Assembly (NCBI GenBank): GCA_963812155.1 | Contig: CAWETW010000002.1 | Span: forward strand, 96,001-160,000 | Reading direction: 5' to 3' | DNA: 64,000 nt | Source of the DNA: Vulcanimicrobiota bacterium | GTDB taxonomy: Bacteria > Vulcanimicrobiota > Vulcanimicrobiia > Vulcanimicrobiales > Vulcanimicrobiaceae | Shown here: positions 1-64,000 of the stretch, piece by piece | Layout: every line of letters starts with the position of its first letter | Position numbering within the stretch: the first letter of the stretch is position 1 | Notes under the pieces: generated by a model | What the model was told of the DNA's origin: nothing | Databases searched by the model: none | The model's input: the letters and a program-made list of their open reading frames with translations, nothing else | Translations under genes and position numbers: made by a program

Positions 1-2
1 CA

Positions 3-722
3 AACTGGAAGATGCACAAGACGGCCGCACAGACGGCTGCCTTCTTCGACGCGTTCTTACCCGCCGTTGCGTCGGTTCCACCGGAGATCGAAATCGTCGT
101 CGCACCCCCGTTCACGTCCCTTCCGGAAGCGTGGCGCCACGTTCGCGGAACGCGGGTCCGGCTGGGCGCGCAGACGATGCATTGGGAACTCGAAGGCGCC
201 TTCACCGGTGAAGTGAGTGCGCCGATGCTGCTGGAATTCGGCGTCTCGCACGTGATCCTCGGACATTCGGAGCGGCGCACGTATTGCGACGAAACCGATC
301 GCAGCGTGAACCGCAAAGTGCACACCGCGCTCGCACAAGGATTGACGCCGATCGTTGCCGTCGGCGAAACCAACGCCGAACGCGAGGCCGGTCATACCGA
401 CGAGCGGGTCGTCTCGCAGACGCGCGCGGCCTTTGCCGGCGTGCCGGCGGCAGACCTCGCGCGCGTCGTGATGGCCTACGAACCGATCTGGGCGATCGGC
501 ACCGGCCGCAACTGCGACGCCGATGAAGCCGACCGCGTGATGGCGCTCATTCGTCGCTCGCTCGACGGACTGGCGCAGACGCCGCTGCTCTATGGCGGCA
601 GCATGAATGCCGGCAACGTCGCCGCGTACGTTCGTAAAGCGAACGTCAACGGGGGATTGGTCGGCGGCGCGTCGCTCGATCCAGCCGGCTTCGCGACCCT
701 CGCAGCTAACGCCGCAGAATGA
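3..722 (+). CDS. tpiA: Triosephosphate isomerase (5' truncated by window edge)
   Basis: NWKM at window start, GAFTGE, LGHSERR, AYEPIWAIGTG, YGGS, LVGGASL motifs. Confidence 0.97.
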   Translation, partial: NWKMHKTAAQTAAFFDAFLPAVASVPPEIEIVVAPPFTSLPEAWRHVRGTRVRLGAQTMHWELEGAFTGEVSAPMLLEFGVSHVILGHSERRTYCDETDRSVNRKVHTALAQGLTPIVAVGETNAEREAGHTDERVVSQTRAAFAGVPAADLARVVMAYEPIWAIGTGRNCDADEADRVMALIRRSLDGLAQTPLLYGGSMNAGNVAAYVRKANVNGGLVGGASLDPAGFATLAANAAE

Positions 723-2315
723 AGTTTCGGCCCGTCATCATCGCCGTGCTCGACGGATGGGGCTGCAGCGACGCAACCCATGGAAACGCCGTCGCCGCCG
801 CAGAGCTTCCGCATTGGCGCGCCCTGTTCGATCGCTATCCGTGGACGACGCTGGTGGCGTCCGGCGAAGCCGTCGGCCTTCCGAAAGGCATCATGGGCAA
901 CAGCGAGGTCGGGCACACCAATCTCGGCAGCGGACGCGTCGTCGCGCAGGGACAGGTGCTCATCGACGATGCAATCGCGAACGGCGATTTTGCGCGCAAT
1001 GCGGTCCTGCAGCAGTGCATCGCGCACGTTGCGCGCACCGGGGGCACGCTGCACCTCATGGGGTTGCTCTCCGACGGCCGCGTGCACAGTTCGCTCGAGC
1101 CATCTTTTCGCGCTGATCGATGCAGCGGTCGCTGCACGCGTTCCGCTGGCTGTGGATTGCTTTCTCGACGGGCGCGACACGCCGCCGCGCTCGGCGCTTC
1201 AATACGTCGACCGCTTGGAGAAACATCTCGCAGAACAAGACCGCACGGGCGCGATCGCGAGCGTCTGCGGACGCTACTACGCGATGGATCGCGACAAGCG
1301 TTGGGAACGCACGCAACGAGCGTACGCCGCGCTGACGTCGGGACGCGGCGAACGTCACGCAGCCTCGGCGCGCGACGCCGTCGAGGCCGCCTACGCCCGC
1401 GGTGAAGACGATGAGTTCGCCACGCCGGCGATCGTCGGCGATCCGCGACCGGTCAAAGACGGCGACGCCTGCATCTTCTTCAACTTTCGGCCGGATCGCG
1501 CGCGGCAGCTCACGACCGCGTTCGACGCCGGCATCCAGGCCTATCGCGGCGCGCCGTTCGACGAATTCGAACCGGTTGCGTATCGCGACGTGCTCTTCGC
1601 TACGATGACGAAGTACGAAGAAGACTATCCCAATCCGGTGCTCTTCGGACCGCGACCGCAACACGACACCTTCGGTGAGATCGTGGCACGCGCCGGGCTG
1701 CGTCAACTTCGGCTCGCCGAAACCGAGAAGTACGCGCACGTCACCTACTTCTTCAACGGCGGTCGAGAGGAGCGGTTCGCCGGCGAAGACCGGCGGCTGA
1801 TTCCCTCGGACCGGTCGGTGGCGACCTACGATCTCGCGCCTGCCATGCGCGCGGCTGAAATCACCGATACCGCCGTCGAGGCGATCGACGGCGGCGAGTA
1901 CGACGTCATCGTGATGAATTACGCCAACGCCGACATGGTCGGTCACACGGGAAAATGGGAGCCGACGATCCGCGCGCTCGAGATTCTCGACGGCTGCCTG
2001 CATCGGCTCGTCGAAGCAACGCTCCGTGCCGGAGGTCTACTGGTCATCACCGCCGATCACGGCAATGCCGAAGAGAAGATCGATGCCGGCGGAAATCCGC
2101 TGACGGCGCACACGACCAATCGCGTTCCGCTGATCTTCGTCGCGTGCGGCCTCGAAGGCACGCTCGAAGAAGGAAAACTGGGCGACGTCGCGCCGACGGT
2201 ACTGCGTCTCATGGATCTTCCCGTCCCGCCCGCCATGACGGGCAAGAATCTTTTTACGCCGGACGCTCAAATCTCAGGCGGTCCTATGGATACTTCCAGA
2301 ACCGTACCAGGTTGA
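719..2315 (+). CDS. gpmI: 2,3-bisphosphoglycerate-independent phosphoglycerate mutase, frameshifted near 1100
   Basis: LDGWG, MGNSEVGH, SDGRVHS in one frame; FLDGRD, GRYYAMDRD, NFRPDRARQ, AETEKYAHVT, DMVGHTG, TADHGNAE in the next; one extra C at ~1100 (gag-c-cat). Confidence 0.93.
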
Positions 2316-2352
2316 CGTGATGTAATCGGAACACTCGAAGGGAGAGTGTTCG

Positions 2353-2469
2353 ATGCGCAAGCGGGTCGCGGAATGTCTCGACGAAGTCGCAATCGCCAAA
2401 GTCATGGTGTCCTTCGTCTTCCTGGGAGCGGGCACGGTGGCGGTTGCGCTCGCCGCCCACGTTCGCTGA
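2353..2469 (+). CDS. Putative 38-aa single-TM small protein
   Basis: GAAGGGAG RBS, ATG...TGA; MRKRVAECLDEVAIAKVMVSFVFLGAGTVAVALAAHVR; not in ORF track. Confidence 0.5.
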   Translation: MRKRVAECLDEVAIAKVMVSFVFLGAGTVAVALAAHVR

Positions 2470-2483
2470 GGAGTAGCCGGCGT

Positions 2484-2792
2484 TCATGCATCGACACGAT
2501 AACTGCCGCTTGCATCCACGTGCACCCGCCGGCCGGATACGATGATGCAGCGAAGGCGATGGTCCCACACGGTGAGGACTGCGACGACGGCGGGCGCGAG
2601 GCGCTCCAGCAAACGGCGCGCGCGCTGCGATAAGGCAACGGCGTCGCGCACCCAGCGCGGATGGTCGTGCGGCAACCCGGTGGTTTCGAGATCGGTTTCG
2701 GCGACCGCGGGTACGATGGGCTCCGAAGCGCGCGCCCCGCCCGTCGCGGCGAGCGTTGCGGCGACCTCTTCAGGTTCAATCCGCCGCAGCAT
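2484..2792 (-). CDS. Hypothetical protein (102 aa) downstream of fliA
   Basis: ATG at 2792 overlaps the sigma gene end, same strand. Confidence 0.5.
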   Translation of the reverse strand: MLRRIEPEEVAATLAATGGARASEPIVPAVAETDLETTGLPHDHPRWVRDAVALSQRARRLLERLAPAVVAVLTVWDHRLRCIIVSGRRVHVDASGSYRVDA

Positions 2793-3459
2793 ACGCCCCG
2801 GCACGCAGTTTAGCGAGCGCTGCGAGATGGAGTTGCGAGGCGCGCTGTGGAGATATCGCCATCTGTTTGCCGATCGCACGCAGCGAGCGTCCGCGATAGT
2901 AGTGTGCGAGCACGACGTCGCGCTGCCGTTGCGGAAGCCGGTCGACGAGCGCGTACAGGGCGTCGCTGCGGTTGCGCGATGCGAGAATGCGCGCGGGATC
3001 GTCGCTCCAGTCGCCCGCCAGCGTTTCGCCCTGCGGGAGCGGTGCGTCGAGCGACAGCGGCTGTCCGCAATGCGCCGCGGCCATCGCACGCAGATATCCG
3101 GGGCGGCGCCGATCGATTTCCGCGGCGGCCGGAATCTCGCCGCGTTCCACCGCCAAGCCGTACCGCTCGTTTTCGGCGTCCCGCACGATGCGCCGCGCCC
3201 GCTCAGAAACGGGATCCATGCGACGTATGCCGTTGAGCATCGCACCGACGACGAGCCGCCGCGCGTACTGCTGCAACGTCGGACCGCGCGCGGGGTCGAA
3301 CGAATCGACGGCGCGAATTAACCCAATGCTGCCGTCACCCACCAAATCGTCGAGGTCGAATCCGGGCACGAGACGCTTAATGCGCCGAGCGATGCGTTTG
3401 ACGTAAGGCAACAGCGTGCGAATCGTCCGCTCGCGGGTCGCCTCAGCCTGATTCATCAA
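2776..3459 (-). CDS. fliA: Sigma-28 family (FliA/WhiG-like) RNA polymerase sigma factor
   Basis: DDLVGDGSIGLIRAVDSFDP region 2, PLSLD, region 4 HTH (IGKQMAISPQRASQLH); next to flg genes. Confidence 0.8.
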   Translation of the reverse strand: MMNQAEATRERTIRTLLPYVKRIARRIKRLVPGFDLDDLVGDGSIGLIRAVDSFDPARGPTLQQYARRLVVGAMLNGIRRMDPVSERARRIVRDAENERYGLAVERGEIPAAAEIDRRRPGYLRAMAAAHCGQPLSLDAPLPQGETLAGDWSDDPARILASRNRSDALYALVDRLPQRQRDVVLAHYYRGRSLRAIGKQMAISPQRASQLHLAALAKLRAGAYAAAD

Positions 3460-3641
3460 TCCTGCTCCAGAGCCGTACCGATGAGCCGTGCGAAAGCGCT
3501 CCCGTCTTTCTCGGCGATCTCGCGCGCAAGTAAATTGAGACCGTACCCTCCGAACTCGCCGAACGCTGCGTTCAGCGGCTGCAGCACCGGTTCCAGCAGC
3601 ATCGCTTCGAACGCCGCTCCGGCTCTCGCGGCGTTATCCAC
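3456..3641 (-). CDS. Small FlgJ-like rod-binding protein (61 aa)
   Basis: AAFEAMLL motif like the FlgJ N-terminal domain; GTG overlaps flgG stop. Confidence 0.5.
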   Translation of the reverse strand: MDNAARAGAAFEAMLLEPVLQPLNAAFGEFGGYGLNLLAREIAEKDGSAFARLIGTALEQD

Positions 3642-4362
3642 GTTGTAAGTTGTTGGCAATACGAAGCATCTCGTCCGCGGCTTGTACGCCTTTCGCGTTT
3701 GCTTCATACGCGCGCTGCGCCGAGAGAATTTGCATCATCGCTTCGACGATGGATACGTTCGAGCGCTCGAGCATTCCGAAGCGGACCTTCGGGCCGTTCT
3801 CCGACCCGGGAACCACCAAACGCACGCGTCCGGCCTCCGGCGTCGCGGCAAACGACGCACCGCCTGTGTTTCGCAGGCGGTCGGACGCGGGAAACACGGC
3901 GATGCGGATGCGTCCAATCGCGCGCGTTGCCGCGGCAAACGTGGCGCGCACGCTGCCGTCGTCCCCGACTTGCAGCGAAAGCGCGTCGGCGGGAACGCGG
4001 AGGCCGTCGAGGCGAAGGCCGTCTGCATTGCGCAGCGTCCCATCCGCGGCGCGCTCGAACTCACCGTCGCGCGTGTACGCGCGGCGACCGGCGCCGTCGA
4101 TGACGCTGAAGAATCCCGGCCCGTCGATGGCGAGGTCGAACGCGCCGCCGCTCTTTGCAAGTTTTCCCTGCGTCATGAGGAGGCGCGCACCGAGCGCGAC
4201 CGTCCCGAGCCCCGATTCTCCCGCCGCCGCCAACTCGGCAAAGTGCTGCGCCGATCCCTTGAAGCCGGCGACGTCGGCGTTGGCGAGATTGTCGGCGATC
4301 GTATCCAGGTTCTGCTGTTGAGCCGCCATGCCGCTGGCGGCGGCCGACAACGCGCGATCCAT
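3634..4362 (-). CDS. flgG: Flagellar basal-body rod protein FlgG-like
   Basis: SGMAAQQ...IADNLANAD, DLAIDGPGFF, YTRDGEF, LERSNVSIVEAM...QRAYEANAK. Confidence 0.88.
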   Translation of the reverse strand: MDRALSAAASGMAAQQQNLDTIADNLANADVAGFKGSAQHFAELAAAGESGLGTVALGARLLMTQGKLAKSGGAFDLAIDGPGFFSVIDGAGRRAYTRDGEFERAADGTLRNADGLRLDGLRVPADALSLQVGDDGSVRATFAAATRAIGRIRIAVFPASDRLRNTGGASFAATPEAGRVRLVVPGSENGPKVRFGMLERSNVSIVEAMMQILSAQRAYEANAKGVQAADEMLRIANNLQRG

Positions 4363-4366
4363 GCGT

Positions 4367-4975
4367 CTACTTCACGCGCGCGACGTCGGTCGCGGATTTC
4401 TCGCGCGTCTTGTCGATCGACGAAACGACCTTCTGCGCGCTTTCGAACGAACGCTCCGCCGACATCACGTCGACCATTTCGTGGATGGCGTCGACGCTCG
4501 CCGATTCGAGAAAACCGCTGCGAAGCGTGGACCCGGCGGGAAGCGGAATGCGCCCGATCACCGCTCCTGCGGCATCGAGCGCGCACCCGCGCTCGTCGAA
4601 GCGCACCGCTTCGGGAACGCGAATCGCTCGTACTCCCGCCATGAGTTTTCGCCCGGAAGCATCGCTCAGCGTGCCGTCGCGTTCGCGGGTGAAGGATCCG
4701 GCGCGCGTACCGGTTCGGGCGCCGCCGGAAGCCTCGACCTCAAAACTGCCGGGACCGACGATCGACAGGTCGAGATCGCGCCCGGTGCGTTGCAACGGTC
4801 CGCGCCCCGCCGGGTCGATGCGGCGCGCGACGTTCACGCCTTCGGCCGTCAGCCTTCCTTGCGCGACGACGCGCGCGAATCCGTCGGTCGAAACGTTGGC
4901 CAAGTTTGCGGTCGCGATCTCGAGGCGCGTGCGCGCGGCGACCATTGCGCTGCCGGCCCATGCAATTCCGTCCAT
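4367..4975 (-). CDS. flgF: Flagellar basal-body rod protein FlgF-like (short)
   Basis: NLANVSTDGF, TGRDLDLSIVGPG, TRAGSF, LESASVDAIHEMV. Confidence 0.75.
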   Translation of the reverse strand: MDGIAWAGSAMVAARTRLEIATANLANVSTDGFARVVAQGRLTAEGVNVARRIDPAGRGPLQRTGRDLDLSIVGPGSFEVEASGGARTGTRAGSFTRERDGTLSDASGRKLMAGVRAIRVPEAVRFDERGCALDAAGAVIGRIPLPAGSTLRSGFLESASVDAIHEMVDVMSAERSFESAQKVVSSIDKTREKSATDVARVK

Positions 4976-5017
4976 GGAGCGCATGGTAGCCGCGCGCGTT
5001 GAACGAAACGTGTCCGC

Positions 5018-5389
5018 ATGATAGCGTCCGTGCGGCGCCGCTTCGCCCTGATCGCGTGCGTCTTGCCGTCGCTGGCCGCTTGCTCGTCGCCTTCCGCGCA
5101 CGAACGGACCGTCTCCACCGAGCTTGCGGCGATCGATCCGCTCAAAAAAACCTATTCGGGCGTACTGATGGGCTTCGACGTGCGTGGAGAAACGACGCTC
5201 CTCGCCAGCCTCGATTTACAGGCGTACATCGGTACCGACGACGACACCGACACCGCAATGCGCCGCGCGGTCGTCGAAGGCTGGCGGCGCGCCTGGGCGG
5301 CGGCGCATCCGAACGCGCACGCCACGCTCCACATCCGCTTCATCGATTTCACCGGACGCACGATTGCGGAGAAGACGACGGCCGTTTAA
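5018..5389 (+). CDS. Hypothetical lipoprotein
   Basis: Signal peptide with LAAC lipobox. Confidence 0.65.
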   Translation: MIASVRRRFALIACVLPSLAACSSPSAHERTVSTELAAIDPLKKTYSGVLMGFDVRGETTLLASLDLQAYIGTDDDTDTAMRRAVVEGWRRAWAAAHPNAHATLHIRFIDFTGRTIAEKTTAV

Positions 5390-6362
5390 CGACGCGGCCG
5401 TCGCGACCGCCGCCGCCGTGATGGCGTTGACGCTTGCGACGCACGCCGCTCGCTCGCAACCGCCCCAACCCGCCACGGCGCCGCCGTCACCGCCGGTCGC
5501 GCAACTCGGCGTCGAGATACCGACGCTGGGCGGCGGAAACTGGTGGACCGTGTTGCGCCCGCGTTACATCTCGCCGGAGAACATGCAGGACATTCGCGAT
5601 CGTCTCCACGCGAGCTACGTCCGCACGGGCTGGATTCCGAGCCGGCTGCGCCACGAGATTCGTTGGCGCCGCGAAGACGACGGCATGGACGTTGTCTGCG
5701 CGTCCGGCCTTCATCTGATGGCGATCGTTCCGAGCCTCAAGGACGACGATCTCGGCGAGGACGATCTGGTCCAGAACGTGCGCGAGTTCTTCGCGCGATA
5801 CACGCAGCGGTATCCAGGATGCATTCGTTATGCCGAAATCGCCAACGAAGCCGATCTCCAGATCAGTCGCTTCCCGGACGTCGAGGCGTATGCGGAATAC
5901 TACGGCAAGGTCGCGCCGATCGTCGCATCGTTCGGCATTCCCGTCATTACGAGCGGCGTTTCCGGTAAAGATCTGCCGTGGACGTACGCGCTCGCGCACT
6001 TGCTACGGGATGCGGACGCTCCGGTAGACGGATACGGTTTCCACCCCTACGGCGTCGCCATCGGCGATCTCGCCGGCGCGACCAACGCGATCGCACGCGC
6101 CGCCGCGGTGCGGCAAGACGCCTCTTTACCGAGCGTGTACGTGACCGAAATCGGGCAATCGGACGCGCGCGATCTGTACGCGACGATCGTCGAGCTCGCG
6201 CGCCTGACGCCCGCGATCACGATCTACGAATATGCGGCGCAGCCGGGCGAAGACCCGCGTTATGGATTGAAGAACAATCCCGCGCTCTATGCTGCGGTGC
6301 AGCGCGCGTGGTCGGCGCTGCATGGCGGCACCTGCGGCCACACCGGGCGTGCGGGCCACTAG
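5364..6362 (+). CDS. Secreted clan GH-A-like glycoside hydrolase (start uncertain)
   Basis: Signal-like N-terminus, Pro-rich linker, EIANE acid/base, GFHPY, YVTEIG nucleophile. Confidence 0.6.
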   Translation: MRRRRRPFNDAAVATAAAVMALTLATHAARSQPPQPATAPPSPPVAQLGVEIPTLGGGNWWTVLRPRYISPENMQDIRDRLHASYVRTGWIPSRLRHEIRWRREDDGMDVVCASGLHLMAIVPSLKDDDLGEDDLVQNVREFFARYTQRYPGCIRYAEIANEADLQISRFPDVEAYAEYYGKVAPIVASFGIPVITSGVSGKDLPWTYALAHLLRDADAPVDGYGFHPYGVAIGDLAGATNAIARAAAVRQDASLPSVYVTEIGQSDARDLYATIVELARLTPAITIYEYAAQPGEDPRYGLKNNPALYAAVQRAWSALHGGTCGHTGRAGH

Positions 6363-6994
6363 TCGAGCGAAAGCGACGGAGCCTCGAAGCCTTCAGCGCT
6401 CAGTTCCGGCAACGGCTTCCCTGCAACGAGCGTCACCGGTATGACGCCGGCCCAGCAGGGCCAGCTGAGATCGCCCGGATCGTCAACCGGCGGCCCGGTG
6501 CGAACCTTCGCCGACGCCTCGTTCAGCGGCATCCGAACGATCCTCGTCAACGCCAGCTCTTTCTGCGTCACCGGTCGCAGGGCGTTCCAGCGATTGGGCA
6601 CCAGCCGCTCGACGAACGCGCGCAGCACGCGCTCTTTTTCCGCTGCATCGGTGACGGGCTCCGGCCGTCCCACGATTGCGACCGACCGATAGTTGACGCT
6701 GTGGTGGAATGCGGAGCGCGCCAGCACGACGCCGTCGAAATGCATCACCGTAACGCACGCTTCCGAGTCGCAGAGCGCCGACAACAGCCGGCTGTCCTGC
6801 GAGCCGTGGAGATAGACGCGGTCGTCTTCCCGCCAATACAGCATCGGAATTACCATCGGAGCGCCGTCTCGAACGATGCCGACGCTGCAGACGAAACCGG
6901 CGTCGAGAATGCCGGCGATCGTGCGTGCGTCGTACGCGCCGCGTTTGGGGAGCCGCCGAACGCGCGTGCGTTCGGACGCCGGTTTTACGTCCAC
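6359..6994 (-). CDS. Pyridoxamine 5'-phosphate oxidase-like flavin-binding protein
   Basis: LYWR..YLHGS, DGVVLARSAFHHSVNYRS, SAKVRTGPP, WAGVIP. Confidence 0.88.
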   Translation of the reverse strand: MDVKPASERTRVRRLPKRGAYDARTIAGILDAGFVCSVGIVRDGAPMVIPMLYWREDDRVYLHGSQDSRLLSALCDSEACVTVMHFDGVVLARSAFHHSVNYRSVAIVGRPEPVTDAAEKERVLRAFVERLVPNRWNALRPVTQKELALTRIVRMPLNEASAKVRTGPPVDDPGDLSWPCWAGVIPVTLVAGKPLPELSAEGFEAPSLSLD

Positions 6995-7974
6995 AGCAGG
7001 ACGTTTCCGGCGGTCACCAGTCCGCCGCCGAAGCCCACCAGCAGCAGCCGCTGCCCCGGACGAACGCGTCCGTCGCGCACCGCCGGCACGAGCGCGAGCG
7101 GAATCGAAACTGCCGAGGTGTTGCCGTACTCCTCGACGCTCAGCAGCGTGCGCTCGATCGGAAACGGCAGGCGCTTGTCGAGCGCTTCGATCATGCGCAT
7201 GTTGGCACTATGCGGCACGAACCAATCGATGTCGCCGAGCGTGAGGCCGGCGCGGTCGAGAATGCGGAAAACGGCGAGCGGCACGTTTTCCATCACCCAG
7301 CGATAGACGGCCGAACCCTCTTGGCGCAGGAGCCGCGACGTGTCCACGACGCCGTTGATTTCGGTACGCAATCCGGTTCGGTAGAGAAACTTTCCACCGT
7401 TGCCGTCGGCACCCGCGTCCATGCCGAAGATCGCCGGCTGCTCGCTGTACTCGACGAGCGCGGCGCCGGCGCCGTCGCCGAAAAGGACGGCGGTCGAGCG
7501 ATCGGTGTAGTCGACGGATCGCGTCAGCGCGTCGGCGACGATCACGAGCGCGCGACGTATTTGTCCCGTGCCGATCAATCCGGCGGCGAGATTGAGCCCG
7601 TACGCGAAGCCGGCGCAGGCCGTGCTGATGTCGAGGGCGCCGACGGTTCGCGGAAGCCCGTAATGGGCTTGCAGCATCGCCGAGACGCTGGGATAGGCGT
7701 AGTCCGGCGTCGACGAGCCGACGATCAAATAGTCGACGTCCGCGATCGCGACGTCGCGATGGTGTGCGAGAAGATCGTCGATGGCGGCGATCGCCAAGTG
7801 GCTCGTGTGCTGGTCGTCGGCGACGCGGCGGCGGCGGCGAATGCCCGTTCGTTTGACGATCCATTCGTCGCTGGTGTCGAGTTGTTGCTCGAAATCCGCA
7901 TTGGCGACGACCCGTTCCGGCGTATACATGCCCAGGGCCGCGATGCGGGCCCGAGCGCTGACGATCGTGTGCAT
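6985..7974 (-). CDS. fabH: 3-oxoacyl-ACP synthase III
   Basis: DTSDEWI.RTGI, ACAGF, LFGDGAGA, PHSAN, GNTSA, GFGGG. Confidence 0.93.
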   Translation of the reverse strand: MHTIVSARARIAALGMYTPERVVANADFEQQLDTSDEWIVKRTGIRRRRRVADDQHTSHLAIAAIDDLLAHHRDVAIADVDYLIVGSSTPDYAYPSVSAMLQAHYGLPRTVGALDISTACAGFAYGLNLAAGLIGTGQIRRALVIVADALTRSVDYTDRSTAVLFGDGAGAALVEYSEQPAIFGMDAGADGNGGKFLYRTGLRTEINGVVDTSRLLRQEGSAVYRWVMENVPLAVFRILDRAGLTLGDIDWFVPHSANMRMIEALDKRLPFPIERTLLSVEEYGNTSAVSIPLALVPAVRDGRVRPGQRLLLVGFGGGLVTAGNVLLWT

Positions 7975-7983
7975 CGCGAGCGC

Positions 7984-9054
7984 CTACAGCCGCGACGCGA
8001 CGGCGCCGGCGAACGCCTGCGTCGAGAGTGCCGGCGACGCGCCGGCAAGATCGGCGGTACGCGCGCCGGCAGCATAGGTGAGTTCGACGGCGCGTTCGAT
8101 GCGCGCGGCGTTGGCTTCGTCGTCCAAACTGTGACGCAGGAGCATCGCGGCGGACAAAATCGCCGCGGTCGGATTGGCGACGCCGCGGCCGGCGATGTCG
8201 GGAGCGCTGCCTCCGACCGGCTCGTAGAGCCCGAAGCGGCGCCCCGGCGTCCCGCGCGTGCCTAGGCTCGCGCTCGGAAGCGTGCCGATCGATCCGGTGA
8301 GGATCGCGGCTTCGTCGGAAAGGATGTCGCCGAACATGTTCTCCGTCACGATCACGTCGAATTCGCCGGGCCTGCGCACCAGTTGCATCGCGGCGTTGTC
8401 GACGAGGAGATGGCTGCACGCAACGTCGGGATAATCGTTCGACACCCGATCCACGACCCGCCGCCACAGCCGGGACGTCTCCAGAATGTTTTGCTTGTCG
8501 ACCGACGTCAGCCGCTTGCGCCGAACGCGAGCCGACTCGAACGCGACGCGAGCGATCCGCTCGATCTCGGGAGCGCGATAGATCATCGTGTCGACTGCCT
8601 CCTCGACGCCGTCGACGCAACGCTGCTCCTTCGGCATGCCGTAGTAGATGCCGCCGGTCAGTTCGCGCACGACCATCATATCCAGTCCACGCACGAGTTC
8701 GGGTTTGAGGGTCGAGGCATCCTCGAGACCCGGAAAGACGCGCACGGGGCGCAGGTTGGCGAAGAGTTCGTAGTCGCGGCGCAGCAGGAACAGCGCGTGC
8801 TCCGGACGTTCCGGCAGCGGTTTGCCGTCGTACTTCGGAAGGCCGACGCTGCCGAAGAGGATCGCCGCGCTGCCGTCGCAGAGCGCTCGCGTCGCCGGCG
8901 GCAACGCGGGCTCGCCGGCCTCCAGCGCGGCTGCACCGGCAACGCCTTCGACGCACTTGACGTCGGGACGAACGTGCCGCAACACCGCGACTGCGGCGCG
9001 CGTGACTTCGGGTCCGATGCCGTCACCGGGAAGGACCGCAACGGTTTCGTTCAA
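7984..9054 (-). CDS. leuB: 3-isopropylmalate dehydrogenase
   Basis: [43 protein letters not shown]. Confidence 0.96.
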
Positions 9055-9060
9055 TCCGGG

Positions 9061-9672
9061 CTAGTACACCGTGATGCGGGTCGTGTCGTCGCTCGGTGGA
9101 TCGCCCTTCTTCGGCGCCGGTTTGGCCGTCACGTCGAGGCGCTCGCCGTTGGGTTTGCCCGTGCCTTGCGCCGTTTTCGCCGCGGCCGGCGCCTCGGGTG
9201 CGACGGCGTCTTGCGAAAGCACCGGCGGCGCGACCTTCTCCACCAGCGCGAGGTGCGTCATAAGCAGGCTGCGCAGTTCGCTTCGCGCCTTTTCGTTGGC
9301 TTCGACGGTGCGCTGGTGCTCGCGGCGAACTTCCGCGATGGCATCGTTGTAGTTGGCGATCTCGCGTTCGGCCTCGAGCCGGGCCTTTTCGCGAATCAAA
9401 TCCGCCTCTTTGTGCGCGGACGCTTTGGTTTCATCGGCCGTGCGCTGCGCGAGCACGAGTGTGTTTTGCAGCGATTCTTCCATCGCTTTGAAGTGACTGA
9501 TCCGTTCTTTGAGATCCGCGATTTCGGCCTCGAGCGCGGCGCGATGCTGCGCTTCGTCCTCGAGCGACTCGATGACCTCGTCGAGAAATCCGTCGACCTC
9601 AGTGCGGTCGTATCCCTGCAGCGCCTTTTTGAAGCTCTTGTGCTGAATGTCGATCGCGGTAATTTTTTCCAT
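9061..9672 (-). CDS. divIVA: DivIVA domain protein
   Basis: ITAIDIQHKSFKKALQGYDRTEVDGFL followed by coiled coil; after sepF. Confidence 0.9.
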   Translation of the reverse strand: MEKITAIDIQHKSFKKALQGYDRTEVDGFLDEVIESLEDEAQHRAALEAEIADLKERISHFKAMEESLQNTLVLAQRTADETKASAHKEADLIREKARLEAEREIANYNDAIAEVRREHQRTVEANEKARSELRSLLMTHLALVEKVAPPVLSQDAVAPEAPAAAKTAQGTGKPNGERLDVTAKPAPKKGDPPSDDTTRITVY

Positions 9673-9683
9673 CCCTTGGTATC

Positions 9684-10100
9684 TCACGTTCTGTTCGACA
9701 TGAAGTCGAGGCTGCCGTCGGCCATCATCGACTCGCGCAATCCGGCCGCATTGACGACGACGCCGGCCGGTACGACGAGGTAAATGGCTTCGGCCAATTT
9801 TTGAATTCTTCCGTCGATCGTATACGCCACGCCGGAAGTGAAATCGACGACGCGCTGCAGCAGCATACGGTCGGCGTTCTGAAGGTTGACGATGACGACC
9901 TGGCGATTGCGCAGCGAGTCGGCAATCTCGACGACGTCTTGGTAACCGCGTGGCGAGTAGACGCTCACTTCCGTGCCGCCCCGGCGGCCGGCGTGCGAAA
10001 GCGGGACGACGCGCGGATTGCCGGCGTACTCCTCCTCGTACGCATCGTCTTCGTCGTCGCGTATCGAAAAGAACGATCCGATCTTGCTGAAAACGCTCAT
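9684..10100 (-). CDS. sepF: Cell division protein SepF
   Basis: IADSLR...VIVNL, RVVDFTSGVAYTIDG; between yggS and divIVA. Confidence 0.92.
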   Translation of the reverse strand: MSVFSKIGSFFSIRDDEDDAYEEEYAGNPRVVPLSHAGRRGGTEVSVYSPRGYQDVVEIADSLRNRQVVIVNLQNADRMLLQRVVDFTSGVAYTIDGRIQKLAEAIYLVVPAGVVVNAAGLRESMMADGSLDFMSNRT

Positions 10101-10765
10101 GGGCTCTCCCTCCGGCCGAATAGCGCCGTGCCGATCCGCACCATCGTCGAGCCTGCGCGCACCGCCTCGCGCCAGTCGCCCGACATTCCGATCGAGAACG
10201 TAGTTCCACCCACGCGGGCGAACGTCTTGGCGGCGAGGGTAAAAGCTCGTGAGATTTCGTCGTGGTCGGCAACCGGGGGAGCGAGCGCCATCAGACCTTC
10301 CAGCGCCAATCCCGGCAGGGCGCGCACGGTCTCGGCCAGGCCCGGCGCGTCGCCGGGCGTGCAACCGAAGCGCTCCAACGGCGAGAGGTTGATCTGCAGT
10401 AGAACGGGCAGGCGCTTCCCGACCGCGCGAGCGGCTGCGTCGAGCGCCCGCGCCGCCTCGAGCCGATCGACGCTCTGCACCACGTCGAACAGCTGCGCGA
10501 CCGCGTTCGCCTTGTTCGTTTGCACGTGCCCGATGAAGTGCTTGCGTACCGGAGGCAATGCCGGGAACGCGCGGCGCGCTTCCTGCACGTAGTTTTCACC
10601 CACGTCGCTCAGCCCCGCGAGGATGGCTTCACCCACCATTTCCAAAGGCTGCCGCTTCGCGACCCCCACGAGCGTCACTTCACCGGGGCGCCGGCCGCAC
10701 GCCGCGAGTTCTTCGTCGATTGCCCGCAGCAAGCCGCGGTAGCGCTCGCCTACGGCATCGCTCAC
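10097..10765 (-). CDS. yggS: YggS/PLP homeostasis protein
   Basis: GENYVQE, HFIGHVQTNK, SIGMSGD, GSTMVRIGTALFG. Confidence 0.93.
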   Translation of the reverse strand: MSDAVGERYRGLLRAIDEELAACGRRPGEVTLVGVAKRQPLEMVGEAILAGLSDVGENYVQEARRAFPALPPVRKHFIGHVQTNKANAVAQLFDVVQSVDRLEAARALDAAARAVGKRLPVLLQINLSPLERFGCTPGDAPGLAETVRALPGLALEGLMALAPPVADHDEISRAFTLAAKTFARVGGTTFSIGMSGDWREAVRAGSTMVRIGTALFGRRESP

Positions 10766-11616
10766 GAGACGGCGGGAACGTCCGCCGCCGGCGCAACCTC
10801 CGTACGCGCCCCCGGACGCGTGGCGCAGTAGACGACCCCGATCGCTCCGATGACGATCATCGGCAGGGCGTAGAGTTGACCGCCGGTGATGCCCATCCAC
10901 GTGAAGTCGGCCTGGCGCCACAGTTCGGCGACGCTGCGAGTGATGCCGTAGATCGTAAACCACGTCCAGCCGACGACGCCGTCCTTGGGTTTGAGGCGAT
11001 AGAGAATCAACAGCACCGGCAACGTGAGAACGTCGAGCACGGCTTCGTACAGCTGTGCCGGGTGACGGTACGACGTTCCCCACGTCATCACGTCCTTGGG
11101 CACCATGCACCACGGATGGTCTGGATCGCAAACGTGTCCCCACAGTTCGTCGTTGATGAAGTTCACCAGCCGAACCAGCGTGATGCCGACCGGCAGCATC
11201 ATTACGACTTCGTCGCAGAGCACGCGAAAGCGAAGTCCGGGATGTTTGCGCAAAAAGAGCGCGATCGCGATGATGACGCCGACTAGGCCGCCGTGAAACG
11301 CCATGCCGCCGTTCCACACCGCGATGAAGTTAATCGGATTGCTCAGATAGAGTGAAAGATCGTGCTTGCTGATGATGTCGTTTATCACGAAGAACGTGCG
11401 GCCGCCGACGAGCACGCCGATCAGGGCGTAAAAGAGAAAATCTTGAATTTGCTCTTTGGTCAAGCCGAGCCGCCGCCGCCCGGCGGGTCGCGCCATCCAG
11501 AGATAGACGCAGACGAATCCGACCAAATAGGCGATGCCGTACCAATGAATCTTCAGCGGCCCGAGGTGAATCGCGACCGGGTCGATATTTGTCGGATAGG
11601 TGAACCAGTGTTGCAT
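10762..11616 (-). CDS. lgt: Prolipoprotein diacylglyceryl transferase
   Basis: IHWYG, GGMAFHGG, RLVNFINDELWG, RHPAQLYE. Confidence 0.95.
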   Translation of the reverse strand: MQHWFTYPTNIDPVAIHLGPLKIHWYGIAYLVGFVCVYLWMARPAGRRRLGLTKEQIQDFLFYALIGVLVGGRTFFVINDIISKHDLSLYLSNPINFIAVWNGGMAFHGGLVGVIIAIALFLRKHPGLRFRVLCDEVVMMLPVGITLVRLVNFINDELWGHVCDPDHPWCMVPKDVMTWGTSYRHPAQLYEAVLDVLTLPVLLILYRLKPKDGVVGWTWFTIYGITRSVAELWRQADFTWMGITGGQLYALPMIVIGAIGVVYCATRPGARTEVAPAADVPAVS

Positions 11617-11660
11617 TCGTACAGGCCTTATTCAGAGGGCAGGATAACCATTTCGGGCGC

Positions 11661-12395
11661 ATGACCTCGACGACGCACATTACGGTCGGCATCGCCTTCC
11701 TGGCCGGGCTCGTTTCCTTCGTATCTCCGTGCGTCCTTCCGCTCGTTCCAGCCTATCTTTCGTTGCTGACCGGCGAGAGTCTCGAAGAACTCAAGGCGGA
11801 GGCCGCGGCGGCGGCTCGGGCGCAGACGTTCGGACATGCCGTCGCGTTCGTTGCCGGATTCAGCTGCGTATTCGTGACGCTCGGCTTGACGGCCAGTGCG
11901 CTGGGCGGCCTGCTGGTCGCACATCGCACGCTGATCGCGCAGATCGGCGGCGTCGCGGTCATCGTTCTCGGCCTGCATATGATGGGCATGATTCGCATAC
12001 CGTTCCTTATGATGGACAAACGGGCGCACGTGCAGCAGCAAGGCCGGCGCACGGTATGGACGTCGCTCGTCGTCGGCATGGCCTTCGCCGCCGGGTGGTC
12101 GCCGTGTATCGGCCCCATTTTAGCGGGAATTTTGGCGATTGCGTCGCAGCAGCGCAACGGCGAAGCGGCCTTGCTGCTCGGCGCGTACTCAGTGGGCCTG
12201 GCGGTGCCGTTCCTATTGGCGGCGGGAGCGATAGGCGCCGTGCTGCCGGCACTGGCGCGTATCAAGCGCTTCTTGCCGGCCGTCGAGTTCGCCGCCGGTG
12301 CCTTTCTGATCGTGGTCGGTTTCGTACTGGTCAACGATGCATTTCTCAACGTCGCAGGATGGTTCTATCAGTTTGTTCCGCAACCGAAACTCTAA
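11661..12395 (+). CDS. ccdA: Cytochrome c biogenesis/disulfide transporter CcdA
   Basis: SFVSPCVLPLVPAY and GWSPCIGPIL. Confidence 0.92.
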   Translation: MTSTTHITVGIAFLAGLVSFVSPCVLPLVPAYLSLLTGESLEELKAEAAAAARAQTFGHAVAFVAGFSCVFVTLGLTASALGGLLVAHRTLIAQIGGVAVIVLGLHMMGMIRIPFLMMDKRAHVQQQGRRTVWTSLVVGMAFAAGWSPCIGPILAGILAIASQQRNGEAALLLGAYSVGLAVPFLLAAGAIGAVLPALARIKRFLPAVEFAAGAFLIVVGFVLVNDAFLNVAGWFYQFVPQPKL

Positions 12396-12855
12396 CCTGA
12401 TCAACGCGTTCGTCATTGCAGCCGTCGCGATCGGCGTGCTATGGCTCGATCAGTTCACCAAGCATCTCGTCTCGACGTCGTTTCTGCCGGGCGAGAGCCG
12501 CTTCGTCATACCGCACTTTTTGAAGTGGACGTACGAACGCAACGTCCACGGTGCGTTCGGCCTGTTCGGCAGCAGCGCCGTGCTCCTGATCGGCATGGCG
12601 ATCGTGGTCCTGGTCCTCTTTTGGTTCAGTTTCCGCGAGGCGGCGGTTCGTTCGATGACCGTGCGCGTCGCGTTCGGTATGATCGTCGGCGGTGCGATCG
12701 GCAATATCGTCGATCGGCTGCACTTCGGTTACGTCATCGACTTCATCGACTTCTACCGCATCTGGCCGAACATTTTCAACATCGCGGACTCGTGCATCAC
12801 GGTGGGTGTGGGCTTGCTACTGATCAGCAGCCTTGTTACACGTCGTCACCGCTGA
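12373..12855 (+). CDS. lspA: Lipoprotein signal peptidase II (start uncertain)
   Basis: DQFTK, NVHGAFG, GGAIGNIVDR, VIDF, FNIADSCI. Confidence 0.93.
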   Translation: MFRNRNSNLINAFVIAAVAIGVLWLDQFTKHLVSTSFLPGESRFVIPHFLKWTYERNVHGAFGLFGSSAVLLIGMAIVVLVLFWFSFREAAVRSMTVRVAFGMIVGGAIGNIVDRLHFGYVIDFIDFYRIWPNIFNIADSCITVGVGLLLISSLVTRRHR

Positions 12856-13732
12856 CGAGGCGGGGCGGCGCACCGACGCCGTCGTTGCGCGGCTAAGCGG
12901 ACGATCGCGGGGGCAGGTCGCACAAGCGCTCGCACGCGGGGACGTACGCGTGAACGGAACGGCGGGCAAAGCCGGGCGTTCGCTCGCCGAAGGCGACGTT
13001 CTCGAATTCGAAGTCGCAGCGCACGCGCCGCCGGTGGCCGTCGCCGAGGCGATCGACGTCCCGATCGTGTACGAAGACTCCGACGTCATCGTGATCGATA
13101 AACCGGCCGGAATGATTACGCATCCCGCGCACGCCGCGCGCAGCGGAACGCTCGTGAATGCCCTGCTCGGACATCTTCAGGGCGCGCTTCCCGGCGACGC
13201 GCTGCGGCCCGGATTGGTGCATCGCCTCGATCGCGACACGTCGGGATTGCTGGTAGTGGCGAAGAATGAGGCGTCGCTCTCCGCACTGGGAAAGTCGATG
13301 AAGGCGCGCAGGATCAATCGCGAATATCTCGGGCTCGTCGTCGGCATTCCCGAACACGTTCGCGGCACGATCGAAGGACCGATTGGGCGCGATCCCAACA
13401 ATCGCCTGAAGTTTGCAATCGTTGCGGACGGAAAGCCCGCGATCACGCACTACGAGGTTCGCGCCGCTTTCCCGCGCCACGCCGAATTGACGTTTCGTTT
13501 GGAAACGGGACGCACGCATCAGATTCGCGTGCATCTCGCTGCGATGAAACACGCGCTCGTCAACGATCGCCTTTATGGAAGGGAAGACGGCCGCATCGAT
13601 CTGCCCGGTCAAGCGCTGCACGCATGGCGCCTCTCGTTCGCGCATCCGCGCACGGGCGAGCCGCTGCAGTTCGAAGCACCGCCGCCCGCCGGCTACACCG
13701 CCGCCCGCGCGTTGCTTCAGTCGGACGGCTGA
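12833..13732 (+). CDS. rluD: RluA/RluD family pseudouridine synthase
   Basis: S4 domain, KPAGM..HP, HRLDRDTSG, LETGRTHQIRVH. Confidence 0.9.
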   Translation: MLHVVTADEAGRRTDAVVARLSGRSRGQVAQALARGDVRVNGTAGKAGRSLAEGDVLEFEVAAHAPPVAVAEAIDVPIVYEDSDVIVIDKPAGMITHPAHAARSGTLVNALLGHLQGALPGDALRPGLVHRLDRDTSGLLVVAKNEASLSALGKSMKARRINREYLGLVVGIPEHVRGTIEGPIGRDPNNRLKFAIVADGKPAITHYEVRAAFPRHAELTFRLETGRTHQIRVHLAAMKHALVNDRLYGREDGRIDLPGQALHAWRLSFAHPRTGEPLQFEAPPPAGYTAARALLQSDG

Positions 13733-13739
13733 GCGCGCC

Positions 13740-14834
13740 GTGGCCGAGCGTTTCTCGTTACGAGCGACCTCCGGCGCTGCGCGCCGGGGATCGCTCGCAC
13801 TCGCGCACGGCACCGTCGAGACGCCGTGTTTCATGCCGGTCGGAACCGTTGCGACGGTCAAGGGGTTGACGCCGGCCGAACTGCGTGACGCGCAGACGCA
13901 GATCGTGTTGGCAAACGCCTATCATTTGTGGCTGCGGCCCGGACGCGGCGTTCTTGAGGGCGCCGGCGGACTCCATCGTTTCATGTCGTGGGATGGCCCG
14001 ATTCTGATCGACTCGGGCGGCTTTCAAATTTTTAGCCTCGAAGGACGGCGCACGCTCGACGAGGACGGTGTGACGTTTCGCTCTCACGTCGACGGCAGCG
14101 AACATCGCTTTACGCCCGCCGGCGTCGTCGCCTTCGGCGAAGCGATCGGCGTCGACGTCGCGATGGTGCTCGACGTCTGTGTGAAGCTGCCCTCTCCGCC
14201 TGCGCAACTCGAGGAAGCCGTCCGGCTCACGACGGCCTGGGCGCGCCGCTCGAAATCCGCCGCACGCTCGCCGGGGACGGCCATGTTCGGCATCGTGCAG
14301 GGCGGCCTCGACATGGGGCTGCGCGAGCGCAGCGCGCGCGAAATCGTCGAACTCGACTTCCCCGGCTATGCGATCGGCGGTCTGTCCGTGGGGGAATCGC
14401 GTGCGGACATGTATGCGACGGCTCGCGCGTGCGCGCAACTGCTGCCCTCCGAAAAGCCGCGTTATCTCATGGGTGTCGGGACGGTACCGGACTTGCTCGA
14501 AGCAATCGACTGCGGCATCGACATGTTCGATTGCGTCTACCCGACCCGGTGCGGCCGCAACGGCCGGGCCATGACGCGGGACCGGCACTTCAACGTCTTC
14601 AACGCCGAGTACGTCAACGATTTCTCACCCATCGATCCGCAATGCGCGTGCGTGGTGTGCCGCTCGTTCAGTCGCGCCTACGTCGCTCATCTCTTTCGCA
14701 GCAAGGAGATGCTCGGCCCGCGCCTGCTCTCATATCACAACGTCTACGTGCTCAACGACTTGTTGCGAGAAGCGCGCGATGCCATCGCCGGCGACACCTG
14801 GCCGCAATGGCGCGCCCGGTTTGCGCCGGCCTAA
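13740..14834 (+). CDS. tgt: tRNA-guanine transglycosylase
   Basis: TPCFMPVGT, DSGGFQ, GIVQGG, GGLSVGE, DMFDCV.PTR, CxCxxC Zn site. Confidence 0.96.
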   Translation: MAERFSLRATSGAARRGSLALAHGTVETPCFMPVGTVATVKGLTPAELRDAQTQIVLANAYHLWLRPGRGVLEGAGGLHRFMSWDGPILIDSGGFQIFSLEGRRTLDEDGVTFRSHVDGSEHRFTPAGVVAFGEAIGVDVAMVLDVCVKLPSPPAQLEEAVRLTTAWARRSKSAARSPGTAMFGIVQGGLDMGLRERSAREIVELDFPGYAIGGLSVGESRADMYATARACAQLLPSEKPRYLMGVGTVPDLLEAIDCGIDMFDCVYPTRCGRNGRAMTRDRHFNVFNAEYVNDFSPIDPQCACVVCRSFSRAYVAHLFRSKEMLGPRLLSYHNVYVLNDLLREARDAIAGDTWPQWRARFAPA

Positions 14835-17602
14835 GCAGTAACGACGGCCGCGCAGTCGGCGCAAATGCCGGGATGGGCCGGATCGATCCCGAGTTCGCGA
14901 AACTTCCAGCAACGCTCGCACTTCTCGCCGTTTGCCTGCGACAACGCACATTCGGCGACGCCTTCCGCGGCGGCGTCTTCTTCGAGCGTGAGCTGCGATA
15001 CGACGAGCGCTTCGCGCAGATTGTCGCCGAACGGCGCCAGACGACGATACAGTGACGGCGAAACGCGCAGGCGCGCCTGCGCCTCGAAATCGCGCGGCGA
15101 TTCGCTCGCCGCGACGCGCGCGCGCAACTCGCGCAGCGTTTCCCACCGATCCAAGTCGTCGTCGAAAGCGCCGGGCTTCGAGTTCGGGCTCTCGAGCGAC
15201 GAATCGAACACGCTCTCGGCGTCGCCGCGGAGCGCCGCCGGCAGCGCCTGCCACGCCTCCTCGCTGGTAAACGAAAGCACCGGCGCGAGCGCCGTGAGGA
15301 ACCGCATGAGGACGTAACGCAACGCCGATTGGGCGCTGCGGCGGCGCGGATCGCTCGCGCCCCGCGAGTAGAGCGGATCCTTCATCGCGTCGAAATAGAG
15401 GCTCGACATCGCGCTTTCGAAGTCGATGATGCGCAAGTACGCATCGTGAAGGTCGAAACGGTCGTACGCCGCGCGAATCTCGGCTGCAAAAGAGTCGGTG
15501 ACGCGGCACGCCAGGCGATCCAATGGCTGCATGTCTTCCGGCGACACGACGTCGCCGGCGGGGAGATCGTCCAGGTTCGACAGCATGAATCGAATGCGGT
15601 TGCGCAGGTTCCGGTAGACGCGGCCGATTTGCTCGACGACGTTCGGCCCGAAGCGCACGTCGTCGAAGAACTCGACCGACGCGATCCACAGCCGCAGAAC
15701 GTCGGCGCCCCACTTCTCCATCGCCTCGCGCGCGCCGATCCCGGTCCCGAGCGATTTCGACATCGCACGGCCCTGTTCGTCATTCACCCATCCGTTTTTC
15801 ACGACGCGGCGGTACGGCGCGCGGCCGCGCAACGCGACCCCGGTGATCAGCGAACTGCGGAACCAGCCGCGGTATTGGTCGCCGCCTTCGAGCACGCAGT
15901 CGCTGGGCCACGGCAGACCGTCGCGTCCGAGTACCGCCAGATGCGTTACGCCCGACTCGAACCAGATGTCGACGATGTCGCGCTCTTTTTCGAAACGCGC
16001 TGCGCCGCAGTTCGGGCAGCGAAGGTGCGGCGGAAGAAACGCCTCCACCGGATCGGTCCACCATGCATTCGCACCGGTTTCCAAGAAGCGTTTGGCGGCG
16101 CGGCGCGCGACGCCGGCGTCGAGAATCGACTCGTTACACTGCAGGCAGCGCAGCGCCGGAATCGGCGTGCCCCACGTTCGCTGTCGCGAGATGCACCACT
16201 CGGGATGCATTTCGATCATCTGACGCTGGCGCTGAGCGCCCCATGGAGGCACGTACGCTACGTCGTCGATCGCATCGATCGCTCGCTGACGCAGCAAGTT
16301 CTGATCCATCGCAATGAACCATTGCGCGGTCGCGCGGAAGATGACCGGGTTGTGGCAGCGCCAGCAATGCGGATAGGAATGCGCGTACTCGCTCGCACTC
16401 CACAAGGCGCCGGCGGCGCGCAAGTCGTCGACGATCGTCGCGTTGGCATCGAAGATGAAAAGCCCCGCGTAGCGACCCGCTTCCGCCGTAAAGCGGCCTG
16501 CAGCGTCCACCGGATTGAGAATCGGGAGGTTGTATTTAATCCCGGTTTCGAAATCGTCGGCGCCGTGGCCGGGAGCGGTGTGCACCGCACCGGTCCCGGT
16601 TTCGAGGTCGACGTAGTCGGCGAGCACGACGTGCGAGTCCCGCTCGATCAACGGATGCCTGACGGCGAGGCCGTCGAGATCTTTGCCGGTTGCCCGCCCC
16701 AGCACCGACGCCTCCGCGAAGCGCGTGCCGAGCGAACGCTCTCCCAGCGACTCCGCAAGCACGACGCGCTCGTCGCCCAAATCGTAGAGCGCATACGTGG
16801 CATCGGGTCGCAGCGCAATGGCCGCGTTGGCGGGCAGCGTCCAGGGCGTCGTGGTCCAGATGAGCATCGAGAGCGGCTTTTCGCCGGCATCGAATCCGCC
16901 GTCGCGCGCGAATCGCACACCGATTTCGCGCGCCTGCGCCGCATCCGCCGGGAAGCGAACGTACACCGACGGCGACACGCGCTGCTCGTACTCGATTTCG
17001 GCTTCGGCGAGCGCCGTTTCGTCGTGGACGCACCAGAGCGTGGAGCGCAGGCCCTTGTAGATCTGCTGCTTCTCGGTCAAATCGGCGAGCGCCGAGACGA
17101 TCGTCGCTTCGAACGACGGATCGATCGTGCGGTAGGGATGCTCCCACAGGCCGAAGTTGCCCATGCGCACGCGCGTCTCGCGCTGACGGTCGAGCCAAAA
17201 GAGCGCGCGTTCGCGACACCGTTCGCGCAGTTCGAGCGGATCGATCGCGTGAAAGTCGCGAATCCCCAAGTGCTTGAGCGTTTCGAGTTCGATCGGGAGG
17301 CCGTGCATGTCCCAGCCGGGCACGAACTTCGCAAACTTGCCCGAGAGCAACGCGATCTTCACGAACACGTCCTTGAGCACCATGTTGAAGAAGCCGCCCA
17401 TGTGGAGATCGTTGTTCGCGTACGGCGGCCCGTCGTGGAGGATCCAGGGATCGGCGGCGGCATTACGCTCGAGACGGCGCTCGTAGGTCCGGTGCTCGCG
17501 CCACCATGCGACGCGTTCGGGTTCGCGCTTGGGAAGCTCCGCCTTCATCGGAAAAGCGGTCTTCGGCAGGTTGAGCGTGCTGCGGTAATCGCGCTCGGTC
17601 AT
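14831..17602 (-). CDS. ileS: Isoleucine-tRNA ligase (type 1)
   Basis: HDGPPYAN, WTTTPWT, GTGAVHTAPGHG, WCISRQR, EGGDQYRGWF, MSKS, C-terminal CERCW..CADC. Confidence 0.96.
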   Translation of the reverse strand: MTERDYRSTLNLPKTAFPMKAELPKREPERVAWWREHRTYERRLERNAAADPWILHDGPPYANNDLHMGGFFNMVLKDVFVKIALLSGKFAKFVPGWDMHGLPIELETLKHLGIRDFHAIDPLELRERCRERALFWLDRQRETRVRMGNFGLWEHPYRTIDPSFEATIVSALADLTEKQQIYKGLRSTLWCVHDETALAEAEIEYEQRVSPSVYVRFPADAAQAREIGVRFARDGGFDAGEKPLSMLIWTTTPWTLPANAAIALRPDATYALYDLGDERVVLAESLGERSLGTRFAEASVLGRATGKDLDGLAVRHPLIERDSHVVLADYVDLETGTGAVHTAPGHGADDFETGIKYNLPILNPVDAAGRFTAEAGRYAGLFIFDANATIVDDLRAAGALWSASEYAHSYPHCWRCHNPVIFRATAQWFIAMDQNLLRQRAIDAIDDVAYVPPWGAQRQRQMIEMHPEWCISRQRTWGTPIPALRCLQCNESILDAGVARRAAKRFLETGANAWWTDPVEAFLPPHLRCPNCGAARFEKERDIVDIWFESGVTHLAVLGRDGLPWPSDCVLEGGDQYRGWFRSSLITGVALRGRAPYRRVVKNGWVNDEQGRAMSKSLGTGIGAREAMEKWGADVLRLWIASVEFFDDVRFGPNVVEQIGRVYRNLRNRIRFMLSNLDDLPAGDVVSPEDMQPLDRLACRVTDSFAAEIRAAYDRFDLHDAYLRIIDFESAMSSLYFDAMKDPLYSRGASDPRRRSAQSALRYVLMRFLTALAPVLSFTSEEAWQALPAALRGDAESVFDSSLESPNSKPGAFDDDLDRWETLRELRARVAASESPRDFEAQARLRVSPSLYRRLAPFGDNLREALVVSQLTLEEDAAAEGVAECALSQANGEKCERCWKFRELGIDPAHPGICADCAAVVTA

Positions 17603-18678
17603 AACAGTTCGCTCAACACGTCGAAATTGCGTTCGGCCGAGGCGCGCACGGCATCGATGCGGCCGGCAAGGTGGCGCGAAAGTTCGTCGCGGCGCGAGAC
17701 GAGCGCGTCGACGATTTCGTCGTCGCCGCCGGCGTCGCGGCGGGGCGCACCGGCGCTCCACAACGGCTCGAGCGGATACTCGAGGTCCGCGCAAAGCGCC
17801 GACACTTTCGGATCGTATGCGAGCGCGAGAAACGGCACCGCCGAGCGCGCCGCCAGCACGAGTGCGTGCAGACGCATCCCGACGACGGCGCGCGCGCCGC
17901 GCAAAATCGCCGCCGCCTTGGGGAGCGGGCATTCCGGCAGCAGCACCGGCGCGGTCGAGCACGACCGAATGATTTCCGTTGAAGCCTCGGCGTCGCCGAC
18001 GCCTCCGAGCGGCAAGAACGCGACGCGAATGCCGTGGCGGCTGGTCAGCCGGTCGACGCAGCGCGCGACGATCGGTGCGGCTTCGCGCAGCGCCGGAACC
18101 TTGCGCACGCTCACGACTGCGTACGGACTGCTTTCCGGCCCTAGCCCTTCGGCCGAGAGATCGAGCGTTTCGTCCGGCACGTCGTAGAGAAAGACCGGAT
18201 CGGCCGTTCGTTCGACCGGAACGTTCGGCACGAGCGACGAGAGCAATGCGCGCGAACGTTCGTCGCGCACCGTCGCCCGCGCGATGCCGCGGCAAAAGCG
18301 TCCCACCAGGATGCGTCCAAAGAAGTCGAGCGGACCGATCGACTGCGCGAAGATCATCGTCTTGCATCCGGCACGCACCGCCTCGCGCACGATGCCGGCG
18401 TAGTACGTCAGGCTGCGAAAACTGGTTGCGTTTTGCAGCAGACCTCCTCCACCGGAAAGCACGACGTCGGCGCGCGCAATCGCAGCGCGTACCGCGCGCC
18501 AATCCCACCGCTGCACGGCGTCAATGCCGTACCGGCGTGCGGTGAGGCCGGGCGACGCCGACAGCACTTCCAGCGCCGTGGCGGGGAATCGCGCGCGCAT
18601 GCGGCCGACGATCACTTCCAGCAGCGCCTCGTCGCCGAGGTTGCCGAAGCCGTAATACCCCGAGAGCAGCACGCGCAT
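17599..18678 (-). CDS. csaB: Polysaccharide pyruvyl transferase CsaB
   Basis: LSGYYGFGNLGDEALL, SGGGGLLQ, AQSIGPL, GMRLHAL, YDPKV. Confidence 0.92.
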   Translation of the reverse strand: MRVLLSGYYGFGNLGDEALLEVIVGRMRARFPATALEVLSASPGLTARRYGIDAVQRWDWRAVRAAIARADVVLSGGGGLLQNATSFRSLTYYAGIVREAVRAGCKTMIFAQSIGPLDFFGRILVGRFCRGIARATVRDERSRALLSSLVPNVPVERTADPVFLYDVPDETLDLSAEGLGPESSPYAVVSVRKVPALREAAPIVARCVDRLTSRHGIRVAFLPLGGVGDAEASTEIIRSCSTAPVLLPECPLPKAAAILRGARAVVGMRLHALVLAARSAVPFLALAYDPKVSALCADLEYPLEPLWSAGAPRRDAGGDDEIVDALVSRRDELSRHLAGRIDAVRASAERNFDVLSELL

Positions 18679-18690
18679 CGGTGAAGCGCC

Positions 18691-20700
18691 CTAACGAACC
18701 GCAAGCGCACGCGCGGCGATCCGGACGCGATAGATCCACACCAGCAGCGCACCGATGACGACGCCCACGACCAAGCCGTTGAAAACGCGCAACAGTGAAA
18801 TCCCCAGCGGCGTGTGCAGGTGCGAAAACGTGTCGATGACGTCGCCGAGTCCGACGCCGGCCCCCAGGGCGAGCAGCCACCCGACGATACGGCGATGCGC
18901 GACGACGAGCGCCGAGACGAGCATCATGCACGGAACGCCGATGAGGAATTCCTTGAAGCGGGGGCGCACGCTGAGCACGCTCGTCAGGGCGTGGCGAAGC
19001 ACGAGTTCGAACTGCGACGGCGACACGTCGCTATCGTTCCCGCTGCGGACCACGAGGAGGGCGCCTGCCGCCACGACGATCAGTCCGGCAAGCAACTGGT
19101 AGGCGAGGACGGGTGAGAGAAAAACGTCGCGCGGACGCTCGACGCCCGACCCGAAGCGGCGATCGAAGATGTAGATGCAGAGCGAGATCAACGGCGGCAA
19201 CGCGAGGATGAGTTTCACCCCGCGGAAACGCTCGATCTCCTCCATTGCCAGCGGCGAACTCATGATTCCGACGACCACGAGCGCGCCCAGCAGTGCGACC
19301 GCAGTCGCGACGAGCGCCCAGCCGATGCATCGCAGCAACTGCGTGCCGGTGCGCTCCGCCGGCTCTTCGGTAAAGGCCGGCATCAGCGCGACGAAGGCGG
19401 CCGTTGCAAAAAGAAGTGCGCCGCATAGCGCAATCACGGAACGCACGAACAGGTCGTGATGCGAGAGCACGCCCGCGGCGTAGAGCAGCACGGTCGAACC
19501 GTACGCCGCGACCGCCCACCAGCGGCGGTACCAGCCGAAAAAAGATAGCAACAGCACGAAGATCGACGGGACGGCCAGGGTTGCGATGCCGACGAGCACC
19601 GCGTTGTTGCCGTGATACAGCGGAATCGGCGTCGCCCGGCCGAGGCGAAAACCAGCCGCCTTGAGTTGGCCGGCGATCTGAGCGACCATCTCGACGTTGG
19701 TTTTTTCGATCGAGAGATCGCCGTCTTGATGTTCCCACGGACGCAAGTAGACGACGCGTACGTTGCGTTCGCGCACGCCCAACGCGTAGCGCGCGACCAC
19801 CTGGTCGAGCTTGATCTTGTCGAGTTCGGTCCGTGCGATCGCCTGCACTCGCACGGTGCGACCCGGGATGAGCTTCGCCAGCGTCTCGCTGCCTTTTTGA
19901 ATTTGGCTGTCGTCGTACGTCTCGATCGCCCCGAAGTTGAAGACGTAACGCTTGAACACGGCCGCCATGTCTTCGAGATGATCCGGATATCCGAGCACCT
20001 GATTGCGCAATCCGAAAAACATCACCGTCGAAACCTTCGCATCGTAGCGAAACACGTCGGCAATCGTCGCTTCGATTTGCGGTTGCGCAAACCGCTCGTC
20101 GTTTTGAAAACGCGGAATAACCAGCAAGCCCAGCCTGCGCGCGAGCAGTATTTGACTGGACGGAATCCCGAGGGCGGTGGTGTTGAAGTAGTCGATTTGC
20201 GTGCGCACCTCGAGCAGCCACGGACGCGTCGCGCGCAATACCTTCACGCTCTTGGGCATGAAGTGCAGCCGCAGTTCGCCGTAGTATCGACGGTAGTTAG
20301 ACCCATCGCTGATCAGTAGATAGACGGCGCCCGGCTCGATGCGCTGCTGCGCGACGAGGCGTGCCAAAAGCGGATCGCGGATCGGCGAAATCTGTGCTTG
20401 CGCGATCAGCGCCGCCCCGGTAGTGGCGGAAGCCTTGCCGTCGTCGCCGACGTTCGCGCCCAGCTCTTCGGTGAGCGCGAGCGACGTCAGGCCGGCGCGC
20501 CGCAGCGCGATAAGGAACGCGGCGGGGTTGTAGTTGTAGGAACGCGCCAGTGCATCGAAGTCTTGGAAATCCATCGCCAGTTCGACGCGCCGCGCGTGCG
20601 ACTCGGTACGCGCGCGATACGCCGCGACTGCGAGTGACGCCGCAAGAGCCACAAGCAAGACGATCGCGGCATAGCGGGTGCGCGGTGGAAAGAAGGTCAC
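18691..20700 (-). CDS. DUF5693-like membrane protein
   Basis: RERNVRVVYLRP, FRGVK, VRPRFKEFLIG, DTFSHLHTP; upstream of csaB. Confidence 0.8.
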   Translation of the reverse strand: MTFFPPRTRYAAIVLLVALAASLAVAAYRARTESHARRVELAMDFQDFDALARSYNYNPAAFLIALRRAGLTSLALTEELGANVGDDGKASATTGAALIAQAQISPIRDPLLARLVAQQRIEPGAVYLLISDGSNYRRYYGELRLHFMPKSVKVLRATRPWLLEVRTQIDYFNTTALGIPSSQILLARRLGLLVIPRFQNDERFAQPQIEATIADVFRYDAKVSTVMFFGLRNQVLGYPDHLEDMAAVFKRYVFNFGAIETYDDSQIQKGSETLAKLIPGRTVRVQAIARTELDKIKLDQVVARYALGVRERNVRVVYLRPWEHQDGDLSIEKTNVEMVAQIAGQLKAAGFRLGRATPIPLYHGNNAVLVGIATLAVPSIFVLLLSFFGWYRRWWAVAAYGSTVLLYAAGVLSHHDLFVRSVIALCGALLFATAAFVALMPAFTEEPAERTGTQLLRCIGWALVATAVALLGALVVVGIMSSPLAMEEIERFRGVKLILALPPLISLCIYIFDRRFGSGVERPRDVFLSPVLAYQLLAGLIVVAAGALLVVRSGNDSDVSPSQFELVLRHALTSVLSVRPRFKEFLIGVPCMMLVSALVVAHRRIVGWLLALGAGVGLGDVIDTFSHLHTPLGISLLRVFNGLVVGVVIGALLVWIYRVRIAARALAVR

Positions 20701-20738
20701 GGCACCGCCTCTTCGACCGACGCCGCCGAAGCCCCCGG

Positions 20739-20776
20739 AATAGCAAGAGGACCCGCCGTTTGGCGAGTCCCCTTGC
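20739..20776 (-). terminator. 15-bp hairpin with weak U tail (terminator/attenuator candidate)
   Basis: GCAAGGGGACUCGCC-AAAC-GGCGGGUCCUCUUGC-UAUU. Confidence 0.55.
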
Positions 20777-20898
20777 CGTCGCGTATGCGCAATGCCCTTT
20801 TTGTCGGGTTCGCGCATACCGGGTGTGGGCGACGCTTGTGTTGACGCTTCGCGCTCGCTCTTAGCCCACGTGAGCGGCGCACGTGTCGTTCAGACAGT
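20740..20898 (-). ncRNA. Candidate structured leader RNA/sRNA
   Basis: Three consecutive hairpins and a 6-bp loop complement between a sigma70-type promoter and DUF5693. Confidence 0.5.
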
Positions 20899-20903
20899 TC
20901 ACT

Positions 20904-20929
20904 AAACTAACCAAAAAATGGCACTTTTG

Positions 20930-20933
<4 letters not shown>
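20904..20933 (-). promoter_or_regulatory. Sigma70-type promoter
   Basis: TTGACA-N18-TAGTTT in an AT-rich patch; -35 overlaps the enoyl-CoA hydratase stop codon. Confidence 0.65.
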
Positions 20934-21694
<761 letters not shown>

Positions 21695-21788
21695 GGAGCG
21701 TGGTCTTAGCTTCCCCCGGGGGGTGGGCCTTCAGCGATGCGGTTCGCGAGGGCATCGTCATTCGCTGCCGTGTACGGGCTGAGTGAAT

Positions 21789-22550
21789 TCAAGCTAGCGC
21801 TTCTTTCTCTCTGAAAAACGCGCCGGCCGCGGCCACAGCCTGTGGCCACAGGCGATCGTCGGAACGCCAACCGCGCAGGAGGAGCGTCACGGGATTCCAA
21901 GCACCGCTCAGATTCAAATGATTCGCATTTCGTCCATCAATAAAGCCGTGTGGAAGTAGGCCGTACAGCGTGGCAGACTCAACGGGAACCACGCCATCGG
22001 AGTTGTTGCCATACCGCGGTACGCGCCCGGCGAGATTGAAGATGGGCACGTCTGTGGGCGCTACCCACGGGGGTTTGTCCAGCTTCCAGTGTTTCTCTTG
22101 GGTTCCGCCGGCTTCCCAATGACCGGGCGTCTTGTTTAACCAGGCCATGAACGGAGACTCTACATCCATGTCTTCAATTACGCTTTGCTCAAAGTGGATG
22201 CGCCGGAAGACCCCGCGTTGGTCGTCAGTAACGATGCCCGCGTTTGGAGCTGCCAACTGAAAAATGGCCGAGACGCGCGACTCGGGATACGCACGCAGCA
22301 GCCCGCGTGCCGTCAGCCCTCCGGCGCTGTATCCGAAAAGCGCTACCATTGAGATGGTAGAATCGGCCGCCTGAAGACCATCAATGAATCGCGACAATTG
22401 ATCGATGCGGTCGCTAAGGGATCCGGTTCCCCCATCAAAGACGGTGCACTCGAATCCGGCAGCTGAAAGTCCCGGCAGCCCGTGACGGCCGTCCGCAAAG
22501 ACGGCCATCTTGTCGGCTCCTTCATTCCAGCCTGGAATTAACACTACCAT
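21789..22550 (-). CDS. Alpha/beta hydrolase (lipase/esterase-like)
   Basis: GYSAGG nucleophile elbow, SDGVV, NH; ATG at 22550. Confidence 0.75.
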   Translation of the reverse strand: MVVLIPGWNEGADKMAVFADGRHGLPGLSAAGFECTVFDGGTGSLSDRIDQLSRFIDGLQAADSTISMVALFGYSAGGLTARGLLRAYPESRVSAIFQLAAPNAGIVTDDQRGVFRRIHFEQSVIEDMDVESPFMAWLNKTPGHWEAGGTQEKHWKLDKPPWVAPTDVPIFNLAGRVPRYGNNSDGVVPVESATLYGLLPHGFIDGRNANHLNLSGAWNPVTLLLRGWRSDDRLWPQAVAAAGAFFREKEALA

Positions 22551-22686
22551 TGACAAACGTTTTGGGCCGAAGCAGGACGTTGAGCGAGACGGACTTTCAA
22601 TGTGGCCTCCGTTTACCCACCGGCCCCGCCAAAACGCATAGCCGAGACCTTTTCGGGTATACGGAACTTGAAGGGGGACTGCCAAC

Positions 22687-22809
22687 ATGCCATGTAAGGG
22701 TGAAGACTGCAAGTGTCAAGCGACGAGTGGTGAGTACTGCAGCGACGCCTGCAAATCGTCGACAGGTCACGGCCATTGTCATTGCGGGCACGCTGCCTGC
22801 AGTACGTAG
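22687..22809 (+). CDS. Bacterial metallothionein-like protein (40 aa)
   Basis: MPCKGEDCKCQATSGEYCSDACKSSTGHGHCHCGHAACST; 8 Cys, 4 His; AAGGGGG RBS; terminator downstream. Confidence 0.82.
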   Translation: MPCKGEDCKCQATSGEYCSDACKSSTGHGHCHCGHAACST

Positions 22810-22866
22810 ACTCCCAGTCGATGGGGTTGAACTGTAAGCCGTTTCCAGGAGTAATCTGGAATCCGT

Positions 22867-22907
22867 AGAGCGGCTGCCTGGCTTCTAGGCAGTCGCTCTG
22901 TTTTCTT
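22867..22907 (+). terminator. Rho-independent terminator after the metallothionein gene
   Basis: AGAGCGGCTGCCTG-gcttc-TAGGCAGTCGCTCT followed by GTTTTCTT. Confidence 0.75.
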
Positions 22908-22948
22908 AAGTATCCCTGACCGGGAAGGTTGCTTCCTAATCAGTTGGG

Positions 22949-23024
22949 TGGTGGGCGATGACGGGCTCGAACCGCCGACATCCTCCTTGTAAGGGAGGCG
23001 CTCTCCCAGCTGAGCTAATCGCCC
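22949..23024 (-). tRNA. tRNA-Val(TAC)
   Basis: 76 nt GGGCGATTAGCTCAG...CTTACAA...GGTTCGAGCCC...GCCCACCA, encoded CCA. Confidence 0.97.
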
Positions 23025-23028
23025 GTTC

Positions 23029-23074
23029 GTCCTTCGACTACGCATCGCTTCGCGATGCTCCGCTCAGGATGACA
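23029..23074. repeat. REP-like palindromic element
   Basis: Minus strand GTCATCCTGAGCGGA-GCATCGC-gaa-GCGATGC-GTAGTCGAAGGAC; single copy in window. Confidence 0.5.
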
Positions 23075-23077
23075 TGA

Positions 23078-24424
23078 TTACGGTAACGCGGAGGTGTACG
23101 GCTTGTCCGCGATTTTCTTCTGCAGCAGCGCAACGGCGGCGCGCAGTTGCGCGTCGCGATCGACGTCCCCGTAACGGGCATCCTTGTTCTCGTCGACGAG
23201 AAGGTCGGGTTCGATGCCGCGCAAGTTGATGTCGCGGCGGCGCGGCGTGAGGTAGTGCGCGGTCGTAATTTTAATTGCGGCGCCGTCGGGAAGCGGCGTG
23301 AGCGTTTGCATCACGCCCTTGCCGAACGTCTTGACGCCGACCAGCGGACCGACGCCGTCGTCTTGCAGCGCACCGGCAGTGATCTCCGACGCCGACGCCG
23401 TGTATTGGTTGACGAGCACGCTCACCGGAATCGTCACCGATTCCTCGTTGCCGGCGTCGATCGTCGTTGCGTGATCGCCGCGCTCTTCGACGGTCAACAG
23501 CGCTTTGTTGACGACGAAGCGGCGGCTGATGAGCAACGCCGAATCGACGTAACCTCCGCCGTCGTTACGCAAATCGAGCACGACGGCTTTGGCGTTCTGA
23601 TCCTTTAGGCGCGCGATCGCTGTGTCGAACTCGCTCGGCGTCGCCTTTCCGAAAGCCATCACGTAGACGTAGCCGACGTCGCCCGGCAGCATTTTGAAAA
23701 CGACCGTCGGCGGCTGCACCTCTTCGCGCGTGATCGTATACGCCGCGTCGGGCGATCCGGTGCGCATCACCGACACCGCCACCGTGGATCCGGCACGGCC
23801 GCGCAGCAGTTTGCTCGCGTCGACCACGCTCAAACCTTTGGTCGTCGTCGAATCGATCGCGGTCAGCACGTCGCCGCCGCGCAAACCGGCACGATCGGCC
23901 GGCGTCTCCGGAACGACGTAGGTGAGCCGCAGGTAGCCCGATGCGGCGTCCGGCTCGATCATGACGCCGATGCCGCTGATGCGTTCGGGATCGAGCGCTT
24001 CGTTAAACTGCTTGAACTCGTCGGGTGTAAAGAACTGCGTGTACCGGTCCCCCAGCGATCGCGTCATCGCGGCGATCGCCGCGTACGCAAACGTGGTTGC
24101 GTTCCCGTGGCTGGCCGCCGCCGACGACGCGATCGCTTCGTCGAGTGCGGAGAGCGTGGCCTCGGTGTCGTTTTGCACTTTGAGCGCCGGTGGAGCAATG
24201 GTCGATCCCTGCTTGCGCGCCTGGTCCGACAGCGCGTCGCTCGCGGCTGCAAGCAACGTCTGCTGGCTGACCGGGCGGTACGCACTCGACATCAACAGGC
24301 GGTAACTCTCGTGCACGTCGCCGGCGACTTGTGTCGGCAGCGGCGGCGCCGCCGCACCCATGCAGAAAACGGCGAGGACTATGAGCGCGCCGCAGGCGCG
24401 TGTCCCAATGGACTGACTCGGCAT
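23078..24424 (-). CDS. ctpA: S41 carboxyl-terminal processing protease with PDZ domain
   Basis: SGIGV, DLRNDGGG, TASASEI, TFGKGVMQ, GIEPD. Confidence 0.9.
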   Translation of the reverse strand: MPSQSIGTRACGALIVLAVFCMGAAAPPLPTQVAGDVHESYRLLMSSAYRPVSQQTLLAAASDALSDQARKQGSTIAPPALKVQNDTEATLSALDEAIASSAAASHGNATTFAYAAIAAMTRSLGDRYTQFFTPDEFKQFNEALDPERISGIGVMIEPDAASGYLRLTYVVPETPADRAGLRGGDVLTAIDSTTTKGLSVVDASKLLRGRAGSTVAVSVMRTGSPDAAYTITREEVQPPTVVFKMLPGDVGYVYVMAFGKATPSEFDTAIARLKDQNAKAVVLDLRNDGGGYVDSALLISRRFVVNKALLTVEERGDHATTIDAGNEESVTIPVSVLVNQYTASASEITAGALQDDGVGPLVGVKTFGKGVMQTLTPLPDGAAIKITTAHYLTPRRRDINLRGIEPDLLVDENKDARYGDVDRDAQLRAAVALLQKKIADKPYTSALP

Positions 24425-24490
24425 CGTATCTCCTCTTTACCGTCGAAACGCGTCCGACACCTCGTCCGTTACCGTTGGCTTTAGAAACGT

Positions 24491-25444
24491 TTAATGCGCG
24501 CTCGCTCGCCGCAGCCGATCCATGATGGCGACTCCCAATCCGGCCTCGGGGACCGTCTCGGCATCGATGCGATCGAGCCCTAGGCCGTCGAGTTCGTGCA
24601 AGGCCTCGAACAGGCGCGCCGCCGCTTCGCGCAAATCGCCGGTTTCCGAGAGCACACGGTGTTGCGCGTACCCCGCCGCCGGGCGCATGAAGCCCAAGAA
24701 GCCGGCCTCTGCCCGGCCTTCGATGCGGCTCCCCCCGGCCTCGACCAGACGCAGCGGGGTTCGCGGCGCGTAATGGTGCGCGAGTTGTCCCGGCGCGACC
24801 GGCATCTCCGCATCCGATCGACCGAGCGTCACCTCGGGCAGCAGCGCCGCCAGAGCTTCGAGCGGCACCGCGCCGGGGCGCAACACGCGCACCCCCGAGT
24901 CGAACGCAACGATCGTCGACTCGACGCCGTGTTCGCACGCGCCCCCGTCGAGGATGAGGTCGGGATCGTCGCCCAGCTGGCCGGCAACGTGCGCGGCGCG
25001 CGTCGGCGAGAGGCTGCCGAAGCGGTTCGCCGAGGGCGCCGCCAAGGGAACTCCCGCGAGTTCGAGCAGCGAGCGCGCGACCGGATGCGCCGGCATGCGT
25101 ACCGCGACGGTCGATAGTCCGGACGTCACGAGCCCCGGAATCGCTGCCGCTTTCGGAAGCACGAGCGTCAGCGGTCCGGGCCAAAAGCGCGCGATCAGCG
25201 CGCGTGCCGCGTCGGGAATCCCGGCGGCAACTCGCGCGAGCATCGCCTCGTCGAGCACGTGAACGATCAGTGGATCGAACGAGGGGCGCCGCTTGATTTC
25301 GTAGACGCGCGCGACGGCGCGTGCATCGAACGCGTTAGCTGCGAGTCCGTAGACGGTTTCGGTAGGAATCGCTACGACGCCGCCGTCGCGCAGCAATTCC
25401 GCCGCGCGCTCGAGATTCTGCAGCGATGGTGAAACGATCGGCAC
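24491..25444 (-). CDS. sua5: Threonylcarbamoyl-AMP synthase Sua5
   Basis: PTETVYGL, K.RP.FDPLIVH, FWPGPLT, AAPSAN, GVESTI, PGQLAHHYAP. Confidence 0.93.
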   Translation of the reverse strand: MPIVSPSLQNLERAAELLRDGGVVAIPTETVYGLAANAFDARAVARVYEIKRRPSFDPLIVHVLDEAMLARVAAGIPDAARALIARFWPGPLTLVLPKAAAIPGLVTSGLSTVAVRMPAHPVARSLLELAGVPLAAPSANRFGSLSPTRAAHVAGQLGDDPDLILDGGACEHGVESTIVAFDSGVRVLRPGAVPLEALAALLPEVTLGRSDAEMPVAPGQLAHHYAPRTPLRLVEAGGSRIEGRAEAGFLGFMRPAAGYAQHRVLSETGDLREAAARLFEALHELDGLGLDRIDAETVPEAGLGVAIMDRLRRASAH

Positions 25445-25463
25445 GGCGTTCCTTCGGCAGCGC

Positions 25464-26339
25464 TTACGGAACGAGCAAGGTTCCCTCGCCGATGAAAACG
25501 GCGGTTCCGCCGATTTCGATCGCCTCGGGCTCGTCACCATTCCATCGAATCCGCACGTGAAGCACCGAGGGCCGCCCCATCGCGACGCCCTGATCGGTGA
25601 CGAAGCGTTCTTTGCGCGCGAGCGCGCCGCACCTCGAAAGATACGCGTACAGCGGTCCCGTGGCGCTTCCCGTCGCCGGATCTTCGACGATGCCCGACAT
25701 CGGCGCGAACATGCGGCTATACGTGCCGCCGTCGGTCTGCGCAAAGCAATAGACGCCGTTGATGTCGCTCCATCCGACCTGTTCGCGCACCGCCGTAACG
25801 TCGAGTTCGGCGCGGTCGACGGCCGCTTTACCCGCAAGTCCCACGTATAGGAAAGGATTGCCCGCGCCCGCCATCTGCGGCACGAGATCGCCTCGTACGT
25901 CGGCAATCCCTAAACCGAGGATGGACGCCGCATCCTCACGAGCGATCTCGCGCCCGAACGTCACCGCCGGCGTCGTCAACCAGGCGGTCGTCGCGGTCCC
26001 GCGCTCGACGCGAATCGGAACGTCGCCGATGCCGAGCCGAAGCGTAAACGAGGCTTGATCGGGGCGGATCCATTCGAGACGATCGGTCAGGGCGATTGCC
26101 GTACCGATGGTGGGATGTCCGGCGAACTGCATCTCGCGCGCCGGCGTAAAGATGCGCAGCTTCGCCGCCGGGCCGTCTTCCGCGCGCGTCACGAACACCG
26201 TTTCCGAAAGATTCAGTTCGCGTGCAATTCGATGCATCGTCTCGTCGTCGAAAACGGCGTCCGGAAAAATCGCCAAGGGATTCCCCGCGAAGGCGCGGTC
26301 GGTGAATACGTCAAACAGCAAGTACGGAGCATTCGCCAT
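25464..26339 (-). CDS. PhzF family isomerase
   Basis: [36 protein letters not shown]. Confidence 0.92.
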
Positions 26340-26398
26340 GTCTCGTTACTAAATGGCGGAGCGCGGTCCGGCGCTCCTGCCGGAGGAATCGCGTCTCA

Positions 26399-27742
26399 AT
26401 GCAGGTTCGTCGCCTCACGTTCGTTGCCGCGCTGGCCGCCGCAGGCTGCTCCGGCGGCGGCGGCTCCGGAGCAAGCGCCCCCGCCGCGCCGCCGGTCGCC
26501 GTCCCGACGCCGACGCCGACGCCGACGCAGCATCGGAAGATCGAGCACGTCATCATCGTCATTCAAGAAAACCGCAGCTTCGACAATTTCTTTTCGACGT
26601 ATCCGGGCGCCGACGGCACTGCCTACGGCAAAACGCACACCGGCGGCTCCGTCGCTATGGTGAAGAGTCCCCTCGTCACGCGCGACGTCGGTCACTCCTA
26701 CGCAACCTTTTCCAACGAGTACGATCGCGGAAAGATGGACGGATTCGACAGCGTTCACTTTTCGTCGGGCGGTACCACCGGCAACTACATTTTCCGGTAC
26801 GTGGACCCGCGCGACATCGCACCGTACTGGACCATGGCTCGCCGCTACGTCCTCGCCGATCACATGTTTCAAACGCAGGGCAGCGGCAGTTTCACCGGTC
26901 ACCAGGATCTCATCGCCGGCAGCACCGCGATTAACGATGACGAAAGCCTGGTCGACTTTCCGTCGGCCATCCCGTGGGGCTGCGACGCGCCCGATGGAAC
27001 CACCACGTCGCTCTTGACGCGAAACCGCGGATACGTGCACCGCGGCGGACCGTTCCCGTGCCTGAGCTATCCCACGCTGCGAGACCTCCTCGATGGCGCA
27101 AAGTTATCGTGGAAATATTACGTTCCACCGTTTCGTCCCGGAACGTACGGACAGATCTGGAACGCGTTCGACGCGATTCACGCCGTCCGTTATAGCGCGG
27201 AGTGGCATAACAACATCTCGTCACCGAATACGAACTTCTTCCGGGATATTAAAGCGAATAGATTACCGGCGGTATCGTGGGTGGTTCCGATTGCGTCGAA
27301 CTCCGACCATCCGGGCGGCGGCGGCACGACCGGGCCGTCGTGGGTTGCGTCGATCGTCAATGCTGTGGGATCCAGCCGGTATTGGGAAAGCAGCGCGATC
27401 GTCGTCGTATGGGACGACTGGGGCGGACTTTACGATCACGAGCGGCCGCCGCAGATCGACTACCAGGGATTAGGTTTTCGGGTGCCCTGTCTCATCGTGT
27501 CGCCGTACGCACGCAGCGGATACGTGACGCACACGCAGTACGAGTTCGCGAGCATTTTGAAATTCATCGAAGACAATTGGGCGCTCGGACGCATCAATGG
27601 AAACGACCAGCGCGCCGCCAGCATCGGCGACGCGTTCGACTTCACGCAGACGCCGCGCCGCTTTTCTCCGATTCCCGCAGCCTTCGGCGAATCGTTCTTC
27701 ATGCGACAGCCGCCGTCCGACGAGCCGGTAGACACCGAATAA
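26399..27742 (+). CDS. Secreted phosphoesterase (phospholipase C/AcpA-like) lipoprotein, paralog 1
   Basis: AAGC lipobox, QENRSFDN, GKMDGF, WDDWGG.YDH, GLGFRVP. Confidence 0.88.
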   Translation: MQVRRLTFVAALAAAGCSGGGGSGASAPAAPPVAVPTPTPTPTQHRKIEHVIIVIQENRSFDNFFSTYPGADGTAYGKTHTGGSVAMVKSPLVTRDVGHSYATFSNEYDRGKMDGFDSVHFSSGGTTGNYIFRYVDPRDIAPYWTMARRYVLADHMFQTQGSGSFTGHQDLIAGSTAINDDESLVDFPSAIPWGCDAPDGTTTSLLTRNRGYVHRGGPFPCLSYPTLRDLLDGAKLSWKYYVPPFRPGTYGQIWNAFDAIHAVRYSAEWHNNISSPNTNFFRDIKANRLPAVSWVVPIASNSDHPGGGGTTGPSWVASIVNAVGSSRYWESSAIVVVWDDWGGLYDHERPPQIDYQGLGFRVPCLIVSPYARSGYVTHTQYEFASILKFIEDNWALGRINGNDQRAASIGDAFDFTQTPRRFSPIPAAFGESFFMRQPPSDEPVDTE

Positions 27743-27814
27743 GCGCGAAGCGACCACGGTCAACAATCGCGTCTGCAAGAGGGAATCGAGCGAAACGCGC
27801 GATAGGGCGTACGC

Positions 27815-29161
27815 ATGACACGTGTCTCGCGCGCAGTATGCTTCGTCGTCGCCGCTGCGATGAGCGGGTGCGGAGCTGGAAGCGGCCCAAGCGGCTCGAT
27901 GCCGGGCCTGCCGCAGATGTCGACTGCATTCCCGAATTCGCCGCCGCCGGGAAACCAAAAGATCAAGCACGTCGTCATCGTGATTCAGGAGAATCGCAGC
28001 TTCGACAATTTGTTCGCCACGTTTCCGGGCGCAGACGGCACGACGGTGGGCCTCCTGCACACCGGAAAGCACTTTAAACTCATTAAAGGAACGTTGCGGG
28101 GCAAAGAGCTGAATCACATGCGTTCCGGCTATCGCACCGAATACGACGGCGGCAAAATGGACGGCTTCGACCTCATCGGTTTCGGATCGAGCGGAAACGA
28201 CGGGCCCGCGGGCCGCTATCCCCTGCGCTACGTCAATCCGGCCGATATTGCGCCCTATTGGACGATGGCTAAAGATTACTCGCTCGCCGACCACATGTTT
28301 CAGACGCAAGGCAGCGGCAGTTTCACCGCCCATCAAGAACTGATCGCGGGCGGCACGGCATTCGCGCCGACCAAGAGCCTAATCGACTTTCCTTCGGGGG
28401 GACCGTGGGGATGCGATGCTCCGTCGAAAACGGTCACGACCTACATCACGACGTCCGGCGAATTCTTTTTCAATAAAGGGCCCTTCCCGTGTTTGAGCTA
28501 CAAGACGATGGCCGACGTGCTCGATCCGAAGGGCCTGTCGTGGAAGTATTACGTGCCGCCGTTGCTCGTGCCGGGGAGCAGCGGTTTTCTTTGGAACGCG
28601 TTCGACGCGATCAAAAAAGTTCGCTACGGAGCCGACTGGGCGAACGTCATTTCACCGGAGACCGACGTTTTCGACGATGTGAAACATAATCGGCTTCCCG
28701 CCGTTTCATGGGTCGTTCCGTGCGGACAAAACTCCGACCACGCGGCCGGCACGGACACGGGGCCGTCGTGGGTTGCCGCCATCGTTAATACGATCGGCCA
28801 CAGCCCGGCGTGGTCGAGCACGGCGATTATCGTGGTATGGGACGATTGGGGCGGCTACTACGACCACGTTCCGCCGGCGTTCATCGACGATCAGGGCGGT
28901 CTCGGTTTTCGCGTACCGATGATCGTCATTTCGCCCTACTCGAAAAGCGTCGGGTACATCTCGCACACGCAGTATGAGTTCGGGAGCATCCTGCGCTTCG
29001 TCGAAGACAACTGGGGTCTCCAGCGGCTCGGCTCGACCGACGTGCGAGCGACGAGCATCGGAGATATGTTCGATTTCACGAAACCGGCGCGTGCGTTTAC
29101 GACGATACCGGCGCGCGGCTATCATACGTGTCCGCAAGGCGATCCGCCCGACGATGCGTAG
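27815..29161 (+). CDS. Secreted phosphoesterase lipoprotein, paralog 2
   Basis: MSGC lipobox, QENRSFDN, GKMDGF, WDDWGGYYDH, GLGFRVP. Confidence 0.88.
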   Translation: MTRVSRAVCFVVAAAMSGCGAGSGPSGSMPGLPQMSTAFPNSPPPGNQKIKHVVIVIQENRSFDNLFATFPGADGTTVGLLHTGKHFKLIKGTLRGKELNHMRSGYRTEYDGGKMDGFDLIGFGSSGNDGPAGRYPLRYVNPADIAPYWTMAKDYSLADHMFQTQGSGSFTAHQELIAGGTAFAPTKSLIDFPSGGPWGCDAPSKTVTTYITTSGEFFFNKGPFPCLSYKTMADVLDPKGLSWKYYVPPLLVPGSSGFLWNAFDAIKKVRYGADWANVISPETDVFDDVKHNRLPAVSWVVPCGQNSDHAAGTDTGPSWVAAIVNTIGHSPAWSSTAIIVVWDDWGGYYDHVPPAFIDDQGGLGFRVPMIVISPYSKSVGYISHTQYEFGSILRFVEDNWGLQRLGSTDVRATSIGDMFDFTKPARAFTTIPARGYHTCPQGDPPDDA

Positions 29162-29202
29162 CGTCGTGCACGAACGCACGGCAGGCTACCGTGCGGTGAA
29201 GA

Positions 29203-29237
29203 TAACCGCAATCACCGCATGGCGGTGACTACGGTTA
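29203..29237. promoter_or_regulatory. 35-bp near-perfect palindrome upstream of the type III PKS
   Basis: TAACCG-caa-TCACCGC-atg-GCGGTGA-cta-CGGTTA. Confidence 0.5.
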
Positions 29238-29313
29238 CGTATGGTGCGGTTCGCGCTGGCGAAATACGACTCGAGCAGGCTTGCCGGGCACGGAAAGCAA
29301 AGATAGCGGCGTC

Positions 29314-30585
29314 ATGACCCCCGCGAGCACGCTTCTCGGCTCGGCTCAGCCCCGCACTCTCACACGCGATGCCGGCACCATTCCACAGATCGCCGAAACG
29401 CGTTCGGTACCGGTCGTTCTCGCCGATTTTCAGCGCGTCGTCTTGTCGCCGCTCTTGCCGCAAGACGAACTCAAACGCATTCAAGTGCACTTCATGACGA
29501 TCGCGCAAAGCGCCAAACGCGGCGTGACCGGCAAAAGCGAGCGCGAAGAACTGCATCGTACGATCTCGGAGCGCATGGCACGCTACGGTGCCTCCTCGAC
29601 GCACATCTCGCAACGCCAAGTCGGCGTACTGCATTCGGAGTTCGTCGTGCACGCCGGTGACGCCGGGCCGGGATCGTACGGGGATTTGCGCGTCGCGACC
29701 GGGGAGCCGCTCGACGCGCGCATGACGCTGTTCGAACAGACGGCCTGCAACGTGCTCGAGCGCGTATACGATGATTCGGCGACGCCGCCGGACGGCATCG
29801 TTCACGTGACGTGCTCGGGATACGTCTCGCCGAGCCCCGTGCAGATGTACTTGTCGCGACGCGGCTGGTTGACCACCTCGGTGACGCATTCGTATCACAT
29901 GGGATGCTACGGCGCGTTCCCGGCGGTGCGCACGGCGCTCGGACTGGTCGGTTCGTCGTATTCGTCGCTGCCGACGCCGAGCAAACGCGTGGATCTCGTG
30001 CATACCGAGTTTCTGTCGCTGCACTTCGATCTGCTCGGTGAGCAACCGGATGCATTCGTGACGTCGACGCTTTTTGCCGACGGCTTCATCAAGTATTCGG
30101 CTTATCCCCAAGCCGAGTTCGCCAAGCGCGACGGACGAGGTTTGCGCGTGTTGGCGTTCGAGGAGCGGATTCTGCCGGATTCGTTGCCGGAAATGACGTT
30201 GCGGCCCGGTCCGCTGCAGTTCGACATGTCGCTCTCGAAGCGCGTACCGTTTTTGATCCGCGACTCGATCGCCGACTTCGTCGTTTCGGTGTCGGCACAG
30301 GCCGGTCTCGATTTCGAGCGCGAGAAGTCGCGCATGATCTTCGCAATTCATCCCGGCGGCCCGGCGATTCTCACGCAAATCCGCAACCGGCTCGGGATCG
30401 ACGAATCGCAAATCGCGCTCAGCCGGCAAATTTTGTTCGAAAACGGCAATATGGCGTCGGCGACCGCGCCGCACATCTGGGAGCAGATCACCGCATCCGA
30501 CGACATCCCGGTCGGATGCAAGATTCTCACGATGGCATTCGGCCCGGGGTTGACCGTCATCGGCGCCGTCTTCGAAAAGGTGTAA
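29314..30585 (+). CDS. Type III polyketide synthase (chalcone synthase-like)
   Basis: HVTCSGY, HMGCYGA (Cys), LFADG, AIHPGG (His), GNMAS (Asn), AFGPGLT. Confidence 0.88.
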   Translation: MTPASTLLGSAQPRTLTRDAGTIPQIAETRSVPVVLADFQRVVLSPLLPQDELKRIQVHFMTIAQSAKRGVTGKSEREELHRTISERMARYGASSTHISQRQVGVLHSEFVVHAGDAGPGSYGDLRVATGEPLDARMTLFEQTACNVLERVYDDSATPPDGIVHVTCSGYVSPSPVQMYLSRRGWLTTSVTHSYHMGCYGAFPAVRTALGLVGSSYSSLPTPSKRVDLVHTEFLSLHFDLLGEQPDAFVTSTLFADGFIKYSAYPQAEFAKRDGRGLRVLAFEERILPDSLPEMTLRPGPLQFDMSLSKRVPFLIRDSIADFVVSVSAQAGLDFEREKSRMIFAIHPGGPAILTQIRNRLGIDESQIALSRQILFENGNMASATAPHIWEQITASDDIPVGCKILTMAFGPGLTVIGAVFEKV

Positions 30586-30658
30586 GAAAGCCGCGATCCC
30601 CGCTCGGCGTCCGCTGCCCGGCATGGATTTCGGCGGTCCGCACAAAACCTGACGACCC

Positions 30659-31840
30659 ATGACTGCTCCCGCGCCTACCACGGAAAAACAGCGCTTCAGC
30701 GTACCTGCAGGCTTTTATTGGGCGGTGCGCGGCGTTCACGCCGGCGCTCCGCTTTTTGTCGGACTCGGCAATCTCGAATCGCGCATGCTGGCCGGCCGGC
30801 TGGCGAACGTGCGCGTCGATCGTCCGGTCTACATCTGCGGCCTGCCGCGCGCCGGAACGACGATCTCGCTGCAGATGCTCAGCGAGCATCCCGACGTCAC
30901 GACGCACAAGTACGCCGACTTTTTGATGCCCTACGCGCCGTACGCTTGGAACTGGATCTTCCCGCGGGTTCCGGTCGACGCGATGCGCAAGCCGGTTCCG
31001 CGCATCCATCGCGACCGCATTCAAGTGACGCGCGACAGCGCCGAGATGGGCGAGGAAATCCTCTGGGAGCACTTCTTCCCCCACATTCACGACGAGTCGC
31101 AGCGCAGCGTGCTCGACCGCGACACGTCGAACCCGGCGTTCGAACGGTTCTACTCCGAGCATTTGCGCAAGCTGCTGTTGTCGCGCGGACGGTCTCGCTA
31201 CTTCAGCAAAGCGATCATGTGCGTCATTCGCATGCAGTATCTCTTGAAAATGTTTCCGGACGCGCGCTTTCTCTTGTACGTCCGGAATCCGGTGGATCAC
31301 GTTGCGTCGCTGCTCAAGCAGGACCGCATCTGGGACGAAATCGATCGTGAGGATCCGCGCCAGATCGAGATCATCGAGCTCACCGGCCACCACGAGTTCG
31401 GTCAACGGCAGATTCTGCCGAACGTCGGCGACAACGCGGTCATCAAGGAGATTCACGACCTGCGCGATCAAGGCCGCACGGTGCGCGCCCGCGCGCGCTT
31501 TTGGGCGTACATGTACGACTTCGTCCTTAAACAGATCGCATCCGATCCGGATTTGGCGAAGGCTGTGTGCCTCGTGCGCTATGAAGATCTCTGCGGCGAC
31601 TCGGCCGAAACGATCGACCGCATCATCGCGCACACCGGACTCGCGCCCGAGCCGTTCGCGGCAACCCGCGCTGCGTACACCGAGAAGCTGTCGCTACCCG
31701 ACTATTACAAGCCGAAGTTCGACGCACAAGAGCTTGCCGACATCGTCGACGTGACCGACCCGGTTGCGCGCCGCTTCAACTACGACGTCGCCGCAATTGC
31801 CGACCGCGCAAAGCCTGCACCGGAGACCAGCCCGGCCTAG
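30659..31840 (+). CDS. PAPS-dependent sulfotransferase
   Basis: 5'-PSB GLPRAGTT, 3'-PB VRNPVDHVAS, VRYEDL. Confidence 0.85.
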   Translation: MTAPAPTTEKQRFSVPAGFYWAVRGVHAGAPLFVGLGNLESRMLAGRLANVRVDRPVYICGLPRAGTTISLQMLSEHPDVTTHKYADFLMPYAPYAWNWIFPRVPVDAMRKPVPRIHRDRIQVTRDSAEMGEEILWEHFFPHIHDESQRSVLDRDTSNPAFERFYSEHLRKLLLSRGRSRYFSKAIMCVIRMQYLLKMFPDARFLLYVRNPVDHVASLLKQDRIWDEIDREDPRQIEIIELTGHHEFGQRQILPNVGDNAVIKEIHDLRDQGRTVRARARFWAYMYDFVLKQIASDPDLAKAVCLVRYEDLCGDSAETIDRIIAHTGLAPEPFAATRAAYTEKLSLPDYYKPKFDAQELADIVDVTDPVARRFNYDVAAIADRAKPAPETSPA

Positions 31841-31920
31841 CAGACCACGCGGCGCCGCGGTTGTGTTGCCGGGGAGGCGGCTTCGCGGCGTCGAAGCCAT
31901 CGCGCAACGGAGGTATTCTC

Positions 31921-32487
31921 ATGACACGCACGTTGTTGCATGCTTTTCGGTTTCTTTTTTCGGCTTCGATTGCGATCACACTGACCGCTTGCGCCACGAA
32001 TTCGCAGAGTGGCGTTCCCGGCGCTGGCAATGCACCGCAAGTCCCCACCACAACTGCAGACTATCGTGAACGACTCGGGCGACTATAGCGGTTCGTTCCA
32101 GGACAGCGCACTTGGGGCCGGCAGCGCAAGCGCCTCGCTAGCCCAGGACGGCCAAGTCGTCGGCGGCGTCATAAACGTAGCGTATGGATCGAACAACGTC
32201 TCGTACTCCGTCGCCGAGCAAACGCAAGACGGCCTATCGATCGGCGGTGCTCAGGTCGCAGAACTTAGCCAGCGGCGTGTGCTCGCTGAGCGTTACCGCG
32301 ACGTACCACAAAAAAACAAACGTCCTGTCGGGAACGTACCAGGAACGCCAACGGATGCGCCGGAGTAACCGGTTCGTTCTCGCTTCAGCACGAGTGCGTC
32401 TTCAAGCGCGCCGGCTTGCTCGATATCGTTTCGGCTGAAAGCCGCAGCGCCAGCATGAATCCAGACCACGGTCCTCAACCCTGCTAG
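31921..32487 (+). pseudogene. Lipoprotein gene broken by about 3 frameshifts (pseudogene or assembly error)
   Basis: GGAGG RBS, LTAC lipobox; coherent beta-rich sequence continues across frames near 32050, 32265, 32345 to ...HGPQPC*. Confidence 0.55.
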
Positions 32488-32490
32488 AAT

Positions 32491-35190
32491 TTAGAGAATG
32501 CGGGAGGCGTGGGCCGCGGCTTTCTCGTCTCCCCAAATGGAACCGATCGCCTTGGCAGACGCGAGTTCATCCGGCCCTAAGGCCAAGTTAAGTGCTCGCA
32601 GGAGGTCTTCCTCAATCGATACGATCGGTTTCGACTAAGTTGCCATTCCCATAGTCTAAAGCGTTCGTCGGCGTAGCCGTAGAGTCGGGCAGAGGCTGTC
32701 GGCTCCTCGTTGCAGCGAATCGCCGCTACGTAGAAAATTGCTAGCGCCGTAGTAAAGCGCGTGACTCGCCCGCATCGCCGAGGCCAAAGCCTCTCGAATG
32801 GCGTCGGCGGCCCTTTTGCGATCTTCCCGATGAATACGACAGCTTGCAATCGTGTTCATCAAGGTACAGGCTTCGAATCGTCGAAGCGCCCGCTAAGGCT
32901 TCTTGCGCGATTGCGGCACCGGCCTCGAGTTCTCCAGCTAGGGCTTCGCGGTCGGCCCACCGCGCCAGTGCGCGAGCTGTTTCGTCATCGCGTCCCAGGG
33001 CACGAAAGAGCGATACACTTTCCGAAAACCGATCGCGCGCCGGCGCGATATCTTCTGCCCGATAGATACATGCGCAACGTTGCAGTGTCGCCGCTAGAAG
33101 ACGCCGATCATTCAGGGACCGTGCTCTCTCTAGGGCATCACCTGCGACCGGCAAGGCATCGTCATATCTTTCGCACGTCGGCGAGCTGGTAGGCTACTTG
33201 CGAAAGCGCTCGCGTCAAACCACGTTCGTCGCCCGATTCACCGTAGAGTTCGACGGCCTTTCGCGCGACCGTCAGCGCCGCCTGATTGGCGCCTTGGTTG
33301 TGATAAGAGCATCGACAGCGCGTAGTGGATGCGCGCGCGCATTTCGGGCGTTAGATGTTCCGCGAACTGCAGGGCACGCTCGCACCAGCCTATGCCTTCT
33401 CGTAGCAGCGATAGGCGCAGAAAAATCGGACCGGCACTTCCAGCGATCGTGCCGCCGGTCACGACATCGCCTTCGTGTCCGAGCGTCCATTCGAGTGCGG
33501 CGCGCAGGTTATCGAGCTCTAGCCGATTTCGCGACAGCCAATCGGGTGCGGGCGCCGTATCGAATTCGACGTACGCACGTTCCGCGAGGGCCGCGAACGC
33601 ACGCGCATGCCGGCTCAAAACGTCTTGCGTCGTGCCGCCTTGATCGAGCCGCTCGCGCGCATACTGGCGAATCGGCTCCAGCAGGCGGTAGCGATCGCCC
33701 GAATCGCGAGACTCGACCACGACTAACGACTTATCGACCAGCGACGTCAGGCGGTCGAGCGTGTCGAACGAATCCTCCTCGTCGGCCGCGTGAACGGCAG
33801 TCGCGGCGTCGAGCGTGAAGCCGCCGGCAAACACCGAAACGTCGCGAAACAGGCTCCGCTCCTCGTTTGTGAGTAATTCGTAACTCCAATCGATCAGCGC
33901 GTGCATCGTCTGCTGCCGGGCCTGGCGATCGCGCGGGCCGCCCGTCAGCACGCGGAGCTGCAACCGGCGCGAGAGCTCCTCGAGCGAGACGGCGCGCATG
34001 CGCGCTGCCGCCAGCTCGATCGCTAGGGCGATGCCGTCGAGCCGGTTGCAGAGATCTTCAACGGCAGCACGGTTTGCGTCGTCGACTCGAAACTTCGGAT
34101 TGACGGCCTGTGCGCGCTCGGCAAACAGCGCGACGGCGTCGCCGCTTCCAAGCGACGACAACCGAAGCACGCGTTCGCCCGCAACGTTGAGCGGCTCGCG
34201 GCTGGTGGCAAGAATCGTCACATGCGGACAGCTCGCAAGAATCGCGCTCGCGATGCGACTCACCTCCGCAACGAGATGCTCGCAGTTGTCGAGCACGAGC
34301 AGCAGCTCGCGCTCCTTGAGATACCCCAGCAAAACGTCGATGGCCGGAGCATCCGAAGTTTGGTCGGCGCCGAGCGCCGACAACATCGCGCTGGCTACCA
34401 ATGCAGGATCGGAAAGCGGCGCTAAGTCGACGAACCACGCACCGTCGCGCGTGTCTTCGAGCATGTCCGAAGCCGCCTCTACCGCCAAACGCGTCTTGCC
34501 GACGCCGCCCGTGCCGGCGATCGTGACGAGCGAATTCGCTCGCAACAGTGCTTCGACGTTGGACACGTCGGGCTGACGGCCGACGAAACTGGTTGGTTGA
34601 CGCGGCAGATTGTTCGGCGGCGTTTCCAGCGCGCGCAGCGGCTTGAACGCCGAACGCATGCCGGGCGCGGTCAGTTGATAGACGCGCTCGGCCTGACGGA
34701 ATCCGCGCAACGGCAGCATTCCGAGCGATCGCAGCCCCGTATCGGGCGCAAGATGCGGCGCCGCCTCGTCGGCCGCGACGCCAGAAACGAGCACCTGCCC
34801 GCCGTGACCGGCGGAAAGCAAGCGCGCGACGCGATTGACGGCCGGGCCGAAATAATCACCGTCGCGCTCGTCGGCATCGCCGCTGTGAACGGCCATGCGC
34901 ACGCGCAATCCGTCGACCGCGTCCCAATCTTGCGCGCCGAGTTCGCGTTGAGCCGAAGCCGCCGCCGCAACCGCTCGCTCGACGCTGGGAAAGGCGGCGC
35001 AGAATGCGTCGCCGATGGTCTTGAACACGGAACCGCCGTGCGACTCGATCGCGGCGCGGACGATCGCGTCGTGGCGTCGCAACGCGTCCTGCATCGCGGC
35101 GCGATCGTGGTCCCAGCGCTGCGTGCTGCCCTCGATGTCGGTAAAGAGAAACGCGACGTTTCCGCTTGGCAGCGGGTCGGCTTGAGTCAC
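32491..35190 (-). CDS. Class III nucleotide cyclase - P-loop ATPase - TPR-like regulator; C-terminal part multiply frameshifted
   Basis: FTDIEGST, KTIGDAF, DYFGPAVNRVARL, GTGGVGKT, LVLDNCEH, LDGIALAIELAA; helical C-terminus split across frames 32491-33300. Confidence 0.85.
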
Positions 35191-35255
35191 CGATTACCGC
35201 GCCGCGAAAAGGGGTAAGAGAAAACGCTCGCGTGCTCGAGCGGAAGGACCTGCGT

Positions 35256-35681
35256 ATGTTTCGTATCAGCCTCCTCGCTTTGCTCGGATTCGCTCTCGCC
35301 GGTACCGCCCCCGCGTCGGCGGCGTGCGCCGGGCCCGACCCGGCGATCACGTCGGTCGCGGTCAAGAACGTGGCGCAATCCGGCGGCACCAGTCACTACA
35401 CGCTGGCCGTAACCGTGACCAACGACGGCAGCCAGGCGCAAGCCAAGGACGTCCTGCAATTCGTGGACATTTATCAAGTCCCCGGTGAAAAGCTCGACGC
35501 GAAAAGCGTGCCGCCGCTGCAGGCGGGCCAAACCTACACGGTTACCTACGAAACGATGCGCGCGAGCGATGCCGGCAACGGCACGACGCACCTTCGCTTT
35601 GCACTCGACCAGCGGCAACCGTCGCCCGGCAGCGGAACCGACTGCGACGCCGCCAACGACTCGTACCCGTTCACGTTCTAA
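35256..35681 (+). CDS. Secreted CARDB/Ig-like protein
   Basis: Signal peptide, VTVTNDG, VPPLQAGQ, terminal Cys pair, AAGGA RBS. Confidence 0.65.
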   Translation: MFRISLLALLGFALAGTAPASAACAGPDPAITSVAVKNVAQSGGTSHYTLAVTVTNDGSQAQAKDVLQFVDIYQVPGEKLDAKSVPPLQAGQTYTVTYETMRASDAGNGTTHLRFALDQRQPSPGSGTDCDAANDSYPFTF

Positions 35682-35714
35682 GACGCGGGCGGGGCGACGC
35701 AGCCGGCCGGCGCG

Positions 35715-37067
35715 TTATTCGTCGTCGACGGGATGGTTCGACGGGCGCTCGTGCTCGAAATACGAACGGGAGTAGCGAGCCTCGAGCGGCGTAAAGCTGC
35801 GCGGCGATTGATTGAAATTGAACGCGTCGTTGACGAAGCTGGCGGCGCGCTCGTCGGTCGTGCCCAGCGACGGCAGATCCCAGTTCTCCTCGACCAACTT
35901 GATGATGCTGCCGAACTCGTAGTCCGAATGCATCACGTAGCCGCGCTTTGCAAACGGCGAAACGACGAGCATCGGAACGCGGAAACCCAGACCGCCGTAT
36001 TCGATCGGAGCCGGCGGCGGCACGTGATCGTACCAACCTCCCCAGTCGTCCCACACGACGATCACCACCGTCGATTGCCAGGCCGGGCTCTTTCCGATCG
36101 CATTGATCACTTGCGCTACCCACGAAGGACCGGTATCGCCGGTCGCGCCGGAGTGGTCCGAGTTGAGAAAGTCGGGAATCACCCAGGATACCGAAGGCAG
36201 CGCACCGGCTGAAATGTCTTTGAACACGTTGGTTTCAGGCCAGGTCACGTTGGTATTCCATTCCGGTCCGTGGCGCACGGCATCGATCGCATCGAATGCG
36301 TTCCACAGAGAGCCGCCGAAACTGTGACCGACTTGCGGAGCGTAGTAGCGCCACGTGATGCCCTTCGCGTCGAGCGTGTCGCGCAGCGTGCGGTAGTGGA
36401 GGCATGGGTACGGCCCGTCGTTGGGCAAGACTGCGTTGTTGCGCGTAATGAGCGTCGTCAGCGTTCCGCGCGGCGCGTCGCAGCCCCACGGCGGAAACGT
36501 GGGGAAATCGACGATGGCTTTCGACGAATCGACCTTGGTGCCGCCGGCGATTAAATCCTGATGCGCGGTGAAGCTGCCGCTGCCCTGAGTCTGAAACATG
36601 TGATCGGCGAGCACGTACTGCGATGCCAGCGTCCAGTAGGGCTTGATTTGGGCGGGATTGACGTATTGATAGAGACCCTTCGGCGAATACTTTCCGAAAT
36701 TGATCAGGTCGAAGCCGTTCATTTTTCCGTGGTTGTATCCGAGAAGCCATGCCGCATGGTTGTTGCTCGGAGCGCCGACGTCGAAGAGATTGTGCTCCTG
36801 CAGCACGATGGTGCTGCCGTCGTGGAGTTTACCGACCCGCGTGCCGTCGGCGCCCGGATAGGTCGCGAAGAGATTGTCGAACGTGCGATTCTCTTGCACC
36901 ATGATGACGACGTGCGTAAAGTACTTGCCTTGCGTTGCCGGGGGCAGCGGGGGCAGCGGGCCGGAAGATCCCGAGGAGCCGCCGCCACCGCCGCCGCACG
37001 CGCTCAACAGCATGCACGCGGCTGCCGCGAGGAAACCCAAGCAAGCACGAGATCGCGATGAAGGCAC
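35715..37067 (-). CDS. Secreted phosphoesterase lipoprotein, paralog 3
   Basis: LSAC lipobox, QENRTFDN, GKMNGF, WDDWGGWYDH, GLGFRVP. Confidence 0.88.
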   Translation of the reverse strand: MPSSRSRACLGFLAAAACMLLSACGGGGGGSSGSSGPLPPLPPATQGKYFTHVVIMVQENRTFDNLFATYPGADGTRVGKLHDGSTIVLQEHNLFDVGAPSNNHAAWLLGYNHGKMNGFDLINFGKYSPKGLYQYVNPAQIKPYWTLASQYVLADHMFQTQGSGSFTAHQDLIAGGTKVDSSKAIVDFPTFPPWGCDAPRGTLTTLITRNNAVLPNDGPYPCLHYRTLRDTLDAKGITWRYYAPQVGHSFGGSLWNAFDAIDAVRHGPEWNTNVTWPETNVFKDISAGALPSVSWVIPDFLNSDHSGATGDTGPSWVAQVINAIGKSPAWQSTVVIVVWDDWGGWYDHVPPPAPIEYGGLGFRVPMLVVSPFAKRGYVMHSDYEFGSIIKLVEENWDLPSLGTTDERAASFVNDAFNFNQSPRSFTPLEARYSRSYFEHERPSNHPVDDE

Positions 37068-37106
37068 GAGGTTGTTGATAAATCGCGAGTGCGCGCCAAT
37101 CCTGTA

Positions 37107-38654
37107 TTACAAACCGTAATACTTGAACGACGGCCACATCGCCGCCAGCGGTGCGCGTGGCCGCGTGCAGAGGTAAATCGGCAACGGACCTTCGAGAATC
37201 CACCGATATGCGTTGCGATAGACCGCGACTTGAACGACGCTTCCGAACGACCGCAACAGCAGCGGATAGTCGGTCGCTCCGACGGCCAGAACCGAGCGGC
37301 CGCTATAACCGCGCGTTCCCCACAGATAGTACGAGTTGTTCGGACTGATGACGGGCGGCAATCCAAGCGGAGGTCCGTAGAAATCGATCGCCCCGGCGTA
37401 CGCGTAACGGTCGGCAAAGATCGCCGTCTGCGCTCGCGTCGGTCGCGGAAGCGCCCAGTACGCGGCGGCTACCGTCTTCGTCATGGCTTTCCAACCGAGC
37501 TGGTCGGCGTATAACGGGTTGATCAGATGATGCGTGCCGTCGGGAGGCATCGGCCGGCTCAAGCCGATGGCGATTTCGTATCGCATGTAAGCAGGCAGCG
37601 GCAAAACCGGGAGAGCGAGCGGTGCGAAAACGGCGCCGGCGAGCGCGGCGGCTACCAGAATCCCCGGCCGCCACCACGAGGAACGCCGCGCCGAAAAACG
37701 CTCGATGCCCACGGACCCTGCGGCGAACAACGCCGGATAGAAGCCCTCCAGGTAATATCCGCGACCGATCGAGACGACGATGACGCCGACCAGCACTGCG
37801 TAGGCGACCGGAACGAACCGGTACTCGGCTTCGGGCGTTCCGCGTGCGAGAACGAAGAGGCCTGCAATCCATACGACGGCGTAGAATGGATTTTGGTACG
37901 CGATTTGCGTCGCAACGAAGTAGCCGGCGTTGAGCGCGAGATTCGCCGACTCGTCGGCAACGCCGTTGGCGAGCGCGTGCCGGTTGAGTTGATCGCCGTG
38001 CAGCACGCCGAGCATCGGCAGCCCGTGAGAGATTTGCCAGATCGCATTCGGCAGCAGCGCCGCGACGACGAGCGCGATGCCGGCGGCGAGATATCGCGAT
38101 GCGAGCAACCTTGCGTTCCCGGTCAGCGCCAGCGCGACGCCCAAGGCCAGCGCGCACGCCGCGATCGAATACTTCGCATACATTCCGACGATGACGACGG
38201 CCGCCATCGCGAGATAGATCCGTTCGTCGCGCGTTTTCACTAGCCGCATCGTCAGATAGATCAGCGCCGTCCACGCAACCGGCGAAAGCACTTCGGTAGA
38301 AAGCGCGTATCCCAAGCCTAAAAATGCCGGCGCGATGGCGACGGTCAAACCGGTCAAGGCTTGCGCGAATCCGTTTCCGCGAAGATCGCGCGCGATGCAA
38401 CAGGCGAGGAACACCGTCACGCCGGCGAATAGGGCGGGGAGCAGGCGCAACGCCCACAACGCATAGCCCAATGGGGCCGTGAGCCAGGCGATCAACGGCG
38501 CCAGCGGCGGCTGGTCGACGTATCCCCACGCCAAGTGGCGCGCGCAATCGATGAAATACAGCTCGTCGCGATAGTAGCCGAATCGGTGATTGAACGCCAG
38601 ATGCACGGCGATGGTGCCCAACGCAAGCGCGTAGGCGACCGGACGAAGCCTCAC
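37107..38654 (-). CDS. GT-C fold glycosyltransferase (ArnT/PMT, family 39-like)
   Basis: GYYRDELYF...HLAWGYVDQPPL, multiple TM helices. Confidence 0.85.
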   Translation of the reverse strand: MRLRPVAYALALGTIAVHLAFNHRFGYYRDELYFIDCARHLAWGYVDQPPLAPLIAWLTAPLGYALWALRLLPALFAGVTVFLACCIARDLRGNGFAQALTGLTVAIAPAFLGLGYALSTEVLSPVAWTALIYLTMRLVKTRDERIYLAMAAVVIVGMYAKYSIAACALALGVALALTGNARLLASRYLAAGIALVVAALLPNAIWQISHGLPMLGVLHGDQLNRHALANGVADESANLALNAGYFVATQIAYQNPFYAVVWIAGLFVLARGTPEAEYRFVPVAYAVLVGVIVVSIGRGYYLEGFYPALFAAGSVGIERFSARRSSWWRPGILVAAALAGAVFAPLALPVLPLPAYMRYEIAIGLSRPMPPDGTHHLINPLYADQLGWKAMTKTVAAAYWALPRPTRAQTAIFADRYAYAGAIDFYGPPLGLPPVISPNNSYYLWGTRGYSGRSVLAVGATDYPLLLRSFGSVVQVAVYRNAYRWILEGPLPIYLCTRPRAPLAAMWPSFKYYGL

Positions 38655-39742
38655 GGATTGGAGCGCGCCTGAAATCCGCCGACGAGCAGTTGAGCGACGC
38701 AGACGCCGGAGATGCCCGCCAATGCGATCGAACCGAAGAGAAAACTATCGTCCCACCAGGTTCCTCCGAAGAGCGGGACCGCCAAAAGGAAGTACGCTGC
38801 CAGATATCCCGCCGGCACCACGAACCCCAACAGACGAAAGGCGCCTTCACGCTGCAGCGACGGTTTGAACCGCGCAACGACGGCGTCGCCGAGCAATCCG
38901 GCTGCGATGCTGGCGAGTACGAACAGCAGCACGAGTTTGACGTCGTTTGCTAGTTCGCCGCCGACCCACAGTTTTTCGGCGACGCAGACCACCGCCAGTG
39001 CGCCGAACCGCAGCGTCGTCCGCGCTGCGAGGTAGAGCGCCGCCGCCGCAAGCAGCAGACTCTGCCACACGACGATCATCATCTCAAGCGCTTGTTTGTA
39101 GAAAACGAACACCGAAAGCACGAACTGCTCGTCGTGAAACTCGCTCTGTGAAAGCGGACGGTCGCGGAGAAGCGCCTCGGGATAGAAGCCGATCTGCATC
39201 ACGAATTGAATGACGTGGAACGCGAGGCCGATGGAAACCAGCATCGGAAGCTGATCGATCAGCCGCGTTGCCGGCGGGCGCGCCAGCGCGCTGCGCACGG
39301 GTCCGACGGCTAAAAAAAACAGTCCCGTGAGAAGGATCAAATGCGGCGGGCTCAAGAGCAAATCGAGTTGATGCTCGAATCCGAAGACCGCGTGCCATGC
39401 CGAGTCGAGCGCGCCTCCCAGCAGCAGGCCGGCGACGCCCACGACGCTGAGCCGGTAACTGTCGGGTACCGCTTCCCACCACGATTGCCCGGGACGGCGA
39501 TTGCGTGCGGTGGCGACGGCGAGCACGGCGGCCGAGAATGCCGCCCCGCTGTACATGACGCCGTGCCATGGATTGAGAAACGTGTCGACCGTGGCCAAGA
39601 GGTGTTCGTGCGCGTCGATGAACAAACCGGTCATCGTCCAGGTCACGGCCAGCGTGATGAGCCAATCGAGCAGGCTCGGCGCACCGAGCCGCTCTTGACG
39701 AGGAAGGGGGGTTCGCTCGAGTTCGATGCTCTGTCCCCGCAT
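38651..39742 (-). CDS. Polytopic membrane protein with two DxxxH...H motifs (start uncertain)
   Basis: DAHEH-x12-H and DSAWH-x16-H; about 9 hydrophobic segments; stop overlaps GT start. Confidence 0.75.
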   Translation of the reverse strand: MRGQSIELERTPLPRQERLGAPSLLDWLITLAVTWTMTGLFIDAHEHLLATVDTFLNPWHGVMYSGAAFSAAVLAVATARNRRPGQSWWEAVPDSYRLSVVGVAGLLLGGALDSAWHAVFGFEHQLDLLLSPPHLILLTGLFFLAVGPVRSALARPPATRLIDQLPMLVSIGLAFHVIQFVMQIGFYPEALLRDRPLSQSEFHDEQFVLSVFVFYKQALEMMIVVWQSLLLAAAALYLAARTTLRFGALAVVCVAEKLWVGGELANDVKLVLLFVLASIAAGLLGDAVVARFKPSLQREGAFRLLGFVVPAGYLAAYFLLAVPLFGGTWWDDSFLFGSIALAGISGVCVAQLLVGGFQARSNP

Positions 39743-40190
39743 GCGGCCCGCTTTCCGCCTCGTTCGCAAACCCCTTCCGCTGTTATGCGCCGCGTTGTTC
39801 GCATCGCTCGTCGCATGCGAATCGAAGCCGCTCGCACCGCCGGCCAATCTCATCATTGCGGCGCGCGAACCGGCGCGCCCGAAAGCGCCGGTGCGGTTAC
39901 CGGATGCGCCGCCGCAGATCGTGCGCATTTGGATGTCGACGCTGACGCTGCGGCCCGGAATGTGGTTCGACGGTACGATCGTCGCGAGCACGAACGTCGC
40001 TTCGGTCGAGGTTCGAACGGCAGCGTTTTCAATCAACAGCCAGCACGTCGCGCCCGGATTCTTTCGTTTCCACGCACTCGTGCTCGAAGTGCCCGCGCTA
40101 TCGCGGCTTCGCTCCTACGAACTCTTCATCATTGCGCGCAACACGGCGGGCGAACAGGAAGTCGAACGCGCGACGCTCTCCCTGAAATAA
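39741..40190 (+). CDS. Hypothetical lipoprotein
   Basis: LVAC lipobox; Ig-like beta-rich C-terminus. Confidence 0.6.
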   Translation: MRPAFRLVRKPLPLLCAALFASLVACESKPLAPPANLIIAAREPARPKAPVRLPDAPPQIVRIWMSTLTLRPGMWFDGTIVASTNVASVEVRTAAFSINSQHVAPGFFRFHALVLEVPALSRLRSYELFIIARNTAGEQEVERATLSLK

Positions 40191-40203
40191 CGCGAAACGC
40201 CGC

Positions 40204-40719
40204 TCAGTAGTCCCGCGCCGGATTCGGGTCGTCTTGGTAGCCGGCCGCCGAACGCGTGCGCAGTAACGCGCCGAGCGCATTCGCATCGGCGATCGTCCGG
40301 TTTCCCTGGGCGAGCCATTCCAGCTTCCACGTCCCACCGTTGCGCGCGAACGCTGCCACGTAGAAGACGTGCGCGATTCCGCCGCGCTCGTAACTGAGCG
40401 CACAAACGGAAGCGTCGCACAGCGCGACCGACATCCGCCGTCCCGGCAGCGACGCGTCGACGATCACGTCGGTCGGATTCCATCGCCCTCCCGGCTCCGC
40501 AAGCACCCAGCCGCCCGCCTTACCGCCTCCCGGCAACGCGAAGGTTCCCGTTCGAATCGCGGTGGGAAGACCGGCGAGAGAATTCACTTCGCGCAGTTCT
40601 CCAGTCGCACCGGCGAGTGCAGTGGGCGGATGAAGCGCCGCCGCTTGCGCCGCCTCGAGGCCGGCGCCGGCAATGAGCGCGCACGCGGCGCACGTCAATA
40701 CAATCCATTTCACGGTCAT
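40204..40719 (-). CDS. Hypothetical secreted protein
   Basis: GGAG RBS, signal peptide, YERGGIA. Confidence 0.6.
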   Translation of the reverse strand: MTVKWIVLTCAACALIAGAGLEAAQAAALHPPTALAGATGELREVNSLAGLPTAIRTGTFALPGGGKAGGWVLAEPGGRWNPTDVIVDASLPGRRMSVALCDASVCALSYERGGIAHVFYVAAFARNGGTWKLEWLAQGNRTIADANALGALLRTRSAAGYQDDPNPARDY

Positions 40720-40862
40720 GAACGTCTCCGCCGTTGGTAGTTGACGATGGTACTTTTGTGGAGGGTTCGCAGCCTGCAGGGCGAACGGCCCGGCAGCCAA
40801 TTCGGGCCGCTTCGAACCGGCCGTTCTATTACCTCACGCTCTTATTTCGGAGGTCAAGTCGC

Positions 40863-42407
40863 GTGTTTCGTTCTCGAAACAGGTTTGCATTCGTCGCGTG
40901 CGTCGCGGCGTTCTCGACCGCCTTCACGGGGTGCTCGGGAAATCGATCGATACTGCCGTCTGTGCCGGCTCAAAGCGCAGGGAACCTGCGCGGTCACGCT
41001 GCCGTACGCTACGGCCTCGCACGACTCGCGAGCCAGCCTCCCGTGGGCATGCAGATGGCGTTCCTGATGACCGACGGCACCGTGCTCGGGCAGAGCTACT
41101 CCGGCAACACGTGGTACAAGTACGCGCCGGACGCCAACGGCGGCTACTCCAACGGCACGTGGACGCAGGTCGCGTCGCTGCAAAGCGGATACGCGCCGAG
41201 CGCCTTTGCATCGGCAGTGCTTGCCGACGGACGTCTGGCAATCACCGGCGGCGAATACAACACGCCGGGGCAGTACGATCTCCAACTTACCAATCTGGGC
41301 GCCGTCTACGATCCGGTCCGCAATACTTGGACTCCGCTCGGCCACCCCATGGGGTGGGGGTTCATCGGCGATTCGCCGTCGAGCGTTCTTCCCGATGGCC
41401 GCTTCGTCGTCGGCCAGAAGCTCACGCATCAAGACGCCGCGTTGAATCCCGCGACGCTGACGTGGACCAAGCTCACCGATACCGGAAAATCCGACTTCAA
41501 CTCCGAGGAGGGCTGGACGCTGCTCCCGGACGGAACGATTCTCACCGAGGATGTCAAGAACGCCGACAACTCCGAGCGCTATAATCCCTCGACGGGACAT
41601 TGGACGAGCGCCGGTTCGACCATCGTCGATCTGCACTCGCCGTCGCCGTATAACCAGTGTCTTACGTACGGGCCGAAGCCGAAGGATTGCTACTTGCCCC
41701 CCGGCGAGATCGGTCCGGCCGTACTGCGTCCCGACGGCACCGTCTTCGCGACGGGATCGGGTTCCGGACCCTACGGCGCGGGGGCGGGACACACCGCGAT
41801 CTTCCATCCTTCGGGCAGCGGCGGAAGCTGGACGCAGGGTCCGGACTTCCCCAACACCGACAACGCCGGCGACTCGTTCGCGGCGCTGCTCCCCAGCGGG
41901 AACGTTCTCGTCTTCGGCGTCAGCGGCGAACTCTACGAGTTCAACGGAACGTCGTTCACCCAGAAGGGAAGCGCTTTCGGTTCGCCGCTTCTGCTGCCAA
42001 CGGGCCAGGTGATGATTCTTGGCTACTCGACGGTCGGACTCTACACGCCGTCGGGATCGCCGCAAGCGTCGTGGCTGCCGAAGATCACGAGCACGCCCAA
42101 GTCGCTGGCGCGCGGCCAAAGCTACACGATTTCAGGAAAACAATTCAACGGGTTATCGCAGGCGATGTCGTTCGGCGACGAGTTCCAAAATTGCACGAAC
42201 TATCCGCTCGTGCGCATTACGAACAAGGCGACCGGCCACGTCTTCTACGCCCGTACGCACGACCACTCGTCGATGGGCGTGGCGACCGGCTCGCTGATCG
42301 TCTCGACGCACTTCGACGTGCCCGCGACGATGGAAACCGGTCCGAGCAAACTGCAAGTGGTCGCGAACGGCCTCGCGTCGACGGCCGTCGGCGTTACGGT
42401 GCAGTAG
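40863..42407 (+). CDS. Secreted Kelch/galactose-oxidase-like beta-propeller lipoprotein
   Basis: FTGC lipobox, repeated LxDG..L / YDP..NTWT blades, C-terminal Ig-like domain; GGAGG RBS. Confidence 0.72.
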   Translation: MFRSRNRFAFVACVAAFSTAFTGCSGNRSILPSVPAQSAGNLRGHAAVRYGLARLASQPPVGMQMAFLMTDGTVLGQSYSGNTWYKYAPDANGGYSNGTWTQVASLQSGYAPSAFASAVLADGRLAITGGEYNTPGQYDLQLTNLGAVYDPVRNTWTPLGHPMGWGFIGDSPSSVLPDGRFVVGQKLTHQDAALNPATLTWTKLTDTGKSDFNSEEGWTLLPDGTILTEDVKNADNSERYNPSTGHWTSAGSTIVDLHSPSPYNQCLTYGPKPKDCYLPPGEIGPAVLRPDGTVFATGSGSGPYGAGAGHTAIFHPSGSGGSWTQGPDFPNTDNAGDSFAALLPSGNVLVFGVSGELYEFNGTSFTQKGSAFGSPLLLPTGQVMILGYSTVGLYTPSGSPQASWLPKITSTPKSLARGQSYTISGKQFNGLSQAMSFGDEFQNCTNYPLVRITNKATGHVFYARTHDHSSMGVATGSLIVSTHFDVPATMETGPSKLQVVANGLASTAVGVTVQ

Positions 42408-42669
42408 CGAATCGTTCTCGCGCGCGCTGCTTCGCCTTCGCGGCTTCGACGTCGCGGTCGCGCGGCGGCGCGTGCGTTACGAGGTGGGCGAGCAGATCGC
42501 GGGCCGCTTCGGCGACGCGATCGACGGCGCACTCGAACGCCGCTTCGTTGGCCTGCGAGGGCTTCGAAAAGCCCGAAAGTTTGCGCACGAACTGCAGCGC
42601 CGAGGCGCGGATTTCGTCTTCGGTCGCGGGCGGCGCGAAGTTGTGGAGGGTCTTGATGTTTCGGCACAC
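42394..42669 (-). CDS. DUF2277 family protein
   Basis: MCRNIKTLHNFAPPATEDEIRASALQFVRKLSG. Confidence 0.85.
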   Translation of the reverse strand: MCRNIKTLHNFAPPATEDEIRASALQFVRKLSGFSKPSQANEAAFECAVDRVAEAARDLLAHLVTHAPPRDRDVEAAKAKQRARERFATAP

Positions 42670-42738
42670 GGCTATCCCTTAGCCCCCGGTGCAGCGAGGC
42701 AGGAGGGCTGCCGACGTGCGAGCATTCATGTACGTCAT

Positions 42739-45700
42739 ATGAAGCGCTTCTTCGCCGTTCTGGCCGCGACGTCGTTCTTATCGATTCCGATTGCCGCGCC
42801 GGCGGCCGCCCGCCCGCCCGCACAGCAATTAATGGGCAAACTGCGCTGGCGTAACATCGGACCCTTCATCGGCGGGCGCGCCGTCGCGGTCGCGGGCGTG
42901 CCGGGCCGGCCGAACCTCTTCTACTTCGGCGGCGTTGAAGGCGGCGTCTGGAGAAGCACCGATTACGGCCAACACTGGGCCAACCTGACCGACGGCAAGA
43001 TTCCGGGCGTGGCCAATCCGATCGGCGCGCTGGCGGTGGCGCCTTCGAACTCGAACGTCATTTACGCGGGAACCGGCGAATCGGATATTCGCAGCGACTT
43101 CGACAGCGGCGACGGCATTTACAAAAGCACCGACGCCGGCAAAACGTGGGCGTACGCCGGTCTCCGCGACACGCGCATGACGGCCGATATGGCGATCGAT
43201 CCCGCGCGATCCCAACGTCGTCTACGTCGCGTCCATGGGACACGTCTTCAAGCCGAATGCGAATCGCGGCGTCTTCAAGACGACCGACGGCGGAAAAACG
43301 TGGCGTAAGATTCTTTTCGTCGACGAGAACACCGGCGGCGTTTCGCTCTCGATGAATCCCCGCGATCCGCGCGTCGTCTACGCCGCGACGTGGCAGGCGC
43401 AGCGCGTTCCGTGGAAGCTCAGCAGCGGCGGTCCGGGAAGCGCGCTCTACAAGACGACCGACGGCGGCGTTCACTGGAAGAAGATTTCGGCGAATCCGGG
43501 TTTCGCGCGCGGCGAGTTGGGGAAGATCGGCGTGTCCGTCGCTGCGAGCGATCCGCGCATCGTCTACGCGATCGTGCAGGCGCACGACGGAGGCGTTTTC
43601 CGTTCGAACGACGCCGGCGCGACGTGGAAGCGCGTCAATGCCGAGATGAAACTGCGCCAGCGCGCCTTCTACTACACGGCGATCTACGTGGATCCGAACA
43701 ACCCGCAGATCGCGTACGCGCCGCAAGTCGACGGCGTGTACCGCACCAAAAACGGGGGCAAGACGTTCGCCGAACTCGATACGCCGCACGGCGACAACCA
43801 CATCGTCTGGATCAATCCGCGCAACTCGAACGTCGTTCTCGTCGGCAACGACGGCGGCGGCACCGTGACGGTCGACGACGGCGATCACTGGAGTTCCGAA
43901 AACAACCAGCCGACGGGACAGTACTACCACGTCGCGCTCGACGATCAGTTTCCGTTTCACGTCTTCGGCGCCGCGCAGGACGAAGGCGCCTACGAAGGTG
44001 CGAGCGCCTCGATCGGCGGCATCCGCCGCGGCGACTGGCACGAAGTCGCGCTCGGCGAGAGCACGTTCGTCGCGCCCGAACCGGGCGATCCGGCAGTGAC
44101 CTACGGCAGCGGATACTACAGTTCGTTCGTGCGCCTCGACCGCCTCACCGGCAGCGCCAAGAACGTGAGCCCGTGGCCGCGCTACATGTCGGGCGCGTCG
44201 TCGAGCGCCACCAAATACCGCTTCGGATGGACGCATCCGATCTTCTTCTCTCCCGCCGATCCGCACGAACTGCTCGTTGCCGCGCAAGTCGTTTTCTCGA
44301 GCCTCGATCACGGACGCACTTGGAGCGTTCTCAGTCCGGATCTCACGCGTAACGACCCCGGCACCGAGGGAGCGACGGGCGGACCGATCGACAACGACCA
44401 AACCGGTGCGGAAACCTATCCCGACATTTCGTCACTTGCAGTATCGCCGCTCGATGCGGGCGTGCTGTGGGCCGGGTCGGCCGACGGATTGGTGCACGTA
44501 ACGAAGGATCACGGCGCTCACTGGACCGCCGTCACGCCGCCCCAGTTGCCGCAATGGGCCCAAATCAGTTCGATCGAGCCTTCCCACACGGACAAAGGGA
44601 GTGCGTATCTCAGCGCATCCCGCTACATGTGGGACGACTACCATCCATACGTCTACGCGACGACCGATTACGGCGCGCATTGGACGCCGCTTGCGAACGG
44701 GCTTCCGGCCGACCAATACGTGTTTGCCGTCCGGCAAGATCCGCGCGAACCGCGATTGCTTTTCGCCGGTACGCGCAGCACGGCGTACGTCAGCCTCGAC
44801 GGCGGTGCGCAGTGGCAGCCGTTGACGCTGAATCTGCCCGGCGTGCAGGTGCGCGACCTCGCCGTGGACGCACGCGAAGGTGAGGTCGTTGCCGCCACGC
44901 ACGGGCGCGCATTCTGGATTCTCGACGACCTCGCGCTTCTCGAACAGCTGGCGCGTCAATCGTCCTATTCCGTTTCGAACGTGCAGCTCTTCACGCCCGA
45001 GTCGGCCTGGCTCACCAACTCCTACGGAACGGGTCTATTCGAAAGCGACAACACCGGAGAAAATCCCGAGTACGGCGCGTCGGTCTTCTTCAACTTGCCG
45101 CCGGACTACAACGGCCGCACGCCCGCAACCCTGACGTTCTACGACGCGTCGGGAGCCGTCGTACGCGCGTTCGCGCTGCACCTCAAGCCGAAAAAAGAAA
45201 CGGAACTGACGCCCGAGCAAGAGGCAAACCTCGACGCAGCACAACAGCGGGCGCGTCAACTCGCCGAGCTGACGGCGGTGCAGCCGGGTACGAACGCTTT
45301 CCGGTGGGATTTACGCTACACGCCGGGCTACGATTTCCCGGGATTTCGAGCGCAGTATACCGACGATTTCCTCGACACTTCCGACGGGCCGACCGTGCTT
45401 CCGGGCAAGTACGACGCGGTGCTGCAGTATGGCACGCAAAAACTCGACGTCCCCGTGACGGTGCAACTCGATCCGCGCCTGCATCCGGCTCCCGGCGACC
45501 TTCAGGCGCGGTTGGCACTCGAAATGCAGATTCTTGCCACGATCGATAGTCTCGACCGGACGATCTCCGCTGCGATGACGGCCGCCTCGCGAAAGCCGGC
45601 AGCGCAACGCACGCAGATCGATGCCGGGATCGCCGACCTCGTGCAGCTCGACATCCACTCGAGCGAAGCCGACGTCCTGCATCCGACGCAGATCCGCGAG

Positions 45701-45835
45701 CAGCTCGCGTTCTTGATGAACTCGCTCGAGGGCGCATACGCGCGCCCGACCGCCGCCGAATACGCAACCTATTCGGATCTCAAAACGCTGGCGGAGACCG
45801 GTGAAGCCAAACTGAAAGCGCTCGCTTCGCCGTAA
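42739..45835 (+). CDS. Secreted VPS10/BNR-repeat beta-propeller glycoside hydrolase-like protein, frameshift near 43202
   Basis: WRNIGP..GGR, many (S/T)xDxGxTW Asp-boxes; extra C in gat-ccc-gcg (expected DPRDPN). Confidence 0.85.
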
Positions 45836-45914
45836 CCGTAGGACCGCAGCCACAAGGGCGCTGCCAGGAACGCGTGCGCTATCTGCGAAGATTCCGTTCA
45901 AAGGAGGGCTTTGC

Positions 45915-46487
45915 ATGATGCCCCGGATTTTTCGTATGTACGGCGCTCTCGCAGCGCTCGCGTTGACGCTCGTAACCGCCGCGCCGGCGCCGGCCGCTCC
46001 GGCAGTCGAAGGCACGCCGATTCCCACGTCGCCGAAACCGGACTTTTCCCAGATGCGATTCCTGGTCGGCACGTGGACGTGCAGCGATCTGAGTTCGCGG
46101 CGACCGGGCCCGTTCACGACGACCGAAGTCTATTCGATGGATCCGTCCGGCTACTGGATGCTGCGCGAGTCGACGGTTCACAAAGCGTCGTGGATTCCGC
46201 GTGATTTCCGCTTTGACACCAAATACACGTACGATACCTACGCGAAGGTATGGGTTCGCATCGTCACCGACGACCGCGGCAATTTTACCGTCGCGACCGC
46301 ACCACATGCCGCCAACTCCAAAAAGACGTACACGTACATCCTTCAGAGCAAAGCGCCGGACATCGCTGCCTACGCGCCGGAAGTCTTTACGAAGGTCAGC
46401 GATACGAAAAAGACGATGACGACGTCGTTCACCGAGACGTCGGGGAGGGTTGTTCGGGTCAGCGAGACCTGCACGAAGGACTCGTAG
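45915..46487 (+). CDS. Hypothetical secreted protein (lipocalin-like GTW motif)
   Basis: AAGGAGG RBS, signal peptide, FLVGTWTC ... C-terminal Cys. Confidence 0.7.
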   Translation: MMPRIFRMYGALAALALTLVTAAPAPAAPAVEGTPIPTSPKPDFSQMRFLVGTWTCSDLSSRRPGPFTTTEVYSMDPSGYWMLRESTVHKASWIPRDFRFDTKYTYDTYAKVWVRIVTDDRGNFTVATAPHAANSKKTYTYILQSKAPDIAAYAPEVFTKVSDTKKTMTTSFTETSGRVVRVSETCTKDS

Positions 46488-46491
46488 CCCG

Positions 46492-47739
46492 CTAAGAAAT
46501 CCGGCAGCGAGCCGCGCGTTCGCACAGCAGCGTTCGCTCGCGCTCGTTGCCGGTCAACCTCGCAGCACGCTCGAACTCGGCGCACGCTTCGGCGAAACGC
46601 CCGAGGCGTTCCAGAAACTCCGCGCGCACGGCAGGCAGCAGGTGATACTCCCTCAGCACCGCCTCACCGCGTAACGCGTCGGCTCGGTCGAGCCCCGCCT
46701 GAGGCCCGTACGCCATGCCGGCAGCGACGGCGCGATTGAGATCGACGACGGCCGTCGGCTTCACTTCGGCCAGCGCGTCGTACAGCGATGCAATTTGCAT
46801 CCAATCGGTCTGCTCGAACGTCGCCGCCCGCGCGTGGCAGGCGGCGATCGCCGCCTGAAGCGCATAGGGTCCGTCTCCGGCGATCGCTTGCGCGCGCTCG
46901 AGAGCCCGCAGACCATGCGCAACGAGCACGCGATCCCAGCGCGTGCGATCCTGATTGGCCAGCAAAACCGGATTGCCGCGTTCGTCGACCCGGGCGTTCG
47001 CCCGCGACGCCTGCAGTTCCATCAACGCGACCAACCCGTGGGTTTCCGCCTCGAACGGCATCAGCCCGGCAAGCACGCGACCGACGCGCATGGCTTCGTC
47101 GCACAAATCCGGACGCAGCACGTCGCGTCCCGACGACGCCGCATAGCCTTCGTTAAAGATGAGATACACGATCTCGAGTACCGACGACAACCGATCGCGC
47201 CGCTCCGCCTCGCTCGGGAGTTCGAACGGGACGCGGGCGTGCGCGAGCGTGCGTTTGGCGCGCACGATACGCTGCGCGACGGTGGCTTCGGAAGTGAGAA
47301 ACGCGCGCGCGATCTCGGTCGTCGTGAGTCCGCCGAGCAAGCGCAGCGTGAGCGCGGCCCGTGCCTCGCGCGAGAGCACGGGGTGGCAGGCGATGAAGGC
47401 GAGCCGCAAGAGATCGTCGTCAATCTCGCGGTCGACCGCGTCGTAACCGGACTCGAGGGTAGCGGTCTCCATCTCGCTTGACGGTACTGCCTGCACGCGC
47501 ACCGGGCCGTTCTCGCGGCGTAAACGATCGATGGCCCGGCGCTTGGCCACGGCGTGCAGCCAAGCACCGGGATTTCGCGGAATGCCTTCTGCCGGCCATT
47601 GTGCGAGTGCGGCGACGAATGCGTCTTGCGCGAGCTCTTCAGCCGTGCCGAGGTCGCGCACGATGCGCATCAGCGATGCGACGAGCCTCGGCGATTCGAT
47701 GCGCCAGATCGCTTCCAGCCGCTCGTTATCGAGATTCAA
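46492..47739 (-). CDS. ECF42-like sigma factor with C-terminal TPR extension
   Basis: AEELAQDAF, DDLLRLAFIACHP, YLIFNEGY, QDRTRWD, GPYALQAAIAACH; downstream of DGPF gene. Confidence 0.88.
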   Translation of the reverse strand: MNLDNERLEAIWRIESPRLVASLMRIVRDLGTAEELAQDAFVAALAQWPAEGIPRNPGAWLHAVAKRRAIDRLRRENGPVRVQAVPSSEMETATLESGYDAVDREIDDDLLRLAFIACHPVLSREARAALTLRLLGGLTTTEIARAFLTSEATVAQRIVRAKRTLAHARVPFELPSEAERRDRLSSVLEIVYLIFNEGYAASSGRDVLRPDLCDEAMRVGRVLAGLMPFEAETHGLVALMELQASRANARVDERGNPVLLANQDRTRWDRVLVAHGLRALERAQAIAGDGPYALQAAIAACHARAATFEQTDWMQIASLYDALAEVKPTAVVDLNRAVAAGMAYGPQAGLDRADALRGEAVLREYHLLPAVRAEFLERLGRFAEACAEFERAARLTGNERERTLLCERAARCRIS

Positions 47740-48136
47740 TATCCGCCTGAATGCGTTGCTGCTGTTCGCGGAGTTCCGGCCCGGGCGAAAAGTCCTCCAT
47801 TTCGAAAACCTGTCGCAGCTCGATCTCGAAACCACCCTCGAACGGCGCGCGCGACATCCATTCGATCGCCTCGGCCTTCGAGCGCGTTTGAATCAGCCAA
47901 TATCCGGCAATCAGTTCCTTCGTCTCGGCAAACGGGCCATCGGTCACGGTTGTCCTGCCGTCCGCGAATTTGATGCGCGCGCCTTTACTGCTCGGCTGCA
48001 GCCCTTCGCCCGCGAGCATCACGCCGGCTTTGGCCAACTCCTCGTTGAATTTGCCCATTTCCGCCAGCTCTTCGTGCGTGGGAAGAACGCCCGCCTCGCT
48101 TTGCGGCGTAGCCTTGACGATCACCATGAAACGCAT
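47726..48136 (-). CDS. YciI/DGPF family protein
   Basis: GEGLQPS, VTDGPFAETKELIAGYW. Confidence 0.92.
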   Translation of the reverse strand: MRFMVIVKATPQSEAGVLPTHEELAEMGKFNEELAKAGVMLAGEGLQPSSKGARIKFADGRTTVTDGPFAETKELIAGYWLIQTRSKAEAIEWMSRAPFEGGFEIELRQVFEMEDFSPGPELREQQQRIQADIESR

Positions 48137-48174
48137 GTGGTCTCCTCTCATTCGAACTGCGTCCTACCCGGTAC

Positions 48175-48201
48175 GTCGAACCGGCGAGGCGAAATTCGAC
48201 A
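48175..48201 (-). promoter_or_regulatory. ECF42-type promoter
   Basis: TGTCGA-N17-CGAC upstream of DGPF-sigma operon, matching the reported ECF42 -35 TGTCGA / -10 CG(A/T)C. Confidence 0.7.
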
Positions 48202-48302
48202 CGGCGACCAAGAAATTTCTCGATTCAGCCGTGCCGCTAGATTCGAGCGGTGAGGGACTGCCCTCGCGCGAATCGCTGCCCAAAACGACGGAGGGACGAT
48301 GT

Positions 48303-50069
48303 ATGTGCGGAGTCTGCACGGGTGATGCCTTTGGGCTTCGGAATTTTTATCGAACCGATATGACGCGCGCGGGCTTTCTCGCCGCTTCGGCCGCCGCGGC
48401 TGGAGTCGCGGCGGCCGGCCTTCCGAATCCGGCGCGAGCGGCAGAGGCCGCGACGATCTTTTACGGTGGGCCAATCGTCACGATGGACGATCGGGTCCGC
48501 TCGGCTGCCGCGGTGGCGATCTCTGGAATGAGGATCGTCGCCGTCGGTGACCTGGACGCGGTCACGAGCGCGGCCGGTCCGGGCGCGCGGCGCGTGAATC
48601 TCGACGGCAGAACGCTCATGCCCGGATTGATCGATCCCCATCAGCACCCGATTCCCGGCGGCATCATGCTCACGCAGATGTTAAACGTGGGATACGATGC
48701 GTATAAAGACAAGGCCGGCGTGATCGGCGCGCTCAAAGCAAAAGCATCGCAACTTCCGGCGGGCCAGTGGATTTACGCAGCCTACTACGATAACGTTCTC
48801 CAGGGCGGTGACCTGACGCTCGCCGAGCTCGATGCCGTCTCGACCGAACACCCGATCTTCGTCTACTACGTCAGCATGCATTCGGCAACGGGCAACACCG
48901 CGGCGTTCAAAATCGCCGGCGTGACCGCGTCGACCGGCGATTTGCCCGGCGGCGGTCACTTCGGAAAAGACTCCGCCGGCAATCTCAACGGCATGATCTT
49001 CGAGCCGCCGGCGCTCGTAAAATTCATGGCGGGAATGCCGAAATTGACGATGGAACTGGTGTCGAGTGCGGTGACGAAGTTTCTCTATCAGAGCGCCGCG
49101 CTGGGCATCACGATGGTGCACGAGGCCGGCGCTTACGCGCCGACGCCCGATGCACTCGAAGGTTACAAAGCGGTCATGACCGACTCGCCGGTGCGCTACA
49201 GTGCCAGCCCTGCCGTCGAGTTTTTGAAGGCAGCGAATTCGTTCGTCGCACCGTACGGGAAGCCCGGCGCGCGGGCGTTGGAGATCCCCGGCACTTTGCT
49301 GTCATTCTACGCGGTAAAGATCGTCTCGGACGGATCGCCGCAGCAGCTCACGGCGTTTCAAATGGAGCCATACCTCAACAGCACCTCGACCGGGCTTGCC
49401 AATTACACGGCCGACGAATTGAATGCCCTGGTCGCGCAAGTAAAAGCGAGCGGGTGGCCGGTCTCGATCCACTGCAACGGCGATGCCTCGCTGGAACGCG
49501 CGCTCGATGCGATCGAGACTGCCTATGGCCCGAATTCACCCGTAGAAGGCATCAACCGCATCGAACATTGCACGCTCGCCAATGCGGATCAAATCGCCCG
49601 CATGAAGCGCATGGGCGTTCAGCCGAGCCACCTCATGAACAACCTGTACTACTACGGCGCGGCGTATCGGGACCACATTTTCGGGGCGCCGCGCGCGGAA
49701 CGCTTCAATCCGGCGCACTCCTTCCTCGCAGCTGGTATTCCTTTTACGATTCATAGCGACTGTCCGTGCTCGCCCATCGCACCACTGCGCGAGATCGGCA
49801 CCGCCGTAACGCGCGTCTGCGCGACCGACGGATCCGTCGTAGGCGCGGCCGAAGGGGTGCCCTTGGAAGCGGCCCTTGCAGGCATGACGACGACGGCGGC
49901 GGCGCAGTGCGGTCTCGGCGATAAAACCGGCTCGCTGACTGCAGGTAAGTATGCAGACCTCGTGCTGCTCGAAAGCAACCCACTCTCGACCGATCCGGCA
50001 AAGCTCGGCGACATTCGCGTCTCCGAGACCTGGGTAAACGGGAAGAAAGTCGTCGTGCCGAACGCGTAG
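48303..50069 (+). CDS. YtcJ-like amidohydrolase with Tat-like signal
   Basis: PGLIDPHQH, KIVSDGS, IHCNGD, RIEHC, HSDCP, GSLTAGKYADLV. Confidence 0.88.
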   Translation: MCGVCTGDAFGLRNFYRTDMTRAGFLAASAAAAGVAAAGLPNPARAAEAATIFYGGPIVTMDDRVRSAAAVAISGMRIVAVGDLDAVTSAAGPGARRVNLDGRTLMPGLIDPHQHPIPGGIMLTQMLNVGYDAYKDKAGVIGALKAKASQLPAGQWIYAAYYDNVLQGGDLTLAELDAVSTEHPIFVYYVSMHSATGNTAAFKIAGVTASTGDLPGGGHFGKDSAGNLNGMIFEPPALVKFMAGMPKLTMELVSSAVTKFLYQSAALGITMVHEAGAYAPTPDALEGYKAVMTDSPVRYSASPAVEFLKAANSFVAPYGKPGARALEIPGTLLSFYAVKIVSDGSPQQLTAFQMEPYLNSTSTGLANYTADELNALVAQVKASGWPVSIHCNGDASLERALDAIETAYGPNSPVEGINRIEHCTLANADQIARMKRMGVQPSHLMNNLYYYGAAYRDHIFGAPRAERFNPAHSFLAAGIPFTIHSDCPCSPIAPLREIGTAVTRVCATDGSVVGAAEGVPLEAALAGMTTTAAAQCGLGDKTGSLTAGKYADLVLLESNPLSTDPAKLGDIRVSETWVNGKKVVVPNA

Positions 50070-50080
50070 CGTTCGGGCGT

Positions 50081-50572
50081 TTACGCGTTGTAGACGCGGC
50101 GCAGCTCGTCGATATCGAGCTTGCCCATTTGCAGCATCGCGCGCATCGCACGTTGCGATCGCTCTTCGTCGCCGCCGCCGAGCACGTCGCGCAGTCCCTG
50201 CGGAACCAAATTCCACGAGAAGCCGAAGCGATCGGCGACCCACCCGCACGGCAGTTGGGTGCCGCCCTCGGAGAGCTTGTCCCACAGCGCGTCGAGTTCT
50301 GCTTGCGTCTCGCAACTGACGAAGAGCGCGATTTTCCCTTGCGAGAATTCTTCGGCGGACGGCTCCGATGATTCCGACGGCGCGTTGATCGCCATAAACT
50401 CTTGGCCGTCGAGCTCAAACTCGATCGTCATGACCGAGCCGGCCGGCCCGGGCCCCGCGTCGCCGTAGCGCGACGTATCGGTAATTCGCGAATTCTTGAA
50501 TATCGAAACGTAATAGTCGACCGCCTCTTCGGCTTGTCCGGCGAACCACAGGAACGGCGTAATGCTCGGCAT
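50081..50572 (-). CDS. VOC/PhnB-like (3-demethylubiquinone-9 3-methyltransferase domain) protein
   Basis: ITPFLWF..QAEEA, CGWVADRFGFSW, AMLQMGKLDI. Confidence 0.9.
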   Translation of the reverse strand: MPSITPFLWFAGQAEEAVDYYVSIFKNSRITDTSRYGDAGPGPAGSVMTIEFELDGQEFMAINAPSESSEPSAEEFSQGKIALFVSCETQAELDALWDKLSEGGTQLPCGWVADRFGFSWNLVPQGLRDVLGGGDEERSQRAMRAMLQMGKLDIDELRRVYNA

Positions 50573-50720
50573 GAGCGTCAGCCTACGCCGCGCGGCCGGA
50601 CGGTCCTGTTGAAGCGGCGACACCGATGCCGTCAGGCCGCACAAGGATTCTCGATGACGTAGCGTGCGCCGGAATGCGCTCGCCAGGTCGTCGCCCGGCC
50701 TGTCCGAACCTATCCGCGGT

Positions 50721-52115
50721 ATGCCGCCGTCCGTTGCGCGTTTTACGCCGGCGATCGCGATCCTCGCGATTGCGCTTGCAATCGCCTCGTGTTCGAACAC
50801 CGTCGTAACCCCTGCGCTCTCGACGTCGCCGCCGCGCGGTTCTTTTCAGGCGCAGTGGCTGCTCGTGAGCGACGTGCATTTCACGCCGTTCGACGATCCG
50901 AGTCTTTTACCGCAGTTGATCGCGGCGCCCGCGTCGGACTGGCACGCGATTTTGGCGACGTCCCAGCGGCCGCCGAGCCCATACTTCAGCGACTCGAACT
51001 ACGCACTGTTTTCTTCCGCGCTTCGAGCGATGCAGGCGACGCTTCCCAATCCGCCGGTGGTCATCGTCGCCGGCGACGCCATGGGCCATCATTTTTCGGA
51101 ACAGTTTGCACAACTGGCGCCGAGCCAATCCCAAGCCGTCTACAAACGGTTCGTCGACAAAACGATTGCCTTTTTGGCTCTGGAGTTCGAAGCGGTTTTT
51201 CCGCACTCGCAGTTTTTGATCGCGCTCGGAAATAACGACGGCTACTGCGGCAACTACATGAGCACGCCGGCCAGCCCGTTTCTAGCGCACATGGCTTCGG
51301 CCTGGGAACCGCTGGTGAACCGCAACGGCCGAGCTCCGCGGTTCGTACGGGATTTCTCGAAAGCCGGCTACTATCAAGCATCGCTGCCGCTGGGCGGCTC
51401 CATGCCGGCGATCGTGATGAACAGCATCTTTTGGTCGTCGCTCTACGAAAACACATGCGGCAAACCCGGCGCCGACCCCGGTACGACGGAACTCAACTGG
51501 TTGAGCCGTGCGCTCGCCGCAGCGCCATCGCCGGCGTTGCTGCTGACCCACATTCCGCCCGGCATCGACGAATTCGCTTCGATCAATAACAACGGCGCGA
51601 CGCCGCTCTACAAGGAAACCTACACCGAGCGGCTGTTGCGCGTGCTGTCAAGACGCAGCTCCAATGTCCGCGCGCTCGTCTTAGGCCACATCCATCATGC
51701 AACGTTCGAGATCGTCCCGGTGGGGAACGGCCACGTAGGTGCGCTCGGCATCCCGTCCATTAGTCCGAATCAAGGCAACAATCCGGCCTTCGTCGTCGCC
51801 CTTTTCAGTCCATCGCAACCGGCAATCGTAGACACGACGACCTACGCCTTACCGCTCGCAACGATGCAAGGGTGGTCCGAACTCTACGCCTTCAACGCGG
51901 CCTACGGGCTTGAGGGCTACGACGCCTCCAACCTGCTGACGCTGCAATCCGCGCTCTCTGCGGATCCGGCCGTCCGTACCACGTTCTTTGCGAACTACAA
52001 CTCCGGCAGCACGACCGCGACGCCAGATCCGTCGAAGTGGCCGTGGTACTGGTGCGGACATACGAATCTCACGCCGAAATCGTACTCGAACTGCGTGCAG
52101 GACACGCCGCCGTAA
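50721..52115 (+). CDS. Secreted metallophosphoesterase, acid sphingomyelinase-like
   Basis: IASC lipobox, SDVH, AGD, LGNND, THIPPG, LGHIH, PSISP..GNNP. Confidence 0.82.
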   Translation: MPPSVARFTPAIAILAIALAIASCSNTVVTPALSTSPPRGSFQAQWLLVSDVHFTPFDDPSLLPQLIAAPASDWHAILATSQRPPSPYFSDSNYALFSSALRAMQATLPNPPVVIVAGDAMGHHFSEQFAQLAPSQSQAVYKRFVDKTIAFLALEFEAVFPHSQFLIALGNNDGYCGNYMSTPASPFLAHMASAWEPLVNRNGRAPRFVRDFSKAGYYQASLPLGGSMPAIVMNSIFWSSLYENTCGKPGADPGTTELNWLSRALAAAPSPALLLTHIPPGIDEFASINNNGATPLYKETYTERLLRVLSRRSSNVRALVLGHIHHATFEIVPVGNGHVGALGIPSISPNQGNNPAFVVALFSPSQPAIVDTTTYALPLATMQGWSELYAFNAAYGLEGYDASNLLTLQSALSADPAVRTTFFANYNSGSTTATPDPSKWPWYWCGHTNLTPKSYSNCVQDTPP

Positions 52116-52230
52116 TTTTCCGGATCACCATGGCTATGTAAGGGTCTGCTGCGTCGATAGGGGAAACAAGCTTGAATCGCTTCTGCACCGTGATGTCGTA
52201 CGGTCGCAGCACGATTCGCAAAGGAGATGC

Positions 52231-52862
52231 ATGAACGTATTCGTTGGCGCGCCGGGTCGCGAGTTTCTCGGATCGAGCGAGATTTTCATCATCCTGTTCG
52301 TAACCTTGGGGCCGATCAATTTCATCAATCTTTTCGCTCGCATGGCGGCCGGCCTCGACGCAAAGGCGGTTGCCGGGCTTGCGGTAAGAAGTACGTTGCT
52401 TGCAACGGTCGCCATCGTATTCTCAGGGATTGTCGGGAGTTTCATGCTGGAGAAATGGAAAATCTCGGTCCCGGCGATCGCTCTCACGGGGGCGATCGTG
52501 CTGTTCGTTGCGGCCATGAGGGCGATTCTCGCCTTATACGGCGATGCGGCGCCGAACGCGGCGAGCGCCGGCTCGCGACGACGCCGTCGCAACTGGTGTT
52601 CCCGAACATCGCCACGCCGTACGGAATCGCGGCACTCATCGTTCTCTTGACGCTGGCTCCCGACGGCGCGAAGCAGATCTATCTCGTCGTGCTCGCGGTC
52701 ATGCTGATCAGCTTGATCATGATGATCTTCGTCAAGCCTCTCATGCGCGTGTTGGGCGTTCCTCTGGGACTGCTCGGCACGTTAGTATCGGTACTTCAAA
52801 TAGCGCTCAGCATTCAATTTGCGTTTTTCGCCGTTCGCACTCTGCTTGCAAAGGGCATCTGA
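52231..52862 (+). CDS. MarC family membrane protein, frameshift near 52570
   Basis: AAGGAG RBS, LFVTLGPI, VFPNIATPYGIAALI in second frame. Confidence 0.75.
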
Positions 52863-52865
52863 GAG

Positions 52866-54038
52866 TTAGAACAAGATTCCGCTGAGTTTTTTCAGTATCT
52901 CGGAGAGCGGCATCTGGGTAAGCAGCAGCGGAGCGACGGGCAGGAGAGCCGCCGCGGCAAACGTCACGATCATCTGAAGGGTTATCGGTACGCCGCGCAT
53001 CGTCTGGACGATCTCGTAACTTCCCGACATGTCTGCGAGAGATTGGATGTCGGCGCTTCCGACCAGCGTCTCCTTATAATCGGTTTCCGGGACGATCCAC
53101 TTATCCTGAAATTCGTTCGCGTAACGGGCCGCCAGCGCGCCGTATTCGATAATGCCGCGCCGCTTTGCGCGCGTGAGCGAGCTCGCGAAGACCGTGAGCG
53201 GGGCGAGGGTTAGGCAAAGCACGAACACGACGACCGCCGCGATCTCGCCCTTGAACTCCGGTAGACTCGCCTTCGCGATGATGACTCGCGTCGAAAGCCA
53301 GCCGGCGAGCAAAGCCCCGTGCGCCATCGCGAAAAGCGCGAATACCTGCGTTCCGATAACCAGAAAGCCGAGACCTCCGACTCGATCGGGGTGCGTTGGG
53401 ACGAGGTTGAGCTTCAGCCGAGAGACCTGCGCCAAGAAGCGCGCCCAAATGAAGAGCCGGAAGTACCACCGCAGTAAGACGAACTCAAAGATAGGCAGGC
53501 TGAAATATGCGTAGCAAACGCCGGCGGGAGTCGGATGCGATCCTTGGGCGGCCGAACTTGCATACCACGTTGCAACGGATGCGACGTACAAACTGTGAAC
53601 GACCAGAGTGTCGAAGAAGTAGATGATGCCGATGAGCACCAAATCGGCGACGACGGAATCGCCAAGCCTGAACGCCGATGCAACCGCGGCCTCGAACCGG
53701 CGGCCCGACGCTTCGGGAACGAGACGCCGTGCGAGAAACTGCTGCAGGACGGGAAGCAGACGCGCTTCGCCCAACCGCGCTGCCAGAATGAAGAGCGGCA
53801 GCGCCACGAGCAAGCGGATGTGCGCCGAGAGATCGAGCAGGAACGGCTTTGCAACGCTTCCGGGGAGTAGCTTTCCGTCGAGCGTCGAGAGGATGAGGAG
53901 CGGAAGCCACGCGAGTAGCGGCAGTACGAGCATCGCCGCCATTCGGAGTCTCAGCAACGTGGCGTCCGTCACGCCAAGGCGCTGAAGGCCCCGCGAAACC
54001 AGGCCCCCGTTGAACGCCACGGCGCTGTTCGGAATCAC
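52866..54038 (-). CDS. Hypothetical polytopic membrane protein
   Basis: Multiple TM helices, PTHPDRVGGLGFL, DIQSLAD. Confidence 0.75.
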   Translation of the reverse strand: MIPNSAVAFNGGLVSRGLQRLGVTDATLLRLRMAAMLVLPLLAWLPLLILSTLDGKLLPGSVAKPFLLDLSAHIRLLVALPLFILAARLGEARLLPVLQQFLARRLVPEASGRRFEAAVASAFRLGDSVVADLVLIGIIYFFDTLVVHSLYVASVATWYASSAAQGSHPTPAGVCYAYFSLPIFEFVLLRWYFRLFIWARFLAQVSRLKLNLVPTHPDRVGGLGFLVIGTQVFALFAMAHGALLAGWLSTRVIIAKASLPEFKGEIAAVVVFVLCLTLAPLTVFASSLTRAKRRGIIEYGALAARYANEFQDKWIVPETDYKETLVGSADIQSLADMSGSYEIVQTMRGVPITLQMIVTFAAAALLPVAPLLLTQMPLSEILKKLSGILF

Positions 54039-54127
54039 TCCTGGCGTGCTTGCGCGGAAAGGGTATTTAGGCCTTCTCCCGGACTTACGTCAAACGCAAC
54101 TCCGTGAAATGAAGGGATCTGCCTGTT

Positions 54128-54688
54128 ATGAATTCGGACGAAGCCCGCTGGGAAAATCCGCAAGCGATGGCCATTCCAAAGGAAGGCTATTTCGAACGTG
54201 TGGAGGGCAACTATGGCCCGATCTTTCCGCGAACGCCGGCAAACTACGGCTTTACGATCATCGCGAAGCTCAAGCCGGGACGCGAGGCTGCGATGCGAAC
54301 GTTTGCCGATAACATAGAAAAGGCAATAAAAGCCGACCCGAACTTTCTCGCTGCGTTAAAATTGCACTTCTTAAAATGGGTGCTGTTCGATATCGGCGGC
54401 GAGACGTACTTTATGTATCAGGGAGTTTTCGATACCGATTTCGACAAGTACACTGATGACGCCGTGGCGCTGTTCGGGAAAGCGGGCTTGTCAACGTCGT
54501 TTGAAAATCTCGAGGGCTTTCCGGAAGACTGGAAAACCAATATTCCGGCTTTCATAAAGTTCGTCCGCGATCATCATCGGCCCAGCTTCTTGGAGTACGG
54601 CGAGTACCCGTACGTCAGCACGGACGAAATAAAGAAGGCGTTACGGATCAAGAAGACGTTCGGCGAGATGCTGGACCAGATGCAATAA
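54128..54688 (+). CDS. Hypothetical protein, first gene of Dyp operon
   Basis: Clean 186-aa ORF, aromatic-rich (LHFLKWVLFD, FDTDFDKY, EYGEYP). Confidence 0.8.
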   Translation: MNSDEARWENPQAMAIPKEGYFERVEGNYGPIFPRTPANYGFTIIAKLKPGREAAMRTFADNIEKAIKADPNFLAALKLHFLKWVLFDIGGETYFMYQGVFDTDFDKYTDDAVALFGKAGLSTSFENLEGFPEDWKTNIPAFIKFVRDHHRPSFLEYGEYPYVSTDEIKKALRIKKTFGEMLDQMQ

Positions 54689-54708
54689 GGCGAGCGAAGC
54701 CTATTTCC

Positions 54709-56133
54709 GTGACCGCATCGCATAACTCCGTGACCGAATCGTACGACCTCATCGCAATCGGTGCAGGGCCGGCCGGCGAGAGCGCAACCGAGCTGGCATC
54801 CTTCTTCGGCTTGCGGTCGGCCATAGTCGAGAAAAATCGGCCGGGCGGGACGGTTACGACCACCGGCGGCGCGCCGACGAAGACCCTGCGCGAAGCGGCG
54901 CTTTTCGTTTCGGGATTCCGCGATGCCGACGTCTACGGCCTGCGCGCGACGGTCCCGCCTGAAGTTGCGATGGACGTCATTCGCACCCGAACGTGGGGAG
55001 TGTGTTCGCTGCTTCAGGATCTTACGAAAAAGAACGTCCTGGCACGAAACGTCGATTATATCGAGGGGGAAGCGACGCTCGATCGCGAGGGCGGCGTTCG
55101 CGTTTCCCGCGAGGGTCGCACGCTTGCAACCCTGCGCGCGAAGGTCGTCCTCATCGCGACCGGATCGCGCCCGCGGCGGCCGAAGGGGGCCGCCTTCGAA
55201 CTATCCGGCGTTTTCGATACCGACACGATTCTCTATCGGGAGCGCGGCGCACCCAAGGCGATCGTCATCGTCGGGGGCGGCCCCGTCGGTATTGAGTTCG
55301 CGACCATCTGCCACGCATTGGGATCTCATGTCACGATCGTCGATCGCGGCGAGCGCTTGGCAACGATAATGGACGGCGAAATCGCCGAGCGCATGGAGCG
55401 TCTGTTTCGCGAGTGGGGCGTCGACGTGAAGTTCGGTTGTACGGTGGACGACGTCGCCGCGAGCGGAGACGATCTCGACGTTACGCTTTCGACGCAAGAG
55501 CACGTCGCCGCCGACACGGTGCTGATCGCAGCAGGCCGCGCCGCCAATACCGAAGGGCTGGGTCTCGAATCGGCCGGCGTGCGCGTCGACGCACGCGGGC
55601 AAATCGAAGTGGACGCCCGCTTTCGCACGTCGGCCGACGGTATCTACGCGGCCGGCGACGTCCTCAGACCCACGCTCGCCTCGATTGCGATGGAGCAGGG
55701 ACGCGCGGCAATCTGTTGCGCTTTCGGGTTCCCGTTTGAAGGGAACGTGGATCCGACACCCGTCTCGGCTATCTACGGCATGCCGGAACTCTCGGGAGCG
55801 GGTCTTACCGAAGAGGATTGTCGCGAGCGCGGATTGAGCTACGAGGTCGGCCGCGCCGACCTCGCACTGACGCCGCGCGGCGCGATTGCGGGACGCGGAG
55901 GTTTGCTCAAGCTGATTTTCCAAACGGACGACCGGAAACTCGTCGGCGTTCATTGCATCGGCGAGATCGCGTCGGAAATCGTCGGAATAGGCCAAATGGC
56001 GATTCGCTGCGGGGGTACGCTGAACACCCTAGCGACGATGTCGTTCAATACGCCGACGTATAGCTACGCGTACAAATATGCGGCACTCGACGGACTGCGG
56101 CGCCTCGCCGCACGGGGAGATGGCACACGATGA
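54709..56133 (+). CDS. SthA-like flavoprotein (pyridine nucleotide-disulfide oxidoreductase fold)
   Basis: IGAGPAG, IATGSRP, GGGPVGIE, IYAAGDV, MEQGR, GVHCIG, FNTPT; no CxxxxC. Confidence 0.8.
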   Translation: MTASHNSVTESYDLIAIGAGPAGESATELASFFGLRSAIVEKNRPGGTVTTTGGAPTKTLREAALFVSGFRDADVYGLRATVPPEVAMDVIRTRTWGVCSLLQDLTKKNVLARNVDYIEGEATLDREGGVRVSREGRTLATLRAKVVLIATGSRPRRPKGAAFELSGVFDTDTILYRERGAPKAIVIVGGGPVGIEFATICHALGSHVTIVDRGERLATIMDGEIAERMERLFREWGVDVKFGCTVDDVAASGDDLDVTLSTQEHVAADTVLIAAGRAANTEGLGLESAGVRVDARGQIEVDARFRTSADGIYAAGDVLRPTLASIAMEQGRAAICCAFGFPFEGNVDPTPVSAIYGMPELSGAGLTEEDCRERGLSYEVGRADLALTPRGAIAGRGGLLKLIFQTDDRKLVGVHCIGEIASEIVGIGQMAIRCGGTLNTLATMSFNTPTYSYAYKYAALDGLRRLAARGDGTR

Positions 56134-57143
56134 CGGCTTCGGCATTGGGCAGAACCTATAATCAGCCCCACGTACCGCGAAAGTACGCGGCCGGGAAGCG
56201 CCGATTCAGCGTGTACTGGACCTGGAGTTATCCCTTCGAGGCGAATCGCGACGTCACGCAGCTCGACAATCGCTTTTCGACGATGACCGAAGTCCGGCGC
56301 GTCGCGTGGCCGGCCTACGAGACGAACGAATATTCGGCGAAGATGTTCTTACAAGGCATCGCCGGAACGCTCGAGCTCTTTCATCTCTCGCTGGTGAATT
56401 TCCAAAACGCGGTTGAGGAAGCTACCGGGAACGCGGTGGCCGTGTACCAGCGCGTCGACCAGGCCGGCCAGAAGTTGCCGATCGACGAGCGCATTTTAGC
56501 CGATACCGACACGCTCATGATCTTCGGCCTCGACCACATGGCCGGCGACGAAGAAGCCTCGCCCGCGGAAATCGCGGCGCTCGAGGACTTCTTGAGTCGC
56601 GACGGCACGTGTCTCATTCTCGGGCCCCATCACGACGTCGGCGCGTCGTCGGATTTGAAGGTTCGCGACATGGAATACTACCATCACGGCGACGCGCTCG
56701 TGCCGCGGCAGCAACGCTTCGCGAAATACGTGCGCTCGCTGATGAAAGGGCTCGGCGTGCCGGTCGAAAACCGCTACGGGCTGCGTCCGGCGACGCACGC
56801 GGGCACGACCCGCCCGGTACCGATCGTTGCAGCCCACGATCTAGACGCGCGCGGCTGGCTGACGGGCGTCTCGTCGTTCGTGTTCCACATGCACCTGCCG
56901 CACTACGCGCTGACCGAAGAGCATCCCAAAGGCATTCACGTGCTTGCGCGCCAGCCGGTGGATTTGTCGAAGCCGCACCCCTTCACCGAGGCGGGCAATC
57001 GGGAGATCAACATGTTTCTTTGGATTCCGCCTGCGGGCAAACGCGCGGGCGACATCCTGTTCGCCGATTCGACCATCTTCACGACGCTCTTCGGCGGCGA
57101 TGAAAGCTTGACGCGTTTCTGGCAAAATCTCGCTACAAAGTAG
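56130..57143 (+). CDS. Hypothetical protein in Dyp operon
   Basis: 337-aa ORF, ATGA overlap with upstream gene; FGLDH, LGPHHDVG, FHMHLPHY. Confidence 0.8.
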   Translation: MTASALGRTYNQPHVPRKYAAGKRRFSVYWTWSYPFEANRDVTQLDNRFSTMTEVRRVAWPAYETNEYSAKMFLQGIAGTLELFHLSLVNFQNAVEEATGNAVAVYQRVDQAGQKLPIDERILADTDTLMIFGLDHMAGDEEASPAEIAALEDFLSRDGTCLILGPHHDVGASSDLKVRDMEYYHHGDALVPRQQRFAKYVRSLMKGLGVPVENRYGLRPATHAGTTRPVPIVAAHDLDARGWLTGVSSFVFHMHLPHYALTEEHPKGIHVLARQPVDLSKPHPFTEAGNREINMFLWIPPAGKRAGDILFADSTIFTTLFGGDESLTRFWQNLATK

Positions 57144-57149
57144 GAAACG

Positions 57150-58472
57150 ATGGCAAATCTCGAACTCGACGACATTCAAAGCGGCGCGCTTCGGCCGCGC
57201 CCCACCCCTTTTGCCGCGACCTACATCATCCTCCGAATCGACGATCGCACCGCCGGCCGCGCGTTGATGCGCCGCCTGAGCGGCGTCGTCGCGTCGGCCG
57301 CGCATCCCGAGAGTCCCGCGCGCGATACGTGGGTGAGCGCGTCGCTAACGTTTCAAGGGCTCAAGAAACTGGGCGTTCCACAACCTTCGCTCGATAGTTT
57401 TTCACCGCAATTTCGGCAAGGCATGGCGGCGCGAGCGCGACAGTTGCACGACGTCGGCGAGAACGCTCCCGAGCACTGGGAGAAGCCGCTCGGCACGGAC
57501 GACGTGCACGTCGTGTTGACGGGAATTTCGACCGATGCGGCGCGGCTGGAAACGGCGATCGGCCGGGCGCGCGAAGCGTATCAGACGACGCCTGGAATCA
57601 CCGCGATTTGGCGGCAAGATTGCTACGCACTTCCGACCGAGACCGAGCCGTTCGGTTTCAAGGACGGCATCAGCCATCCGGCGATCGAAGGCAGCGGCAT
57701 TCCCGGAACGAACCCGCACGAGGTTCCGTTGAAGGCGGGCGAGTTCGTTCTCGGATACCCCGACGAATACGGCGGCATTCCGGCGATTCCGCAGCCGGAC
57801 GTGCTAGGCCGCAACGCGAGCTACATCGTGTTTCGAAAACTGTACCAGCGGGTTGCAGCATTTCGCCAATACCTCAAAGCAAACGCGTCGAATCCCGGCG
57901 ACGAGGAGTTTTTGGCGGCCAAGATGATGGGACGCTGGCGCAGCGGGGCTCCGCTCGCGTCCTGTCCCGTTCACGACGATCCTGCGATCGGCGCCGACTC
58001 GGCGAAGAATAACGATTTCTTGTTCAAAGCGGACGATCCGCTCGGATACAAGACGCCGCTCGGATCGCATATCCGTCGCGTGAATCCCCGCGACGCCGAC
58101 GTCGCGGGCGTCGCGCGAATTCATCGCATGATTCGGCGCGGGACGGCGTACGGGCCGCTCTTGCCCGAGGGCGTGCTCGAAGACGACGGTGCAGATCGAG
58201 GGCTCATGTTCGCGTTCGTCGGCGCGAATCTCGGCCGTCAGTTCGAATTCGTCCAGTCCGAATGGATGAACGACAGCGCCTTTTTTGGTGGCGCGTCGGA
58301 GCAAGATCCGATCGCCGGCGCGGCCGACGACAGTGGAATATTTCCGATACCGCGCAGGCCGATCCGAAGGGTCCTTGCGGGGCTGCCGCGATTCGTCGTC
58401 ACGCGCGGCGGAGAGTACTGCTTCCTGCCGAGTCTGAGCGCGCTGCGCTGGCTCGGAGACCTCGACGCCTAG
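57150..58472 (+). CDS. Dyp-type heme peroxidase
   Basis: FGFKDGISHP (GxxDG), GEFVLGY, KMMGRW, SHIRRVNPR, MIRRG..YG, RQFEFVQ. Confidence 0.92.
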   Translation: MANLELDDIQSGALRPRPTPFAATYIILRIDDRTAGRALMRRLSGVVASAAHPESPARDTWVSASLTFQGLKKLGVPQPSLDSFSPQFRQGMAARARQLHDVGENAPEHWEKPLGTDDVHVVLTGISTDAARLETAIGRAREAYQTTPGITAIWRQDCYALPTETEPFGFKDGISHPAIEGSGIPGTNPHEVPLKAGEFVLGYPDEYGGIPAIPQPDVLGRNASYIVFRKLYQRVAAFRQYLKANASNPGDEEFLAAKMMGRWRSGAPLASCPVHDDPAIGADSAKNNDFLFKADDPLGYKTPLGSHIRRVNPRDADVAGVARIHRMIRRGTAYGPLLPEGVLEDDGADRGLMFAFVGANLGRQFEFVQSEWMNDSAFFGGASEQDPIAGAADDSGIFPIPRRPIRRVLAGLPRFVVTRGGEYCFLPSLSALRWLGDLDA

Positions 58473-58496
58473 ACCGCACATCACTATAGTAGTTCG

Positions 58497-59153
58497 ATGC
58501 AACCCCAGTCGAGCGAGCGGACTGCCTCGCGTCTAGGCGCGGTGCTCGTCGTGCTGACGATCGTCGTGCTTATTATGGTATTGCCGCGACGCTACAGCCT
58601 GATGCCGAGCTGGTTCGCGTATATCGGCGTTGCGTTGATGTTGGTGCCGATGCTTCTGGCCTGGGCGAAGCCGGGAAGTCGCGCGTGGCGACGATTCGAG
58701 CGCATCGCCGAATTCTTTGCCGTCGGTGCCGCGCTCGCGTTCAACTCGCTCAATCTTTTCGTGGCGGCGTACAACCTTGTCGAAAACCCCGGGAAACTCG
58801 AGCCGGTTCCCTTATTCTATACGTCCATCGGAATCTGGACGGGCAACATTCTCATCTTTACGTTGATGTATTGGCTGGTGGATAGCGGCGGTCCCGACGC
58901 CCGTCTGAACCACAAAGCACCGTATCCGGACTTCGACTTCCCCGCGATGGCCGACGATGCGCCGGTTCCACCCGACTGGCGGCCCGGCATGATCGATTAT
59001 CTTTTTCTCGGCTTCACGACGTCCACCGCATTCAGCCCCACGGAGGCGATGCCGCTAACGCAACGCGCGAAACTGCTCGTCATCGCTCAAAGCGCAATCT
59101 CGCTCATCACGATCGCAATCGTCGCCGCGCGCACGATCAATATCTTGAAATAA
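58497..59153 (+). CDS. DUF1345-like membrane protein
   Basis: DSGGP, PDFDFP, W.P..IDYL.LGFT.STAFSPT. Confidence 0.75.
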   Translation: MQPQSSERTASRLGAVLVVLTIVVLIMVLPRRYSLMPSWFAYIGVALMLVPMLLAWAKPGSRAWRRFERIAEFFAVGAALAFNSLNLFVAAYNLVENPGKLEPVPLFYTSIGIWTGNILIFTLMYWLVDSGGPDARLNHKAPYPDFDFPAMADDAPVPPDWRPGMIDYLFLGFTTSTAFSPTEAMPLTQRAKLLVIAQSAISLITIAIVAARTINILK

Positions 59154-59160
59154 CGTCGCT

Positions 59161-60186
59161 TTAGCTAGCCGGTGGTGCCGGCGATGACGGTTTGGCCGTA
59201 CCGTTGGTCGGTATGAGGTCGAGCGTAACGGTATCGAGCCGATACGTACCGGCGCCGACGAAGCTGTTGGGCTGCGCGCACACGACGCTGTTTTCCGGAC
59301 CGTAGACGACGACGAGCCCTGTCGGTCCGCACTGCGTCTGCGTTAGTTGATAGGTCGTAAGAAATGTTGCGCCGGGCGTACCGGCCTGAACTTCGTACGA
59401 GTTGTACGTAACGTCGGTATCTTCGTCGACGATTGCGCCGTATACGGCTGCCGACGTCACGCCGATCGCCATCGCACCCCAGAAGCCTCCACCCCAATAG
59501 TAAGGCACCGGAGCCCACATGGCGCCGCCGTTCCATCCGTAGTAGCCGCCGCCGCCGTACACCGGATTGTTCACGATGACGTTGTTGCCGCCACCGCCTC
59601 CTCCGCCGCCGGGACGAGTGCCACCGGCACCTCCGACGCCGCCCACGCCACCAACGCCGCCGACTCCACCGACGCCGCCGACGCCACCGACTCCGCCGAC
59701 GCCCCCAACACCGCCGACGCCCCCAACACCGCCGGGACGGCCAGGGCCTCCCACGCCGCCCACGCCGCCAACATTACCCGGGCCGCCGGGCCCGCCGGGA
59801 CGGCCTGGGCCGCCGACGCCGCCAACACCACCCGGACCGCCGACGCCGCCGACTCCACCGGGACGTTGCGCGACGCCGGGCCTTTGCATTCCACTGCCGG
59901 GAAGATTATTGGGACGCTGCGCCATGCCGGAGCGTTGCATCCCGCCCCCGCGCGAAAAATCTGACCCTCCGAGACCGAACCCCCCGCCGCCGGAGCGTCC
60001 ACCGCCGCTCGGGCGCGCGCCGCCGCTGGGACGCGCACCGCCGCCGCGTGCGCCACCGCCGCCCGCGCGCGCACCGCCGCCTCCGCGCCCGCCGCCGCCG
60101 CCGCGTCCTCCGCCACGCTGCGCGTCAGCCGGAATGCAAAACTGCGCGACGATCGCGAGCGACAACAAAAATGCAAGGTACTTCAC
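59161..60186 (-). CDS. Secreted glycine-rich repeat protein
   Basis: Signal peptide, RGG tract, (GGV)n tract, aromatic segment, C-terminal Cys pair. Confidence 0.75.
   Translation of the reverse strand: MKYLAFLLSLAIVAQFCIPADAQRGGGRGGGGGRGGGGARAGGGGARGGGARPSGGARPSGGGRSGGGGFGLGGSDFSRGGGMQRSGMAQRPNNLPGSGMQRPGVAQRPGGVGGVGGPGGVGGVGGPGRPGGPGGPGNVGGVGGVGGPGRPGGVGGVGGVGGVGGVGGVGGVGGVGGVGGVGGVGGAGGTRPGGGGGGGGNNVIVNNPVYGGGGYYGWNGGAMWAPVPYYWGGGFWGAMAIGVTSAAVYGAIVDEDTDVTYNSYEVQAGTPGATFLTTYQLTQTQCGPTGLVVVYGPENSVVCAQPNSFVGAGTYRLDTVTLDLIPTNGTAKPSSPAPPAS
59630..59862. repeat. Degenerate 9-bp tandem coding repeat (GGV/GGP)n
   Basis: Repeated ccgacgccg/ccaacaccg units with variation at third codon positions of the minus-strand frame. 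Confidence 0.85.
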
Positions 60187-60638
60187 TCGCGTATGACCTC
60201 GTCCATTCGCCCACGCGCGTCGATAAACGTACCGTCCCGCAGCGTGATGGCAAGCATCACGCTATCCGCGGGGAGCTTCTGCGACGAGAACATCATCGTT
60301 TGTGCGTCGTTGGTGTCGTTAAAGTAGATCGTGCCGCTCTTCAAATCGAGCGCGTTGCTCTCGCCGTGCTGCACGAGAGCGGCCGACTTCGGAAAGCACA
60401 CCATGATCTTTCCCTGATAGGAACACGCGGCTCGCGTGACGACGAGTGTCCCGTCGCCGTCGTCGGACGTCAAGAAGAGCGATCCGGAAAAGACCTTGAT
60501 TTCGACGTCGTTATACGAACGCTGCCCGCTGCTTATCCGGTGGATGTTCATCGTTCCGATTGCGCTCGCCGGAGCCGGTACCAGAATGCAGCAGGCCGTC
60601 AATGCCGCCGCTACCACGATCTTTGATAGGAAATCCAA
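60183..60638 (-). CDS. Hypothetical secreted protein
   Basis: Signal-like N-terminus, AACSY..C; ATGA overlap with Gly-rich gene. Confidence 0.65.
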   Translation of the reverse strand: MDFLSKIVVAAALTACCILVPAPASAIGTMNIHRISSGQRSYNDVEIKVFSGSLFLTSDDGDGTLVVTRAACSYQGKIMVCFPKSAALVQHGESNALDLKSGTIYFNDTNDAQTMMFSSQKLPADSVMLAITLRDGTFIDARGRMDEVIRE

Positions 60639-60771
60639 GGCTCAGGTCACCTACGGTATAGCAATTCTGACGTAGCGTAACGCGGCGCCTGACTCGCTGC
60701 AACCACGCGCCAAGGTCCACCTGACAAATGGAGGCTGCACGTCAAAGAGCGCTCCCGCCGGCTCTGATTTC

Positions 60772-61722
60772 CTACGCCGACGATGCCATACGGCCAACCC
60801 GAAGCGTCTCATTGCGATCGGTCGAATCGACCCAATCGGTTCCGATGTCTTGCAGTTGTTTGAATTTCCAAGCCGTATCTTCGTCGGCGGGTGCCATCAT
60901 GCGCAAGATCAGGTCCGGCCGAATGGGTGCACTGCAGTTCGTGAAGTACACTGCCAGGCTCCCAACCAGAGGATGGTTTCGAACCGCGACGTTTTCGTCC
61001 ATCGACTCGCCCGCGACAGTCCGCCGGTTCCAAGCTCGTTGAAAGAGCACATGTCCCTTGCTCCGCTCGTAGACGGCGCTTGCGAACGGGCTGGGCCGCC
61101 GCGACGAATGGTTGAGCCGAAGCATTCCCACGGCGCGGAAGACGAACTCTTCCCGCTCGGCGCCAAGAAACGTAATCAAGGCGGGATCGAAGAGGGCGCG
61201 GATGAGCCCGTTACGCTCTACCGGGTGCTCGTGGCGGGTATGACCGTACATCGCATCCGCCAGGGCGTTCCATCGAAGCGGCGTGAGAATTTTATCGGTG
61301 ACCGTCACTGCGACGCCTCGGAGGCTACCCAACAGTGCCGGAAACGACGAGGGAATGGTGGCCTCGGATTCGGCGCCGTCGAAGGGTGATGGGCGCCGTA
61401 GCCCGGCGAGCTCGAGCATGTACTCGAACTCGGCGCTCGATAGCTGCAAAGCCGCGGCGATCCCGATCAAGGTCGATTCAGACGGGTGTATTTCGTCGCC
61501 CGCCTCGACCCGCGCATACCACTTGACGCCGATGTCGGCAAGAAATGCAACTTCTTCCCGGCGCAAACCGGGCGTACGACGGCCGCGGCGGGACACGATG
61601 CCCACTTGTTCGGGGCTAATGGCCTCGCGCCGCTTGCGCAAGAAGCGACCGAGGGCTTGGTGAGCTGTTTCAGTCGTCTCACGGGCCCCGGCTGAGTCAA
61701 AAAGCCGGTCAGGCATAGCCAC
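60772..61722 (-). CDS. XRE-HTH/MmyB-family transcriptional regulator
   Basis: LGRFLRKRRE, RRTPGLRREEVA.LA.I...WY...E.G, HPLVGSL. Confidence 0.88.
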   Translation of the reverse strand: MAMPDRLFDSAGARETTETAHQALGRFLRKRREAISPEQVGIVSRRGRRTPGLRREEVAFLADIGVKWYARVEAGDEIHPSESTLIGIAAALQLSSAEFEYMLELAGLRRPSPFDGAESEATIPSSFPALLGSLRGVAVTVTDKILTPLRWNALADAMYGHTRHEHPVERNGLIRALFDPALITFLGAEREEFVFRAVGMLRLNHSSRRPSPFASAVYERSKGHVLFQRAWNRRTVAGESMDENVAVRNHPLVGSLAVYFTNCSAPIRPDLILRMMAPADEDTAWKFKQLQDIGTDWVDSTDRNETLRVGRMASSA

Positions 61723-61920
61723 ACCTTCGTAGCAACCGAGCGGTTCTAATCATACGCTTAGAAACCGCCAGTGTCAAAACGGCCTTCAAACCAGGTTTTC
61801 TTGCCGTGACCGCTGCGTGCATTTCGCGAAGTTGGACTGCCACCTCCGAAGGGTCACCTCGCTAGGGGACCCTTTGCGAGGGTTAATAACCAATGGCGCG
61901 GCGCCGCATCGTGGGTGTAG

Positions 61921-62511
61921 ATGAGCGTTATTGACCTCCAAACGAGGGACGTCACAGCCATCGAGATTGCACTGGATCTGGAAATACCGCGTTTGTTGGA
62001 TTCCTCGCAGTTTTTCTTTTCCGGGCCGTCCGAGCCGCGCATTTGCCTCATCGCGGGTTTTGCTCTCACCGCGCAATTGAAACTCACGGTCGCCGCCGTC
62101 GGCCGGGCGGTGCCGGCGCGAATGCCTTCCCGCGTCCAAGTCACTTTCGCGAATTCGCGCTCGCCGACGCTACCCGGAGCTAGTGGGATCACGATCCAAC
62201 CAATGCTCGCTCTTTTACGTTTGCAATCGAGACTGGTTCGCGCTATCGAACCAGGCTTGGCCAATGAAGTCGTTTCGTTTCGTACGAAGCGCGAGATGGA
62301 AGAAAGCGCCGCGCAGTTCATCAGCGGCTTCATCAATCGCAAGACCCTTCCGACGTTCGAGCCGCCTAGGGCATTCGCCGACTTCGACGCGACGGAGTTG
62401 AACGTAACCGGGCTCACGATTTATCGCTTAGGGCGCGGCGGCGCACCGGAATCGATCCTCGCGCACTGGGCCGGCGTCCAAGTCGCTGCAACGCTCCGGA
62501 ATCCCGACTAA
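61921..62511 (+). CDS. Hypothetical protein, possibly degenerate 2H-phosphoesterase-like
   Basis: VTAIEIAL N-terminus, IYRLGRGG C-terminus; no HxT motifs. Confidence 0.55.
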   Translation: MSVIDLQTRDVTAIEIALDLEIPRLLDSSQFFFSGPSEPRICLIAGFALTAQLKLTVAAVGRAVPARMPSRVQVTFANSRSPTLPGASGITIQPMLALLRLQSRLVRAIEPGLANEVVSFRTKREMEESAAQFISGFINRKTLPTFEPPRAFADFDATELNVTGLTIYRLGRGGAPESILAHWAGVQVAATLRNPD

Positions 62512-62523
62512 AGGAATTACGAC

Positions 62524-63408
62524 ATGCGCGCAATGGCTATTGCTTTCTCAGCGCTGGCGGCCACGGTAATGTACTTTACGACCTGCACCGCTTCAGACGC
62601 TCAGCCTACGCCCGAAAGCACGCCGGATAGCGGCGTAACCTCGCCATCGCCCGCACCTTTGCCGGCTGCCGAGAACTCCGCGGCGCCTCAGACGTCTGCG
62701 TCGCCCCAAAGCTTTGCGGTGCCGACGGAGCCTCCGCTCTACCAAATGAACGACGATATCTTTACGATCGACCGCGACGCGACGCTATTCTACTACTTCC
62801 AAGGAAATAACGATGGAACCGGCAAGGCCAAGTACGAGTTTCGGTACGGCAGAAATCTCTGGAACGACAACGCGCAGATACGGATACGAATTCCAGTCTT
62901 AACGAAGTTTCCGGTCGACGGTGATCCGTATTCGGGGCTCGGCAACATTGAGCTCGGTTATTCGTACAACGTGTCGTCTCCGACGTTCGATCACTCGCTC
63001 GAAATACGCGGCTCGTTTGCGACCGCGGCGAACAACGTGTCCAGCAACGACACGCAGCTTAAGGCGTTCTATACCACCAAGTGGAAATGGAAAGGCGGCT
63101 CGATCGCCTATGCGAACGAGTACGATCAGACCGTCATCCAGCCGCCGGGTTCATCGTACACGAGCTATTACGAAGGTAAGCTCACCCTCCCGGAATATGC
63201 CTTCAAGACGTTGCGCGGACTAAAGTTTTCGGCGTTCTACAACTACCGTGTGCTCTTCGACTCGGGAGGCATTTGGAAGGGCGCGCTTGGCGGCACGATC
63301 TTCGGCAACATGAAAGACGTCGCACTGTCGCTCACCGATTCGTGGGGCATCGGCGACCACGGGCTGTGGAAATACAAGTTCGAAGCCAATGCGACGGCGA
63401 GATTCTAG
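62524..63408 (+). CDS. Secreted/outer-membrane beta-barrel-like protein
   Basis: AAGGA RBS, signal peptide, Pro/Ser linker, alternating aromatic strands, C-terminal Phe. Confidence 0.65.
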   Translation: MRAMAIAFSALAATVMYFTTCTASDAQPTPESTPDSGVTSPSPAPLPAAENSAAPQTSASPQSFAVPTEPPLYQMNDDIFTIDRDATLFYYFQGNNDGTGKAKYEFRYGRNLWNDNAQIRIRIPVLTKFPVDGDPYSGLGNIELGYSYNVSSPTFDHSLEIRGSFATAANNVSSNDTQLKAFYTTKWKWKGGSIAYANEYDQTVIQPPGSSYTSYYEGKLTLPEYAFKTLRGLKFSAFYNYRVLFDSGGIWKGALGGTIFGNMKDVALSLTDSWGIGDHGLWKYKFEANATARF

Positions 63409-63447
63409 CATGACGATCGCGATTCACGTGAACGGGCACGTCGCGCA

Positions 63448-64000
63448 ATGATCGCTTGGTTCGTATCCACCCTGCAGCACAACGCGGAGCTCGCAATTTT
63501 TTTAACGCTCGCGATCGGGTATTTGGTCGGGCCGTTAAAAATTGTGGGGTTCAATCTCGGCAACGTGACGACGACCCTGCTCGCCGGCGTGCTCGTCGGT
63601 CAGCTGAATATTCCGATTCCAGGGCCGCTCAAAGCCTTCGTTTTTCTGCTCTTCCTCTTCGCGGTCGGGTATAAGGTTGGGCCGCAGTTTTTCGCCGGAC
63701 TGAGGCGTGACGGCGCTACGCAAATCGTCTTTGCGGTCTTTACGTGTTTGGTGATGCTTGCGATGGTAACGGCGTTTGCCAGCATCGTGCACTTCAACGT
63801 CGGCGAAGCGGCCGGGCTTCTTTCGGGCTCGCTCACGCAGTCGGCAGCCATCGGAACGGCAAGCGACGCGATCGGACGCCTTAGCCTGGATCCCGCGGTC
63901 ACGAAGACGCTGCAAGATCAGATCGCGGTCGGCTACGCCGTTGCCTACGTCATCGCTACCACGACCGGCGTGCTGGTTTGCTCGCGGCTCGTTCCGGCTC
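63448..64000 (+). CDS. aspT: Aspartate:alanine antiporter AspT/YidE family (3' truncated)
   Basis: ELAIFLTLAIGY, FLFAVGYKVGPQFF, AAGLLSGSLTQSAAIGTA, AVGYAVAY; open to window end, absent from ORF track. Confidence 0.85.
   Translation, partial: MIAWFVSTLQHNAELAIFLTLAIGYLVGPLKIVGFNLGNVTTTLLAGVLVGQLNIPIPGPLKAFVFLLFLFAVGYKVGPQFFAGLRRDGATQIVFAVFTCLVMLAMVTAFASIVHFNVGEAAGLLSGSLTQSAAIGTASDAIGRLSLDPAVTKTLQDQIAVGYAVAYVIATTTGVLVCSRLVPA

Follow-up and report, generated by a model that had tools for sequence, protein, structure and literature searches.

A conserved structured RNA of Vulcanimicrobiaceae that probably acts as a standalone small RNA

A new structured RNA family

The 64,000-nt stretch of Vulcanimicrobiota bacterium DNA analyzed here (the window) carries on its minus strand an element that, as judged from its sequence and that of its relatives, is a conserved non-coding structured RNA constituting a new family of Vulcanimicrobiaceae (Eremiobacterota). 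We consider this RNA likely (probability roughly 0.8) to be an independently transcribed, standalone sRNA because convergent genes follow a number of its copies, its terminator is predicted to persist in alternative folds, promoter-like motifs lie upstream, the DUF5693 gene that usually follows has a conserved motif of its own, and the overlapping open reading frame is not conserved. Extra copies, present in 18 of the 117 genomes found to contain the RNA, were also counted toward this reading, which had been the second option of a first-pass annotation made from the DNA alone. The element is intergenic and non-coding and, at the sequence level, has its own predicted promoter and terminator.

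The minus-strand gene order is an enoyl-CoA hydratase gene (ECH; 20930–21694, minus strand, assigned by Pfam ECH_1 and synteny), the RNA element, the DUF5693 gene (18691–20700, minus strand, assigned by Pfam), a polysaccharide pyruvyl transferase gene (csaB) and ileS. Both immediate neighbors are usual, not obligatory. The minus strand of the region folds with a minimum free energy of −86.9 kcal/mol (z = −4.95), a value equaled by none of 200 shuffled sequences; the folding z-score of the plus strand is −3.29.

The promoter hexamers and helices that the first-pass annotation had named are all present on the minus strand, at the positions it gave. A predicted σ70-type promoter (20904–20933) consists of TTGACA (−35, 20933–20928) and TAGTTT (−10, 20909–20904) separated by an 18-nt spacer. 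Downstream lies an optional 5′ hairpin, P1 (20880–20851), whose stem is variable and whose loop hexamer GUGGGC (20869–20864), a predicted lid, is complementary to nucleotides 20830–20825, the putative pseudoknot partner. That segment overlaps a second stem, P2 (20834–20829 paired with 20782–20777), which is followed directly by a 15-bp terminator-like hairpin (20776–20743, the terminator region extending to 20737) with a weak U tract, as in its own lineage. The claim that these parts form a new structured RNA is borne out by the conservation of the element, its lack of an Rfam match and the covariation of P3 and the terminator described below.

Conserved core and terminator

The conserved core (20777–20834, minus strand) comprises the 6-bp P2, a 9-nt C-rich bulge (20828–20820) and P3 (20819–20783), the last of which bears, in the long form found in the window, a lineage-specific apical A-rich hairpin (20808–20795). 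Core and terminator hairpin, in this order, are common to all 24 aligned ECH-DUF5693 spacers; that alignment dropped one locus with a long insertion (L020) and one duplicate (L030). Among 29 diverse copies, 92.4% of the cells that should be paired are paired, compared with 80.8% in shuffles (0 of 500 as high) and 30–48% in slid controls. Two-sided changes are found at 15 of 24 base pairs in this set, including 6 of 8 in P3 and 8 of 10 in the terminator, so that the covariation and conservation sought by the first-pass annotation in orthologous spacers are both present: distal P3 and the terminator covary, and the core is conserved. P1, like distal P3 and the terminator, covaries freely. Five of the six P2 pairs are invariant in the 29 copies because the search required the P2 sequence, and the paired positions of P2 and the P3 base are identical in 233 of 244 rows, a figure biased in the same way; most copies were gathered using the core motif itself, which inflates the apparent invariance of the core. 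Divergent copies found with a covariance model share the layout while showing A-U pairs at the P3 base and single substitutions in the bulge, and one copy carries a compensatory change in P2.

In 134 of the 136 rows with a short form, P3 is capped by a GNRA loop. Weak U tracts follow the terminator hairpin in 58 of 85 copies of the long form, which has the A-rich P3 insertion, and strong ones in 117 of 149 short forms. A dif-like DNA site was considered and rejected: a nearby inversion of GC skew is absent, and the G·U pairs and GNRA loops favor an RNA.

An overlapping 61-aa open reading frame (20697–20882) might itself have been the conserved element. In 238 copies, this frame is uninterrupted and has a start codon 82 times, and the two alternative frames 97 and 62 times, core lengths occupy all three classes modulo 3, and the encoded peptide has no match in Pfam; the reading frame is thus not conserved.

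Distribution

A covariance model built from the core and terminator matched 117 of 151 Vulcanimicrobiaceae genomes in a family-wide sample, with two or three copies per genome in the 18 that have extra ones. In a first survey the model matched 58 of 71 genomes of the family and 1 of 79 others, the lone outside match being weak and devoid of the bulge; 29 candidates per genome were scored, so distant forms may be missed. With blastn, 28 of 61 genomes were matched, among them every one of the 14 other members of the genus; one match (L028) falls off the RNA, and a match outside the family but within the same order (genome G040, locus L026) is a real copy without the 5′ hairpin. Searching genome contigs for an exact 19-nt match gave at least 121 loci, mostly in records titled Eremiobacterota or Vulcanimicrobiota, of which six lacked the 3′ half and were dropped, and a gapped scan of metagenomes added 120 loci. 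Viral contigs gave no match in one search and two in another, both of them chance matches on inspection. Apart from the copy at L026, the RNA is confined to Vulcanimicrobiaceae, and the functions proposed for it are predictions.

The blastn and family-wide tallies include genomes flagged as unpublished (G033, G035, G189 and G224), and loci L021 and L025, with rows of the same sequence, are counted in the alignment, synteny, promoter, reading-frame, terminator, P1 and CGAA tallies; no conclusion rests on the flagged genomes, L021 being one among several examples without P1. Two probable chance matches were left out of the promoter, reading-frame and terminator counts (L169 and L214), the former also out of the P1 counts.

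Across the family, the DUF5693 protein drops to about 50–60% identity while the RNA stays almost letter-identical. The RNA has been cleanly lost in some genera, and in 3 of 11 model-negative family genomes examined ECH and DUF5693 adjoin, leaving no space for it. Such clean losses, together with copies that lack P1, offer natural comparisons between genomes that have the RNA and those that lack it, and between forms with and without the lid.

Several individual loci are unusual. Extra copies L033, L369, L370, L365 and L082/L083 lie near an integrase, a recombinase domain, AbiEii, a tRNA or a resolvase-like reading frame, which suggests that extra copies may be carried on islands. In loci L031 and L032 of one genome (G023), P1 is replaced by a different 5′ region, common to both, which spans about 100 nt and has hairpins of its own. 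A repeat insertion of about 200 nt separates ECH from the RNA in L020 (1422–1876), and a degenerate copy (L348, 1515–1593, minus strand) has lost the bulge and is now a long, almost perfectly paired hairpin ahead of the terminator.

The 5′ hairpin and putative pseudoknot

P1 was evaluated sequence by sequence because MAFFT and RNAalifold failed to recover it as a consensus helix. The motif TGGG(C/T), complementary to the edge of the bulge, occurs upstream of the core in 198 of 221 copies, compared with 11.6% of shuffles, and is mostly located 29–36 nt 5′ of the core. It lies inside a hairpin in 176 of those 198 copies (68% in shuffles), with a median z-score of −1.5 and all 30 shuffles beaten by 35 of 198, which is modest support for P1; complementarity beyond 6 nt is not enriched. 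A C-to-U variant of the loop in six copies preserves a G·U pair with the bulge edge, and in L234, L242 and L265, where the hexamer is interrupted, the complementarity appears by eye to reach further into the bulge. Among the 221 copies, none showed two-sided compensation in the pseudoknot. The possible pseudoknot of the first-pass annotation is therefore plausible by loop-bulge complementarity, and we regard it as well motivated by co-conservation, without two-sided covariation. In such an H-type pseudoknot the A-rich linker between P1 and the core (20835–20850, minus strand, defined by alignment) would form loop 3. The pseudoknot would compete with P2, to which it is close in energy, for 2 nt.

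Copies without P1 keep an intact core. Some of them carry a promoter-like motif immediately before the core. Several copies linked to DUF5693 are among those without P1.

Several tRNAs of the same genome, namely tRNA-Ile(GAT), one CAT tRNA, three tRNA-Val, tRNA-Tyr and tRNA-Leu(TAG), end in a hexamer complementary to the P1 loop. The resemblance of the pseudoknot helix to the top of their acceptor stems is probably a coincidence; mimicry of a tRNA acceptor is not supported, as it would leave both the rest of the invariant core and the copies lacking P1 unexplained.

Transcription and genomic context

The −35 hexamer in the window contains the ECH stop codon. A consensus promoter scan made no call here and read 20937–20920 as terminator-like, a hairpin that is not kept in relatives. 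Of 15 loci in the same genus, 13 retain the pattern TTGACA-N17/18-TAnnnT, and 141 of 234 upstream regions contain one of three promoter-like patterns, chosen post hoc, versus 7% of shuffles. These motifs sit just 5′ of P1, mostly 55–76 nt before the core and in four cases 4–12 nt before it; in L344 a σ70-like promoter directly precedes the core. One pattern resembles the SigH promoter consensus, and the genome encodes a SigH orthologue. In three metatranscriptome runs, 5–6% of the element's sequence words were present, and contigs from relatives cover the core in all three runs and the flanking genes too in two, with neither ends nor strand defined.

The sequence before DUF5693 contains a conserved CGAA, predicted to be part of a separate promoter (20698–20715, minus strand), 11 nt before the GTG start codon. 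CGAA occurs 10–13 nt before this GTG in 161 of 193 loci, versus 1.9% in shuffles; just 15 of the 161 have a motif resembling a Shine-Dalgarno sequence, and a C-rich run is often present. DUF5693-csaB-ileS is thus likely to have its own alternative-sigma promoter and a nearly leaderless mRNA.

The linkage of the RNA to this operon bears on whether it acts in cis. DUF5693 lies downstream in 194 of 244 rows, a linkage that reflects one ancestral locus. Twenty-seven loci without DUF5693 had at least 600 nt of downstream sequence, and 25 of them were scanned with Pfam, L214 and L229 being left out. The next gene is convergent and Pfam-supported in 12 of these, co-directional in 3 and without a clear call in 10, so that the RNA is not consistently 5′ of a co-directional gene, as a riboswitch would be. 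Six of the 12 convergent loci, together with L377, represent one lineage where an alpha/beta hydrolase gene, metX-like in our reading, converges on ECH and a full RNA that includes P1. Nested folding of 215 copies gave a median terminator probability of 0.998 with or without the pseudoknot strands; when these strands were withheld, it predicted no antiterminator and left the terminator intact in every copy; an alternative fold that disrupts the terminator is accordingly not evident.

Comparison with known RNAs

Rfam 15 covariance models applied at gathering score to the whole window matched tRNA alone and nothing on the element. No match was obtained at E ≤ 10 in the region 20600–21050, nor for the motif in 10 homologous loci, which answers the comparison with Rfam that the first-pass annotation had proposed. 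The element is not the tmRNA, RNase P RNA or SRP RNA of its genome, each of which scores over the cut-off elsewhere, nor its 6S RNA, for which a full-length candidate sits on contig C3 instead, below the cut-off (57585–57773, locus L035; 38.2 bits versus an Rfam cut-off of 46.4). The tmRNA, missed by ARAGORN, also lies on C3 (921658–922012, L036; 122 bits in Rfam).

T-box antiterminators are bulged helices beside a terminator, in RNAs that carry the T-box motif, stem I and a specifier. Likewise, the bulged helix of the element adjoins a terminator, and the operon downstream contains ileS. The T-box motif, stem I and specifier are all lacking, the bulged helix does not overlap the terminator, and the T-box model RF00230 has no match in the genome, which is 84% complete. 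In the pistol ribozyme, a 5′ hairpin loop pairs into an internal loop of a downstream helix, and the linker is A-rich. The new RNA shares the A-rich linker and, as predicted, the pairing of a 5′ loop with a downstream bulge or internal loop, but it has no Rfam match, other conserved residues, a loop of variable size and an optional P1. The hallmark of type I and type III toxin-antitoxin RNAs is a conserved adjacent or antisense toxin gene; this class was rejected on the grounds that neighbors vary and no reading frame is conserved on the RNA's own strand, antisense reading frames having been judged by eye.

Among sRNAs, the closest parallels are RsaE (PMC2790875) and the multicopy LhrC (PMC4132741), which pair through C-rich seeds. 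The parallel extends to a short RNA, a stable fold that leaves a conserved C-rich motif unpaired, and sibling copies. The new RNA differs in having no sequence or Rfam kinship with them, in presenting a 9-nt bulge between helices rather than UCCC or CU-rich sites, and in containing an internal complementary lid. RydC (PMC3985669) is a pseudoknotted sRNA whose 5′ domain pairs with its target and whose pseudoknot is opened by Hfq, the opening being tied to function. Here too a small RNA with a pseudoknot, in this case predicted, occurs in a bacterium that encodes Hfq, but its conserved surface lies on the 3′ side, it can do without the 5′ hairpin, and the two RNAs are not homologous.

Eremiobacterota is a widespread, mostly uncultured soil phylum for which literature searches returned no described regulatory RNA, nor did they return this motif. 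A term search of the main text of PMC11109978 did not find it either; supplements of such motif surveys may hold it. Set against Rfam and the searched literature, we classify the element as a new family within the bacterial structured sRNAs.

Proposed mechanism and alternatives

We tentatively favor a mechanism in which the sRNA pairs with target RNAs through its bulge, access to which is gated by the pseudoknot; the chain as a whole remains short of even odds. The helix-bulge-helix and terminator module would be transcribed from the upstream promoter as part of an RNA of about 160 nt. The P1 loop would pair with the bulge edge, forming the pseudoknot before P2 closes and masking the bulge as under a lid. 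Once released, possibly with the help of Hfq, the C-rich bulge would pair with G-rich stretches of target RNAs and regulate them in trans. Pairing through the bulge is favored because the bulge is C-rich and unpaired, has an internal complement and occurs in sibling copies, and because the genome encodes Hfq. A seed masked by its own pseudoknot would be an unusual form of sRNA gating, and the size of the RNA (80–160 nt) makes in vitro tests feasible at once. A search for targets in five genomes yielded 102 perfect 9-nt complements of the bulge, none of them conserved in three or more genomes besides the opposite strand of the RNA itself. The best match at a start region in the RNA's own genome, with crude gene calls and in this single genome, is to a repeat-protein gene, and complementarity to rRNA, 6S RNA, tmRNA, RNase P RNA and SRP RNA is at most 8 nt.

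The invariance of the RNA reaches into the paired positions of P2 and the P3 base, which fits recognition by a protein or ligand at least equally well. A standalone sRNA serving as a protein decoy or scaffold, whose invariant helix-bulge-helix would be recognized by a protein and whose pseudoknot would switch the binding site, is thus possible, if somewhat unlikely; it stands close behind pairing because the five genomes yielded no conserved perfect target, complementarity to stable RNAs is so short and the paired bases are invariant. The near-constancy of P2 and the P3 base beside a freely covarying P1, distal P3 and terminator, the prevalence of GNRA loops, and the location of some extra copies near integrase, recombinase or AbiEii genes agree with a decoy, whereas the complement to the bulge that the RNA itself carries points to a pairing surface, and neither a conserved partner gene adjoining the copies nor a candidate protein was found. 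The invariant junction nucleotides, H-type pseudoknot layout, A-rich linker, GNRA loop and pistol-like topology could instead belong to a standalone ligand-binding or catalytic RNA, which we think improbable, as no ribozyme or aptamer in Rfam matches and the core is intact where P1 is missing. Also doubtful, though marginally less so, is a self-gated RNA in which the 5′ hairpin locks the core co-transcriptionally and a metabolite or protein decides when the bulge is released. If true, it would be a riboswitch-like trans-acting sensor without an expression platform, of which mobile islands capture a lid-less, always-on form.

The remaining alternatives place the element in an mRNA. The first-pass annotation had named, as its first option, an aptamer and expression platform controlling DUF5693-csaB-ileS; a ligand would stabilize the pseudoknot and alter read-through into this operon or into antisense of convergent genes. 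The frequency of DUF5693 downstream, the competition of pseudoknot and P2 at similar energies, and the weak U tract of most long forms would accommodate such a cis-acting riboswitch or attenuator. It has little probability in view of the lack of a predicted antiterminator, the often convergent downstream genes with no common metabolic theme, the DUF5693-linked copies without P1, the three genomes in which the same gene pair lacks the RNA, and the separate conserved motif before DUF5693. Least probable of all is a 3′-UTR or terminator-associated element that stabilizes the upstream mRNA, usually that of ECH. The element does follow ECH in 199 of 244 rows, and some extra copies follow other co-directional genes, but promoter-like motifs lie directly upstream of it, the upstream gene is divergent in several copies, and its conservation goes far beyond what a terminator needs.

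Other observations

Elsewhere in the window, two adjacent paralogous lipoprotein-like genes (26399–29161) encode proteins of about 447 aa, and contig C3 of the same genome holds more paralogues. By eye, these proteins look like members of a phosphoesterase or phospholipase C family.
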